64,000 nucleotides of DNA from Ascoidea asiatica JCM 7603 (Eukaryota; Fungi; Ascomycota): positions 191,623 through 255,622 of the forward strand of contig BCKQ01000002.1 in assembly GCA_001600695.1 (NCBI GenBank), in the 5' to 3' direction. Of this stretch, positions 1 through 64,000 are shown one piece after another. How positions within the stretch are numbered: position 1 is the first letter of the stretch; each line of letters starts with the position of its first letter. The translations under genes and the position numbers were made by a program. The notes under the pieces are model-generated. The model ran no database searches, was not told the origin of the DNA, and saw only the letters and a list, made by a program, of their open reading frames with translations.

Positions 1-93
<93 letters not shown>
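1..93 (+). repeat. (AAT)31+ coding microsatellite (poly-Asn)
   Basis: 31 perfect AAT units are visible, truncated by the window edge. Confidence 0.95.
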
Positions 94-97
<4 letters not shown>

Positions 98-405
98 CAA
101 ATAAAAACTCTAATATAGTCTCAAGCACTTCCACTTCTACTTCCACTCCCATTAATAATAATATTACCAATACTACTAATAATAAAAATCATCATTTACA
201 TGTTAATAAAAATCTAAAAAGAGTTAATGATGCTTCAATGTTTTTTAATTTATTAAAATATACTTATCAAGATTCAGTTTTAATCAAATGTAAAGAAAAG
301 AAAGATGATAATCAATGGAATTATATTGTTGCAAATCTTTCTTTTAGAGAGACTCCATTAGAACGAGATGATTATTTACATCTATTAATAAATCAATTTA
401 AATAA
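1..405 (+). CDS. 3' end of an unidentified Asn-rich protein gene (runs off window start)
   Basis: Frame 1 is open from base 1 to TAA at 403-405: poly-N, then ...KRVNDASMFFNLLKYTYQDSVLIKCKEKKDDNQWNYIVANLSFRETPLERDDYLHLLINQFK*. It converges on ARO2. Family not recognised. Confidence 0.75.
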
Positions 406-518
406 ATTAACATAAAAATAAAATAAAATAAAATAAAAAAAAAGTAATTTGAATTAATTTTCTTTCTTGTATGTATGTATGTACAGTATATAAATTATAA
501 TACAATTTTAACATAATT

Positions 519-1673
519 TTAAGAAATATTTGAAAAATCAACAATTTTATGAGAATATTCTCTTGATTTTTGAATTAATAAAGTATCAGCTAAAACTAAG
601 GCAGCCATGGCTTCAACAATTGGAATGGCTCTTGGTACAACATTTGGATCATGTCTACCTCTAGCTTTTAAAATACCAGATTCACCATCATAAGTAGAAG
701 TTTCTTGAGCTTTATTTATAGTTGCAGGAGGTTTAAAAGCTACAGAAAAATAAATATCTTCACCATTTGATATACCACCTTGAATACCACCACTATTATT
801 TGTAGTTGTTTTTAATTTATGAGGATCTTTACTATTTTCATCTTTTATAAAAGAATCATTATGTTCAGAACCTTTTAAAGTTGTTCCAAAAAAACCAGAA
901 CCAAATTCAAAACCTTTTGTTGCAGGTATTGATAAAATTGCATGAGCTAATAAAGCTTCAAGTTTATCAAAACATGGTTCACCTAAGCCAACTGGAACAT
1001 TTCTAATTACACAAGTTACAATTCCACCAATTGAATCTCTTTCACTTTTAACATTTTCAATTAATTTTGTACATTTTTCTGCAATTTCTGGAACTGGACA
1101 ACGAATTGGACCAGATTCATCAACTTGATTTCTTGTAATTGTTTTTAAAAGAGTTTGAAAATCTTTAGACATTGGATTTCTGTCAATTGAAATATTACCA
1201 ACAGAAGAAACAAAAGCAACAATTTCAATATTATTTGCTAACTTTAAAAATCTTTCAGCAATTGCACCAGCAGCCACTCTACCAATTGTTTCTCTTGCAG
1301 AAGATCTACCACCTCCAGAAGAAGATTTTATACCATATTTAGCTAAATATGTATAATCAGCATGAGAAGGTCTTGGATATAAATCAGTTTCAGAATAATC
1401 CTTTGGTCTATGATCTTCATTTTTAACAATCATTGCAATTGGAGAACCTAAAGTTAAACCATTTTCTATACCAGATTGAATTTCAACTTTATCTTTTTCA
1501 TTTCTTGGAGTTGATAATTTTGATTGACCTGGTCTTCTTCTTGTTAATTGAGGTTGAATATCAGATTCATTTAATAACATTCCTGGAGGAACACCTTCAA
1601 CAATACAACCAACAGATTTGCAATGAGACTCCCCATAAGTGGTGACTTTAAAAATAGTTCCAAAGGTCGACAT
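519..1673 (-). CDS. ARO2: Chorismate synthase
   Basis: Starts [25 protein letters not shown] (ATG at 1673 rather than the track's alternative start). Motifs [36 protein letters not shown]. Confidence 0.98.
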
Positions 1674-1908
1674 ATTTAGATTATCCAAAAGCCTTTTTTT
1701 TGTGATTTCAGTCGTTTGTTATTCCTAGTCAAATCAAAGATAGAAAGATACAGAAATATAAAATATTAAAAATAACACCAAAATATAAAAAATAAAAAAT
1801 TATAATTTTTCATGATATTCTTCAGATTTAAGCTCAAGTGACGTTTTTTTATCGATGAATTAATTACAGTTAATTTCACTGCAGTGTCTTAATTCGGCAA
1901 GTTTGAGA

Positions 1909-1915
1909 TGAGTCA
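1909..1915. promoter_or_regulatory. Gcn4/AP-1 site TGAGTCA upstream of ARO2
   Basis: Perfect ATGAGTCA about 240 bp upstream of the ARO2 ATG. ARO2 is a known general amino-acid control (Gcn4) target in yeasts. Confidence 0.6.
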
Positions 1916-2405
1916 AGATCTAGTCGAAACCAATTTACATCAGCTGACAGTTTTTAAAAAAAATTAAAGTATCGAGGACATTTCGAGGGTAAGTTTTTTT
2001 AAACGGGGTCTGTGAAAGAGGTCTGCAGAAGGTGTCTACCGCTGGGCTGCTGCTGCTTTCAATTGAATTTCATTCCATCAGTTTTCCTTTGCAAACAGAC
2101 TGAGACTGGCAGTAAAACAATTCAATACTCTGAAAACGAGAGTGATTGATGAGTGGATTATTACTACTGCAATTACAATCACTACTATTATCGATAATAA
2201 TTTCATCATTAGTATTATTATTATTAATATCAATTTCAATTCCAATTCTAGTTTAACTTTGATTTAAAGGAAACATTGTTTTGAAGTCTGAATTTGTATC
2301 AATTAGTTTACAAATTCTTTTTTTTTGCTTTTTCCTTTTCCTACGTGTTTTACATATATATTTATTTTGAAAAAATATTATAAAAAGTTGAAAATTTATA
2401 AGAAC

Positions 2406-3926
2406 ATGGCTGCATTATCCGATAAAGAATTATTTGACCTTAATAAAAAGGCTGTCATAGACGGTTTTAAAATTCATCCAAGAATTAATTATAATACTGT
2501 TGGTGGTGTAAATGGTCCTTTAGTTATTCTTGAAAATGTTAAATATCCACGTTTTAATGAAATTGTAAATTTAACTTTACCTGATGGTACAGTTAGAGCT
2601 GGTCAAGTCTTAGAAGTTAGAGGTGATAAAGCCATTGTTCAAGTTTTTGAAGGTACTTCTGGTATTGATGTTAAAAAAACTAGAGTTGAATTTACTGGTC
2701 AAAATTTAAAACTTGCAGTTTCTGAAGATATGTTAGGTAGAATATTCGATGGTTCTGGTAGACCAATTGATAATGGTCCAAAAGTTTTTGCTGAAGATTA
2801 TCTTGATATTAATGGTTCTCCAATAAATCCTTATGCAAGAATTTATCCAGAAGAAATGATTTCAACTGGTATATCTGCAATTGATACAATGAATTCAATT
2901 GCAAGAGGTCAAAAAATTCCAATTTTTTCTGCTTCTGGTTTACCTCATAATGAAATTGCTGCTCAAATTTGTAGACAAGCTGGTTTAGTTAGACCAACAA
3001 AAGATGTTCATGATGGTCATGAAGAAAATTTCTCAATTGTTTTTGCTGCAATGGGTGTAAACTTAGAAACTTCAAGATTTTTTAAACAAGATTTTGAAGA
3101 GAATGGTTCTTTAGAAAGAACAACTTTATTTTTAAATTTAGCTAATGATCCAACAATTGAAAGAATTATTACTCCAAGATTAGCTTTGACAACTGCTGAA
3201 TATTTAGCTTATCAAACTGAACGTCATGTTTTAACAATTTTAACTGATATGTCTTCATATGCTGATGCTTTACGTGAAGTTTCTGCTGCAAGAGAAGAAG
3301 TACCTGGTAGAAGAGGTTATCCTGGTTATATGTATACTGATTTATCAACAATTTATGAAAGAGCTGGTAGAGTTGAAGGTAGAAATGGTTCCATAACTCA
3401 AATTCCAATTTTAACAATGCCAAATGATGATATTACTCATCCAATTCCTGATTTAACTGGTTATATTACTGAAGGTCAAATTTCAATTGATAGACAGCTA
3501 CATAATAGAGGTATTTATCCTCCAATTAATGTTTTACCTTCTTTATCAAGATTAATGAAAAGTGCTATTGGTGAAGGTATGACAAGAAAAGATCATGGTG
3601 ATGTTTCAAATCAATTATATGCCAAATATGCTATTGGTAGAGATGCTGCAGCAATGAAAGCTGTTGTTGGTGAAGAAGCTCTTTCAACTGAAGATAAACT
3701 TTCGTTAGAATTCTTAGAAAAATTCGAAAAAACTTTTATTAATCAAGGTGCTTATGAAAATAGATCTATCTTTGAAAGTTTAGATCAAGCTTGGTCTTTA
3801 TTAAGAATTTATCCAAAAGATTTATTAAACAGAATTTCTCCAAAAATTTTAGAAGAATTTTATGATAGAGATAGATCTGAAGATGATGAAGATAAAGATG
3901 ATGATAAAGATTTGTTAGATGCCTAA
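2406..3926 (+). CDS. VMA2: V-ATPase V1 subunit B
   Basis: Starts [10 protein letters not shown] (ATG 2406). Motifs [56 protein letters not shown]. Confidence 0.98.
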
Positions 3927-4515
3927 TTATATATAATAGATTAACATAATATTCTAACATAATATAATACAAATTACATTCCAATTTTTTTCTATAATTA
4001 ACTTATTATAATCTATTCAATATTATTTATTTTAACCAATTAATCAAGTAATTGACTTATCTTTCTTAGCCTTGAGTCTTAACGTTAGATTTAATTTGTT
4101 TTTTAATCCACTTCTTTTAAATAGGTTTCAAATTATTTCAATCGAATTATATCACTATCAATTTTGACAATATATGTATTGAATTGAGAGTAACGTTATT
4201 TTATTTTGTTTTTAGTATGGCAATTTGTTAAACACTGTTTTACGACCGTGCGAAAAACTTAACTGAAATTCAAAAGTTTCCCAAAAGATAAATGAAAAAA
4301 AGAGGATATTTTAAAATTAAAAGCAATTTTTATTTATAATTAGCAATAATATAACATATTCAAAGCAGATATAAATATCTAAAGTAGAATATTAATTATA
4401 ATTATAAATATGTTGAGCAAATTTTCTTTAAAATATATAAATAATATTTTTCCCACATTTATAGAAAACTATTCACAAAAAATTACTATTATCTAATGAG
4501 AAAATTCATAAAAAT

Positions 4516-5679
4516 ATGTCTCAAAAATTTAATCAAAATACTCCAAGAACCATAATTAAAAATAAAGGCTTTTCTAATCAAAAGGATTCAAATAAAAATT
4601 TGAAACATCGTAACTTTTCTTTACAAAATAATAAAAATATAGAACATATTCCTATAAACAAAAATGTTCAGATAAAAACTTGGGATAATATTGATTCTGA
4701 TTTAAATCATTTAGACAGATTATTGAATAAGCCAAATATGGATATTCGATTCTTCTATCATAAAAATAATTCGAAATTTATTCCTTGTATAGTTGATATT
4801 ATTATGAATTATAATTCAGCAACACCTGAAGGCCAAATATTACCAAAATTGAAGAGTAAAAAAATCATAATAAAAGGAAGTAAAATCCAAGATCGAAAGT
4901 CAAAACCTTTAGTCGACAAATATAAAGAAGCAAATAATATCATAAATAAAAGAATTGAGCTAGAACTCGGGAGCTCATGTAAATTTAATTCCGAAGAAAA
5001 TGCTGAGATTAAAGCTGATAAAATTTTGGAAGAATCACAATTCACATATATTCATGATGAATTACAGGATTTTTTTAAATCTAACCCTCAATTTTCCAAA
5101 TTGAAACTTCCTCCAAAATTTTCAGCTAAAGTTATAGAGTTTTATAAAGGTGATTTTGATGCTATAGTTCTTCTTTTACTTGGAATGCTTGAAAAATGGG
5201 AAGAATCAGATCCAATATATCTAAATGAATTTTCCTATAGAAAAACTTCTAAATTTGAAAATTTTAAAATTGAACCATTTGCTAGTTCTAAACCTATAGA
5301 TATGACTCCGGATCCTAAAAAGAAACTGACAAGACTCATTGAAAATGACCAAGAGGCCTTGGGAATTGAAAGAATTAACAACTTCAGAAATTCTTTGATT
5401 CTAGACTTACATGGTTTTAGTGCTGAAAATGCCAAAATGATTTTAGAAACTGCTGTAGCTGAATGGGAATCTCTAAATAGGAATCAAAGAGAATTTGAAG
5501 GAAATCTAATCAAATATTCAAGAACCTATTTTAAGATGGAAATAATTACAGGTGTTGGTATTCATAGCAGAAAAGGGTTTTCTAAAGTGAAAAATCTAAC
5601 GGCAAGATTTTTGACTATGAACCAGTTCATCTTTGACGAAGCATTTGGAAGATTTATCGTTTCGGGGAAAAAAAAATAG
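4516..5679 (+). CDS. Smr-domain protein, Cue2-like (no-go decay endonuclease family)
   Basis: C-terminal Smr motifs LDLHGF...IITGVGIHS, and a CUE-like helical segment (VIEFYKGDFDAIVLLL). Confidence 0.75.
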   Translation: MSQKFNQNTPRTIIKNKGFSNQKDSNKNLKHRNFSLQNNKNIEHIPINKNVQIKTWDNIDSDLNHLDRLLNKPNMDIRFFYHKNNSKFIPCIVDIIMNYNSATPEGQILPKLKSKKIIIKGSKIQDRKSKPLVDKYKEANNIINKRIELELGSSCKFNSEENAEIKADKILEESQFTYIHDELQDFFKSNPQFSKLKLPPKFSAKVIEFYKGDFDAIVLLLLGMLEKWEESDPIYLNEFSYRKTSKFENFKIEPFASSKPIDMTPDPKKKLTRLIENDQEALGIERINNFRNSLILDLHGFSAENAKMILETAVAEWESLNRNQREFEGNLIKYSRTYFKMEIITGVGIHSRKGFSKVKNLTARFLTMNQFIFDEAFGRFIVSGKKK

Positions 5680-6168
5680 ATTTTTGATTACAAATCTTGT
5701 ATTTTAGCTTTATTTCTTTTTTCTTTTTTTTTTTCACAAGAATATTTATATCACTTTTAAATATCGATTTTAAGAAATAAATTGTATTTTTTATATAAAT
5801 TAGAAATGTATAGTATATAAATTTAAAAATGAGCAAGAACCTGCATTTGAAAAAAATTGAAAATGATAAAAACTTTGTTAATGTTTTTTGAAACTAAAAT
5901 TTTGAAAAATATACAAAAAAAATATAAGATAAACAATGTTAGTTAGTAAATAGAATAATAAAACAAAAACACACTTTTTATTGTTAAATGTATAACAATT
6001 GAACAACAAAAGAGAAATGAAAAAAAATAACTTCAAAAATCATTAATAATTTTACATAAAAATAGTCTATTTTAGAAATTGGTTTTAATTCCCATGAATT
6101 AAATTAAGATAAAAAAAAAATTAATCAGTTTCTAAAAAAAACTGTTTAACCGTTGTATTGAACTACAG

Positions 6169-8201
6169 CTAATCGACTTCATTTAGGATATCTTCATAAT
6201 CTTCTTCCGACTCTTCATCATCACCTAATGCAGATTCATCTTCCGAATTTATATCATCTAACATTGAGTTTAGATTATTATCATTACAATTGAAGTTTTT
6301 ATTACCATTTGGAGCAAATGGAGAACCTAAAACAGAGTTTGGTTTAGATCTGATAAGGTTTAATTCAGTTGAATTTGAAACAGAAGAATTTCGTCTAGAC
6401 AGATTAGGACTGAAAAAAGGTTTATTTTCAATTTGTTTGGCATTAGTTTTTTTTTGATGCAATCCCATTTTTGAGAATGAGCCAAGACCGGTTTCTTTAA
6501 GTGTTAAAGGATTTGATAAAGATACTAAATTAGAAGTAGTTGATACTCCCGCTATTATTGGTTTTTGAAAAAATATAGATGGAGATGGTGGTTTGATAAA
6601 GCCAGTACTTTCATATAATTTATTTTTAGGGAAATTTGATCTATTATGTAATAATTGAGAATCTGAAATTGCATTACTTGTTGCTAATGTTTGATCAACA
6701 TTTCTTTTAGTAGTAAAATTTGAAGTTTGATGAGATTTATTTTTATTTCCATTATGATGTTCTATATGAATTAAGACATCTTCTGCTTGTTTAAAAGCAT
6801 TCATTAAATTTGGAATTTCATTAGATAAAGTTGATTTAGATTCTAAATCATTTTTTTTAATTATTGGTGATAAATTTGAATTTAAAGTAGTACTACCAGA
6901 TGAAAAAGAAGAACGATTGGAGTAACTCATTGGAGCAAAAAAAGAACCAGAAGCAGTATGCATTGAATTTAACTTTTTAACATTAATTATTGGATTATTC
7001 ATATCACTTGATGAAGTAGTATTGGTTTTTATTGAATTTGATTTGAAATTTGATTTAAGATTAGAATTTTCAATTTCAATATCAGAATCAAATAAAGTTT
7101 CATTTTCAAAAGTTGTTGAAGTTGATGAAGATCTGGATGATGTTCCAGACATATTTAAATTTGTAGATAATGGAGTACTAGAAGCTTTAGGGTCCAAAGG
7201 ATGAGAAATGTTATGATGGTGATGATGATTATTATTATTATTATTATTGTCACTATTACTATTAGTACTAGTAGTATTCAAATTAGTAGATGGATTTGAA
7301 AAAGAATCGAATGGAAATTTAAAATTTTGCTTGTCTGAAAAACTATTTTTATTTTTGTTATTATTATTATTGAAAGAAGTTGAAGTTGAAGTAGAAGTTG
7401 CAGTAGAAGTTGAAGAAGTTGGAGTTGGATTAGAAGATGGTTGAGAAGAAGATGAAGTGAAAGTATTTGAATTAAAGGAAGAATTAGAAGGATTTTCATT
7501 TTGTTTGAAAAAAGATTTTTGATTTTGGCTTTGATTTGAGTATTGAGCATTTCTTGAAGATTGAGGATTATTATAATTTGAAGGTCTTTTTCTTCTTCTT
7601 TGATTAGAAGTTGAAGAATTGATTGAAGAAGTTGAAAGATAAGAATCAGTATCATTATCATCATCAAAACCTTGATATAATTTTTGTTTTAAAGCAATAA
7701 ACATTTTTTCCAAATCAGTTATAACTTCTAAAGTTTCTTGAATTTCCAAATCATTTTTAGAATCTATAGCTTGATTTAATTGAGATAATAAAGAAGAAAC
7801 AAAAGAATTAAAAGAACGTAAAGTTTTTTCAAGATCTTTATTAATTTTAATATTATTTGAATTATTTGAAAATGATATTGAATTATTAATATCACAATTT
7901 TTTAATAAATCTTGTAATTCAAGAGACATTAATAATAATTTTGATTTTGTGAAAAAAATATTTAATTTATCATGTAAAGAATTTTTTAATTTAATAATTT
8001 TTAAAGATAATTCAGTTAATATACAACCAGAATCGGAAATAAATTGAGTTGGAGTAAACGTTGATAAAATATTATTGATTTCAAAGATTTTTGGATTTAA
8101 AATTGACATTTCTTTATGAATTTCAATTGAATTTTTAATAACTAATTTTGAAATTTTTAAATTCAAATTTATATTTCTATTATCATTATTATTATTATTA
8201 T

Positions 8202-8233
<32 letters not shown>

Positions 8234-8928
8234 TTAGATTTAGTTTTGTTATTAGATTTTGATAATGAGAAATTAATATCAGTTGATTTTTCTAAGAACT
8301 TAAATTCCCAAGTTTGAGTTAAAGAATTTAAATGATTTAAACGATTAAAACAAGAATAAGCTTTATTTATATATTTAATTAAAGGTTTATCAGATAAAGG
8401 TAAAGATTTAAGAGCTGAAGATAAAGCAGCTGGAGTTATTTCATCGGCGGTAATAATTGATAATATTGGATCATTATATGAGGAATTGTCAATATTATCA
8501 TTATCATTAATATCATTATCATTGATACTATTATTAGTAGTATAATCGATAATTGTATCATCTATATTATTTGAATTGATAAAGTTATTATTGAAATCAT
8601 TATGTATATTATTATCAGAATCATTATCGGAGATATTATGGAAATTATTATTCATTTCATTGAAATTAAAAGATTTGTTAAATAAATTTATATTATTTTT
8701 ATCATTATCAATATTATTAATATTATTGAATTTTTTTTTAATTTTATTTTTAGTTTTATTTTTTGATTTAGATTTAGAAATATTTATAGATTCAGAATCT
8801 GAATTTAAAGTAAAGGTATGATCATTATCAAATATATTACTATTGGATATATTCATTGAATTTAAAAGATTAAGATTGAAAGAAGAAAGAGAATTACTAG
8901 AGGCATTACGAGAATGAGAAGACGCCAT
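6169..8928 (-). CDS. Asn/Ser-rich 919-aa protein with central helical domain; possible Mdm36 homolog
   Basis: Long intact ORF with a globular helical core around aa 165-420. The Mdm36 suggestion rests mainly on synteny (MDM36/YPR083W lies in the ancestral VMA2-PTC4-TFC1 block) and is not confirmed by alignment. Confidence 0.5.
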
Positions 8929-9804
8929 TTAGGGAGTAAAGAAATTTGTAAAATTGATTATAATTATGAATGTGTTTATAAATGTGTTTATGAATATGCT
9001 ATGAATATGCTTTTGATTACGAAAGTGACTATGAAAGTGATTATGAATATGAATGAGTAAGGAAGAATAAAATGCAAATGAAAATGATTTTAAAAATGAT
9101 TTTAAATATTAGTTTGATTATCTAGATAGACATTGACAGTTATATTAATGAATTTTCTTATGTCAAAAGAGAAAATATATATATTAGATGTAAATAATAC
9201 TCAGAGATTGAATATATTCAAAAACAATAAAAATAAAATAATAATATATTTGATTTATGAGATGATGATATCTTAAGTTTGGCCATCCACAGTACAGTAT
9301 TGTTAATTATTACCAGAGTACCTATCAAATGAATAAACTCAGGCCCAATCTAAGCTCTTATTCTGTAACAGAGCCAGAATGGGCAAAAAAGTCAGAAAAG
9401 AAAGAAGAAAATGAGAAGTTTTACTCTTCTGAATAGAGCTTGGATTGTTCTTTGTGGAGTTGCACAATCCAGCACCGGGCCCAATTCTCTGGAGCCAGTT
9501 CCCTCATTGGGAACACGCAGCGGAGGTAAGGTCTTATTGGGAAATACATAAACAAACAGTGCATTTTACCACAGTATATACTCCCTTCAATGCAGTTTCC
9601 CGCGCTTCTTCTTACGGGCATAGAAAACATCCCACCACTGCAAATTTTACCTTACAAACACCCGCCAACACTGAGCCAGCAGATTTCTTTCTGCGTCGTG
9701 ATCGATCATATGATGAATTAACGCCAATGAAAAGCTTTTGATTTAGTGCGTGAGTTAATTGAATTGCCATGTAGGCACGTGCTAAATAGCGTGACTTGGG
9801 CACC

Positions 9805-9847
9805 ACGCGTATTTTTCTATGATAATATTAACTATTGTATTACGCGT
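9805..9847. promoter_or_regulatory. Two MCB elements (ACGCGT) upstream of the 6169-8928 gene
   Basis: ACGCGT at 9805-9810 and 9842-9847, at the edge of a GC-richer promoter segment. Confidence 0.4.
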
Positions 9848-10076
9848 AAAAAGAATATACTTGGAATTTGTTAGATAATTATTTGGTTATTAAATTATTA
9901 ATAAATTAAAGGTTAAAGTAATAGAATAAACAAAACTTTCAGGAATATTTCAGAACAATTTCAAAATATTTAAAAAAAAAAAAAAAATCAAAAAAAAAAT
10001 AGAAAAGGAAATATATATATAAAAAAAATATTTGAAATATTTGAAATATTTGAATAGTATTCAATCATTTAATCAA

Positions 10077-10566
10077 TTAATTAGAAATTTGATTACCATT
10101 AATTTTAATAAAACCAATTTTATTTTCTTCTTTTATTTTCATATGTTCATACCAATCTTCAATATTATTACTACTACTATTATTATGTAAAGCAATAATT
10201 ATTATTGTCATATTATCATAACCAATTCCTTTAATTTCATCAGTATTATTTAAAATTTTTTCAATTATTAATTCTGAAATTTTATCTAATTTTAAACCTA
10301 ATCTTAATTGTAATCTAATAAATTTTATAATTTCACTATTTTTAAATATATCCCAAATTCCATCACATGCTAATACAAAAAATTCATCATTTTCAAAATT
10401 TAATTCATGATATATAATTTCAGGTTCAACAGTAACTTGAGTTTCTTCTGAAGGTATTAAAATTTTAAAAAATTTTTTATCTTCAGATTCTTTATCATCA
10501 CTTTCTTTGTTTCTATCTTTGTTTTTATCTTTGTTTTTATCTTTATCTTTTGTTGTGATTGTGGTT

Positions 10567-10598
<32 letters not shown>

Positions 10599-11618
10599 TG
10601 TTGATTGAACTTTTGAATGTATACTATTAACATTAGTTGTATTATAAATTTCATTTAATTTATTAATATAAATAAATTTTTTTTTAAAATTAAAATCTCC
10701 AAAAGCTCTACTTAAAGCTAACATACCATCAACTCTATTTGAATTAACATTACCACCAGCATCAGAAATTCTTAATAATTCACCAATATTTTTTGGTTTA
10801 TGATCAAAAGATAAATTTTTATTACTACCATTAAAACAACTTAATATACATCTTGAATCACCAGTATTAACAATAAAAGATTGTTTATTATTTATAATTA
10901 TTAATAAAATTGCAGTTGAACCTGATTTTATATCTTTTTTATATAAATCATAATCAATTTTAAAAAATGAATCTTTAATTAAATTTTGATAAGTTTTTAT
11001 TTTCCATATATCATTATCACTTATTATATTACTATTATTATTACTATTATTATTACTGGTATTATTACTGGTATTATTACTGGTATTAATATTATCATTA
11101 TTATTATTTATGTTATTATTAATATAAATTGATTGATGTTTATTTGAATAATCTTGAAAATAATTTTGAAAAGTTTGTATTATTGTATTCGATAAATTTT
11201 GAGATAAATATTTTGAACATTTAAAACCTCCATGACCATCAAATACACCAAATATTTTAATATTTAATTCTTCTTCTTTAATTTGATATTGTCTTCCAGC
11301 AGTTATATTACTATTGTTAATATTATTATTAGTAGTACTACTATTAGTACTACCGTTACTACAAATACTACTACTACCAATATTATTATTAATATTATTA
11401 TTTATATTATTACTATTTGATAATAAACTTGGATTTGATATTGGAATTGTAGAAGTTTTAACTAATTTTGAAAATTTTAGAGTTTTATCAATTGCACAAT
11501 GAGCATCTTCCATTGTTAATCTCCAACCTTGACAAGAACTTATACAATATGACATTTCTTTTAAACTATGAATAGAAATTGATTTATCCGTCACTGGCTG
11601 TGAAGCTAATTGACCCAT
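10077..11618 (-). CDS. PTC4: PP2C protein phosphatase, Ptc4 type
   Basis: MGQLASQP start, QGWRLTMEDAH, FGVFDGHGG, NTGDSR, SFDHKPKNIGELLRISDAGG, LALSRAFGDF, ACDGIWD, GYDNMT, with poly-Asn loop insertions. Confidence 0.9.
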
Positions 11619-11869
11619 TTTTAATTTCTTTTAAATCTAGATGAATAGATGAACACTTGATATATATAGTGAATTTATTATTGATATTGTGATATGAGAG
11701 ATATGATTGATATTATTAATATGATTGATGTGATTGAAGTGATTTCAGTTGAGAAATTTATATATATATTGATAAGCTTTAGTTAGTATATTCATACCAT
11801 ATTACGACCTATGAAATGAGAGTGTGAAGATGATGCTGCTCTTTTGCTACTTGTATTGGGTGAATCTCC

Positions 11870-12092
11870 TATATATATATATATATATATATATAAGTAT
11901 GTATATTACTCTGATGAACAAGGTGAATCTGATGAATCTGGTGAATTGATCTTGTTTCTTTCTGGTATCTCTGCTTCTGGTGGAGGTTCTTTTACCAATC
12001 GCCAGAGTATCAACTACTAACTACCACTACTAACTACCACTGCCTCTGCACTCAAACACCACCGCAAGCTGTCTCTCTCTCTCTCTCTCTCT
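11870..12092. repeat. (TA)n and (CT)n microsatellites in the PTC4 upstream region
   Basis: (TA)n at about 11870-11894 and (TC)n at 12072-12092. Confidence 0.85.
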
Positions 12093-12600
12093 TTCTCTCC
12101 TATCGCTCAGTTCCCGCTTCTTTCCTTCTTCTTTCTCTGTTCTCCTTCCGTTTTCTTTTCTTCCCGTTCTTTTTCCTGTCTTTTTCCTGAGAAATACTAA
12201 GTGAAGTCACATCATCTCTATTTGCAGATATTATCAGCCTCATAACGGCGCATATTTACTTGATTAGGAAATATAAGGCGTAACAACTTTTGAACAAAAA
12301 TTATATTGACATTTAGCTATTTATCCGTACCATGGAATATATCCTCTCCAAAATCCATTTTCGCATAAATAATTGTGGGCCTTTAAACAATAAAAGAGGC
12401 CCACCTCAAACAAATGATCCCAAAATGTTTAAACAGTAATTTGACCGGCACTTTTATTTATTACCCTTTTCTTTACTTCTGCCTTCGGTTATATCACATG
12501 TCTCCACCCCTTTTTTACCCTTCAAATATGTGTTTTTAATGATACTACTAGAATCTCAAACAATAGGAACCTGGTTATACTTCTTTAAAAGGATTCAAAT

Positions 12601-13148
12601 CCTATAATATCTACTGTTATGCATTTTATTCAAAGCTTCAAAAAGATCATTAGTTCATATAATGGTTTCTTCTATTATTGATTATATATATATTTATTAA
12701 CTTGGTTCAATTGTTAAAAACGTCTTAGTCAATTACTTTTTCATGATTTCTTTCATTCGAGCTAAAAAACTTAAACATTGTTTATTATATAGTTCTTACT
12801 AATCTTTCAAATAATTAATCAATTCAACTAAATCAACTTCATTATTACAATCACATAGTATTGTGCAAACATCTTAATTCAAATCTGATATGAAAGAGAC
12901 TAAGACAAATAAATTAATTCTTTTTTAAATAATTTATTACCATGTTTTTGTCACAAGATACTAAAATAAAATATGTTTTATTCCCTAAATTTTTTATCAA
13001 CTAGTATGACTTTCATAAGTCCATCCACATATAATTGATTTAAACATTATACAAATCCTCTTCTATCTCTTCTTCAACTATTCATTTCAATAGATAAACT
13101 CCCTTTGGTTTTTGTAATTAACGAAAAGCCAAATGAATCATTAACTGA
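12601..13148 (-). pseudogene. Decayed MULE (DDE) transposase fragment
   Basis: Hand translation with stops and one frameshift near 12900: FGFSLITKTKGS...LYVDGLMKVILVDKK...IL*QKH...MKK*LTKTF...TII*TNDLFEALNKM. The order matches the Mutator/IS256 D, CxxH, W and TNxxExxN motifs. Confidence 0.6.
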
Positions 13149-13269
13149 TGTTTGTTTTTGCTTTTGTTACATTGTTTATTTTATTGCTTGTTGTCTATTG
13201 TCTATTGTTTATTCATTATTGATGTATCTAATTTTATAATTATATCTATATTATCATTCAATATAAAAA

Positions 13270-14120
13270 AACAATAAACAATAATAATAATAATAATCAA
13301 TAAGAAAAGTGTTAGTTAAAGTTCCAACTCAATCATTCAAAAACTACAAATCTTAAATTCTAGACATGAGCAGAATTTTATTGAAAATAATTTATCGAAT
13401 CCAATTAAATCTCAATATGGAAATCGAAAAGGAGATTCAAGACCAAATTCTATTGTTTTAAATTTATATTCTGATCATATCTATAAGGAGCAGTCTACAA
13501 ATGAAAACAGTTCAAGTATCGCCACCAATGACAACTCCAAAAATGATACTAGAATATTTAGTTCGGGCCATTCAAATACCAACTTCTTTTTTCATGATCT
13601 TAACTCGACTTTGTTAGACCAGTTTGAAATGAAAATGGAAAACCTATTAATGTTTGAAGACACTTACGATAATAGCATTAATAATGAGAATATGATCAAT
13701 GAGAGAAATAGTTACAATAATCTAAATCTATCTCTGCAGAAGTAAGTTCTTCTGTTATGGGTCCTTCTAAAGTGGGAACGTCTATTGTAATTGTTTTTCC
13801 AATTGAGGATTAAAGTCTCTTAACAAAAAGTAATGATTTTTTGGATGATGATCTAGATAAATTTTTTTCTCATTTAAATGTCAAACCAAATATCCCAGGG
13901 GAGTCTTTTGGAATTTCTAATTAATCATTCTCTGATGATAAAAAGAAACTTAATATCATTCCTTCTCCAATTGTTGTTCCACTTACTTCTACAAGTGCTG
14001 GTTTCTTTAGAAGCCTTCTCCTTTACCGCCACTGGGAAACGAGTTGCAGCAATAATCTTAGGAATTTAATATTGACGTATTCGATATTGAAGAGTTTGAT
14101 AATACATTAACAATCTGTTA
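13270..14120 (+). pseudogene. Decayed gene-like fragment inside the MULE (captured host sequence or second element gene)
   Basis: Stop-to-stop frame 13320-13745 of 141 codons (...RKGDSRPNSIVLNLYSDHIY...LLDQFEMKMENLLMFEDTY...). It continues through stops and frameshifts (DFLDDDLDKFFSHL; PSPLPPLGNELQQ*S*EFNIDVFDIEEFD). No early ATG. Confidence 0.55.
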
Positions 14121-15276
14121 GTACTGTACTTCTTTTATATATATTTTTGGTTATTTATTCTCTAAAAGAAAGTTTTTCTAATTGTTTGAGTCTTGAAATA
14201 TAAATTTCTTTCAGAACAGACCTCGGTGTTTCAAAAAACTTCACGAGTTAAGTATCCGGTTTGTCATTTCCGGTAAATGAGTGGACGGTTTTTAAACATA
14301 TCACTTAAAATATATGTTCCATTTATAGAGGGTACCTGGCTTTCAATGTTAATACTTTCTGGTCATTCTTGAAATTTCGGGCCAGATTTTAAATCCTTTG
14401 TCGGATTAAAATGCGGTTATATGCGGATTTTTGGTGATTTCCGCTGAGCTTTTTCAAAAGTTCATTTTTCAAAAACGTGACAAAATTACTTCCTAAATAG
14501 GAAATAATATCTGCAAATAGAGATGTTGTGTCTGCAAATAGAGATGATGTGACTTCACTTAGTATTTCTCCTTTTTCCTGTCTTTTTCCTGTCTTTTTCT
14601 CACTTTCCCGTTTCTTCCTCCGGATCACCACCCGCATAGTCGACCTTTTTCCTGACCACGGATATGTGGAATCTTTGCGTGTTCTGCGCGTGTTCTGCGC
14701 TCTGTCATACTGTATTTCTCTTACTTCTGCGTGCCAAAATGTACCGCCATACTAGCCGCCCACGTGACACCCTGTTACTTGATTCTCCCATCTTTTCCCT
14801 TTTCAAAACCTTCGAGTTGCTTATAAACTTGATATAAACTTAATAAAACTTTTATTACTTTACCCAGAATGATATAAAAAAAAAACATTTGTATTTTCAT
14901 CCCTTCCGTATTTTAGATTTATATAAAGTAAACAATAACTTTTTATAATTTCAAATCAAATCATTTATATTCTTCATATATCACATAAAATCTAAATTTA
15001 CTCCTAAAAATGTCAATAATTGAAAAGCAAAAACAAAAAAACAAAACAATCTCATTGTTTTATTATAAGAAAGAAAGAATCAATCCTTTTTATTGATCTA
15101 ATCAAAATTATATAAAATAAACAGAGAAAATCTTATTTAAAAAAGAAGAATATTTTAAAAAAAAAAAAAAAAAATGTTCTATAAAAAAAAATATTTTTAC
15201 AATCTATTATAATCATACTGTATTGTATATTACAATTATATAAAATAATGAAATCAAATTCAAATTTATTAAAAAT

Positions 15277-17076
15277 ATGAAAAATCTTTTAAAATTTAAT
15301 AATAATATTTCAAATTTTTTCAATTTTCTTTTAATAAATTTAAATTTATTAATATCAATATTTAATTTAATAATATTAATAATTATATATAAAATTTTCA
15401 ATTCTTCAATTTCAAATAATCTTTTAATAATCAATTCAATTTCATTTCTTTCAATTCTTTCTAAACTTTTAATTTCTTTAAATTCAATATCAATTTTTAT
15501 TTTCTTAAAATTCTCAATATTTTTAATTTTTAATAAATTTTTTATAAAAATTTTAAAAATCAAGAAAAATATAAAAAATTTATTAATTTTTTTAATATTA
15601 ATATTTATTTCAATCATTTTAATCTTAAATTTAATATTAAATTTAATTTTTTTTAATTTCTTCTTTAAAAATTTAATTTCTTGGAATTCAAAAAATTTAA
15701 ATAATCAAATAATTATACAATTTTTTATTTTAGAAATCTTTCCAAAAAAGGATAAATTTTTTTTAATTTTAATATATTTAATATCTTTTTCAATCTCTTT
15801 AATTTTACAATCAACTTTTTTAACTTTTCAATTCTTTTCATTCTTTAAAAATTTCAATATTAATAATAATCAAAAAGTTAGTCTAAAAACTTCTGAAGAA
15901 ACTTTAATTAATAATAATTTATTTAATGAAAAAAATTATAAATTTAAAGATTTAACACTTACAAATAATCTTATAATTAATAAAAATAAAATGAAATTTC
16001 AAAATGGTTTAAGAACTTTTAATTTAACTTCAAATTTATCAAAAAAAACTAGTAATAATAATAATAATAATAATAATAATCATTTAAATTTAAATTCAAT
16101 TAATTATGAAAAAAATATCTTAAATAAAATTAATAATAATTTATTACCTCCTTTTTTACAAAATAATGATAATAATAATAATAATAATAATAATTTGAAT
16201 AAAAATTGTAATAAATGTTTTTATCATACAAAAACTAATAATTCAAATGAATATAATAATAATATTATTCACAATTTCAAATTTCCAAAAGATTTAATAA
16301 GTCAAGATCATATTCATTTAGATTCTAATATAAATAATGAATCAAATAATGAAATGAATAATGAAATGAATAATGATAATAATAATAATAATAATAATTT
16401 AAGTACCGATGATAATGATATATCATTTACTCATTCAATGTTATGGCCATATGATAAAATAATTACAAATATAAGTTCAAACTCAAGAAATAAAAATTCA
16501 ATAGATAATACTAAGGAAAATGAAATTGAAATTGAAAATGAAATTGAAAATGAAATTGATAATGATAATGATAATGAGATTAGTGAAATATCTGTGAGTT
16601 CAATAGTAAATGCTGCAATGAAATCTGATTTAAATTTCATAAAATCTAATATGTCTAAATATATTTTATCTTCTGGAAATAGTTATGAAATTTTAAATGC
16701 AAAAGAAAAATCAAATAGTAATAATAAAAATCAAAATCAAAATCAAAATCAAAATTAAAATCAAAATCAAGATGTAATAATAATAGAATCAAAAGAAAAT
16801 CAAGAACTACAAGAACAACAAAAACAACAAAAACCAGCTAGAAGATTTACTCATTCAATATCTAAATCAATCAGACAATCAATTAGAAGTATATCTTCTT
16901 CACCAGTTAGAAAAAGTTCATTTTCAAATTTTCAAAATGAACAAGTAAATTTTCAAACAGGGCATTTTTCTAGTATGTCTAATCCTCAACAGAATTTTAT
17001 TTTCCATTCAAATACTCCAAGTTTGAACAACAGTAACTTTAGTAATAACAAGAATAAACAATACTTTCACTGGTAA
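15277..17076 (+). CDS. Multi-pass membrane protein with Asn-rich tail, interrupted by an in-frame TAA at 16756-16758 (pseudogene, truncated allele or sequence error); architecture reminiscent of Irc8
   Basis: Several hydrophobic segments in the N-terminal ~190 aa. The frame stays open for 105 codons after the TAA (...PARRFTHSISKSIRQSIRSISSSPVRKSSF...YFHW*). The 5' end is uncertain. Confidence 0.55.
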
Positions 17077-17511
17077 GAACATAAAAATTTTCGTAAGCAT
17101 TGTGTAATATCACTCAAATAAATATCAATTTATAGTCAATAATTCAATACAATAAAGTAAAATAGAATAATTGTTTGTACTCTTATCATCATATCGATTT
17201 ACTGCTCTAGAAAATAGAGACAGTTGATTTAGATTCCATTTGAAAACCCATCAGCTCGGTACTAATGCAAATAAAGCATAGCTACACGGGCAGTCGCGCA
17301 TGAATTTCATTTCCGCGAATTTCAATTGAGCAAGGATTAACATGCAGCTAAGGTATCAACCCGCAGGTGACAGTGAAATAGCTAGGACCTGTTGTGGTGT
17401 GCTTTGTCCTAAAACGAGATTGCGTTCTGGATTCAGCGTGGATCTGGGGGAGGCGGAAGCGGAGGTTTTTAGAGATCTCTTTTCGTATTGATAACAACGC
17501 AAACCAGGGTT

Positions 17512-17518
17512 TATACGA
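17512..17518 (-). promoter_or_regulatory. Sterol regulatory element (Upc2/Ecm22; TCGTATA) upstream of ERG4
   Basis: TATACGA about 1 kb upstream of the ERG4 ATG in a GC-richer promoter block. Confidence 0.5.
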
Positions 17519-18562
17519 ATACGGGTACGACGCATGTGACCAATGCGTCGTAAACTACCTGAGACATCGTTAAGTCGTTAAGAGACTTCTATCTCCGGGA
17601 ATACTTCACTTGGGGGCTAGCTTTGCAGTGGGCCGCGTCTGGAACTAAATGCCCCATAAAACCAATCCTCATGGGAATAGTCCCACTATAAAACAGTAAC
17701 AGTAAAACAAAACATATTACCCGGGTACTTATTCAGATGTGAAGTCCTTCAAAAACCACTACCAATGGCCTTTATATTTTTTTGTTTTAAATACGGGTAA
17801 TGCATTTATAAATCTTGTGTGTGTCCCGAAAATGAAGAAATGCTCTACCCATTTTTTTTTAGGCACCCTATCGGGGTAGCTTCTAGGGAATGGCACAGTT
17901 TCAATTTCTTTTACGGGCACACTTGCGGTTAGGTTCTCGTTGCAGGCCTGTATTCCACTGTTTGGGCCTTTCTCATGTTTTTTATATCTTTTTTTTCTTC
18001 TCCTTCGGATGCTTTATCTTTCATTCTCTAAATTTTCTTTCTTCTTTAGATTGTTTATATTCTTCACAAGTTTTCTGTTTATTTGTTTATATAATATTTA
18101 TAATATTTATAATATTTATAATATTTAATATCTTTATATCTCCAATATTCTTTTTTTCTTTTTCTTTGCCTTTTTTCTTTTCTTCTTCATTCTTTAAAAG
18201 AAGTATTTTAGAATACATTTCCTCTCTCGTTTTCTAATCAATCATTTTCAAAAAAATCTAAGTCAAATATTTACTTTTTTGTTTCTTAATTTATTATTTA
18301 TTGTTTATTAATTAATTTTTATTATATTTTGGATTATTAATTATTATAATCAGTAATAATTAATATTCATTTACTATTGTGCTTATTTTTCACTTACACT
18401 TTCACTTTAAATTCAAATATTTCTACTACAGTAATACTCATTTTGTTTCTTTTTTTTACATTCTCTTATCCAAATTTTAACTTTTCCATTTAACAACAAA
18501 ACCAAAAAACTCAAAAGAAATTATATATATATATTTATATATACATAACTTTTTTTTTCATA

Positions 18563-19996
18563 ATGGATTCAGAATCTTCTCAACTATTAGAAAATGATTC
18601 AACAGATGATTTAAAACAAAATTTAAAAAAAAAAATTATAAAACAAAAAGATCCAAGATATTTACCTGATGATGAAATTGAATATGAATTTGGTGGAGTT
18701 ATTGGTGTTATAGGAATGTTAATTGGTTTTCCACTTTTAATGTGGTATATGTGGATATCCGCAGAATTTTATAATGGTAAACCTGCTTGGCCTTCAAATG
18801 ATCAAAATTTTATTCAATTTTTATCTCATTTATTAAATGATTTTTTTATACCATATGCAATACCTGATTTTAGAACTTGGAGAATTTTTTTAACTTTTAT
18901 TTTAACTCAAGTTATATTTTATTATACTTTACCAGGTATTTGGACTAAAGGTCAACCTTTAGCTCATTTAAATAATCAACAATTAGATTATTTTTGTAAT
19001 GCTGTTTTTTCTTTTTATACTTCAATCATAATTTCTTTTATTTTACATTTTACTGGAATTTTTCCTTTATATACAATAATTGATTTATTTGGTAAATTAA
19101 TGACTGCTGCTATCATTTCTGGTTTTTCATTCTCAATTTATCTTTATCTTTATTCAATTTTTATTTCAGGTTCTTATTTTAGAATGACTGGTAATCATTT
19201 ATATGATTTTTTTATGGGTGCTCCATTAAATCCAAGAATTGGAATACTTGATTTAAAAATGTTTTTTGAAGTTAGATTACCTTGGTTTATTCTTTTTTTT
19301 ACAACTTTAGGTGCTTGTTTTAAACAATATAAAGAATATAATTATGTTTCAATTAATCTATTATTCATGTTGTTATGTCATTTTCTTTATGCAAATGGTT
19401 GTTCAAAAGGTGAAGAATTAATTGTACCAACTTGGGATATGGCTTATGAAAAATTTGGTTTTATGTTAATATTTTGGAATATTGCTGGTGTTCCATTTAC
19501 TTATTGTCAAACAACTTTATTTTTAACTTATCATAATCCAAATACTTATTCTTGGCCTTTATTTTATAATATTTTCTTATTTATATTATTATTATCTTCT
19601 TATTTTATTTTTGATACTGCAAATGGTCAAAAAAATAGTTTTAGAAAACAAATTTCTGGAGATAAATCAATTAGAAAAACTTTTCCATTTTTACCTTATC
19701 AAGTTTTGAAAAATCCAAAATATATTCAATGTCAAAATGGCTCAACACTTTTAATTGATGGTTGGGTTAAATATGCGAGAAAAATTCATTATACTGCAGA
19801 TTGGTGTCAATCTCTTTCTTGGAGTTTAATGTGTGGTTTTCAATCAATTTTTCCCTTTTTTTTTCCAACTTTTTTCTTTATTGTTTTGGTTCATAGAACA
19901 ATAAGAGATGAAAGAAAATGTTCTAAAAAATATGGTCAAGATTGGATAAAATATTGTAAAGAATGTCCTTATCGTTTCATACCTTTTATATTTTGA
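18563..19996 (+). CDS. ERG4: C-24(28) sterol reductase
   Basis: [88 protein letters not shown]. Confidence 0.96.
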
Positions 19997-20253
19997 ATTT
20001 ATTAATCCATAAAGTCATTAATTCATTAATCTATAAATACAAAAACTCAAAAATAAAAAAAATTCATTTTAAAAATTTCAATTCAAGTTACAAATAACTT
20101 TTTTACAAAAGCAATAATTTTCCTTTGATATATATTCTACTGTATAATTATAAACATAAATATTAGCATAAATATAAATATAAATAAAATATAAATATAA
20201 ATTTAAATAAATATAAATATAAATATAAATTACAAACGTAAGCAATTATAAGC

Positions 20254-22221
20254 CTACATAAGCTCATCTTGATTAACATATCCCATAAATGATTGAAATT
20301 CGGAAATAGCTTTAGGATTAGATATTCTTAATCTTGCCATTATATCTAAACCTGATTGATCATTATCTTCATTTTCGTTTTCGTTTTCATTTTCATTTTC
20401 CTGTTCTTCACTCTCTTCTTCGACTGCTATATCCATATCTACATCCGGATTTGTCTCTTCATTACCTGGGGATTTTAAAGCATTTTCTTCATTTGAATTT
20501 TTCTCCTTTTCAGCGGTAACTTCAGTTTCACCGAATCCTTCTTTCTGATGTTCATTATCTTTAGTTGACTGATCTTTTATTTTAGATTCATTTTCATTTT
20601 TGGAATCCTTTGTTGTTTCAAGTAATTTTGTTATTGCTTCTTCGAGAATTGGTTTATTAGAAACCAATTGCTTTAATTTATATCTCATTACTTTTCTTAG
20701 ATTTAATATACAATTTTCTTCATACCAGCCATATGATAAACTTGCAGATTTTGTAAATTTTGATTCATTTAGTATTTTAAGTATTTCTGGATCTTTAATA
20801 TTTTCGATTTGAAATAATAAGCTTTTAGGTGCAGCATCTCCCCAAAATTCGTATTCTCTTGGTATAGTAGTATTAATATCATTCTCATCATGGCGATCTT
20901 TATTATTAGTGTCATCAATATCAAGCCTTAATTCAAGATTATGAAAACCTGTTACTCTAAAAGATTCAGTTTGGTATTTAGCATATTTTGATGAAGATTT
21001 TGGATCTACTCCAAATCTAATGAATGATTGTCTCCAAGGTCCCTTCCTAACCCCATATGCCACATAGGGCAAAGAATATTTTATAAAGCCTTTATACTTA
21101 TTTGGCATAATATATACAATATGCTTTCTAAGCCATATTGGCTTTTGTTGAAACTTTTCTTTTAAAAAGTTAATACAAGAAACTAAATCTTTATTGAAAG
21201 CTAATTCAGAACTCATAGTTAACTCAATTGCCGGTTGATTTTCATCTTCAAGTGATTCATCTTTATTCGGTATATCAATATTATCATTCAATTCAGGATC
21301 AACGTTTAAACTACTTATATCAGCTCTTGAAAAACTTTGTTTTCTTTTAGAATTTTCAAAACTTTTAATATCTTTTTTCATTTTAGCTAGATTTGAAACC
21401 AAATTTTCCAAAGGTGCATTAGGTACAGGGGATTTCCAATCAACAAAAACGGTATGCAATTTTGGTGCGTGAGTTAAATTGACTAATTTTACTTTTCCAT
21501 CTTTTTCTTTGACTACCTGGACAGCTGGATTTTTTTTATATCTATAAGTGTATGGAATTGGGATGCTAGAAAATCGTGGAGGAGGTGGCAAATCTAAATC
21601 CAAATTCTTTATTGCTTGTTGAATTTCAGGATTAGATCTAATTTCCTCATTAGAATATTCTTGGAAATCTTCAGGTAGCCAGGGCCTTTTATCACATTCA
21701 AGATCTAATTCTTTAATTTTAGTAAAATTCCCTTCAAACATTGATTCTTTAACTTTATTGGTGAATTCTGAATTTTTAGTTATATATTGAAAATCCGCCA
21801 TTTCTCTGAAGCGATAAACTTTGTTAATAATTGATACAGGTGCAACTTTATAGTATCTTTCAATTGTTCCATTGGAACTTTGAATAGTGTTTGCTTGTAA
21901 TGCTTTTTGAATATTTCCTTTATATTTTGCCAATTCACCTTTGGGAAGAGAGATCTTAAGTAGAATATTTTCCCGATCAGTAGTTAAAGATTGAACAGGA
22001 TGATGAAAAGGATCGTTAGGTCTTAGCCTAAGTTCCAAAGCGTCATCACTCATTAGAGCCTGTTTTATAGAAGCAGAACCACCAACCATGGATATTGCTT
22101 TATCAACATTCTTTACATTTAAAGGAAATTCAATAGATGCAACATGAGGTAAATCTAAAGGGAATTCCTTAGCTAATCGTTTCTTATTTGATTCAGGTTT
22201 TTTAAATTTGCTATTTGCCAT
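20254..22221 (-). CDS. TFC1: RNA pol III transcription factor TFIIIC tau95 subunit
   Basis: IEFPLNVKNVDKAISMVGG, LELRLRPNDPFHHPV, YRFREMADFQY, KPIWLR, KGPWRQSFIRFGVDP. Adjacent to MRPL36, as in S. cerevisiae. Confidence 0.92.
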   Translation of the reverse strand: MANSKFKKPESNKKRLAKEFPLDLPHVASIEFPLNVKNVDKAISMVGGSASIKQALMSDDALELRLRPNDPFHHPVQSLTTDRENILLKISLPKGELAKYKGNIQKALQANTIQSSNGTIERYYKVAPVSIINKVYRFREMADFQYITKNSEFTNKVKESMFEGNFTKIKELDLECDKRPWLPEDFQEYSNEEIRSNPEIQQAIKNLDLDLPPPPRFSSIPIPYTYRYKKNPAVQVVKEKDGKVKLVNLTHAPKLHTVFVDWKSPVPNAPLENLVSNLAKMKKDIKSFENSKRKQSFSRADISSLNVDPELNDNIDIPNKDESLEDENQPAIELTMSSELAFNKDLVSCINFLKEKFQQKPIWLRKHIVYIMPNKYKGFIKYSLPYVAYGVRKGPWRQSFIRFGVDPKSSSKYAKYQTESFRVTGFHNLELRLDIDDTNNKDRHDENDINTTIPREYEFWGDAAPKSLLFQIENIKDPEILKILNESKFTKSASLSYGWYEENCILNLRKVMRYKLKQLVSNKPILEEAITKLLETTKDSKNENESKIKDQSTKDNEHQKEGFGETEVTAEKEKNSNEENALKSPGNEETNPDVDMDIAVEEESEEQENENENENENEDNDQSGLDIMARLRISNPKAISEFQSFMGYVNQDELM

Positions 22222-22779
22222 TATTAAATGTACATAAAAGAAGAATACAAATTGAGTTGTGAAAATGATAAAATAAAGCTTCCTTCAAATATTCTAAATT
22301 GATTTAGGAAAGTGAAACTTTTTGAAAGTTTGATCAATAACATTGAATGTTATTAAATCTGAAGTATTTCCAATAAAATAAGCTGGAGATGCTTGAAGTT
22401 TGACCAATTTATGTCAACAAATAATTAAAATTAACCAATATCCGATAACTTTAACTTATATCCAAATTAGGAATTACACCGAGAGTTCCTTTCGAGGGCT
22501 TATAATTGCACCTGACTCAATTTACTTCCGGTAATTTTTTCTTCAATAATAAGTGTAACTACTTTAATTTGAATCTAATTAACGCACCGTAGTTTGGAAG
22601 GTTATTCAGTTGAAGCGGAAACAGATGTGAAAAAAAAATAAAATTTATGAAATCCAATGGAAGACCAAACTTCATAATTGAAATATTAAAGGTTTATTAC
22701 TAGTACCTAATATTTTCAAATAGAAGAGAAAGCTACCCAGAAATAAAAATATTCATTAGGAATAATATATACAGTTCAA

Positions 22780-23433
22780 ATGAGTTTTTTCTCAAATAAA
22801 ATAGTCGTCAAGTCTCTATTGAATTTGACTGCTAAACAATCAGTTTCAAGAGTGATATTCACCAGACAAGAAGGAACTTATAATCCTAATGTTAACAGCA
22901 CAGATATTAGTTTGCAGACACGTCCTAAAAGAAAAATCGGGATAGGAAAAGCAAGACCATCAATTTATCATATGTTTAAATGTTATGTCGAATTAAGTGA
23001 TGGTTCGGTTGTCATCCGAAAATCTCAATTTCCAAAAGATGAGCTTAGGTTAATTAATGATCAAAGAAATAATCCTCTTTGGAATCCGAGCAGAAAAGAT
23101 TTGAATTTAGTTGATCAAAATGCGGCAGACAGAATGAATAGATTCAAAGAGAAATACTCGATGTTTAATATTGTGTCTGACAAAGATTTGGAGAAAGAGA
23201 AAATTAAAATTGAATTACAGAAAAAAGAAGCAGCATCTGAACCAACTTCTGAACCAGAATCCAAACCAGTTTCTGAAGTTATATCTGAAGCTACTGGAAA
23301 AAAGGAAACAGACGTTAAAGAAGCTCAAGCTTTCTCAATGGATGATTATCTTGATATTTTAGGTGAAAATGCTCAAGAGGTTCAATCTGGTGGTAAATTG
23401 CAAACAAAACAGAAGAAACCTAAGAAAAAATAA
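22780..23433 (+). CDS. MRPL36: Mitochondrial ribosomal protein bL31m
   Basis: [10 protein letters not shown]...[36 protein letters not shown], with a presequence-like N-terminus. Confidence 0.93.
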
Positions 23434-23611
23434 GCCCACTCTTTACAAATATTGAATATATCAACTTAACTTACATAAATTCTGTACATATCCTGTTTTT
23501 TTGTTTTATGTTTTTTATTTTCGTACATTTTCTCATTTTGATTTATATATATTTACAAAATACAAGAGAATATTCTAAGATTTAAATTGTTAAAAAAAAA
23601 AAAAAAAATTT

Positions 23612-24637
23612 TCAAATAACCACTACTCCTTCTTTAGGTGGCAGATATTGACGAATTTTAATTCCTCCATTGGTAAGAACCTCCCATGATAGTTTATCCA
23701 TGCTATAAGATTTAGAATATACCACTTCTTTTATTCCTTGTTGAACGATTTTTATAGAGCACGTTAAACAAGGACAAGTATCGCAATATAATATAGAAGC
23801 TCTTTCTCCAACTCTATCTCTTCCACTTTCAAGCAAGGCATTTTCCTCAGCATGCAAACATAAACATGTAGAAAGACTTGCACCACTAGAAGCCTTGGTT
23901 GTTAGTTGATTACATCTTGGACAGCCACCCAGATTACAATTTTTAAGATTTCTTGGGGTTCCATTATAACCCGTTGAAATTACTCTGTGATCTCTTACAA
24001 GAACACATCCAACTCTTCTTTTCATACAATTGCTTCTTAAAGCAGCTAAACTTGCCAAACTCATAAAATATGAATCCCAAGTTGGTCGAAGTCTTGTTTC
24101 ATCCATTAATAATAATTTAGATAATGAAATGTATAGATCTTTAACTAAAGGTTTGTTATTTATTATCCTTATTTTGGCTTTGGAAATTACATTAATCATC
24201 AAAGTTTCTGGAGAATATAATAGATTATCCGAGATTTCCATAAATGTTTTTAAATCAATATCAGACTTATGCTTTTGATTATATCTTTGAAACCGAATAT
24301 TAATTGGAGCATCAATTGAAATATGTAAAAAAAATGGTTTGATATTTAGCTTATCTAAAATAGTAGTTGAAGATATGTTATTTAATACAAAATGTTCACG
24401 CCAATGATTTGTGACATAATCAGAAAGTTCTTCAAAGGAAGCAAAATTGTTTTCAGGCTTGAGCAGAATATCAGAAGAATTCATGTCTTTAGAATCATCA
24501 TCTTCACTCTCAGAAACCCATGGTACATTAAAAATCTCTGGTTTGCAATAATCAATATATTTAAAACCTTGGAAAGTTAGATATTTAGCTACTTCTGTTT
24601 TTCCGGAACCCAAAGTGCCTGAAATTCCAATTAGCAT
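23612..24637 (-). CDS. DCD1: dCMP deaminase with N-terminal P-loop domain
   Basis: RPTWDSYFM, RSNCMKRRVGCVLV, TGYNGTP, CLHAEENA, PCLTC zinc motifs. N-terminal GTLGSGKT. Confidence 0.96.
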   Translation of the reverse strand: MLIGISGTLGSGKTEVAKYLTFQGFKYIDYCKPEIFNVPWVSESEDDDSKDMNSSDILLKPENNFASFEELSDYVTNHWREHFVLNNISSTTILDKLNIKPFFLHISIDAPINIRFQRYNQKHKSDIDLKTFMEISDNLLYSPETLMINVISKAKIRIINNKPLVKDLYISLSKLLLMDETRLRPTWDSYFMSLASLAALRSNCMKRRVGCVLVRDHRVISTGYNGTPRNLKNCNLGGCPRCNQLTTKASSGASLSTCLCLHAEENALLESGRDRVGERASILYCDTCPCLTCSIKIVQQGIKEVVYSKSYSMDKLSWEVLTNGGIKIRQYLPPKEGVVVI

Positions 24638-25142
24638 TTTTGAAAAAGTATCTGATCCTTTGTTTTATTTTACTAATCTGAAAATTTAATGATAAATGTC
24701 AATTCTAGTTTCATGCCATTTTAGAGGGCTTCAAAAAGTATCATTTTGAATAAACCTTGAGCTCTTCGATTCAAAACAAAGCTTCTTTTTCTCAATCTCA
24801 CGATGAGATCCGCTTCAGGTCGAAAGAAACCAGACTATGTGGATGTTGGAAGCATTATCTTTAATATGAGGATGCTAATCAGTTTAACCTAAAATAAAGA
24901 TATCATCCATATTATGGCATCATGATTATTTTATTTGAGTTAAAGAAAACCCTTGGTTTCAAATACAGTACTCGAATATAAATTATAAAGTAATCTAAAA
25001 CTTATCTTTCAAAAGCATTACTTTTTTGAATTATTTATAATTTATGAATATCTTCTTATAATAAATCGTGGGTATATCCTTGTATTTATACAACAAAACT
25101 TATTAATTTCTCTAACATCCACAAACAACTTTATTGCTAAAT

Positions 25143-25607
25143 ATGTTTCCATTACTTAAAGCTAGCTCTGCTCTTTATTCATCAGAAGCAGCATTGAGGC
25201 AATCTCAAAAAACATGGCTTCGGATAACTAACCAGAAAGCTTTATACTCATCCAAAACTGGATTTGATCCTTCAAGTTTTTCTCATGGACCTCCAAAATT
25301 GCCAAAAGAAGATCAAGAAGAATTTGAGAGACTTCAAAAAATCGCTACCTCCCAAGTAGCTATAGAAGAATATAACGATCAACTCAAGGATAAAATTAAT
25401 GATTCAGAGTCTCCAGAAGAATTATTGGCTAAGCCTGCACCTACTGTCAATATAGTAGAAAATCAAGATCTAGCTGTTAATTTATTGAAAACAATTCCAG
25501 AATTTGAAGGTGATGTTAACCCTAAAACAGGTGAAGTTGGAGGACCTAAGCAAGATCCAACTCGTCATGGAGATTGGTCTTTTAATGGGAGAGTTACTGA
25601 TTTTTAG
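25143..25607 (+). CDS. SDH8: Succinate dehydrogenase assembly factor 4 (DUF1674)
   Basis: C-terminal IPEFEGDVNPKTGEVGGPKQDPTRHGDWSFNGRVTDF and GPPKLPKEDQEEFERLQK. ATG at 25143. Confidence 0.93.
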   Translation: MFPLLKASSALYSSEAALRQSQKTWLRITNQKALYSSKTGFDPSSFSHGPPKLPKEDQEEFERLQKIATSQVAIEEYNDQLKDKINDSESPEELLAKPAPTVNIVENQDLAVNLLKTIPEFEGDVNPKTGEVGGPKQDPTRHGDWSFNGRVTDF

Positions 25608-26000
25608 ACATACAGTATAGCTTTATTTGGTTTATACCCATAGAGTAATGATATTCTATTCTGCCTTTCTAACAAATATTTTGGACTATAAGAGTCTTTA
25701 AATATATACTGTACATAATATATTTCAATAATTGTAAAGATAAAATGCATCTTTAAACTACTACTGGAGGTTCTTATCCAATAAGATTTAAAATCAAACA
25801 AACTAATAGCATTTTTTCAAATATTCAAAAAATTCAAATATAAAGAAGTTAATTGTCATTTATTTAATATTATATAATGAGTGACATGAAAATAAAAGAA
25901 TACTAGTTTTTACTCAGTTGTTTTGAAAATAAAAAAAAAAATATTATACTGTTTTTATCGTAAATGTTCAACTTTGAAAATAAGTTGAATAAAACCAAAT

Positions 26001-28523
26001 TTATTCAATAGTGTTTAAAATTTGTACCCCTTGTAATCTTTCTTCATATAATGCAGCCAATTTTGTTACTCTACCATCTTCAACTCCTTCAAATTTTTTT
26101 ATTGAATTCATTCTTTTGATTTTAGCTATTGATTTCTCTCCATTGACTAAAAATTCATTTAATATTGAAACAGATGCAGATCTAACATGGCTATTACTTG
26201 ATTCGTTTAATGAACTTGAGGTTAAAGAAGGGAAAGATTGTTTGCCTTTAAGTTCACCAATAACTTTCATTCTTGATTCGTTTATGTTCACTGATGATTC
26301 CGACAATGTGGTTGAAGAAGAAGAATTAGAGACTGGTGATATTGATGAGTAAGTTGAAGCATTTTGGGGCATGGATTGTGGAGGAGAAGAATGAGAATCT
26401 CTAGATTTTCTTGAATTAGAATAATTATATTGAATATTTTTTTGAGAATTATTCTGAGAATCTATATTATTATTAGCAAGAATATTACCCAATGAACAGG
26501 AGTGTTTGATAACTTTTTGATTAACATCATTGTTATTATTATCTAAATTACCTGATATTATATTCAATGGCTTCAAAAACTGTCTGATTTTATTAGTTGT
26601 TGTTTCAATAACATTTTTCGGGGTTGAAGAATAATTTTCTTTATCGCAATCAGAATTTTCATTACTATTTTTGAAAGGTAAAAAGTCTGATAAAGTAGTA
26701 TTCAGAGCTTGAGGTTGAATAAAGTCATCCACCGTAACAATGTTATCAAGGAATGTTGAAGAAGTAGAATTAGGGAAACACATTTCTAAGCTACTTGATA
26801 AAGTGAAATCATCTTTTGTTTTAAAATAAGAAATAAATTGATCAGTTCTTGAAGAAATTAAAGCGTTTATATTAGGTAAACATTGAATATTATTAGAAAT
26901 AGAAATTATAGATAGACTTCTAGTATTTGCATAATTCGAAGATAAAGATGAGGAAGATGTTGTAGAGGATGAAGAAGAAGATGAAGATAATAAAGATAAG
27001 GAAGAAGCAGAAGAGTTTAATAAAGAATTACTTGATTTCTTTTTAGAAAGTGGATCTATATTTTCAAAAAAATAAGGGGAAGTTGAAGCTTTTTTTATTA
27101 TATGTTTATTATTATTAGTATTGTTATTATTATTGTTGTTATTATTAATATTATTATTATTATTATTAATATTATTATTATTATTATTATAGTTAAAGGT
27201 ATGATTGTTTTTGGTATTAATATGGGTATTACTGTTATTGAAGTTAGAATTAGAAAAAGGAGTAGAGTTATTAGTTGAAGTAGAATTAAAGAAAGTTGTT
27301 GATGAATTTATTGAAGAAGAAAATTGTTGTTGTTGTTGTTGTTGAAATTCATTAATGTCCATATGAGACCAATATTTAATTAAATTTTTAATAAATCTTG
27401 AAGAAATTAAAATTTCATTTTGGGATAAATTATCACCAGATAGAAATACTAATTTTTTTGAGAATTTTATCAAATGATTATTTGATAATTCTTCAAGTGA
27501 AATATTTTTTGAAGAATAATAATTTTTCATTTGAGTATTATTGTTTGTTGAGTTTGACAAATTGTGTAAATCATTTTGTAAAATTGGTAATAAAAATAAA
27601 TTCAATATATTATTAATTAATTGAGTATTATAAGAATTTTTTTTAAAAATTGAATTCAAAATATTATTAATATATTTCGAATTATCTTTAATTGGTAATT
27701 TAAGTTGATTAATTGGTAATAAACTAATTGATAATTTTTTTAAAAAAAACTTCCAAACTTGAACTAAAGTAAATAAATCCCAATCATTCAAATCAAATAA
27801 TTGATTTCTTTTAATTGAATTTATCAAAATAGAAATTTTAATAGATTGTAAATCATTTGTTGGATTTGATAATAGAAATTGAGAATTTATTGAATTCAAT
27901 AATGGAGAATTTAAAATTTTAAAAAAAATTAAATTATAATAAAAGAAAGATAGGAAATTTTTTGGAATTATTGATAAACTAAAAATTGGTACTAAATGAA
28001 TTGGAACTATAATATTATTTTTAATTTTAATTGAATCATATAAATAATTTTGTAAAGAAATATTTAATTTAGTTATATCAATATATTTTGATAAATCAGA
28101 AATATTTTCACAATGAATTATACGATCATTAATACCATTTGAATTTGATATTAAAAATTTTGAAGAAATTACATTTTTAAGTACTTCAATTACAGCTCTA
28201 ATCCACCAACATTCATGAACTATATAACATTTTCTTAATAATTTTCTTTTTTCTTTTGAAATATAACCAAAAGTTTTAACACCCCAAACCCAAGAGAATT
28301 TAATTTTTTCACCAGTATCTTGAGCTATTGATAAGCCTGAAGTGAAAAAAACTAAAGAATAATTATATGAAGGAATTTTTAATATTAATAATTTTATAAT
28401 TTTATTTAATTCATTATCAGATAATTTCGGTAAAGCAGTTGAGTCAAATATAAAAATTGGTAAATTTGTTTCAGGATCATAAGTTTCAGATTTATAGAAA
28501 ATTTTATCTAAATTTATTTTCAT
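26001..28523 (-). CDS. ECM25: Ecm25-like protein (CRAL-TRIO/BCH-like plus RhoGAP-like region)
   Basis: IFYKSETYDPETNLPIFIFDSTALP, FSWVWGVK, KCYIVHECWWIRA, C-terminal RVTKLAALYEERLQG. Confidence 0.8.
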   Translation of the reverse strand: MKINLDKIFYKSETYDPETNLPIFIFDSTALPKLSDNELNKIIKLLILKIPSYNYSLVFFTSGLSIAQDTGEKIKFSWVWGVKTFGYISKEKRKLLRKCYIVHECWWIRAVIEVLKNVISSKFLISNSNGINDRIIHCENISDLSKYIDITKLNISLQNYLYDSIKIKNNIIVPIHLVPIFSLSIIPKNFLSFFYYNLIFFKILNSPLLNSINSQFLLSNPTNDLQSIKISILINSIKRNQLFDLNDWDLFTLVQVWKFFLKKLSISLLPINQLKLPIKDNSKYINNILNSIFKKNSYNTQLINNILNLFLLPILQNDLHNLSNSTNNNTQMKNYYSSKNISLEELSNNHLIKFSKKLVFLSGDNLSQNEILISSRFIKNLIKYWSHMDINEFQQQQQQQFSSSINSSTTFFNSTSTNNSTPFSNSNFNNSNTHINTKNNHTFNYNNNNNNINNNNNNINNNNNNNNNTNNNKHIIKKASTSPYFFENIDPLSKKKSSNSLLNSSASSLSLLSSSSSSSSTTSSSSLSSNYANTRSLSIISISNNIQCLPNINALISSRTDQFISYFKTKDDFTLSSSLEMCFPNSTSSTFLDNIVTVDDFIQPQALNTTLSDFLPFKNSNENSDCDKENYSSTPKNVIETTTNKIRQFLKPLNIISGNLDNNNNDVNQKVIKHSCSLGNILANNNIDSQNNSQKNIQYNYSNSRKSRDSHSSPPQSMPQNASTYSSISPVSNSSSSTTLSESSVNINESRMKVIGELKGKQSFPSLTSSSLNESSNSHVRSASVSILNEFLVNGEKSIAKIKRMNSIKKFEGVEDGRVTKLAALYEERLQGVQILNTIE

Positions 28524-29329
28524 TTTTCAAATTATTGATTAAAGAGATTGAAATTATGGAATTGATGATTTTTTAAAAGTTATATAAAATTTAGTATTTG
28601 TTTATTTTTTTTTTAGAAAGGAAAGCATATAATGACAATTAGTGAGAATGAGAGAATGAGAGTGAGAATAGAAACGAAGGATTTGATATAATCTGATATA
28701 ACAAGACAATAAAATGATTTTTAATTTAGCTGAATTTATTTTCAAGATGAATTCCCTAGTATCTTGTAGCTCCTCAATTCTTTACGATTATTGATTAGTG
28801 ATTGATAATTTACAAAATAATCAAATAAAAAGATTATTTTGAATATATTTTAATTTGTTTATTGTTCAATTCCAGCGATAAATAATAATATATTCAATGA
28901 GTGTAAGATGCAGTTACTGGGGCCCACCACGAGAAGAGGTACGTGTTGTCATTTGCCTTCTTTCGGATGTTTTGTTTACAGTTTACCTGATTCGCACAGA
29001 GGTCGGCGTGTGAGTGCCCTTATTGGCAATCCTAGACAATAAAATGTGGCGAGTGGGATATGGAAACTATCACACCAGCAGCGGTACAAACACGCTTAGT
29101 CACCATAGCCTATGTCGTTAAGCCTCGGAACACGCGTGCCTGCACCCACCCACACTCTGATTTCTTAAAATAGCCAAGAACATGTTCCGGAGTCTCCCGC
29201 TGTACTCATCCGGTGTGTTCCTGGTTCCAGGCACCGAAAACAGTTTTTTTCTGCTGCTTCTGCTGCTTCTGCTGCGTGTGAATCGTGTGAATCGTGAAAG
29301 GGAAAAAATGTTGAGGAAAGCATTGTATA

Positions 29330-30757
29330 TTAGTGTTCACTTCTTTTACGAAGATTGTTCATTGTAAATAGTGGGAAAAGATCTTTTGATCCAGTTTCTT
29401 CTTTGCTATTTTTCCATATTTCTTTACATAATTCCATTTCTGTTTGTTCAAATATTTTACTTTCATTATCAAATTTAAAGATTGAAATGAGCTCATTCTT
29501 TTCGTTTGTATCATTTTTATCATCTTTGAAATCTTTATTTTGAACAATTGAGGCAATGATTTCATTACTTAATTCATTGATATCAAAATCTATAAATAAT
29601 AGATTTGAATTTAATTTGATAATTTGAAATAGATTGATATCAATATTTGATTTATTATTTTTATTATTGAAAATATAATTGAATTTGAATATTAATAACA
29701 CATTGGTTTTTTCAATAAGTAAAACTAACAAATTTCCAAAATTTTTGATTTTTAATGTTAATAATTTACTTATCGTGAATTCAAATAAATCTTTTTCATT
29801 TTCTTTGTTATTTAAATATAAAAAATTTTTCGGAATTAAATGAAATTCATTTAAATACGGTTCAATAAATTCCTTTACACTAAATTTTTTAATTAAATTA
29901 TCATTATTATTATTTGAAGTTGAATTGATTGATAAATTCCAAAAAAATATATTTTTATCACCTCCACCACTTATTAAAATCTCATCTTCAAACTTACTAT
30001 TGAATTCTTCACTTTCAAATGTGAAAATATTTAAAACAGAAATAAAATCTTTATGACCAAAAAAATATTTTTCAATTATATAACATTTTGGATAATTTGA
30101 GATTCTAATATGTTCATCCCTATCTGTTGAGATTATATACTTTTTGCCAGTTTTCTTATTTTCCCATAATTTGATATTCGTTAACATTGAGACATGTCCT
30201 AATATTAATTCTTCTTTATGTTTCTTTTTATCTTCAACTTCCGTTTCTTTTTGATTAATTAACGGTAATGAATAAACATCTCCAAATTTATCTGCAAGTA
30301 AAATTTTTGAATCATTAAATGTTGTACATATTGAACATGGCCTCTTTGGAAAGCAGTGTCTTAATATTAAATCTTCTTTAGTGAAAAGTAAGTTATTAAT
30401 TTCTTCATCATTAATATAATTATAATTTAATTTGAATACTACTACAGCTTTATCAGAATCTGTAGTAATTATTAAATGAGATTCATCAGTAGATAATATC
30501 ATACATCTAATATAATTATAAACTGGAGGAGCACCAGATCCCGGTTCAGGAATTTTAGGAATCTTTGATATCTTAGAGGTTTTGATTTTCTCATTTTGCT
30601 GTCTTTTTAATATTTCTTTATGATTTATAGTATCAACCCAATATCCAATTAGTTTTCCATTTTGTCTAAGATCAAATGCTTGAAGTGAATTATTTATTGC
30701 ACAAAATAAAATATTTCCTTCTTTATTCACAAGGACAAGTTGGCTTGGTTGTTTCAT
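29330..30757 (-). CDS. TRM82: tRNA m7G46 methyltransferase non-catalytic WD40 subunit
   Basis: PGSGAPPVYNYIR, TTDSDK, FPKRP, ADKFGDVY, LGHVSMLT, DRDEHIRISNYP, GGGD, LRKRSEH. Confidence 0.94.
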   Translation of the reverse strand: MKQPSQLVLVNKEGNILFCAINNSLQAFDLRQNGKLIGYWVDTINHKEILKRQQNEKIKTSKISKIPKIPEPGSGAPPVYNYIRCMILSTDESHLIITTDSDKAVVVFKLNYNYINDEEINNLLFTKEDLILRHCFPKRPCSICTTFNDSKILLADKFGDVYSLPLINQKETEVEDKKKHKEELILGHVSMLTNIKLWENKKTGKKYIISTDRDEHIRISNYPKCYIIEKYFFGHKDFISVLNIFTFESEEFNSKFEDEILISGGGDKNIFFWNLSINSTSNNNNDNLIKKFSVKEFIEPYLNEFHLIPKNFLYLNNKENEKDLFEFTISKLLTLKIKNFGNLLVLLIEKTNVLLIFKFNYIFNNKNNKSNIDINLFQIIKLNSNLLFIDFDINELSNEIIASIVQNKDFKDDKNDTNEKNELISIFKFDNESKIFEQTEMELCKEIWKNSKEETGSKDLFPLFTMNNLRKRSEH

Positions 30758-31059
30758 TCTGCTTTAATTATATAACTAAACAATGCTTTATAACTTCAAA
30801 TTAACCTTCTATGGTTTGTTAATGGAGTTGCAATAAACCAATGAAAAAAATAAAACGGAGTGAAAAAGTCGAAAAAAAAGTCAAAAAAAACTCAAAAAAA
30901 ATAAAAAAAACATTTAAATTGAAAACAAGTTCCGACCATATTTGCACGTGGGTGAATTCAAAATTCTGCTGTCGTAAATTTATCTCAGTCACGATATTTG
31001 GTACGAGACCACTTCTAAGGGTCCTTTTCGAATCCAGGAAAGTTTTTTTAAAAATTCCC

Positions 31060-31096
31060 GAGTCAGTTCAAACTTACCTGCAACTGCCCCGAGTCA
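31060..31096. promoter_or_regulatory. Paired Bas1-type sites (GAGTCA/TGACTC) upstream of GCV2
   Basis: CCCGAGTCAG occurs twice (cores 31060-31065 and 31091-31096). GCV genes are Bas1 targets in S. cerevisiae. Confidence 0.55.
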
Positions 31097-31800
31097 GAAA
31101 CAGTTTGAATGAAGATAACAGAACTGGAGACTGTTTTACTTCTGGCTACGAATCTGGGTAGAAATCTGGAGTGAATTGGCTTTCATATCGCCAGTATTTT
31201 ATTCTTTTCTTATTTTATTTGACTAATTTCTCTCATGTTTATCAACTTTGAATAAATTTATCTTTTCACTACTTTCATTGGTGCTTTTTCCCTTCCTAGT
31301 GCCAATTCTTTTAATAAATCTTCTTTAATTTCAATAAATTTTAATCAATTTCAATCAATTGACTAATTCCAATCACTTTATAAAATTTTAATATCGATTC
31401 ATATCTCATGCATTCACTAATGTATTTTGTTGGTTCATAGACAATTAAATTAAACAATCAAGTTCACTTTTACTTCAGGAACTATTCAGTTTTAAATTTT
31501 TTCATTTTTTGTTATTTTCATTCTAATCTTCAAATTTATAAATATTTAAATATTCAATTATATAAATATATATAAATATTTTAATTTCTTTTACTTTTAA
31601 TTCATTATAATATATATATTCACTTTTCTACATCTTTTTCATAACTTTTCTTTTGTTTCTTTTTTTTTCTTCGTCTCTATCCTGATTTAAAGTATTAAAT
31701 TATCGCTTTATATTAAAATTTTTATTTATACTATAAATCCTTCAGTATAAATATAATCTATATTATAATTCTATTATTTCTTCATTATCTTAACTTTGAT

Positions 31801-34800
31801 ATGCTTAATTCAAAATTGAGTATTAAAAATGCTCGAATTACTTTAAAATCATTAAAGTTCAATAAAAATTCTTTAATATTTAATAATCAATCATATTCTA
31901 ATTCTTTAAAAGCTTTAAATTCTTTTAATTTAACTTCAAAAAAATTTAATTCAAGTATTGCTTCAAATCAATTAAATAAAACTGATATATCTTCAGAAAG
32001 TTATTCAAAACTTTATTCAAATGATGATAAAATATTAAATCCTTTAGACACTTTTCAAAGACGTCATTTAGGTCCTGATCCAAATCAAGTTAAATTTATG
32101 TTAAATTCTTTAGGTTATGATAATATTGAATCTTTTATAGAAGAAACAATCCCAAAAAATATTTTAGTTCGTCGTAATTTAAATATATCTCCAAAAAATG
32201 GTTATTCTGAATCTCAATTTTTATCCTATTTAAAAAAATTATCAAAAAAGAATAAAATTTTAAAATCTTTAATTGGTAAAGGTTATTATAATACTATTAC
32301 CCCTCCAGTAATTTTAAGAAATTTATTAGAATCTCCCGAATGGTATACTCCTTATACGCCATATCAAGCTGAAATTTCTCAAGGTAGATTAGAATCTCTC
32401 TTAAATTTTCAAACTGTAATTTCTGATTTAACTGGTTTACCTGTTGCAAATGCTTCTTTATTAGATGAAGGTACCGCTGCTGCTGAAGCAATGACATTAA
32501 CTTTTCATTATTCAAAACAAAAAAAAAATACTTATATTGTTGATAAAAATATTTTCCCACAAACTTTAGCTGTAATTAAGTCAAGAGCTTTTCATCAAAA
32601 TATTAAAATTATTCAATTGGATTTATCTAATCCAGATAATTATTCAATTATTAAACAAAATAATAATATTTGTGGTGCTTTAATTCAATACCCCTCTTCT
32701 GATGGTTCAATTAATAATTATAATATTTTATCCTCGATAATTCATGAAAAAAAAGGTTTATTATCTGTTGCAACTGATTTAATGGCTTTAATGCTAATTA
32801 AACCACCTTCTGAATTTAATGCTGATATAGCTTTAGGTTCTTCTCAAAGATTCGGAGTTCCAATGGGTTATGGTGGTCCTCATGCTGCTTTTTTCGCTGT
32901 TAAAAAAAATTTAAGTCGTAAAATGCCGGGTAGATTAGTTGGCTTATCAAAAGATAGATTGGGTAATCCTGCTTTACGTCTTGCTTTACAAACAAGAGAA
33001 CAACATATTAAAAGAGAAAAAGCAACTTCTAATATATGCACTGCTCAAGCTTTATTAGCTAATATGGCTGCTTCTTATGCTGTTTATCATGGTCCTCAAG
33101 GTTTAAAAAAAATTGCAAAAAGAATATTTAATTATACTTCAATTTTAGCAAAGGAAATAATATCAAATTCAAATCATCATATCTTAAACAATAATTATTT
33201 TGATACTTTAACAATTAAATTAAATAACATTAGTTCTGATGATTTAATGAAATTAGCTCTTGAAAAATTTGAAATTAATTTATTTAAAGTTGATGATTCT
33301 ACTGTTTCTCTTTCATTCGATGAAACAACTCTTCAACAAGACTTATTAGACTTAATTGAAATTTTCACTTCAAAAAAATTGGATCTAAATTTTTTAGATA
33401 ATTTAAAAATTTTTGAACTTGATTCTTCTTTAAGTCGTACTGATGATGTTTTAACTAATTCTGTTTTTAATACTCATCATACTGAAACAAGTATGATGCG
33501 TTATTTACATTTATTACAAAGTAAGGATGTATCTTTATGTAATACTATGATTCCTTTAGGCTCTTGTACAATGAAATTAAATTCTGCAATTGAAATGGCC
33601 CCAATTAGTTGGCCAGAATTTAGTCAAATTCATCCTTTTGTTCCTTTGGATCAAGCTCAGGGTTACAAGGAATTAGTAACTGAATTTGAAAAGGATTTGG
33701 CAAATATCACTGGCTTTGATGCTGTTACTTTTATGCCAAACTCTGGAGCTCAAGGTGAATATACAGGCTTACGAGTAATAAGAAAATATCTTGAGTCAAA
33801 AGGTGAATCAGATAGAAATATTTGTCTAATACCTGTTTCTGCACACGGAACAAATCCAGCAAGTGCTGCAATGGCTGGCTTAAAAGTTGTTCCGGTCAAA
33901 TGCCTTGAAGATGGTTCCTTAAACCTTGACGATTTAAAACTTAAAGCAGAAAAATATTCTAAAAATTTAGCCGCAATAATGATCACGTATCCATCAACCT
34001 ATGGTTTATTTGAACCAAAAATTAGATCAGCAATAGATTTGGTTCATTTAAATGGAGGCCAGGTTTATCTTGACGGTGCAAATATGAATGCTCAGATTGG
34101 TTTAACTTCTCCTGGTGACCTTGGAGCTGATGTTTGTCATTTAAATTTACATAAAACTGCTGGTTTGAGTCATGGTGGAGGAGGACCAGGATCTACACCA
34201 GTATGTGTTAGAACTCATCTCGCTCCTTTCTTACCTTCCGAAAATACTGTTGAAGTAGCTAAAAAAAATTCAACTTCAATTTTACCTATTTCATCGGCAG
34301 CTTACGGAAATGCTTCTGTATTACCTGTACCTTTTGCATATTTCAAATTAATGGGTACAACTGGGTTACCATATGCAACTTCAATAGCCATTTTGAATGC
34401 CAATTATATGATGAATAGATTAAAAGACCATTACAAAATAATGTTTATTGGAAATGGTGGTATTAAACATTGCGCTCATGAGTTTATTTTAGATTTAAGG
34501 CCATTCAAAGCTCAAGGAGTTGATGTTTCGGATGTTGCAAAAAGATTGCAAGATTATGGTTTTCATGCTCCAACCATGAGTTTTCCTGTTGCTGGAACTT
34601 TAATGATAGAACCGACGGAATCCGAAGAATTAGCAGAATTGGATAGATTTGTAGATTCGATGCTTTCAATTAGAAAAGAGATTGACGCAAAAATCAATAA
34701 TGAACCTCTAGGTAACGTTTTAGCAAATTCACCACATTCCTTAATAGATATAATTAGTTCTAAAGATTGGGAAACAAGAGGCTATTCAAGGGAACAAGCA

Positions 34801-34935
34801 GCATATCCATTACCCCATTTAAAAATATCAAAGCAATGGCCCACTGTTTGTAGATTAGATGATACTTTTGGGGATGTCAATTTAATGTGTACATGTCCAA
34901 CAGTGGAAGAAGTGGCAAGTGAGTCTGATTTATGA
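31801..34935 (+). CDS. GCV2: Glycine decarboxylase P subunit, mitochondrial
   Basis: [61 protein letters not shown]-lysine motif CHLNLHKT. Confidence 0.98.
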
Positions 34936-35426
34936 ACCAAATTTTTGAAAACTAATTAGATAACAGAATGTAGGAATAAATATTATATATGTTTTAGAAT
35001 TTTTCTACCTTTTAACTATTGAATATCAACATATTGTAGAATTAAACTAAAATAATAAATTATGCTGGAAATTACAGGCTATTTAAAATAAAAGCCAATT
35101 GCTTATTTTTCAAATATTTTTAATTGCTAATAATAGTTAATATTTATTGATATTTCAACAATTCAAATTTTTTGTTTTTCAAACAATTGATTATAATATA
35201 CATCAAATAATAAAATTAATAGAATACAAGAACTCAAAAATAATGGGATAAAAAGAGACAGAAAAAGGACGATTAACGAATAAAATTGCATATCATTCAT
35301 TAGATATATAATTCAACATACTAACAGAATTAGTATAACTTAAAGCATATATTGTATAATAATATTTATTATAGTGTACCCTTTTTTTTGCAATAAGGAG
35401 AAAATGTCAATAACATTTCAAGTGCC

Positions 35427-36485
35427 TTAAGATAAAGAAGGGAAATTCTTATCATCAAGAGCAACTGGCTTTTTTTCAGGGGATGCTGGTTTACCACCTC
35501 TTGAAGAACCTCTGAAAGAGCCTCTTGAACCTCTTGAAGAATTACCTCTGAAAGATCCTCTTGGGCCTCTCGAAGAATTACCTCTGAAAGATCCTCTTGA
35601 GGAACCCCTTGAACCTCTAGCTCCTGAAGAGTTACCTCTTCTTGGTGGAAGTTCATCGAAAAAGGTTGCTTGAATATCTAAATGTTGAGCTTTTTCTTTT
35701 TTAGCTTTAGCTTTATTTTTTTTTAAAACACTAGCAGATAAGAATTCTACTTTTTCCTTAACCAATATTTCATTTGAACCCCATTTTTCTTCATTACCTT
35801 CATTTGGTTTTCTAGCACTATGAGCAGCTCCATCATCAATTTTTTCTAAAGAAGCATAATAATCTTCTAAAGATTGAGTTTTAATAGGTGGTTCGGATTC
35901 TTCTTCTTCTTCTTCAGCGGCTTTTTCTTCAGCTACATCCTGAGCAGCAGCAGATTCATCGTCTAATTCTTTAGCATCATCACCCCAACCTTGCTTAACT
36001 TTTTTGGCAGAATCAGTTTTACCTGTTCTTGAGTGACGATCACCAGAATATTCTTTTTTAGTATTACGAGTAGAAGATTGAACTGGATCAACACTCTTTT
36101 CTTTGTTTGAAGAACGAGTAGCTTCTTTGTTTTTAAAAGCAGCTTCATTTCCTACAGGCTTTGGGCGATTTTTGTTTGCACGAGCTTTATTTGCAGAAGC
36201 AGGAGGGGCATCAGTTTTTCTAGAAGAAGTAGATTGCTTGACAATTTCTCTTGGATGTTTTACTTGAACATCTTCTTCAATGTCGTTACCTAAAAGGTCA
36301 AAAGGATTCTACAAAGAATAAATATAGTTAGTATAAAATTACTTTTCTATAAGCCTAATTAATTCGATTCAGATCTAATATTTTTAAATTCAATGAAAAA
36401 TCACCAATAAAATTGATATTCTCAAAGCCATAGAGGAGCAAGAGTATAGATATAAGTTTTAAATACTAACCTTATTGAATGACAT
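35427..36485 (-). CDS. STM1: Ribosome hibernation factor Stm1 (exon 1 36485-36471, exon 2 36308-35427; 298 aa)
   Basis: Spliced product MSFNK|NPFDLLGNDIE...DRHSRTGKTDSAKKVKQGWGDD...RG-rich...KNFPSLS. The ORF track shows only the 3' fragment. Confidence 0.93.
36309..36470 (-). other. Spliceosomal intron of STM1 (162 nt)
   Basis: 5' splice site GTTAGT, branch point TACTAAC (36333-36327), 3' splice site TAG. Removal gives an in-frame Stm1. Confidence 0.9.
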
Positions 36486-37290
36486 TGTGCTTATTGCTTG
36501 TTCAGACTTTTGAAAGTGCTTGTTCTGTTATTTCAATTAGCTTTCTGTTTAGTATAATTTGAGCATCAATTTGTTATAAATCAAATCTAATAGTACTTTA
36601 ATTTATGAGTTTATTACTGTAAAGTATTTTTTTCAATCAGAATAATTTTCCTAACCTTCCCTAGATGCTAAATTTCACCGGTCTTTTATTTACACAGACA
36701 GAGTAAATTTCAGTCTGCGTGGGTTTATATTTTGGTGATTAAAGCACCTGACCATCTAAGTTGCTGAGCGCAAAACAGCACGCCGAATCAAATTGAGTGT
36801 TCTGCTTTCTCGATTATGCGCAGCGTTTTTACCGTAGCAAGGCTGGAAATAGTGACAATAGAAACCAAACTCGTTGCCAGTTTGAACCAATGCACGCATT
36901 TTTGTTGGTTTTCAATGTGAATGGTAATCAAAAAAAGCGCACATTTTTATTCCTGTAAAGTTCCGGGAAAGTCATCTGACTTTTCTCTGTTCCTCCGATT
37001 TTGCTCCTTTTAAAAAAAAGGGCCGTTATTGTGGCGTATCTAAATTAGAAATAGTGAGAAAATGAATGGGCTTTTGTGGAGGTGTTATCTGGCGGGTGGT
37101 TTCCACATTATCATGGGATTAAAGCAAAAAATTACTTTAAAATATTAAATCAGGATAGTATTGGGCAAGCATTTATCTACAATTTTAAATAAATCCAATC
37201 TATTAATTTTAAATTTTAGGTAAAATTTTATTTCACTCGAAGTAACAATATTGAAATCAAAAAAACGTTTCACCAAATATATAAAATAAA

Positions 37291-37722
37291 ATGTCCTTCA
37301 AATCTGCTACAGAAGCAGCAAGATCTTTAATAAAGAAAATAAATTCTTTGCCTTATGAAAGAATAAATCATTCAATCTGTTTTAAAGAATCACAATATGA
37401 AAGACATAGAGAAGTAGCAAAATTGCCCAAAAGATTTGAAATAACTTCTAATAAACCAAGCGTTAAGGAGCTTTTTTTTACCCAAAAAAAAACTGAAGGA
37501 AATACTTCATTTAAACAATTATCAATAAAAGATTATAAACTTCAGTTGGATGCTTTAAATAATTTATCGTCCAGTAAATTTAAAAACTACTATAAAATAG
37601 GTGATAAATTAACAAAACCTGCAGGAAATCCAATTTATTATAATAAAATAATGGATGAAATCAATGGTAAAAGTAAAGAGACCTTTTTCAGTGCTATAAA
37701 AACTGTTATAATGGGTAAATGA
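37291..37722 (+). CDS. CBP6: Cytochrome b translation/assembly factor Cbp6
   Basis: FKESQ...LNNLSSSKFKNYY...KPAGNPIYYNKIMDEI. Convergent with MUD1, as in S. cerevisiae. Confidence 0.82.
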   Translation: MSFKSATEAARSLIKKINSLPYERINHSICFKESQYERHREVAKLPKRFEITSNKPSVKELFFTQKKTEGNTSFKQLSIKDYKLQLDALNNLSSSKFKNYYKIGDKLTKPAGNPIYYNKIMDEINGKSKETFFSAIKTVIMGK

Positions 37723-37840
37723 TAAATTTGTAATATAATCTTTTTCAATTTAAATTCTGTAAATAAAAACTATTTCAATTCAGCCTAACTTTATTTAAGT
37801 CTATTAGTCTATATAATTATTCATTATAATACATTATCAA

Positions 37841-38755
37841 TTACTTTTTAGTATAAGATATTATTGGCTTAACACCATCGATCTCTATTTCTTTTGTGGT
37901 ATCTTTTACAATTATTGCATTTTCTTCATTTTCATACTCTATAAATGCTAAATTTCGAATTTTAACTAATCTTAGTTCGTAAAACCCTTGAAATTTTTGA
38001 AAAATTGATAGTAATTTATCATTCAAATCCTTTGATGATAATTCCTTTGGCAAATTTTGAATTAATAGAACTTTGTTGGGCGGTAATAAGTTCACGTCAA
38101 TCTTTGGTTTTTTAGCATCAGATTGATCAATTTCATTTTTATTTGAATTTGAATAAGTTTTCATAGTATTTAATTTTCTTTTTATAGAAAGTTCTTTATT
38201 AATTTCTCTTTTTTGTTTACTTTCTCTTCTAATTTTTAAATATTCTTTGAATTTATTTTCTTCGAGTTGAAATTTTAAAGTGGAATCAGAATCAGTTTTA
38301 CTAAATTCTAATGATATAGGATTTCTTCTTCTTTTCTCGGTATTTATATCTGTAGATATATTTATGTTTGAATTTGCATTTTTATTTGAATTTATACAAT
38401 AATTCTTGTTATTATTATCAAATAATGTGTTCAATAGAGTGAAATTATTATCATTTTTGAAATAATTATAGCATTCTAAACATTTATTATGATTTTGAAA
38501 TGAAATAAAAGCTTGACCTTTCATTTTTAAATTTTTATGAGCAGTTATAGATAATATAGGGTACCAGGGAAAATTTTCGTTATTTAATAATTGATTTAAT
38601 TTCAGTTTTAGCGTATTTATTGAAACTTTTTCATTCAAATTTCTTATATATAATGTAGATACATTTGAATTTAAATTGTCTTTAATTTCTTTAGATTTAT
38701 CATTTTTTATAAGATCTTTAGATATTGAAGCCTCTTTGATTACTGAATCAACCAT
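37841..38755 (-). CDS. MUD1: U1 snRNP protein A (two RRMs)
   Basis: TLYIRNLNEKV, KMKGQAFISF, PPNKVLLIQNLP, RNLAFIEYE. First ATG at 38755. Synteny with CBP6. Confidence 0.82.
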   Translation of the reverse strand: MVDSVIKEASISKDLIKNDKSKEIKDNLNSNVSTLYIRNLNEKVSINTLKLKLNQLLNNENFPWYPILSITAHKNLKMKGQAFISFQNHNKCLECYNYFKNDNNFTLLNTLFDNNNKNYCINSNKNANSNINISTDINTEKRRRNPISLEFSKTDSDSTLKFQLEENKFKEYLKIRRESKQKREINKELSIKRKLNTMKTYSNSNKNEIDQSDAKKPKIDVNLLPPNKVLLIQNLPKELSSKDLNDKLLSIFQKFQGFYELRLVKIRNLAFIEYENEENAIIVKDTTKEIEIDGVKPIISYTKK

Positions 38756-39738
38756 TTCAATCAAGAGTTAGAATGTTTGTAATATACTGTATATTATAGG
38801 TACTTTTTTTTCTTAAAAAATAAATCATGAATATTTAATTTAAATAAAAGTAAATACTGACGCAAGAAGCCTTCAAAAGCTCTGTCTACTATTAGTTATT
38901 CAATTGAGACTTCAATCTAGTATGTCACGTGTATATATACAGCACTGTAAGCTATTGTTTTTAAATGTTTTCAAGTAACATGACTGATGAAAAGAACAAG
39001 AAAGTTACCCTGCTGAAGAAATGGACTTTGTCGTGAAAAGAACATGCAATTTGAAAATTGAAAAAATCCTAAAATAAAAAGGTGAGTTCCTTTTTACAAT
39101 TTATAACAGACTGAATAAAAAAATTTTTAAAAAAGGGTGTTAATCATATCAACTAAGGTAATAAAATTTTAGAACCATGAATTAAAACATTTTAAATAAA
39201 TATCAAAGATAAAAATCATTAAAATAAATAACACTAAAGAAAAGTTAATCAAATTAAATAGGTAAACCTTGAAGGATAATTTATTTTTTTCTTTGACACA
39301 GAAAACTAAACTATCCATCAAGACTTTTACAAAACTAATTGGCATCTACCTTATGGATGCCAAATAGTTTTACCTGCAAAAATTACTAAACATATAGAAG
39401 AGCCGAAGGGCTAAAATTAACAAATAGAATTATTTATTAAAAAATTTAAAAAAAAATGAGCGTTGAAAAAAGTGAAAATGATCTTACTTAGAGTAAGTAA
39501 ACTTGCAAAAGTGATTAAATGAATTTACATTGCAAGTCCAAATTAAGAAAAGTGCAAGAACCTCGAGAAAGAATTGAATAATACCGAGTGTTCATATATA
39601 AATAAGCTAGAAATGAAAAAGAAATAAAAGAGAAAATGTAAGAGAAAATGAAAATGAAGTTGAGAAAGAAAATGAAAGCGTAACTGTAAAAGCATGAATA
39701 GAAATTTACTCAAGAATATCAAAAATCCATTTGTTTTT

Positions 39739-40215
39739 CTAAAGTAAAATAACCGAAAAAAGAATTAGAAAAGGAGAAGTAAAAGATGATAAAGAACATA
39801 AATTGCCTGCATTCAGAGAGGTTTTGGTAGAAACGGATTTGATATTTACACCTGTAACAGTATTATCATCATCTACATCAGGAAGTAATCTTGTTGCATC
39901 TATAAAATAAGTTGAGTCTTGGATTTTATAGGAATAGGAAGTTGTGATTACAATTTTGGAAAGTGAAGCTGAATTGTCATATCGTTTGATATTTTTTGCT
40001 GAATTTATTTTTTTTTGGTGCATCTCATTAAACATCTGGCTGTTATAGTTATAATTTAATATAGTGGTAGTTAAAGGTGTAGGAGCTGATAGAGATTCTA
40101 CTGAATCTATAATTAGAGTCGAAGTTGGTTTTGTATTTTTGCTTAATGGCATTCCTTCTATCAAAACTGAAAGCCATATTATTGTTAAAAGCGAAAATAC
40201 TTGTTTTAAAATCAT
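39739..40215 (-). CDS. Small secreted, probably GPI-anchored Ser/Thr-rich protein of unknown family
   Basis: Signal-peptide-like N-terminus, internal IKR, and C-terminal NAG followed by a spacer and hydrophobic tail. Confidence 0.65.
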   Translation of the reverse strand: MILKQVFSLLTIIWLSVLIEGMPLSKNTKPTSTLIIDSVESLSAPTPLTTTILNYNYNSQMFNEMHQKKINSAKNIKRYDNSASLSKIVITTSYSYKIQDSTYFIDATRLLPDVDDDNTVTGVNIKSVSTKTSLNAGNLCSLSSFTSPFLILFSVILL

Positions 40216-41121
40216 ATTCTTAATTTATGTACTATATTAAATGTATCAAATATTTTTTGATAATATCTCAAAAAGTTTGAAGGATCAACTGAAAATAAAA
40301 AAATTCTGTCTAAAGTAATTGAGTTGAATTTAATCAAGCCACCTTCCAATATCTTTATTGATTTCTGTAAATTGATAAAATCTATGAGAAGATAAGAAAT
40401 TGTAATAAATCCTAATAATAAGGATGAATTGAATTTAATGACTGAGGGAAAATACTAAATTTTATTTGAAAATAAAAATAAAGAAAAATCAGTGATTTTT
40501 GAATATCTTTTCTTTTGGGAACCTGAATTCAATATTACTTATAAAAAACATCATCAGTGAAAGAAAACGTTAAAAGAAAAAAAGAAATTGAATCTACTTT
40601 GAAAAGACTGCTTTTCTCAACATTACTAAAGCACTGAATCAAATTTTTATATTTGGCCTACTTTGAGAAAACGAACGTTACCTCTGAAAAATTGGGTCTT
40701 ATTATGGGTCTGATTATGGTATGCGTAAAAGTTTTCTACGATTAGAGGACTTTGGCTAGAACAAAACAATAGGTTTTTGAAAATGCTGATTGTCTATTGT
40801 CAGAAGTTAAATACAAGCACTTACCCGCAGTTATCTGTCGAATCGGTTTTTTCACGCCCAAAAATAGAAAAGACCTAATCCAGCCGCAGTTTCTGCCGAC
40901 GATCTTAAAATACTGGGCAGTTATGATTCTACTAAAAACACTCCCAATAAAGTTTTGCGTTGAATGCGCTGACCATTAACTTACTTACTGAATTCCAATA
41001 TGGGCAATATTAATTTTTCAAATAAAAGAGGACATTTGTGGCGCACCGAGCACGTGATGCTGACTTTTCTAAAAATTACGTGTCGTAGATAATAATAAAA
41101 TTTGAAAAATATCCAAAATTA

Positions 41122-41127
41122 ACGCGT
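41122..41127. promoter_or_regulatory. MCB element upstream of CAC1/RLF2
   Basis: ACGCGT about 230 bp upstream of an S-phase chromatin-assembly gene. CACGTG also occurs at 41051-41056. Confidence 0.5.
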
Positions 41128-41356
41128 TTAAGAATATGCTGTAGATAGTAGACAGTAATTTGATGAAATATTTGAGCTTATCCATTTCTTTTTAATTATT
41201 CAACCATTCAACAATAATTTAAAGATACAGCAGAAGATAAAAAGTTCGAGTTTTAGTTTTTGAATCAAAACTTTTTAGGCATTGATCTTTTCGTCCACAC
41301 ACGATTTTTCTCCAATAAAAACCTGAATAGATATATGAAGTATTTAACATTAAGCA

Positions 41357-43399
41357 ATGGTTCAACAGCAATTGCATTTGCCTTTTCAGTCAATATCAAC
41401 TCAGTCTAATAATAAAACTTTTGAAACAAATAATGATATAAAGAAATTTAATGCATGCTCAAAAATTAATATCGATGAAAAAGAAAATATTAATTCTCAA
41501 CTAGATATTAGTTCTGGTACAATTGTTCTTACTGATGAATCTGATTCAGATGTTGAATCAAACTCAGATTATGAGTTGATAGAAGTAATACAGGACTCTA
41601 ATAAATCAGATAAAACTGATGGAAGTACCTCCAGAAAAATTTTATGTGGAACAGAGCTTTCAAATGATTGCCCAAATAATACTTCCAGAACCACTACAAC
41701 CACTACTACTTGCATTAGTAATAATACTGTTATTAATAATGCTCCTACTAAAAAGGAGTTACTAAAATTGAAGAACTTACAGAAAAGAAAAGAAAGAGAT
41801 CGAATGAGAGAAATCCAGCGGAAGAAAAATGGAGAAATTAAGAAACAATTACAAAAAAGAAGAGATGAAGAGAAAATGCAAAAAGAAGAAGAAAAAAATA
41901 GACTTAGAAAAGAGAAAGAAGAGGAGAAAAACAAACTTAAACTAGAACGAGAAGAAAAAAAGCGAAAACTTGAACAAGAGCGATTCACTTTGAAGCAAGA
42001 ACGAGAATATAAAAAAAAAAGAATAGAGGAAATGAAAAGAAAAAAAATTGAGTTTGAACAAAAGTCTCAAAAGAGAATAGGTAGTTTCTTTCAAGTAATT
42101 TCTTCTCCTATATCCAAAACTTATAGCGAACAATTTTCTACAACAAAATCAAGAGACTTTGAATGTAAAATCAGCTCAGAAAAAATTCCATTTCCTACTT
42201 TGATTAGCTCGCAGGAGAATGAGTTAACTTCAATATCTTCAAAGCCTATTTTTTTTGAAAAATACTTTTTAGATTTTTACTTGAAAGAGAATTGCCATAT
42301 ATCCCCTCTTTACCAATGTTCCGACTTACAGCTTAAAGACTCAATATCAATATTCGACTCTAAGGCGAGTTTTAATAATTCGAGAAAGAAAAGACAGGTG
42401 GCTAACATGAAAAAATGGTTTATCAAACAAAATTTGGAAAGAGGATTTCAAATTTCTTCTACTGCTTCTGATATTGTCGATTCAATCAATAGTTCTCAGA
42501 TAAGTGAAGAGAATATAAAAAAAAAAATATCACACCTTTCAGTCAAGTATTTATTGTTTTATGAAAATATCAGACCCCCTTATTGCGGAACTTTTTCCAA
42601 AGACCCTTCAATTATTTCTCCTTTAAATCCTTTCAATACAAAAAAAACAGGTCTTACGTATGACTACGATTCCGACAATGAATGGGAGGACTCTCAAGAA
42701 AATGAAGAAGGTGAAGAAGAAGACTTAGATGTTGAAGGTTATGAAAGTGATGATGATGTAAATGAAGATGGGCTGGATGAGTTAGACGATTTTGTGACAT
42801 TAGATGATCAGGAAGGCGGTCCTCAGAGGAGAATTATTGTACCTTTACGCCCTTCCGTTAAAGTCAACAAATTTGATTACAGGGATGAAAACTATCAAAT
42901 ATTTGATTCTATGCATGCCGAGATATTACTAAACAATTTGAATTTCCCCATAAATCCATTTTTCAACTATTGGGAAACTGATCCACCTTTAAAAAATAAA
43001 GTATGCTTAAAAAGACAACTTATAAACGATAATTCAACTAAAGCCACTTTGGAGAATTGTTGTCAGGCTGTAGTTTCCCATTCTGAACATAAGGACAGTT
43101 TAAAACATTCATTGTCTAGCGACTTTTCTAATTCTCAAGTGAAGAAAAAACAAAAGAATGGTATTAGAAGCATGATAACTAACAAAGATCATTTGCTTTT
43201 GATTTGTGAATATATTTTAGAGAATAATGACTTTAGTTTAGTTACATTAGTGGAAGTTCTTACAAAAGAACTCAATCAATATAGCAAAGTGACTATGAAA
43301 TATACAATAGAAGAATTAGCAAAAAAAGAAGTTTATGGTAACCAAAGAAAATGGATTATCAATTCAAATATTTATAATAGACTAAAGTTGTGTTCTTAA
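41357..43399 (+). CDS. RLF2: Chromatin assembly factor 1 large subunit (Cac1)
   Basis: KER charged helix, PIP-like QKRIGSFF, FYENIRPPYCGT, YDYDSDNEWE, acidic ED tract, C-terminal winged-helix-like region. Confidence 0.92.
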   Translation: MVQQQLHLPFQSISTQSNNKTFETNNDIKKFNACSKINIDEKENINSQLDISSGTIVLTDESDSDVESNSDYELIEVIQDSNKSDKTDGSTSRKILCGTELSNDCPNNTSRTTTTTTTCISNNTVINNAPTKKELLKLKNLQKRKERDRMREIQRKKNGEIKKQLQKRRDEEKMQKEEEKNRLRKEKEEEKNKLKLEREEKKRKLEQERFTLKQEREYKKKRIEEMKRKKIEFEQKSQKRIGSFFQVISSPISKTYSEQFSTTKSRDFECKISSEKIPFPTLISSQENELTSISSKPIFFEKYFLDFYLKENCHISPLYQCSDLQLKDSISIFDSKASFNNSRKKRQVANMKKWFIKQNLERGFQISSTASDIVDSINSSQISEENIKKKISHLSVKYLLFYENIRPPYCGTFSKDPSIISPLNPFNTKKTGLTYDYDSDNEWEDSQENEEGEEEDLDVEGYESDDDVNEDGLDELDDFVTLDDQEGGPQRRIIVPLRPSVKVNKFDYRDENYQIFDSMHAEILLNNLNFPINPFFNYWETDPPLKNKVCLKRQLINDNSTKATLENCCQAVVSHSEHKDSLKHSLSSDFSNSQVKKKQKNGIRSMITNKDHLLLICEYILENNDFSLVTLVEVLTKELNQYSKVTMKYTIEELAKKEVYGNQRKWIINSNIYNRLKLCS

Positions 43400-44000
43400 A
43401 GCCATTGTCGAGAATAATATTATTCATTGATAACATATAACAAAGATTTGTAAATTTCTTAAATCATTAAGAATCCTTTCTAAGTGTTTAAAACCATTAA
43501 CTGTTATCATATAACTTCAGGTTATAAGTTATTGTGACAAAGTGAAGGTTAGTTAAATAAACCATTGGCTATAAATAATAGTTATTTCAAAGGGAAAATA
43601 TTAATAGAACGTGGACATAAGAAGAAAGAAAAATAAGATATTTAAAAATCTATATAAAAAGACAAATAAATAACTTTAAACCTAATCAAATAATTAGCGA
43701 AGTACTGCCGAAGCAAAATGCATTTAAATCATAAAAAAGTTTACTCAATGATACTAATCAAAATAGTCTAAATATAATTAAGACAGGAATAATAATCTGA
43801 CTATGTAATTTTATAACAAAAGCAAAATAAAAAGCCATCAACATGAAAAAAAAAGTGAATGTTTAACCAATTTCAAAAAGTTAGTATCATAAGCTGATCT
43901 ACCAATCCCTCGAAGCAAAGCATCGCTTTTGTCGTTTTAGCAGAGATTGTCCATGTTAGCTATGATTCAGAGAGATGATTATTTTGTAGCAAAATATAAT

Positions 44001-47000
44001 TCAGTAAGGTAAGACAGACCTGTATTCTTTTGGAAATTGACCATCGGGGCTTTGAGCTTGCGAACTAATTTGTTGTTCATTACCAGATTTTTCCTGTTTA
44101 AAACTCAAAGAATCTGAAATTTGATAATTTTGAGAATTATGCTGGGGATCCAAATAAGTTTGGGAGATTTCTGAAGGATTTGAATGGCTGGAAGAACCAT
44201 TTAATTGTGAACTTTGGGCTCTATTTATGTTTTTGAAAGACCGAGTTTCTAGTGGGGGGATAGGAGACGACCCATTTAATAAATTATTGTTTGTATTAGG
44301 TATATAGTGCATATTGACATTCAAATTTATGCCCATATTCATTGAGTCGTTTAAATTGTGTAAATTTGGATGAATTGGATTTCCTAACATAATGGCTTCT
44401 GAAAGAGAATTTGACAAGGAATCTTGTATTTCATTAGAAATCGTGTTCGTCATATGATTTGAAAGACCATTACCAATCGAGTTTTTCAAGGAACTATTGA
44501 AAGACAAATTTTGGTTTATGGAGCGGTTTATCTCTGTAAACATTTCTGGATTCCTTTCTAGGTTCTGACCTATATTTCCTAAAGCCCTGGGGTCATTAAC
44601 ATCAGTAGTATCTAAATCTGCTGCAACTCTCATTCTTTTTCTTTGATTATTTATGTCAGTGAATTTTTTAGAAGGCGTAGCGTTCTCGTCCAACTTTCTG
44701 ATACTATTACTTGCTATTTTCGAAATTTTATTGATTTTACTATTGAGTCTATTTTTCTTTTCTAACAATATAATATTTCTTGAAATGTGTGGATGATTAT
44801 TCTCGTCATTTGCTGAATTATTTTGGGTGCCATTAGATTGGAGTTTAGTCCTATTATTGAAATTTTCGATATATGATTCGTTTGAAATATTAGAGTAATC
44901 TTCGGATTTTGATTCATTTTTAACCTCAAGCTTATCATGGAATGAGAAAACTTCTCGATTTTCTGTGCTATCCATATTGTTCCAATTTTTTAGCACTGAA
45001 TCTTCACTTAACTGCTTAACAAAGCTATCTTTTGAGATAGTAATGAAATTTAGTAGAAACGCTTTTTGATCTTCGTTTAAACTAGTTGGTTTGATTGCTT
45101 TAACGAAAGTTTGAGCAATATTGCAAGTTTCGGTTACATCGTTTATTTTACTCAAATGATCCTTGATATTTCCGTATTCCTTAAGTTTAAAGTTAGTTAA
45201 TGATTCTATATCTATTTCTCCATCAAGGCCTAGCGAAAGACTAGAATTAGATTCTCGTTGAAAAAAATTTTTATATGCAAAAGATGTTAGTCTGTTTGGA
45301 TCTAGTGGAAAAATTCCTGAATCCTTGAATCCTTTTAGGACCTTTCTTGAAGTTAATGAACGGTTTTTGGCTTTAAAATATAGTTCTATAGCTTCAAATA
45401 TCGATAAAATGTATAATCGATTTTCCATGTTATTATGTTCTTCAGAATTATTGATACTTTTATTGTTTTGGTTTTTATTCTCAGCTCCTTCCATTAAAGG
45501 TTTAATTAGGCTATTAAGAGTCTCTTTCAAAGTTTTAAAAATTCCGAGATCTAAGGGTTGAATTGTATTTTCATTCAACTTTAAATTATTCAAGCTTGAC
45601 TGATTAATATCATTATCTTTGTTAGAAAACGAATTGGTAGAAAAAGAACGAGATGCTGGATTAACTGAAGGTAGAATAAATAGAGTAACATTAGCTAGTT
45701 TACATGTTTTTATAAATTTATAAGAGATAAAAGAATTTGAGTTAACAGCGTCACAGATTAGCAATCTTTTAGGGCCAAAATTACCTGTTAAAGGTAAAAA
45801 ATGGTTAACTAGCCATTCATATGCCGAATCTGGGGTGGGAAATCCAGTATCAGTCAATTGAGCATAGCATTGAGAATGTTTTGCCCTGATTTTTGCTTTC
45901 AATGAATCTAATGATAACTCACTGTTATAGTTGGAAGATGTTTTTAAAATTACCGAGGAAGGAAGGAATGATCCATTTGAACAAATGCATTCAAGAAAAG
46001 ATATTACATATCTATCTTGACATTTCGAAGGGAAAACAGCAAATCTATCTTTAAAATCATAAGAAGTTAATATCGAAAACCTTTTATTAGAAACACTTTC
46101 AAATTTGGTAACATTAGAATTACTGACTTCTGATTTTGATTTCAATTTTCTTTGAGACAGTTTTTTACACTCTTTTTGAGACAATTGACAAATTTGAGGA
46201 TCAGTTTGTAGATCAGTTTGAAGATCGGCTTCTGAATTGAATTGAAATATTTGCTGTTGATTCACTTGAGATTGGCTTGAATATAAAAGTGAAATTTGAT
46301 CAAAATTGAATATAGAGTTTGAATCAAATTTTTCAAGCTTTATCAATTCTTCAAAATCATGAACCCAGGTTATTATATTTGTAGTATCAGAAGTAGAAAT
46401 GTTATTAATGTTATTATCACTATTAACTTTATTAGAGAAATTATGCTTTTGATCAGAATTTTCAGTTGAGGGAATATTCAAAGAATTACCTAAAAATTGA
46501 TTGAAAGAATCTGAATATGAGGAATTACTCAAATTGTAAGTATTTGAAAAGTTAGATGTACCCTTAGAAGAATTAAAAGGTGTTAATATTGAAGGATTTG
46601 AAGGTACTGACTGAATTTTATTATTTTTTGTGAAATGTAAGTTTGGCTTTCTTGAAATAAATCGATGAACATATTCAATAGTTGTATAATGCTTTTCATT
46701 GGATAATTTATTGGGTATGGAGTATAATTTTTTTGGTCTTTTATTTTCAGACCTTTCTAAAATTATTTCATCATAAAGATTCAAAAAGCCATAAACATCG
46801 GGAGGAGAACCAATTTTAGACCAGGAGTTAATTCTATAAACTAAAGAGTTTTCTTCATCAGGAGATAAATTTTGTTGGGATACATGTGCTAAGTAAAAAG
46901 GTTTTGTTTCACCATTTTTTCTTCTTAAGCATGTTCTTCTGTTTACTTCAAATAATTTTTCAACTAATTGCCAAGTAGCGGTTTTATTATTTTCTTTATA

Positions 47001-47069
47001 TTCAATAGCTTTTTTTATTCTTTCTTCTTTTTCAAGTATTTGATGTATCTTTTTTGAATTCTTGGCCAT
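44001..47069 (-). CDS. pogo/Fot1-family transposase-derived protein (HTH + CENP-B-type HTH + DDE_1 domain + low-complexity tail); likely domesticated
   Basis: EERIKKAIE...FEVNRRTCLRRKNG...AHVSQQNLSPDEENSLVYRI...GSPP; IFNFDQISL; SFLECICSNGSFLPSSVILK; GFPTPDSAYEWLVNHFLP; RLLICD; IQPLDLGIFKTLK; KGFKDSGIFPLDP. Confidence 0.88.
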   Translation of the reverse strand: MAKNSKKIHQILEKEERIKKAIEYKENNKTATWQLVEKLFEVNRRTCLRRKNGETKPFYLAHVSQQNLSPDEENSLVYRINSWSKIGSPPDVYGFLNLYDEIILERSENKRPKKLYSIPNKLSNEKHYTTIEYVHRFISRKPNLHFTKNNKIQSVPSNPSILTPFNSSKGTSNFSNTYNLSNSSYSDSFNQFLGNSLNIPSTENSDQKHNFSNKVNSDNNINNISTSDTTNIITWVHDFEELIKLEKFDSNSIFNFDQISLLYSSQSQVNQQQIFQFNSEADLQTDLQTDPQICQLSQKECKKLSQRKLKSKSEVSNSNVTKFESVSNKRFSILTSYDFKDRFAVFPSKCQDRYVISFLECICSNGSFLPSSVILKTSSNYNSELSLDSLKAKIRAKHSQCYAQLTDTGFPTPDSAYEWLVNHFLPLTGNFGPKRLLICDAVNSNSFISYKFIKTCKLANVTLFILPSVNPASRSFSTNSFSNKDNDINQSSLNNLKLNENTIQPLDLGIFKTLKETLNSLIKPLMEGAENKNQNNKSINNSEEHNNMENRLYILSIFEAIELYFKAKNRSLTSRKVLKGFKDSGIFPLDPNRLTSFAYKNFFQRESNSSLSLGLDGEIDIESLTNFKLKEYGNIKDHLSKINDVTETCNIAQTFVKAIKPTSLNEDQKAFLLNFITISKDSFVKQLSEDSVLKNWNNMDSTENREVFSFHDKLEVKNESKSEDYSNISNESYIENFNNRTKLQSNGTQNNSANDENNHPHISRNIILLEKKNRLNSKINKISKIASNSIRKLDENATPSKKFTDINNQRKRMRVAADLDTTDVNDPRALGNIGQNLERNPEMFTEINRSINQNLSFNSSLKNSIGNGLSNHMTNTISNEIQDSLSNSLSEAIMLGNPIHPNLHNLNDSMNMGINLNVNMHYIPNTNNNLLNGSSPIPPLETRSFKNINRAQSSQLNGSSSHSNPSEISQTYLDPQHNSQNYQISDSLSFKQEKSGNEQQISSQAQSPDGQFPKEYRSVLPY

Positions 47070-48195
47070 AATTCTTTTATAAAGACAATTTTTTTTGTTT
47101 TCTTTTCAATCCTACTGTAAAAGTAGCTGTTTTTCTAAAATTTTGAAAATGCTAAAATACTTTTTAAATGCTATTTTGGGCAATTCATTATACACTAACA
47201 AAAGCTGTAAGATTTAATTATAAACAAATCAAATTTATATATGAGTAGCTCAAATTATTAATATCTACTATTATTAGGAGTTTTGAGAAGGTAAAGTTGA
47301 AATTGATAGGTTAAGGAATTATGCTAGAAAATATTACTCAATAAGTTTTAAATCCTCAACGAAATTAAACATATGTTTTTGTTCAATATAACGATTAAAA
47401 TCAATAAACAAGGAGAAAAACAAAATTGGAGTTAAAGTTTCCCTAATAAATAAGTCTAATACAATCAAACAAATATCCTCACTTTTTAATAAAATTCAAC
47501 CATAATCTGCTTACAACAAATCATAGTAACTGTTTTTTTGGTTAACGGTAACATAAATTACCTTTTTAATCACATTTAGCGTTATCGTTAACGTTAAAGG
47601 ATATCTGCACCACCCACGCAATTTCTAAGAAGACTTTGGTTCGGCCGTGGAGTGCGTATATCTAAATATTTGTGCAGACTTGCCAGCAATCCCTGCGACA
47701 CCAGGACCAGGTGTACGCACGTTAGCATTTTTTGGGAACCAAAAACAAAATCCATATATTTGGCGATGTAGTTTTGAATTGCACTTCTTAGGATGTTTTT
47801 TGTTAGTTTATAGGACAGTTCATTGCTTCGGTGTCCCATTTAAGTGCAAGTTTTTTGAAAAACATTAAAAGACTGTCTTGCCACTAACAAAGATGTCTCC
47901 GATATGTCCAGGGCCTTTATTATTACACTTTATTGTAGTTTAAACACTTACCCCGTTATCTAGCCACCTGATCCGTAGTTTATCTGGAAGCTAAGTATCG
48001 CGCATTTGCAAATTGCATCTTTTAAATAAACCTATAATTCTTATTGGAATTCTTATGAAGAACCAAAATATACTTTACTTGATTAATTATTCTAAGCTTG
48101 TTCTAAAGAATAATACACTATTTTTAAACAAAACGTAAAGTTACTCATAAGTTATATCATTTCACTTTAAATTTAATATATCAAAAATTAAAATA

Positions 48196-49770
48196 ATGTC
48201 TCAATCACAGGGTTGCTTTTACATGTCTTCGACATCAGAAGCTATTCAAATTTCTTTGAAAGGCAATAAGACACTTGTTGTATTTGTAACCAATGATAGT
48301 TCAAGTTCAAATCATTGGGGTGACAGTTTATTAATTCAAAATGAGTCCTCAGCTGTAGAAAACAAGAACATTCAAAAGGATGATAAGTTAATATATAGTA
48401 CTTTTGTTAATCATTCAATTTTTTTGAAATTAATTGAAAATTCAATTGATTTCAAACATTTTAATCAAATTTTTAAAGATATTAAAATTCCTTCAATATA
48501 TTTAATTCAAAAAGGAAAAATTTTACATATATTTCAAGATCTGAATTTGAAGAAAAAAGAATTTAATGCAGAATTGGTTTCTCTTTTTAATATTAAATTA
48601 CCCATAACTTCAAATAATATGCAGTTAAAAGATGTAAAAAAGGAAGAAAATGAAGTTAATAAATATAGAAAAATAGTTTTAAAACATAAAAAAGAGGAAG
48701 AGGAAGAAAAGGCTAGAATTTTAAGATTATTAAAAGCAGATCAAAAGGAGAGAAGATTATCGAGAAGTTCTAATCATTCTCCAACAATTGATTCAAAATC
48801 TAACAACTCAATAAATAACAAAAATACTAGAAGTAATAGTTTAAATCACTTTTCTAGTAAAAATGAATGTTATTTATCAATAAAATTATTCAATGGTCAT
48901 ACTATAAAACATGAATTCAAAAGTAATCAGACTTTAATGGATGTTAGAAACTGGATTGATAATTATAGTGGCAATGAAAATGGTGATAATAATGACAATT
49001 ATAATACTAACAGTGATTATAATGTTAATAATAGCAATAAAACTAATAATAATATACCCTACAATTTTTATAAAAATTTGGAAAGAAAAACATTTTCTGT
49101 AACGGAAGAGAATTCGAGTTTAAAAGAGCTTGATTTATTGCCAAGATCAGTACTTATTTTAAAACCAATAACTAAAAAATATTCATCAGCCTATCCAGAT
49201 AATAATAATAATATTAATAATAATTTTAATAGGGGTGGAATATTTGGAAAAATTAGTAATTTAGTTTATTCATTTCTTGGATATAATATTAATGAAGAAA
49301 ATTATAACAATAATGGTAATGGAAACGAAGAAAATATTATTCCAAATGATGAGAATAAACATAAAGAAAATAATGACTATAATGAGCAGTCTAAAAATAA
49401 AGAAAACTTCGGGAATAATAGAAATAACAATACTATAATGGATTCTAGTGCAGATTATGCTAATGAAAATATGTCTTTTAGTAATAACTTAAATATGGTA
49501 AATGACGATAATAAGAATATTAAAATGAATAAGAATAAGAGTCAAGAAGCAATTTCATTTCACGGAAATTTATCTCAATCATCATTATTTTCAATCAGTA
49601 ATTCAACAGAGGGTTTGAAAACCATTCATTCCAATAACTCCAATAATAAAAACGATAATTGTAACTCCAAAATATCCCAGGACTTAATGAATAAAAATTT
49701 GAAAAAAAAAAAAAATGAAAGATTGACATATAATGGGAATTATTCTAATCTTGAAGACGATAAAAAATAA
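48196..49770 (+). CDS. UBX7: UBX-domain Cdc48 cofactor (Ubx6/Ubx7 type)
   Basis: EKARILRLLKADQKER, CYLSIKLFNGHTIKHEF...TLMDVRNWID, SLKELDLLPRSVLILKP, C-terminal TYNGN. Confidence 0.8.
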   Translation: MSQSQGCFYMSSTSEAIQISLKGNKTLVVFVTNDSSSSNHWGDSLLIQNESSAVENKNIQKDDKLIYSTFVNHSIFLKLIENSIDFKHFNQIFKDIKIPSIYLIQKGKILHIFQDLNLKKKEFNAELVSLFNIKLPITSNNMQLKDVKKEENEVNKYRKIVLKHKKEEEEEKARILRLLKADQKERRLSRSSNHSPTIDSKSNNSINNKNTRSNSLNHFSSKNECYLSIKLFNGHTIKHEFKSNQTLMDVRNWIDNYSGNENGDNNDNYNTNSDYNVNNSNKTNNNIPYNFYKNLERKTFSVTEENSSLKELDLLPRSVLILKPITKKYSSAYPDNNNNINNNFNRGGIFGKISNLVYSFLGYNINEENYNNNGNGNEENIIPNDENKHKENNDYNEQSKNKENFGNNRNNNTIMDSSADYANENMSFSNNLNMVNDDNKNIKMNKNKSQEAISFHGNLSQSSLFSISNSTEGLKTIHSNNSNNKNDNCNSKISQDLMNKNLKKKKNERLTYNGNYSNLEDDKK

Positions 49771-51339
49771 TCTAATGGTCTCCAGCTGTTCTTAAATATT
49801 ATGAGAAGGTTGTACTTCTTTCGTTTTCTTTTATATATTTCAATTAACTAAAATAAATTATCTTACGTTATTACCAATTTGTAAGTCTGTAGATACAGTA
49901 CAATAAAAAAAAAATATCAATTTCCGAGGGTTCTTTATTAAACTTACACGTGATTGTATATTTGGAAATACGGTTAAGTTACTAAGGAAACGCTGGCTGG
50001 AAGAAGTTAGGCAGAAAATGGGAAATTGGAAATTGGAAGAAGGAAAAAGAAATTGGGGGAAAATGTGGAGATAGAGAAAAAACATAATACACCGCAGAAT
50101 GAAATAACGTTATTGCTGAATTCTATTTCTCACGCTCACGTTGACTTATCCAAAACGGTAATCTTAAATGCGCAAATTGCGTGGATTGTGTAAGTGGTTA
50201 TGTCAGTAGGCATCAGCCGGATGATAAAATATATTCCTTTAAGAAATTTGTGCAGAATCAAATTTTTAAGATAAATCGACCCACTAAAATCAGCCATTTG
50301 AAAAAAAATGTACTACCCTCGCGCACAACAAACGACAATCATTCACATATCGAATATACCCTTATTGTGCTTTTGCGCTGCTAAGAGCTTTGACTTCTAA
50401 GAGCTTACCTAACTTTATTCTGGCTTGGATCAGTAGATCAAGAGTCAGTACTGATAGTACAGTGATCCCGAAAGTTCTTTTCGAAACATATGAGGGTATA
50501 ACATATCTGATAACCATAAGCTTCATGATACTCTGCTCCTATTGGAATATTCGCTAATTACTGTGAGTGAAAATTGACCTGCAATTTGTGGAACGTCCAA
50601 ATCTTGCAAAATTTTTTGAAAGCTGGTCCAGTAAAATCTCTGAGTACCAATAAGGTTACTTATAATATTTATTGATCTTCAGAAAAGAGGAACAATACAA
50701 GAATAAGTCACTCTTTAACATCCAACCACCAGTTTGTATTTTTCTTGGTTAAGCTCCGTTAAAATTAAAAACTGCACACGGCAGCATTATGTGGTACACC
50801 CAATCCGTTTATTGTTTAAAAGGCATATTCATGCATTGAAACTGGAAAAAAATGGCACCAACATTGCGCTGCGCTGAGGTTAACTTTTGCGCTCAAATTA
50901 CATTATGTGAATTTATTAGCTTAAGCTATCAAAAAAAATAATCATTTTTTGAGATTTATAAACTCTTACAGTCCAGTTTAACTCAATTAATTCAGTTTGA
51001 TTTAATTCAATTTCAATTTATTATTGTTCAAAAATATTGTTCAATTGTATCATTTATTATTGTCATTCAAACCAATAAATTAATATTTTAATTTCATTGA
51101 ATTCTAATAAGTTTCTTCTGGAATCAATTTAAATATAAATTTTATTTCTCTTAATCCATTATTTTTTTTGCTATATATCTTTTACATCTTCAATTATAAA
51201 CCTCTTGTTCTAGGCTTAATTCATTTTTTAATTTTTCTCAAAGTTCGTCTATTCAAAACTCAACGACTATAAATATTCTTCAATAGAAAACAATTAAAAG
51301 TAAATCATCTAATTGTTCATATACATACTATATATTAAT

Positions 51340-54333
51340 ATGAATATAAATTATACTCCATCAAATTTTAAAAATAATTTGGATGCAAGTTTTTACTTGA
51401 ATTCTTCTCAAGATATTACCAACAACAATAGATATGATATCACTAAAACCCCATATCAATATCAAAATTCCAACTTAAACAATTTTCAGTTCCAAACTCA
51501 ATTACCAAACCAATTGCCAATTCATTTTTATAATCAATTTCAAAATCAAGCTTCGATTCCATTCTCAAATAAATTACCAAATCAATTATTCAACCCATTT
51601 CAAAATCAATTCCAGTTACCTTTTAAATCACAAGATCAAAATCAAAATCAAAATCAGTCACCCAACTCTTATTTTAATCGAAATTCTAATTTATGTTCAA
51701 ATGCAAAATCAAATTTTATAAATATTAATCAAAATAACAATGCCCCTCCAATAAATATAAAAACGAATAATACTACTAATAGTAGTTTCAATACGAGCAC
51801 AAACATTAATTCAGCCACGAATTCAAATTGCAATGATAATTTCCCTATTACCTTTAGTAATAACTTTAATTCAAACATGGAGAATTGTAATTATAATAAT
51901 AACTCTAATTCTAATAAAAATCAAAACCAATTTCAAGCTAAAAATCAGAATCCAAATTCAAATTATAATCAATTGTTGCCTGATAAACTTCCTTCTAATA
52001 ATGACAATTCCTTAATAAATTCACCCAATATAGATGTCATTGATGGTAAAAGCACATTTGAAGTTTTGGAAAGTTTTGAAAATTTAGGAACAATAGAAAA
52101 AACAGAAGAATTAAATAATTTGGAAGTTTTAGGAGATTTAGAAAATATAGAAAATACACAAAATATTGAAGATTTTGCAGGCTTGGAAAACTCAAAGATT
52201 TTAAGGCCCTTTGAAAGTTCGGACGCTTTCAATTCTTTAAATTCTTTAAATTCTAACTTGTTATCCAATAACTCTCCTAGTCCAACTTCACTTTCCAATT
52301 CCTTTCTTACAAATAACTCAACTTCTCCGAAATCTTCAATCACTTTTGATTCTGAATTATCTTTAATAAATGATTCTCCTATTAATATAAATCTAAATTT
52401 CAATTCAAATTTAAATAAAAATTCTAAAAGTTTACCAAATAATGATTTACTAAATAGTCTCGATAATTTACAACTAAATTCCAATATGAGCGCCATTAAT
52501 CCTGCTAATTCAACAACTACAAATTCTGTAGCAGATATAGTAGACACTGTTACTAGTAATGCTATTAATTCAAATCATTCAAGTGATCTAATTTATATTA
52601 ATGATAATCCTAATATTGTAAACGCTTTGAAATTCACGAAAGATACTAATAATAGAACAATAAGCCCAAAAGTTTTAGGTGAGTCAACTTATCTTGATAA
52701 TTATAATTATTTAGAGGAAAGTGATAATATAACTTCTTTCAATGATTCTTTTGATGAACTTGATGAAAAGGAATTTGAAAATGAAAATGAGCATGAAATT
52801 GATATTTATAATACCAGTGATAGTTATAATGATAATGATATAAATTTTAATTATAAATTTGATTTCAAAAGTAATTCTGCCAACGGTTTCTCGAATATCA
52901 ATTCAATTTATAACAAAAATTCGATTGAGCATAGTCAAGATAAGATTTATTCTTCTGATCAAGAAAAGAGTAGTTCAAAAGTTCACAAAAGGTATCAGAA
53001 TTATCAACATTCACCAAAGTCAAAAACTTTATTTCTCCCATCGGTTTCTAATTCAAAAAAACATTCAAGAAAAAAGTCTTCTTTTTGGCTTAAAACTGAT
53101 GTTGATCAAGTTATTTCTGAATGGTATAAAGATCAAAATAATCAAGAACCTTTTGAGATTTTTGAACTTGATGATAAACATCATAAAAATGATCAAACTA
53201 ATAGTAAAAATTTAAATGAAAGTTCAGTTGAGGATAATAATATCAATTTACCTGATCTTAACTTTAGTACAAGTTTTTGTTTATCAAAATCTGATTTTGA
53301 TAATCATGATTTTGCAATCATTGATGATATTGAGGATGATTTAAACAATATTTCCAACGTCAATAAAGCAAGATTAGATAAAATCAATGAAAACTTTCCT
53401 ATTGATTCAATAAATAAAGAGGGTGAAACCACTGGTGAAAACGTTAAGATGAGAAAATTTTCAGATCAAAACTCGAATTTAAATATATTTTCTAACGGTA
53501 ATAGAAATAAGAACGAGGATGTGTATGATTCAGGGTTCAAAAGTAAGAATTGGAATGGTTCAAAAGTAATTTCAGAGAAAATTGAAAGGGCAATGGATAA
53601 AATTGAAAAGAAATCATGTCATTTTAAAGAAAGAAGAAATACAATTGTTTGTGGAACATCCGATTTAACCAACAATCTTTCTGAAATTCAACTGAAAAAT
53701 TTATGTAAAAAGAAAAAAGCAATTAGAAGAAGAAAAAGAACTAAATCAGAATCCAATATGAATAAAGCAGAATTGCTTTCTTCATTGTTTATGAAGAGAT
53801 CACTAAATAATCTAAAGCAGAAATCAAATTCAATTTTAACTGTGGATGAAATTGAAAAAAACCATTATAAATCTAAATCTGTTTCTGGATTGTGTTCTGT
53901 AGATTTAGAAGCAGTGAATTTAAATAATAATAAAAATCACATTATGAATGAAAGTATAAATAATGAGTATATTAATGCGAAAAAAGAAGTGGTTATAGAT
54001 GAACTGAAGAATTCCGATGAAAAGAATTATAAAGCAAATTGTAAGCTTAATGGAAGACATAATAATAATAATAATAATAATAATAGTAAGGTTAAGAATA
54101 TTGATATTAACAATATCAATATGATTTCTACCCAATCAAATAATCCAGAAAAACCATTTCAATGTATTTCATGTGAAAAGTCATTTAGAAGACAAGAGCA
54201 TTTAAAAAGGCATTTTAGATCTGTTCATTCAAATGAAAGACCATTTGAATGCTCATATTGTGATAAAAAGTTTAGTAGAAGTGATAATTTAGCTCAGCAC
54301 TTAAAGACGCATAGAAAGTCTTTTCAACTTTAG
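51340..54333 (+). CDS. STRE-binding-type C2H2 zinc-finger transcription factor (Msn2/Msn4/Com2-Mnl1 family)
   Basis: C-terminal [57 protein letters not shown]-like RKKSS/RRNT motifs, first ATG at 51340. Confidence 0.88.
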
Positions 54334-54859
54334 TTTCTTTAAATAATTTTTCATCTCAAAGCTATTAAAAAATAAGATTTATTGACTCAAAAAAAAGACT
54401 ATGTTGTTTACATTAGCTTGATAATATTTTTTCTTTTACAGTTTTCATTATTTTTGTTTCATAATGTGCAGAATGCTTTTCTGTGATTTATAGCGACTTT
54501 TGGACAGATAAATTATTGAAATCTAATAATTTTTCATCATTCTTTTTTTTTATTTTTTTTATTAATTTTTTTTTCTCTCATACTTTGGTTTCTTTTTGTT
54601 TCTTGGTTAATAGTTGTGTGTTCATTATTTTAAGTCTTATATTTTCGGGAATCTCTTTATATTTTTCCTTTTCTTTTTTTTTCATTCATTCAGTCCTATC
54701 TGTTTGGTCTTACGACTCTTAATTGTTATGTTATTATGAATTATGGATATTGATTTTCAGTAGGTCGAAGTGAATTAAATAACCTATTCACAAGATGAGA
54801 GAGAATATGGCTAGCGTACAATCATAACGACTTGAGTGCCATCCCTTATTACCCGGGGT

Positions 54860-54867
54860 TCGTTTAG
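54860..54867 (+). promoter_or_regulatory. Upc2-type sterol/anaerobic element TCGTTTAG upstream of ERG9
   Basis: Matches TCGTTYAG about 270 bp upstream of the ERG9 ATG (55132). Confidence 0.5.
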
Positions 54868-55131
54868 CCCGCAGTGTCTCGTACCGTTCTCGCGATCTCT
54901 TGTCCCCAGTTACAAACAGCCCGGTCGAGAGTGGGCGTGTTTTTCTTAAGTTCTGCCCTTAAATAAAACTGTAGACTGAAAAAGTCCATTTAAATAGAAT
55001 ACTTAATGCTGCCTTTTCTACTTTTCTTATTACCTTCAATATTTTAGATTTATTCTAGAGAATTATAAGTAATTATTTGATTAGTTCAAATCCTTGCTAT
55101 CTTTGCTACAATAATTTTCAATATAATCAAA

Positions 55132-56670
55132 ATGGGAAAATTAACAGCTTTGTTATTGCATCCAGTTGAATTGGTTTCTGTGATTCATTTGTATGTAAAA
55201 TGCGATCCTTGATTTTGATGTTCAAAATAGAATAGATTAATAGTTTTCTGTATACTAACTAAACAATTATCTTTATCATTACAATTACAATTCCTTTGTT
55301 TGGAATTACTTTTGCTAGCTTTCCTTTTTTTATTCTTCACCTACAGACTTTATTTCAGAAAATCTTTATTTCCAAGAGATGTTCCCAAAGAATCTGAATC
55401 TACAAAGCTTTGCTATAAATATTTAAAACAAACATCCAGGTCTTTTAGTGCTGTTATTATGGAATTGCATCCGGAATTAAGAGATGCTATTATGCTTTTT
55501 TATTTAATATTAAGAGCATTGGATACTATTGAAGATGATATGACTATTATTCCTTCAGAGAAAACTCCACTTTTGAGAACATTTTATTTAAAATTAGACT
55601 TAAAAGATTGGTCTTTTAATGGGAATTCATTAGATGAAAAAGACAGAATTGTTTTAGTTAATTTTGTGAATATTTTAAATTGTTTTCATAATTTAAAACC
55701 TGAATATCAAAATGTTATAAAAGATATAACAAAAAAAATGGGTAATGGTATGGCTGATTATATTTTAGACAAACAGTTCAATTTAAATGGTCTTGAAACT
55801 TTAAAAGATTATGACCTATATTGTCATTATGTTGCAGGTTTAGTAGGTGAAGGGTTAACAAACTTAATTGTTTTAGCTAAATTTTCAAATGAATCTCTCA
55901 ATACTAAAATGGATTTAGCTGAATCCATGGGTTTATTTTTACAGAAAACTAATATTATAAGAGATTTTGAAGAAGATTTAACTGATGGAAGATCTTTTTG
56001 GCCAAAAGAGATTTGGTTCAAATATACTAAAAATTTATCTGATTTCAAAAATCAAAAGAATTTAAAAGCTGCTTTACATTGTTCTTCAGATCTAGTTCTA
56101 AATTCTTTAAATCATGCAATTGATGTTTTAGATTATTTATCTTTAATTCAAGAACAAACAACTTTCAATTTTTGTGCAATTCCTCAAGTAATGGCCATTG
56201 CAACTTTAGACCTCATTTATCAAAATCCAAATATTTTCAAAAAAAATATAAAGATTAGAAGAGGAACAACTTGTTATCTTATCTTAAAATCTAGAACACT
56301 AAAAGGTGTGACTGAAATCTTTAGTTATTATGTTAGATCTATTCATCATAAGTCCAAACCGGAAGATCCAAATTACTTGGAAATTGGTATACTTTGCGGT
56401 AAAATAGAGCAATTCATTGAACAAATGTTACCATTGGATAACTTACCAAAACAATTACTTGATTCAGGTTTCGAACCTCCTCAAACTGAAATATCAAAAC
56501 AAGTTGAACAAAGATCTAAAAGTGATATAGCAATGTCAGAAATGATCAATAATGAAAAAAGTAAATTATATTTAACTCTACTTGCAGTCGCTATTGGATG
56601 TGCTGCTGTTTGTTCATTTGCAGTTTTTGGTGCTTTTAATAACATAAATATTTTTCACAATGAATTATAA
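55132..56670 (+). CDS. ERG9: Squalene synthase (exon 1 55132-55190, exon 2 55347-56670)
   Basis: Spliced N-terminus MGKLTALLLHPVELVSVIHLLYFRKSLFP fits yeast Erg9. Motifs TSRSF, LRALDTIEDD, YCHYVAGLVG, MGLFLQKTNIIRD, FCAIPQVMAIATL, C-terminal TM anchor. Confidence 0.96.
55191..55346 (+). other. Spliceosomal intron of ERG9 (156 nt)
   Basis: GTATGT at 55191, TACTAAC at 55253-55259, pyrimidine tract and CAG ending 55346. Removal restores the frame. Confidence 0.85.
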
Positions 56671-57339
56671 TCAAAGAATTGAAATTCACTGTTCACAGTT
56701 TTTGTTTATAGTTATGCTTTTTGTACTCTTATTTTTTACATATTCTAAATTTTTAAATTCGATATTATTTTAAGCCATTATTAAATTATTCAAATCTTTT
56801 CACGCTATAATATTAAACTAAAGCATAAGCCCTCTAAAAATGGTTGCCAGATTTTTTTTGGAGTTACTGTATATTCAATTTCCCAATTCTAAAATTACAA
56901 TATCTAATATCCTTAAGCAATAGACTGCATATCTTTTTTTTTCCATTAATTTTTGAAGATTTTGATCAAAAACTAAAATAATAGTTGAACCTGAGATACT
57001 TTATATTTCTCCCTTCATCCGTTCAAAAAACTAAAAAAATACTAGATAAGAAAATGCATAAAAAGTTTTTAAACAACCCATAAAACCAAGAAAAAAACCA
57101 AAATTTACTTTAACGTTTCGGAGTATTTAAATGAAATTGGCAATTCAAAAATAAAATGTATTAGGTATAAAATATAAAAGCAAATGAGAAAGCTTAATGA
57201 TGTTTAAATAAAATTAAAAAAAATACATATCAAATGCAAGGTTTGAGAATTGAAATAAACTTTTTAGTTAAGAGACAAGGAAATGTATTTGATAAAAAGA
57301 TGAATGCAAGGAGGATTGAGTGAATGAACACTAAAAAGC

Positions 57340-59562
57340 TTATAGGAATAAAATAGCGGCAATAAAAGGAAGTACACTACCAGCAACTTTAATGGCGGCA
57401 GCAGCACCTTCACTGACTGTATATGAAGCAGAAATAGAAGCTAAAGCTGTACGACCTTCAGAATCCTTAGATTTGGAACTTGTTGTTGAAGCTTCACTGG
57501 TAAGCTCAATGATGGTTCCACTACTATAAGAGTCAGTAGTTGAAGTTCCATTATTGTAACTAGCAGAAGAAGTAAAAACAGATGATTCCGGAGTATATTC
57601 AGCAATTGTACTTTGAGTTGAAGTTTCAGTAGAAACAAGAGGACAGTAAGTAGTATAAACAGTGACTTCACTGTTCTCATTTGTTGTGGTGCTATATTGA
57701 ACACCAGTTGTAACGGCAGTTGGAGAACAGGCATTGTTACTACAAGAGGTGATTGTAACAACAGCAGTACTTTCTGCTGTTTTAACAGATACAACAGTTG
57801 ATACAACCGGAGCATAAGTTTTGACAGCGGTTAATGGACAGTAGGTTGTATATTCAGTAGCAGTACCGTGAATGGTTTTAGTTAAAACAGTGACACCAGT
57901 AGTAACAGGGACAGTTGAACATGAATTCTTTCCACATGAAGTAACTGAGACAATGGTTGAAGAAGATGCTTTAACGGTTGACGTGGATAACAATGATGAT
58001 GGATAAGTAGCTTCTAAAGATTTTTTAGTTGTTGAAGAAACAGATGATTCAGTTGCAAATTCAGAAACAGTGCTTTGAGTGGATGTTTCAACAGCAGTTA
58101 ATGGACAATAGGTAGTGTAAACAGTAACTTCACTATTTTTGTTGGTTGCAGTGCTAACAATTACACCAGTTGTAACTGCAACAGAGGAGCAAGCATTATT
58201 TTTGCATGAGGTAATGGTTACAACAGCGGTACTTTCTGCTGTTTTTGTGGTTACAACTGTTGATATAATTGAAGCATATGTTTTAACTGCAGTTAATGGA
58301 CAATAAGTAGTATATTCAGTAGCAGTACCATGAATGGTTTTTGTTAAAACAGTGACACCAGTAGTTACAGGAACAGTTGAACAAGTATCTTTATTACATG
58401 AAGTGACTGAAACTATAGTAGAAGAAGCAGCCTTGACTGTTGTGGTTGATAATATTGATGCTGGGTAAGTTGCTTCTAATGACTTTTTGGTTGTAGAGGA
58501 AACTAACAAAACACCACTTGAGCCAGATGATAAAGCAAAAGTTGGTGTGGATGAAGCAAGAGAAGAAGTTGGAAATGAAATTACAGAAGATGAAGCAGGG
58601 AATACAGCTGATGATGAAATAATTGAAGCCTTGGAACTTTCAGATTCGACTGGTGACTTACCTTTTTTGGTGGTGCTTGATGCTACTGCTGATGAAACAA
58701 TTGAAGCTTTTGAGCTTTGGGTTTCAACTGGTGACTTACCTTTCTTAGTGGTACTTGATACAACTTTTGATGAATAAGGAATTGAGGATATTATGGCAGA
58801 TGATTTTAATTCACTAGATGTTGTTGCTGTTGAAGAAAGTGCTGATGCTGATTTAGAAACGCTAGATTCAACGGATGAAGTTACTGATTTTGATTTTGAT
58901 TTTGAAACAATACTTGATGATGATTCTGATGTTTGAGAGCTTTCTGTTGTTGGAGTAGCTTTAGCTGACGAGGCTTTGGAAGATACAGAAGATACAGATG
59001 CAGTAGAACTTGAACTGGAGCTAGAACTGGAACCAGAACATTTTGGAGTCCAACAATAATTAGAACTATCAGTTTGACCTTTATTACAACCAGTAATATA
59101 ATCATAAGAAGTCTCATAACTCCAACTAGAGCATTCACCGCTTTTAGAATTTTGACACCAATCAAATTGGATTTCAAATGATTTCATACAGACACTATCA
59201 TCATTTGTATCCACATTAACAGTAGCATCTACTGACCATTCTCCTGGGTTTGTTATATCGTAAACTTTTGAGTTATCAGAGTAAAGAACAATGGTACTTT
59301 GAGAACCAGATAAACCAATGACTTTTAATTCAGATAAAGCATCTGTTGTTAAGGTATCCGAGGCCTTGAAATTAATTGTGACTTTATAACTATCATCAGA
59401 AACAAAAGATACATCAGAAATTGATATATCGGCTGTTGGAAAACGGCTTGAATGACTTGTGAAATCATAATCTGCACATTCTTCAAAAACACTAGAACAT
59501 GAGGTACTAGCAGAAGCAGCTTTGGCTAAAACAAAGGCTGCAAAAAGGGTTGAATAAATCAT
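57340..59562 (-). CDS. GPI-anchored adhesin/flocculin with N-terminal Flo11 domain and Cys-containing flocculin type-3 repeats
   Basis: Signal peptide; Flo11-like YKVTINF...LSELKVIGL...LYS...CMKSFEIQFDWCQ...SYDYITGC; four TSCxxxxC...VTTGV...YTTYCPL repeats; hydrophobic GPI signal. Confidence 0.88.
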   Translation of the reverse strand: MIYSTLFAAFVLAKAASASTSCSSVFEECADYDFTSHSSRFPTADISISDVSFVSDDSYKVTINFKASDTLTTDALSELKVIGLSGSQSTIVLYSDNSKVYDITNPGEWSVDATVNVDTNDDSVCMKSFEIQFDWCQNSKSGECSSWSYETSYDYITGCNKGQTDSSNYCWTPKCSGSSSSSSSSSTASVSSVSSKASSAKATPTTESSQTSESSSSIVSKSKSKSVTSSVESSVSKSASALSSTATTSSELKSSAIISSIPYSSKVVSSTTKKGKSPVETQSSKASIVSSAVASSTTKKGKSPVESESSKASIISSSAVFPASSSVISFPTSSLASSTPTFALSSGSSGVLLVSSTTKKSLEATYPASILSTTTVKAASSTIVSVTSCNKDTCSTVPVTTGVTVLTKTIHGTATEYTTYCPLTAVKTYASIISTVVTTKTAESTAVVTITSCKNNACSSVAVTTGVIVSTATNKNSEVTVYTTYCPLTAVETSTQSTVSEFATESSVSSTTKKSLEATYPSSLLSTSTVKASSSTIVSVTSCGKNSCSTVPVTTGVTVLTKTIHGTATEYTTYCPLTAVKTYAPVVSTVVSVKTAESTAVVTITSCSNNACSPTAVTTGVQYSTTTNENSEVTVYTTYCPLVSTETSTQSTIAEYTPESSVFTSSASYNNGTSTTDSYSSGTIIELTSEASTTSSKSKDSEGRTALASISASYTVSEGAAAAIKVAGSVLPFIAAILFL
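57575..58495 (-). repeat. Intragenic tandem duplication, period 462 nt (154 aa)
   Basis: KKSLEATYP starts at 58488 and 58026. Each unit carries two Cys repeats. Synonymous divergence between the copies is visible. Confidence 0.85.
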
Positions 59563-62177
59563 TTTAAAAGAATAGTTGGTATAAACGAAGGAAGATGTTC
59601 TTTAGATGATATTTTTTTTCAAAATAACGATTGAATTTTTCAAGCTAATAATTTGATTTTTTGGAAAATAATTTTAATAATATATTGAATCAAAAAAACT
59701 TTGAAATGAATATGATTAAAAAAATAACTATTTAATTCTTTTAAAAAAGGGAAATAATTATAAATATATATCTTTTCTTCTTGAACTCCAGCTAATTTTT
59801 CTAAGCCTTGTAATGAGGTTTAAAACAATTATTTTTTTCAACTCATTGTCTTTTGGTTATAAAGTTTATACTGTGTTCACATGAAATGCTAAGGTTATAG
59901 TAACTTTAAGAAAATGTTCTTCAAATAAGTATTTTTTTTCTTTGAAAGAACATTTAACGTAATAAAATATTTTTCTGTCCTAATTATAGACTGTAAAGGG
60001 TGTCTGATAGGAATGAAAGGTAAAGATAAGCTACTGATACATTCAAATTTTAATTTTGCCTGATTAAACATTCACATATTAATGATCACCTAATTAGTAT
60101 GCCACGGTTACGCTATTTTATTGTGTCAGATATTTTTCAGTATTCTCACAAGAGAGAGTAAAACAGTATTTATTTTTATTTCATATGATTTTAAGGATTG
60201 AAAACTAGAAAAAATTTAATAGATTCGGTCTTTTATGAAATTCTTTTTTCAATTTTAGTCAAGCACTGAATTTTTCAATTTTTAGTATGATGGAGATGGC
60301 TATACACATATTTCGAAGGCACAAATAGTGTAATGTTACAACTGGATTCCCCAAGAATATTAATATGAATCTTAGTGTGACAAAAATAGTCAAATAATCA
60401 GAATTGATAATACGCTAATCGAGTAGCCGATAGCCACATTTAGATGAATTTTGAGTATTGAAAGAAACTCGATTTTTTTCACAATATTGAAGTCAGATTA
60501 CCAGTGTATGCAGCCTGATGATCAAACTTTTTGAGCCAAACTTTGTTGACTATTATCATAATCTTACCAAAAATGTTACACGCGACTCGCTGCACAAAAG
60601 ACCAGTATTTGCTGGAACACCCTGGTTACTCACATTTATCACGCTACAGTACTGCGCACTAGGCGCCCTAGAAAGTAACGTTAATGATTTAGCCGTAGTG
60701 CTAATGTTTTAACCGTAACGTTTGTCGGTCTAAGAGAATAAAGAAAAGATATTTGAAAAATTCAATTAAGATGGAAAACAAATAAAAATATTTTTGAAAA
60801 CATTATTTGAAGCAACTTATTTCTATATATTTTGCCAGTATCTCTATTTGAAATTCTAACTAATCGCACTTTAAATTTTTTCAATATTCTATTAAAAAAG
60901 CCGAATCTTCAATATCTTTATGGCCTTCTAATTTCATTAATTTGCAAATCATAAAACGCGAAATAACAAAATTAAACCCATTAAAGTGGAAAAAATGAAC
61001 ATCTAAAATAATGTTCATTTATTTAATCAAGATGTTTTTTTTCACTGAGGATAGACCACTTTTTTGATGAAAATAACCTGTAAAATTCAAGTAATGAATG
61101 AATAATCATCAAGAATAACTATTTGAATTCAGTCTATTAACATATCACCTGATTTTTCAATCCCAATTTAGAATTCCGACCAATTCACGGAGTTTAGCCT
61201 TGAATACTGAATCAAGGCTAAGTCGAATAGAGCGGGTCTGAATTTAGAGCAGTGACCCACACCAAGATTGTTCTGCCACGTAGCTGGCTCAGACCCACAC
61301 ACTGTTTTTTCAAGAATGCTTTCGAAAATAAATTTTTGATCTTGTTACAATAGAAAAAAATTCGTTCGAGTTGAATTATCAAGATTTACTTAAAACTAAG
61401 CTCTAAAGACTTTAGTGATGCTAGACAATGAAATGAAAATTTACATTCAAATTATCGAAAACTTCTTGATTTAAATATTTTGAATTAATTAGAAATAACG
61501 ATACTTTCGTAATATTGTTTTTATCACAAAAAAAATTTTAGCAGTTTTAGTGAAATAAAAGTACTTTTTTAAATTAAGGGATTAATGAAAGACACTCATT
61601 ATAATTTCACTTTAAGGATTCCAAGTCTGAATTTTTCAAATCTCTTAAAATTTCATATTTTTCCCACTCTGTTTCATTCTCATATTTACAATACATTAGC
61701 TTTTTCAAATTTTTTTGTCCTGAATTCTTGTCTGGTTATTTACTTTACCCTACAACTCTCTAATACAATTTTTTGATACGTACCTTAATAATATTTATTG
61801 TATTACGTACAAAGTTCAATATTTTTTATTTCCATCACTATTTGTTTTCTTGGACATTTATCATTTAACTAGCAAAAATAATAGTTAGTCAGCCTAGATA
61901 TGTTTTTTCAATAATTTTCAAAAGCAAGCTCAAATATCTCATAATTATCTTTATTTTAATACCCAATATATTTTCACTTTAAGCCTCCTGTCCTACTTCC
62001 ACTAAAGATTTTCTTAAAATCTACGATTTCTTATCAATTCTCAAAATCAATTCTCTTTACTCACTTTCCCTCCTTATATTCTATACTTCTTTGGATAACT
62101 TCGTCTATTTACAAATTTACTTAAATTATTTTTTTCTGGTCAAATATTTATGGTAACTTTTTCATAAGAATACAAAC

Positions 62178-64000
62178 ATGGCCTCTAGAAATTTGACAGG
62201 AAATTTTCCTCCTTCTGGGGACAGTAGTGAAAATATACGTCTTGTTGATTTAAGTGATAATAGTGATGATAGATATGATAATGGTACAAATTTTCGTGGT
62301 ACTAATAGTAAAGGTGAAGTACTACTCGAATCTGAATCTGAATCTTCTGATAATGAAAATCTCAGATTTAATTCCAGAAATCCTTTCAATGATAATGATG
62401 ACAATGATTTTTCAACTTCCTCAAAAGATAATCTACAAACAAATGTTAATAATAGCACTGTAGATATACCGGCAATATCAAGCCATAACACTAACAATAA
62501 TACTGTCAATAATGATCAAGGTTCTTATTCATCACCCACTGTTTCAAATCAATCATATAGTTCTAGTAACTTATTAAATCCTGGAGGCCCATCTGGAAGA
62601 ACTTCCAATTTGAGTGCTGCAAATTCTTCCGAAAATTTAATTCCAAATGGAATGAATCGTTATGATTCTTATAATATTAGAGGTATGAATACGCATGCAA
62701 GCAATAATTCGTTTGCTTCTGATTACTCTTCTTTTTCTGATCGTACTGGAACAACTAATCCGTTTTTAGATGCTGATTTTTCTCCTTTTGGTGGATTTCC
62801 TGCTTCTGATTTTCCACTTCATATGGATGAAGTAGAAGAAGATGACTATCTACATAACCCTGATCCAATAAAGGATGCTGATTATGATAATCATAGATTT
62901 ATGTATGATATTAAAGCTATGGATAAAAGGTCAGGGCTTGGCTTAGCAAGTTTTGCTGTTCTATTTTTAGGCCTTATTGTTCTTTTTGTGGTTTATCCTG
63001 TTTTAACATATTCTGGTGTGACTGAGAAAGTTGCTCCTGAAACTTATGAATTAATAACCCTTTATGAATATGGAACCTTAAGTGCGATTAGGACTTCTTT
63101 AATTGATCCCGATACACCAACAAGTGCATATACAAATAAAGCAAGAGATGGTACCAGTTGGTCTTTGAAATTTTCAGATGAGTTCAATAAGGAAGGGCGA
63201 ACCTTTTATGATGGCGATGATCAGTTTTGGACAGCTCCTGATGTTCATTACGCAGCCACAAGTGATTTAGAATGGTATGAGCCTGATGCTTCAACAACAG
63301 CAAATGGAACATTAGTGCTTACCATGGATGCTTATAAAAACCATAATTTGTATTATAGATCAGGAATGCTTCAAAGTTGGAATAAAATGTGCTTTACTCA
63401 AGGAAGATTTGAGGTATCTGTCATGTTACCGAATTATGGTAATGTTAGTGGTTTATGGCCAGGTATTTGGGCAATGGGAAATTTAGGAAGACCTGGATTT
63501 ATGGCTTCAACTGAAGGAGTATGGCCTTATACCTATGATTCTTGTGATGCAGGAATTACTCCAAATCAATCTTCTCCAGATGGAATAAATTATTTACCTG
63601 GTCAAAGATTAAATTCGTGCACTTGTAAAGGGGAAGATCATCCAAATAGAGGAACTGGAAGAGGTGCACCTGAAATTGATGCTTTAGAAGGTGAAGTAGA
63701 TACTACAGTTGGAGTTGGGGTTGCTTCTCAATCAATGCAAATTGCTCCTTATGATATTTGGTATATTCCAGATTATAATTATGTTGAGCTTCATAATGAA
63801 ACTATTTCTTCCATGAATACTTATTGCGGTGGTCCTTTTCAACAAGCAGTTTCTGCAACTTCCACACTTAATGTTACATGGTACGAATCTGGTGATTATA
63901 CTTCAAGATTTCAAAAAGTTGGGTTTGAATATGTTCATGATAATGATGATGGTTATTGTATGTGGTTCGTTGGTGATAATCCAACTCTTACTGTTCATGC
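62178..64000 (+). CDS. KRE6: Beta-1,6-glucan synthesis protein Kre6/Skn1 (GH16-like), 3'-truncated by window
   Basis: ATG 62178; FSPFGGFPASDFPL, DDYLHNPDP, TM segment, LIDPDTP, FSDEFN, YRSGMLQSWNKMCF, GLWPGIWAMGNLGRPG, GRGAPEIDALEG. Absent from the ORF track because there is no stop in the window. Confidence 0.93.
   Translation, partial: MASRNLTGNFPPSGDSSENIRLVDLSDNSDDRYDNGTNFRGTNSKGEVLLESESESSDNENLRFNSRNPFNDNDDNDFSTSSKDNLQTNVNNSTVDIPAISSHNTNNNTVNNDQGSYSSPTVSNQSYSSSNLLNPGGPSGRTSNLSAANSSENLIPNGMNRYDSYNIRGMNTHASNNSFASDYSSFSDRTGTTNPFLDADFSPFGGFPASDFPLHMDEVEEDDYLHNPDPIKDADYDNHRFMYDIKAMDKRSGLGLASFAVLFLGLIVLFVVYPVLTYSGVTEKVAPETYELITLYEYGTLSAIRTSLIDPDTPTSAYTNKARDGTSWSLKFSDEFNKEGRTFYDGDDQFWTAPDVHYAATSDLEWYEPDASTTANGTLVLTMDAYKNHNLYYRSGMLQSWNKMCFTQGRFEVSVMLPNYGNVSGLWPGIWAMGNLGRPGFMASTEGVWPYTYDSCDAGITPNQSSPDGINYLPGQRLNSCTCKGEDHPNRGTGRGAPEIDALEGEVDTTVGVGVASQSMQIAPYDIWYIPDYNYVELHNETISSMNTYCGGPFQQAVSATSTLNVTWYESGDYTSRFQKVGFEYVHDNDDGYCMWFVGDNPTLTVH

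Follow-up and report, generated by a model that had tools for sequence, protein, structure and literature searches.

The DNA analysed here is a window of 64,000 nucleotides from the yeast Ascoidea asiatica JCM 7603, and within it the stretch at positions 12189–14570 has the outline of a DNA transposon. The questions raised by this locus are to which class of element it belongs, where its interior came from and whether it still moves. DNA transposons are scarce in Saccharomycotina, and the capture of host gene fragments by Mutator-like elements (MULEs) has been documented almost wholly in plants. The stretch lies within a 1.27-kb divergent promoter region between a PP2C-like phosphatase gene on the minus strand (10077–11618), named from its sequence, and a membrane-protein gene on the plus strand (15277–16758).

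The element is bounded by terminal inverted repeats (TIRs), whose outer 40 nucleotides at 12189–12228 and 14531–14570 start with GAG and are complementary at all positions (40/40, 100%), as a sequence-only reading of this DNA had claimed. The sequence CTTTTTCCT abuts both arms, at 12180–12188 and 14571–14579. The target is itself repetitive: TRF detects an 11-bp repeat, CTTTTTCCTGT, on either side of the element, at 12168–12189 (2.0 copies) and 14571–14599 (2.6 copies). The left flank is the microsatellite (CTTTTTCCTGT)n at 12168–12188, whose last 9 bp form the left target site duplication (TSD), and the right TSD is followed by the remainder of the microsatellite up to 14599. Removal of the element and one duplicate, which joins 12188 to 14580, gives an unbroken (CTTTTTCCTGT)3.6 array, and the earlier claim that the 11-bp periodicity is thereby restored is borne out. 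Because the target is a tandem repeat, duplications of 9 bp and 20 bp are inseparable from the window copy alone; the other copies of the family settle the length at exactly 9 bp, the value originally proposed. Neither Rfam nor a tRNA scan gave a match in the element or its flanks.

The ends of the family are in fact about 61–65 bp long, with a 21-bp motif present twice in tandem. In their ancestral form they consist of GAGAAATACTAAGTGAAGTCA and, behind it, two tandem 21-bp units that end CATCTCTATTTGCAGA. The right end of the window copy (14510–14570, minus strand) has the full 61-bp form with the motif twice, its outer 40 bp matching the left end perfectly. The 40-bp left TIR (12189–12228, plus strand), which begins GAGAAATACT, has lost one copy of the motif and contains a single one ending CATCTCTATTTGCAGA. 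The left end of the C7 copy and the right end of the C5 copy also have a single unit, and most other ends have two. The 21-bp units are putative transposase-binding sites.

When the TIR 40-mer was searched against the 20.3-Mb genome at up to three mismatches, 19 matches were found, as against 0 for a reversed-pattern control, and the family comprises about 15 loci. Six convergent end pairs have perfect 40-bp TIRs, each with its own exact 9-bp duplication: the window copy (CTTTTTCCT) and the copies at C1:1614211-1616798 (TCTTTGAAC), C5:235880-238104 (CTTTGTTAG), C6:945189-947089 (CGTCATGAG), C7:157723-159946 (ATTGTTGAG) and C14:206066-208466 (GAGGTCTTC). Two same-strand ends, at C2:2486770 and C2:2499196, can be recognised as a seventh insertion with the TSD GTGCTAAAG, because their flanks are exact reverse complements (GTGCTAAAG and CTTTAGCAC); an inversion of 12 kb has since separated the two ends of this element. 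The pairing of ends across the whole assembly, which had been suggested as a check, thus yields a multi-copy family with seven insertions at different perfect 9-bp TSDs, six of them with perfect ends. This sustains the earlier reading of a non-autonomous element that moved recently, here of class II and multi-copy, and the insert in the window is a genuine non-autonomous cut-and-paste DNA transposon. Older members of the family, among them a 510-bp miniature derivative at C1:120424-120933, have 2–8 TIR mismatches, and their TSDs are gone wherever both ends are assembled. An isolated 22-bp end fragment is present at C9:228078. The TIR gave no match in public metagenome contigs.

These boundaries agree with contigs that two independent sequencing studies obtained from the same organism. 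The contigs switch to other flanks precisely at 12189 and 14570, and the depth within the element is about 8–12 times that of the flanks. The left junction of the window copy is present in the contigs of both studies without any difference. The empty sites of six insertions could be reconstructed, and each of the six lies between genes, in most cases no more than a few hundred bp from where an open reading frame starts or ends.

The sequence-only reading had taken the interior to be heavily decayed; it consists instead of fragments of two host genes and not of the remains of a transposase. When the interior was searched against the genome at the DNA level, the other copies were found together with four diverged matches without TIRs. 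All features of the interior are given on the plus strand. The left subterminal region (12229–12685, element positions 41–497) is found in every member of the family and corresponds to no host sequence. It is followed at 12686–13409 (element positions 498–1221) by the 5' region of an acetyl-CoA synthetase (ACS) gene, which matches C12:500479-499752 at 74% identity and contains about 650–670 bp of upstream region together with ACS codons 1–25. The donor on C12 encodes a 701-aa acetyl-CoA synthetase with AMP-binding and ACAS_N domains. The next two pieces derive from one gene on C1. The first (13407–13646, element positions 1219–1458) corresponds to residues of about 1419–1498 and matches C1:915361-915121 at 86% nucleotide and 77% amino acid identity, and the second (13748–14109, element positions 1573–1921) corresponds to residues of about 3331–3451, matches C1:909611-909262 at 82% nucleotide identity and is frameshifted. 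Both matches fall within a single uninterrupted open frame of 3597 aa at C1:919614-908824, and since this frame has a GIT1_C domain at its C-terminus, it can be assigned to a giant SPA2-like polarity protein. The stretch at 14110–14313 matches only the other copies and an old relic at C40:8140-8753 and may be a more diverged SPA2 3' sequence. The right subterminal region (14314–14509) is family-specific.

Consistently, when the host proteins were searched against the family copies by tblastn, the SPA2 pieces were matched with E values between 1e-22 and 1e-70 and ACS residues 1–26 with one of about 1e-5. The ACS and SPA2-like pieces, whose donors on C12 and C1 are unlinked, are joined in the same sense; the window and C14 copies keep the reading frame across the fusion, and the C1, C10 and C5:120418 copies do not. 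Because the donors are long intact open reading frames and the fragments in the elements are broken, the transfer was from host to element. No trace of a transposase was seen in the same sequence. Ten stop-free segments from 12317–13315, in the left half of the interior, were compared with Pfam at E values up to 1 without a MULE or other credible match. The segment at 12601–13148, tried as a fossil transposase, is homologous to the ACS upstream region and showed no match to MULEs by Pfam, tblastn or tblastx. The longest open reading frames in the family copies are 63–126 aa and differ between copies.

A second subfamily is formed by the copies at C5:235880, C7:157723 and C2:2499196. Its members keep just 250 bp of the ACS piece, and their SPA2 cargo comprises residues 897–1080 (C1:916923-916372) and a longer 3' fragment, C1:909719-909247. 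Neither subfamily is descended from the other. This arrangement suggests that both represent different internal deletions of a larger ancestor, which would have held much of the SPA2-like gene in addition to the 5' region of ACS.

The cargo and the ends have had distinct histories. Comparison of the cargo with the host genes gives dS values of 0.23–0.39 and dN/dS values of 0.3–0.7. The ACS ATG is missing in all copies, stops and frameshifts vary from copy to copy, and no open reading frame is conserved. The divergence from the host at synonymous sites, the loss of the ACS ATG and the copy-specific stops and frameshifts together indicate an old capture followed by neutral evolution of the cargo. 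Full copies with perfect ends differ by 4.3–4.8% overall, and among five sequenced copies the pairwise divergence is 2.9% in the left subterminal region, 5.7% in the right subterminal region and 4.7–5.2% in the cargo. In contrast, none of the 400 end bases in the terminal 40 bp of these five copies differs, that is, 0 of 800 pairwise site comparisons. Perfect ends beside internal differences of about 4.5–5% indicate that the ends are held under selection for mobility; most simply, a copy leaves descendants only as long as its ends are intact. Likewise, the seven perfect TSDs together with the internal divergence are most simply read as several lineages, already diverged, each having moved recently.

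Duplications of 9 bp are indicative of Mutator or Merlin, and those of hAT elements measure 8 bp. Neither the Merlin/IS1595 domain (PF12762) nor PF00872 was detected in the genome, and hAT is represented there by three broken relics only. Of the superfamilies represented in this genome, only MULE is compatible with a 9-bp duplication. MULEs are recognised by TSDs of 8–11 bp, typically 9 bp, and by G-initiated TIRs with repeated motifs, and the family has both; the TSDs of Mutyl, the MULE of Yarrowia lipolytica, are reportedly about 9–10 bp. No transposase gene lies between family TIRs anywhere in the assembly, in which several copies contain gaps. The assignment to Mutator therefore rests on the TSD length, the form of the TIRs, the insertion sites and the gene capture. 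On these features the element at 12189–14570 is probably a non-autonomous Mutator-like transposon of the Pack-MULE kind.

The second check that had been suggested, a search for an intact PF10551 (MULE) open reading frame bounded by the TIRs, came out negative: PF10551 is present at five loci in the genome, and none of them is bounded by these TIRs. The mobilisation in trans by an autonomous copy that had been suggested is unproven. The loci at C1:1930062, C1:1988312, C13:427159 and C15:186282 are all decayed or broken and lack family TIRs, and they are thus not suitable partners. The fifth, at C7:840316-843637, is a 3.3-kb single-copy MULE with the only near-intact MULE transposase in the assembly, where no other candidate source of a transposase is present. 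Its product has a MULE domain (E value of 8e-22), a SWIM-like Cys/His motif is seen by eye in the translation, and an in-frame TAA splits two open reading frames. Its GC content is 37% as against 27–30%. It has GAG-initiated TIRs of 670 bp, which start GAGTGAATCTGC, are 98% identical and contain an internal repeat different from that of the family, and it is flanked by a TSD of 8 or 9 bp. The family TIRs show no similarity to those of the three TIR-bearing MULE loci, this one included, and neither tblastn with its transposase nor tblastx of the element against all five MULE loci gave a match. With unrelated ends, a single copy and the in-frame TAA, the C7 element is rejected as the cognate partner, and its cross-mobilisation of the family is unsupported. 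Several family copies are interrupted by assembly gaps, which range from 1.5 kb to more than 6 kb. The runs of N in the C10 and C2:2486770 copies adjoin a nested LTR/Ty3-gypsy retroelement; the gap edges are unreadable at C5:133668-137155, C6 and C8. Since both readable cases have nested LTR/Ty3-gypsy neighbours, the N runs were not accepted as concealed autonomous elements, although the gaps in several copies may hide a partner.

Other explanations of the family have to be weighed against the Mutator assignment. That the element is not mobile at all, being an inverted repeat that arose by chance or a host region that was duplicated segmentally, can practically be dismissed, because the TIR was matched 19 times and its reversed control never, and the flanks of the copies are unrelated, each with its own 9-bp duplication. 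An unlikely but more serious candidate is another or undescribed TIR superfamily with 9-bp duplications, either Merlin-like or new, whose likeness to MULEs would be merely structural. It is favoured by the missing link between any transposase and the family TIRs and by the dissimilarity of these TIRs and of the interior to the MULE loci of the genome. However, the genome has no Merlin/IS1595 DDE domain, its hAT relics are broken and belong to a superfamily with the wrong TSD length, and both MULE relics and a near-intact MULE are present. Moreover, long GAG-initiated TIRs, insertion near genes and capture of gene fragments are typical of MULEs (PMC6446971).

For a family of Pack-MULE type, the remaining alternatives concern its present activity. 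The family may be extinct, its transposase having been lost and its perfect ends and TSDs belonging to insertions too young to have mutated; this explanation has somewhat less than an even chance. It is in line with the failure to find an intact partner in the assembly, with the loss of TSDs and the TIR mismatches of the older copies, and with the contigs of the two studies: the contigs carrying the left junction of the window copy have a depth about equal to that of the flank, and the empty-site joint of 12188 to 14580 was not seen in these contigs, as distinct from raw reads. The sequence to the right of the insertion occurs nowhere else in the assembly, no alternative haplotype contig was found, and look-ups of the neighbouring and donor genes by exact protein gave no match. 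Because neither an empty allele nor a second haplotype contig is at hand, current mobility is unproven and recent movement is inferred. Against extinction, copies that are about 5% apart inside have seven perfect TSDs between them and 40-bp ends that are perfect in twelve cases. The assembly gaps within several copies, from 1.5 kb to more than 6 kb long, also count against it. The converse, that the family is the first Pack-MULE system of a budding yeast, is still mobile and that its transposase lies in an assembly gap or is provided by the single-copy C7 MULE, is a tentative and rather doubtful proposal.

The probable Pack-MULE reading invites comparison with known systems. Pack-MULEs have been described for plant genomes, namely rice, maize, Arabidopsis and Lotus (Jiang et al. 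2004, cited in PMC6446971). The plant elements resemble the yeast family in being non-autonomous, with MULE-type TIRs, 9-bp TSDs, insertion near genes and mostly pseudogenic cargo, and in carrying fragments of several unlinked host genes in one orientation, often from 5' regions. The Ascoidea family in turn has no transposase between its TIRs, contains cellular gene fragments with intact donors and is a chimera of more than one locus (C12 and C1). It is a Pack-MULE-like family in a yeast and a variation on the known plant arrangement. However, its host genome is compact and intron-poor, with a GC content of 27%; the family has about 15 loci and not thousands, its TIRs are about 61 bp long as compared with 100–200 bp or more, and it goes back to one old capture (dS of about 0.3) followed by deletions instead of many independent captures. 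Furthermore, no cognate transposase, that is, no autonomous member with the same ends encoding a MURA/PF10551 DDE transposase, was found in the assembly.

Maize Mu1 and other non-autonomous Mu elements have TIRs starting with GAG and a 9-bp TSD, are mobilised in trans and have interiors unrelated to the transposase gene. However, the Mu TIRs are about 215 bp long and their sequence is common to the autonomous MuDR, whereas the Ascoidea family has no such partner. MULEs known from yeasts are Mutyl in Yarrowia, uncharacterised elements in Candida albicans and T1–T3 in Cryptococcus (PMC7175516). Mutyl (Neuveglise et al. 2005, cited in PMC6446971 and PMC5014426) is, like the present family, a MULE in a Saccharomycotina yeast, but it is autonomous, with a transposase and mutB, and has no host cargo, whereas the Ascoidea family encodes no protein of its own. 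Transduplication by a hAT element in Pyrenophora tritici-repentis and relatives (PMC3538342, PMC6710886) is another case in which a fungal DNA transposon has gained and amplified host gene sequence. However, that element belongs to hAT with an 8-bp TSD, its hosts are filamentous Pezizomycotina, and it carries whole genes, for example a histone H3-like one, and not a chimera of fragments. A search of the literature for gene-capturing MULEs or transduplication in budding yeasts, with Repbase and Dfam outside its scope, found no report.

The history of the family can be pictured as follows. A MURA-type DDE transposase supplied in trans would bind the repeated 21-bp motifs, excise the element and insert it again where the target is cut with a 9-bp stagger, for the most part between genes and close to them. 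The cargo would have been captured once and long ago, as dS of about 0.3 relative to the host genes suggests, probably through template switching during repair of an excision gap. The two subfamilies would then have arisen through differing internal deletions. The cargo would drift as a pseudogene and the ends would stay perfect since only copies with intact ends keep moving.

The mechanism of gene capture by MULEs is still unresolved because the plant systems are slow and highly repetitive. The Ascoidea family extends the Pack-MULE syndrome to a new lineage, with perfect ends, a two-gene chimera that includes a promoter, successive deletions and a 510-bp miniature. Because the insertions lie in promoter regions and the cargo includes ACS upstream sequence, the expression of neighbouring genes may change. 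If the source of the transposase is found, this culturable and intron-poor yeast would provide a tractable model for dissecting gene capture by MULEs.

Several members of the family have been split, interrupted or reduced. (L numbers denote sub-stretches of the assembly and C numbers its contigs.) The two ends of a single member lie apart on C2, at C2:2486770 and C2:2499196 (L027:2001-6093 and L035:4427-6600), with 9-bp flanks that are reverse-complementary (GTGCTAAAG and CTTTAGCAC); a 12-kb inversion close to the contig end separated these ends of one insertion. About 175 bp into its left part, this copy is interrupted by a minus-strand pol of Ty3/gypsy type, beyond which comes an assembly gap. 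An older copy at C10:378514-399639 (L042/L045/L046) is broken by a 6.3-kb gap, and its right end occurs twice together with the flank, with 11 kb in between. This copy also carries a 328-bp direct repeat at a spacing of 6.9 kb (L046 529-855 and 7429-7756), which resembles the LTR pair of a nested retroelement.

Two old ends on different contigs, C1:117412 (L048:3413) and C5:137155 (L026:3988), have outward flanks that match at eight of nine bases (AAACTAAGT and AAACTAAGG). Both ends are located ~120-137 kb from a contig end, suggesting a duplicated subtelomeric block carrying an element end. The 510-bp miniature, MITE-like element at C1:120424-120933 (L025:501-1010) arose from the family by deletion; it has 2-3 mismatches in its TIRs, and no TSD survives at this locus. 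A 22-bp terminal TIR fragment stands alone at C9:228078-228097 (L047:9077-9098); it differs from the 20-nt terminal pattern by one mismatch and has no element sequence next to it. This fragment could represent an end that was truncated, or the leftover of a deletion.

The SPA2-like donor gene lies on the minus strand at C1:919614-908824 (L040/L041), where a single unbroken open frame, with a 100-N assembly gap inside the gene, encodes an Asn-rich protein of 3597 aa with coiled-coil-like repeats and a GIT1_C domain at its C-terminus. The protein is two to three times as large as fungal Spa2 proteins. A 614-bp relic without TIRs at C40:8140-8753 (L039:4641-5254) directly borders a 354-aa gene on that gene's 3' side, and shows 81% identity to element positions 1480-2125 and 85% to the SPA2-like gene. 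Its breakpoints are those of the element, which makes the relic either an ancient remnant of the element or an intermediate donor.

An old MULE at C13:423561-428688 (L037:2561-7688) has TIRs of about 1 kb with an identity of only 70% and a decayed MULE-domain region. It represents a third Mutator family of the genome, unrelated to the others. The single-copy, 3.3-kb MULE at C7:840316-843637 (L034:6317-9638; 37% GC) is bounded by 670-bp TIRs that are 98% identical, start with GAGTGAATCTGC and contain a repeated CACCGTGTTTT motif; its TSD, TGAAATGT, is 8 or 9 bp long. Two ORFs lie in the same frame with one TAA between them: the 273-aa ORF contains the MULE domain, and the 246-aa ORF, as read by eye, a SWIM-like Cys/His motif. 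This locus holds the sole near-intact MULE transposase of the genome.

Follow-up and report, generated by a model that had tools for sequence, protein, structure and literature searches.

The open reading frame at 44001..47069 (-) of the window, the whole 64,000-nucleotide stretch of Ascoidea asiatica DNA that was analysed, almost certainly derives from a Fot-type pogo transposase and is a domesticated host gene (hereafter the target gene). Domestication, which had been proposed in a preliminary description made from the sequence alone, is borne out by the single copy of the gene, its lack of TIRs, a syntenic ortholog in Ascoidea rubescens and purifying selection.

The target gene and its neighbourhood

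The target gene is a single-exon gene coding for 1022 aa. The minus strand reads through 44001-47069 with zero internal stops, in agreement with the intact frame described earlier. The gene does lie between CAC1 and UBX7, as had been noted, with gaps of 601 and 1126 bp, respectively. CAC1 (41357..43399, +) is convergent with it, while UBX7 (48196..49770, +) is divergently transcribed and shares with it the upstream region 47070-48195; both arrangements are the same in A. rubescens. GC3 and CUG avoidance of the target gene resemble those of its host neighbours.

Comparison of the target upstream region between A. asiatica and A. rubescens has found shared motifs no better than chance, and the TIR of the pogo element L022 was likewise unmatched there. 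Both Ascoidea species have a TTACCCC-like site, presumably of the Reb1 type, ~240 bp ahead of UBX7 (~47945-47955 in the window); it is statistically not significant.

A syntenic ortholog in Ascoidea rubescens

An intact ortholog coding for 1142 aa occupies the syntenic site in A. rubescens (KV454491.1, L037:5641-9069). The locus was reached by walking along KV454491.1 from ERG9 (XP_020044893.1; the ERG9 reference query was a single open frame), and five genes have a common order in both species: CAC1(+), target(-), UBX7(+), a C2H2 zinc finger gene (+) and ERG9(+). Absence of the gene at this site in close relatives, an outcome considered in the preliminary description, is thus not what was found.

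The GenBank annotation of the ortholog calls only the last 260 of the 1142 aa and lacks the first ~880 residues, so protein searches miss it. A first reading, "no ortholog", was overturned on this ground, the annotated gene call being truncated; by accession order, this call is probably ODV58583. A word search and a full-library phmmer search with the target protein returned only distant transposases (best E 6e-12). Truncated A. rubescens gene calls fall at low-complexity genes; the public call for the zinc-finger gene at L037:12476-15223 of KV454491.1 covers 62 of 915 aa.

The capture occurred in an ancestor of A. asiatica and A. rubescens, which split ~100 million years (My) ago, the split between Ascoidea and Saccharomycopsis being dated to 190-230 My (PMC6041473). 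In the more distant yeasts GCA_000960405.1, Saccharomycopsis crataegensis and two Logan yeasts, CAC1 and ERG9 are flanked by different genes and nothing there matches the target; these neighbourhoods therefore do not date the insertion. A metagenome scan with the target gave no match.

Copy number, terminal repeats and origin

Searching the whole genome with the target protein and DNA has found no locus besides the target itself; the HTH region alone, used as a query, added one further, weak paralog. In the TIR test the best inverted match between the target flanks equalled that of shuffled controls. The same test recovered 28/30 of the TIR of the broken pogo element L022 and hence has power in this genome, which upholds the earlier statement that TIRs are absent. 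An active Fot transposon has TIRs of ~40-60 bp with a TA/TAA target duplication, DD35D spacing and several copies or a polymorphic insertion, whereas the target has no TIRs, a spacing of 66 (98 in the ortholog) and one copy that occupies a single, fixed position in both Ascoidea species. Multiple near-identical TIR/TA-flanked copies, which had been named as evidence for an active transposon, are thus not what the genome holds.

A Fot profile built from matches to the target (L019 and L017 were not queries) gives 184 bits for the target, 182 for its Fot-type paralog L019, 148 for L017 and 20 for L018. The latter is a 1009-aa ORF on contig C5 (L018:2761-5787, -) with HTH_ABP1_N, HTH_Tnp_Tc5 and DDE_1 domains; it matches the Abp1 structure 1IUF and is a probable PDC2 ortholog. 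Its N-terminus appears to agree with that of Pdc2. In the tree, the target joins its A. rubescens ortholog with support of 99-100 and L019 with 90-92, the latter link being one where long branches meet. The target groups with fungal Fot-like matches in a tree with unresolved deep nodes and no named Fot1, Cirt or Pdc2 sequences; its rows were also limited to matches of at least 480 aa, exclude L029, L030 and most fossils, and contain the L022 fossil with its pieces linked simply by X. A single Ascoidea clade was not rejected by the AU test (p=0.61).

The nearest database relatives of the target are ordinary transposases and it has three Asp, as could be expected of a Fot transposon that is active or has inserted recently, or else of its neutral remnant. 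The syntenic ortholog and purifying selection refute this, and the single copy without TIRs also speaks against it, leaving it next to no probability; the other pogo remains in this genome, its true fossils, are broken by stops and frameshifts. A diverged PDC2 duplicate, instead of a new domestication, would explain the similar overall architecture, and the AU test leaves a grouping of the target with the Pdc2-like gene standing (p=0.25, long branches). This is nevertheless very improbable: BLAST of the target gives E=0.04 against L018 and 6e-10 against L019, the profile scores differ as given above, and the Fot motifs ECI..G, QPLD and G.FP, kept in the target, are missing from L018. Clear orthology to Pdc2, raised in the preliminary description as a competing outcome, is therefore not seen; the separate Pdc2-like gene L018 has no meaningful match to the target. 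The earlier term "CENP-B-like" suits the gene only loosely, as the donor was of the Fot and not of the Tigger/Abp1 type and a centromere role is unsupported.

Domain organisation and predicted structure

Two HTH domains occupy the N-terminus. The first, in the Psq-like position (aa 1-62, 46884..47069, -), is 87% identical to the ortholog with dN/dS ~0.05, and the second, in the Tc5/CENP-B-like position (aa 63-154, 46608..46883, -), is 90% identical with dN/dS ~0.03. The tandem had been recognised before; it is matched by the Fot-transposase profile over aa 10-153 (E=2e-21), and modelled aa 13-142 align to the CENP-B DNA-binding domain 1HLV (Z 6.3). In the Pfam search the HTH pair stayed below detection, with neither CENP-B_N nor HTH_ABP1_N, and DDE_1 was found at aa 356-468 (E=4.7e-11). 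A weak match to nSTAND_NTPase4, below the cut-off, was judged to be noise.

An Asn/Ser-rich, disordered insertion (insertion 1, aa 155-228, 46386..46607, -; 34% identical to the ortholog) separates the HTH pair from the DDE (RNase H-like) domain (aa 229-600, 45270..46385, -), which is 41% identical to the ortholog and 50% in its core (aa 332-470). The three catalytic-position Asp are encoded by exactly the codons given earlier: Asp257 (46299..46301, -; NFDQ in both species), Asp440 (45750..45752, -; the following GHxSH is gone in both species) and Asp507 (45549..45551, -; QPLD in both species). Aligned with transposases, the target has NFDQ for NMDE and DAVNS for DGHxSH and retains QPLD, which agrees with the described changes of DETG to DQIS and DGHxSH to DAVNSN. 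Insertion 2 (aa 264-331, 46077..46280, -) is unconserved, with 12% identity and pN/pS ~1. Insertion 3 (aa 471-500, 45570..45659, -) lies in the loop before QPLD and stretches the D-D spacing, which is 66 here and 98 in A. rubescens; the 66 residues, counted correctly before, compare with 35 in all of the related transposases in which the motif was measurable (37/37).

The AlphaFold model has high confidence in both HTHs and the DDE core. The Asn/Ser-rich insertions reported previously are seen in the transposase alignment, and in the model they are disordered, low-confidence loops. The modelled DDE domain superposes on the catalytic domains of Mos1, Metnase and Sleeping Beauty with Z 11-14 (for Mos1, Z 13.7 and 3.0-3.1 A across 182-191 residues).

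Behind the DDE domain lies a conserved helical region (aa 601-703, 44961..45269, -; 44% identical to the ortholog), which matches no Pfam family and is possibly a dimerisation region. It is followed by an Asn/Ser/Gln-rich disordered tail (aa 704-1014, 44028..44960, -), whose length and composition are kept while its sequence is not, and by a C-terminal motif EYRx[VI]LPY (44004..44027, -) that ends at the stop in both species. The Asn/Ser/Gln-rich tail was put at ~400 aa in the preliminary description; this holds for approximately aa 704-1014 but not for aa 601-703, which are conserved and predicted to be helical.

Selection on the target gene

Selection falls chiefly on the HTH pair at the N-terminus. 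The rates are Nei-Gojobori counts on a codon alignment of the two species, A. asiatica and A. rubescens, and all dN/dS values are approximate because synonymous sites are near saturation. Over aa 1-154 the target and its ortholog are 89% identical (pN 0.067, pS 0.685, dN/dS ~0.04). The DDE region is 41% identical with dN/dS ~0.25, the dN of the HTH region being ~7-fold lower. The whole gene has dN/dS of 0.18, an approximate value as dS is near saturation. The proposed dN/dS comparison in a sister species therefore points to purifying selection in both regions.

Among the neighbours, ERG9 is 68% identical (dN/dS 0.13), so the HTH region is under tighter constraint; the C-terminal half of CAC1 is 46% identical (0.23), and the neighbouring C2H2 fingers, at 81% identity and 0.05, are similar to the HTH region of the target. 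Since synonymous sites are near-saturated in all of these genes, the high HTH identity reflects selection and not recent transfer. Free Fot transposases have the reverse pattern: in related transposases the HTH identity is 27% and the DDE identity 36%, and the HTH value exceeds the DDE value in only 24 of 465 pairs.

Other pogo-derived loci in the A. asiatica genome

At least three further long Fot-derived ORFs are present in the genome besides the target. The nearest paralog of the target, the 823-aa L019 (L019:3430-5898, -; G000:C2 ~769-771 kb), has a triad with exact DD35D spacing, lacks a TIR and is the best candidate for retained catalysis. The 999-aa L017 (L017:2439-5435, -) has lost the first Asp and has an Asn-rich tail and no TIRs. 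The triad of the 1051-aa L031 (L031:2908-6060, +) is degenerate, and TIRs are absent as well. L031 is sister to L017 (support 96-98) and both end in a short helical or coiled segment; they are probably a domesticated pair born by duplication. The 941-aa L030 (L030:2892-5714, -) has a Psq-type HTH only, with no DDE domain and no TIRs, and a long Asn-rich tail. Two related Tc5-HTH proteins, L020 (1243 aa, L020:3244-6972, +; degenerate DDE) and L029 (545 aa, L029:3665-5299, +; HTH only), are 35% identical over the HTH and are Tigger/Pdc2-like rather than Fot-like.

L022 is a broken full copy, ~3.15 kb long, of a TIR-bearing pogo element (L022:3696-6851, G000:C15), with TIRs of ~75 bp and GTAAC/GTTACCC motifs. 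A 383-bp left end of this type of element, 92% identical, is located at 38975-39356 (+) of the window, and no right end was found within the window. The ends have at least 8 further matches in the genome. The pogo fossils L027/L028 and L024/L025 are embedded in longer duplications (5.7-8.8 kb at 98.6-98.9% identity) and are therefore segmental duplicates, not separate insertions.

It is conceivable, though on present sequence comparisons rather doubtful, that the target, L019, L017, L031 and perhaps L030 form an Ascoidea family of Fot-derived host regulators in which the target or L019 has kept the ability to cut one particular DNA site as part of a host process. If true, such cutting would be the first case of a catalytic pogo domesticate in yeasts.

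Proposed function

We favour, with some reserve, a sequence-specific, Pdc2-like transcription regulator as the function of the target; a role in gene regulation is probable because the DNA-binding end has barely changed in ~100 million years. A Fot-type pogo transposase lost its element ends and became a fixed host gene. As selection is mainly on the two HTHs, the pair very probably recognises a single DNA motif that has not changed between A. asiatica and A. rubescens. The DDE domain has preserved its fold under looser selection, and together with the helical region it would most likely act as a scaffold or dimer interface and not as a transposase; the catalytic loop is broken by insertions differing in length between A. 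asiatica and A. rubescens. By analogy, the disordered Asn/Ser/Gln tail and the conserved end motif most likely recruit transcription or chromatin cofactors. Asn-rich tails are frequent in this genome (e.g., CAC1, UBX7 and many others), so the tail alone is weak evidence for activation. The target would then be a second, independent pogo-derived transcription regulator of budding yeasts, working like Pdc2.

In fission yeast, the Abp1/Cbh proteins contribute to heterochromatin at centromeres and to the silencing of TEs (PMC4231638). The target might act like them or like mammalian CENP-B, binding centromeric DNA, LTRs or transposon ends and recruiting silencing or chromatin factors; the domain layout is the same, and many transposon remains, among them a pogo family with TIRs, are present in the genome. 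We consider this unlikely, since centromere and TE sequences change fast, which sits uneasily with HTH domains near-frozen for ~100 My. Besides, the target matches no Abp1 or CENP-B sequence while the Pdc2-like gene does match Abp1, and both Abp1 (522 aa) and CENP-B (599 aa) are without a long Asn-rich tail. Still less probable is that the target remains catalytic and serves some host DNA transaction as a site-specific nuclease or recombinase, in the manner of Kat1 and alpha3 of Kluyveromyces lactis. D257, D440 and D507 are present in both species, and the modelled fold still superposes on Mos1, with the insertions in low-confidence loops. However, the three Asp are weak evidence for catalysis, as their retention has a chance of ~0.1 at 39-55% local identity, and POGZ, though domesticated, keeps DD35D (PMC7386202). 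The loss of GHxSH and of the HxSH loop before QPLD, the discordant D-D spacings and the faster change of the DDE region also argue against catalysis, and A. asiatica, being heterothallic, does not switch mating type (PMC6692504).

Relation to known transposases and domesticated genes

The target belongs to the domesticated pogo genes, outside the Pdc2 group, the CENP-B/Abp1 group and the active Fot elements. With Fot/Fot1-family fungal transposases it shares the HTH-HTH-DDE layout, the three Asp and QPLD with adjacent motifs, at 20-28% identity over aligned columns. Those transposases are ~550 aa long and DD35D, whereas the target has 1022 aa, DD66D (DD98D in the ortholog), three insertions, a single copy without TIRs and the reversed conservation pattern.

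Pdc2/Rag3 and the target both have a whole transposase body and a long disordered Asn-rich C-terminal region. Pdc2 is pogo-related (PMC2134285) and combines a conserved N-terminal DNA-binding half with a poorly conserved disordered activation domain (PMC10246790). The donors differ, being Fot-type for the target and Tigger/Abp1-like for Pdc2; moreover, the target keeps all three Asp and has so far been found only in Ascoidea, with the Pdc2-like L018 in the same genome. CENP-B and Abp1/Cbh1/Cbh2 are also domesticated pogo transposases with a tandem HTH, but the target has no sequence match to them, lacks CENP-B_N and HTH_ABP1_N and carries the long tail.

Vertebrate POGZ, POGK, JRK and TIGD1-7 resemble the target in being single-copy, syntenic and of low dN/dS, and POGZ keeps DDD; they are of Passer or Tigger origin, and the available part of the source names no Fot-derived gene among them (PMC7386202). 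Kat1 and alpha3 of K. lactis are domesticated transposases of a budding yeast as well (PMC5499181), but they come from the hAT and MULE superfamilies and are catalytic in mating-type switching.

Domesticated pogo genes recur, as CENP-B, Abp1/Cbh, Pdc2 and twelve vertebrate genes from Tigger and Passer illustrate (PMC4231638, PMC7386202). The reach of the finding is limited accordingly, pogo domestication being well known and Ascoidea a small, non-model genus. Our literature search, covering few subscription journals, has turned up neither the target gene nor, among budding yeasts, any host gene of Fot origin, and this domestication appears not to have been described before. Annotation-based screens for TE co-option would miss the ortholog, since the A. 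rubescens model omits its first ~880 residues.

The target adds an independent, Fot-family pogo domestication, whose layout has converged with that of Pdc2 within one subphylum. Its near-frozen DNA-binding region, set against catalytic sequence that is loosening, shows clearly what a host retains of a transposase. As one genome contains at least three sister genes at differing stages of catalytic decay, Ascoidea offers a natural series for the conversion of a transposase into a regulator.
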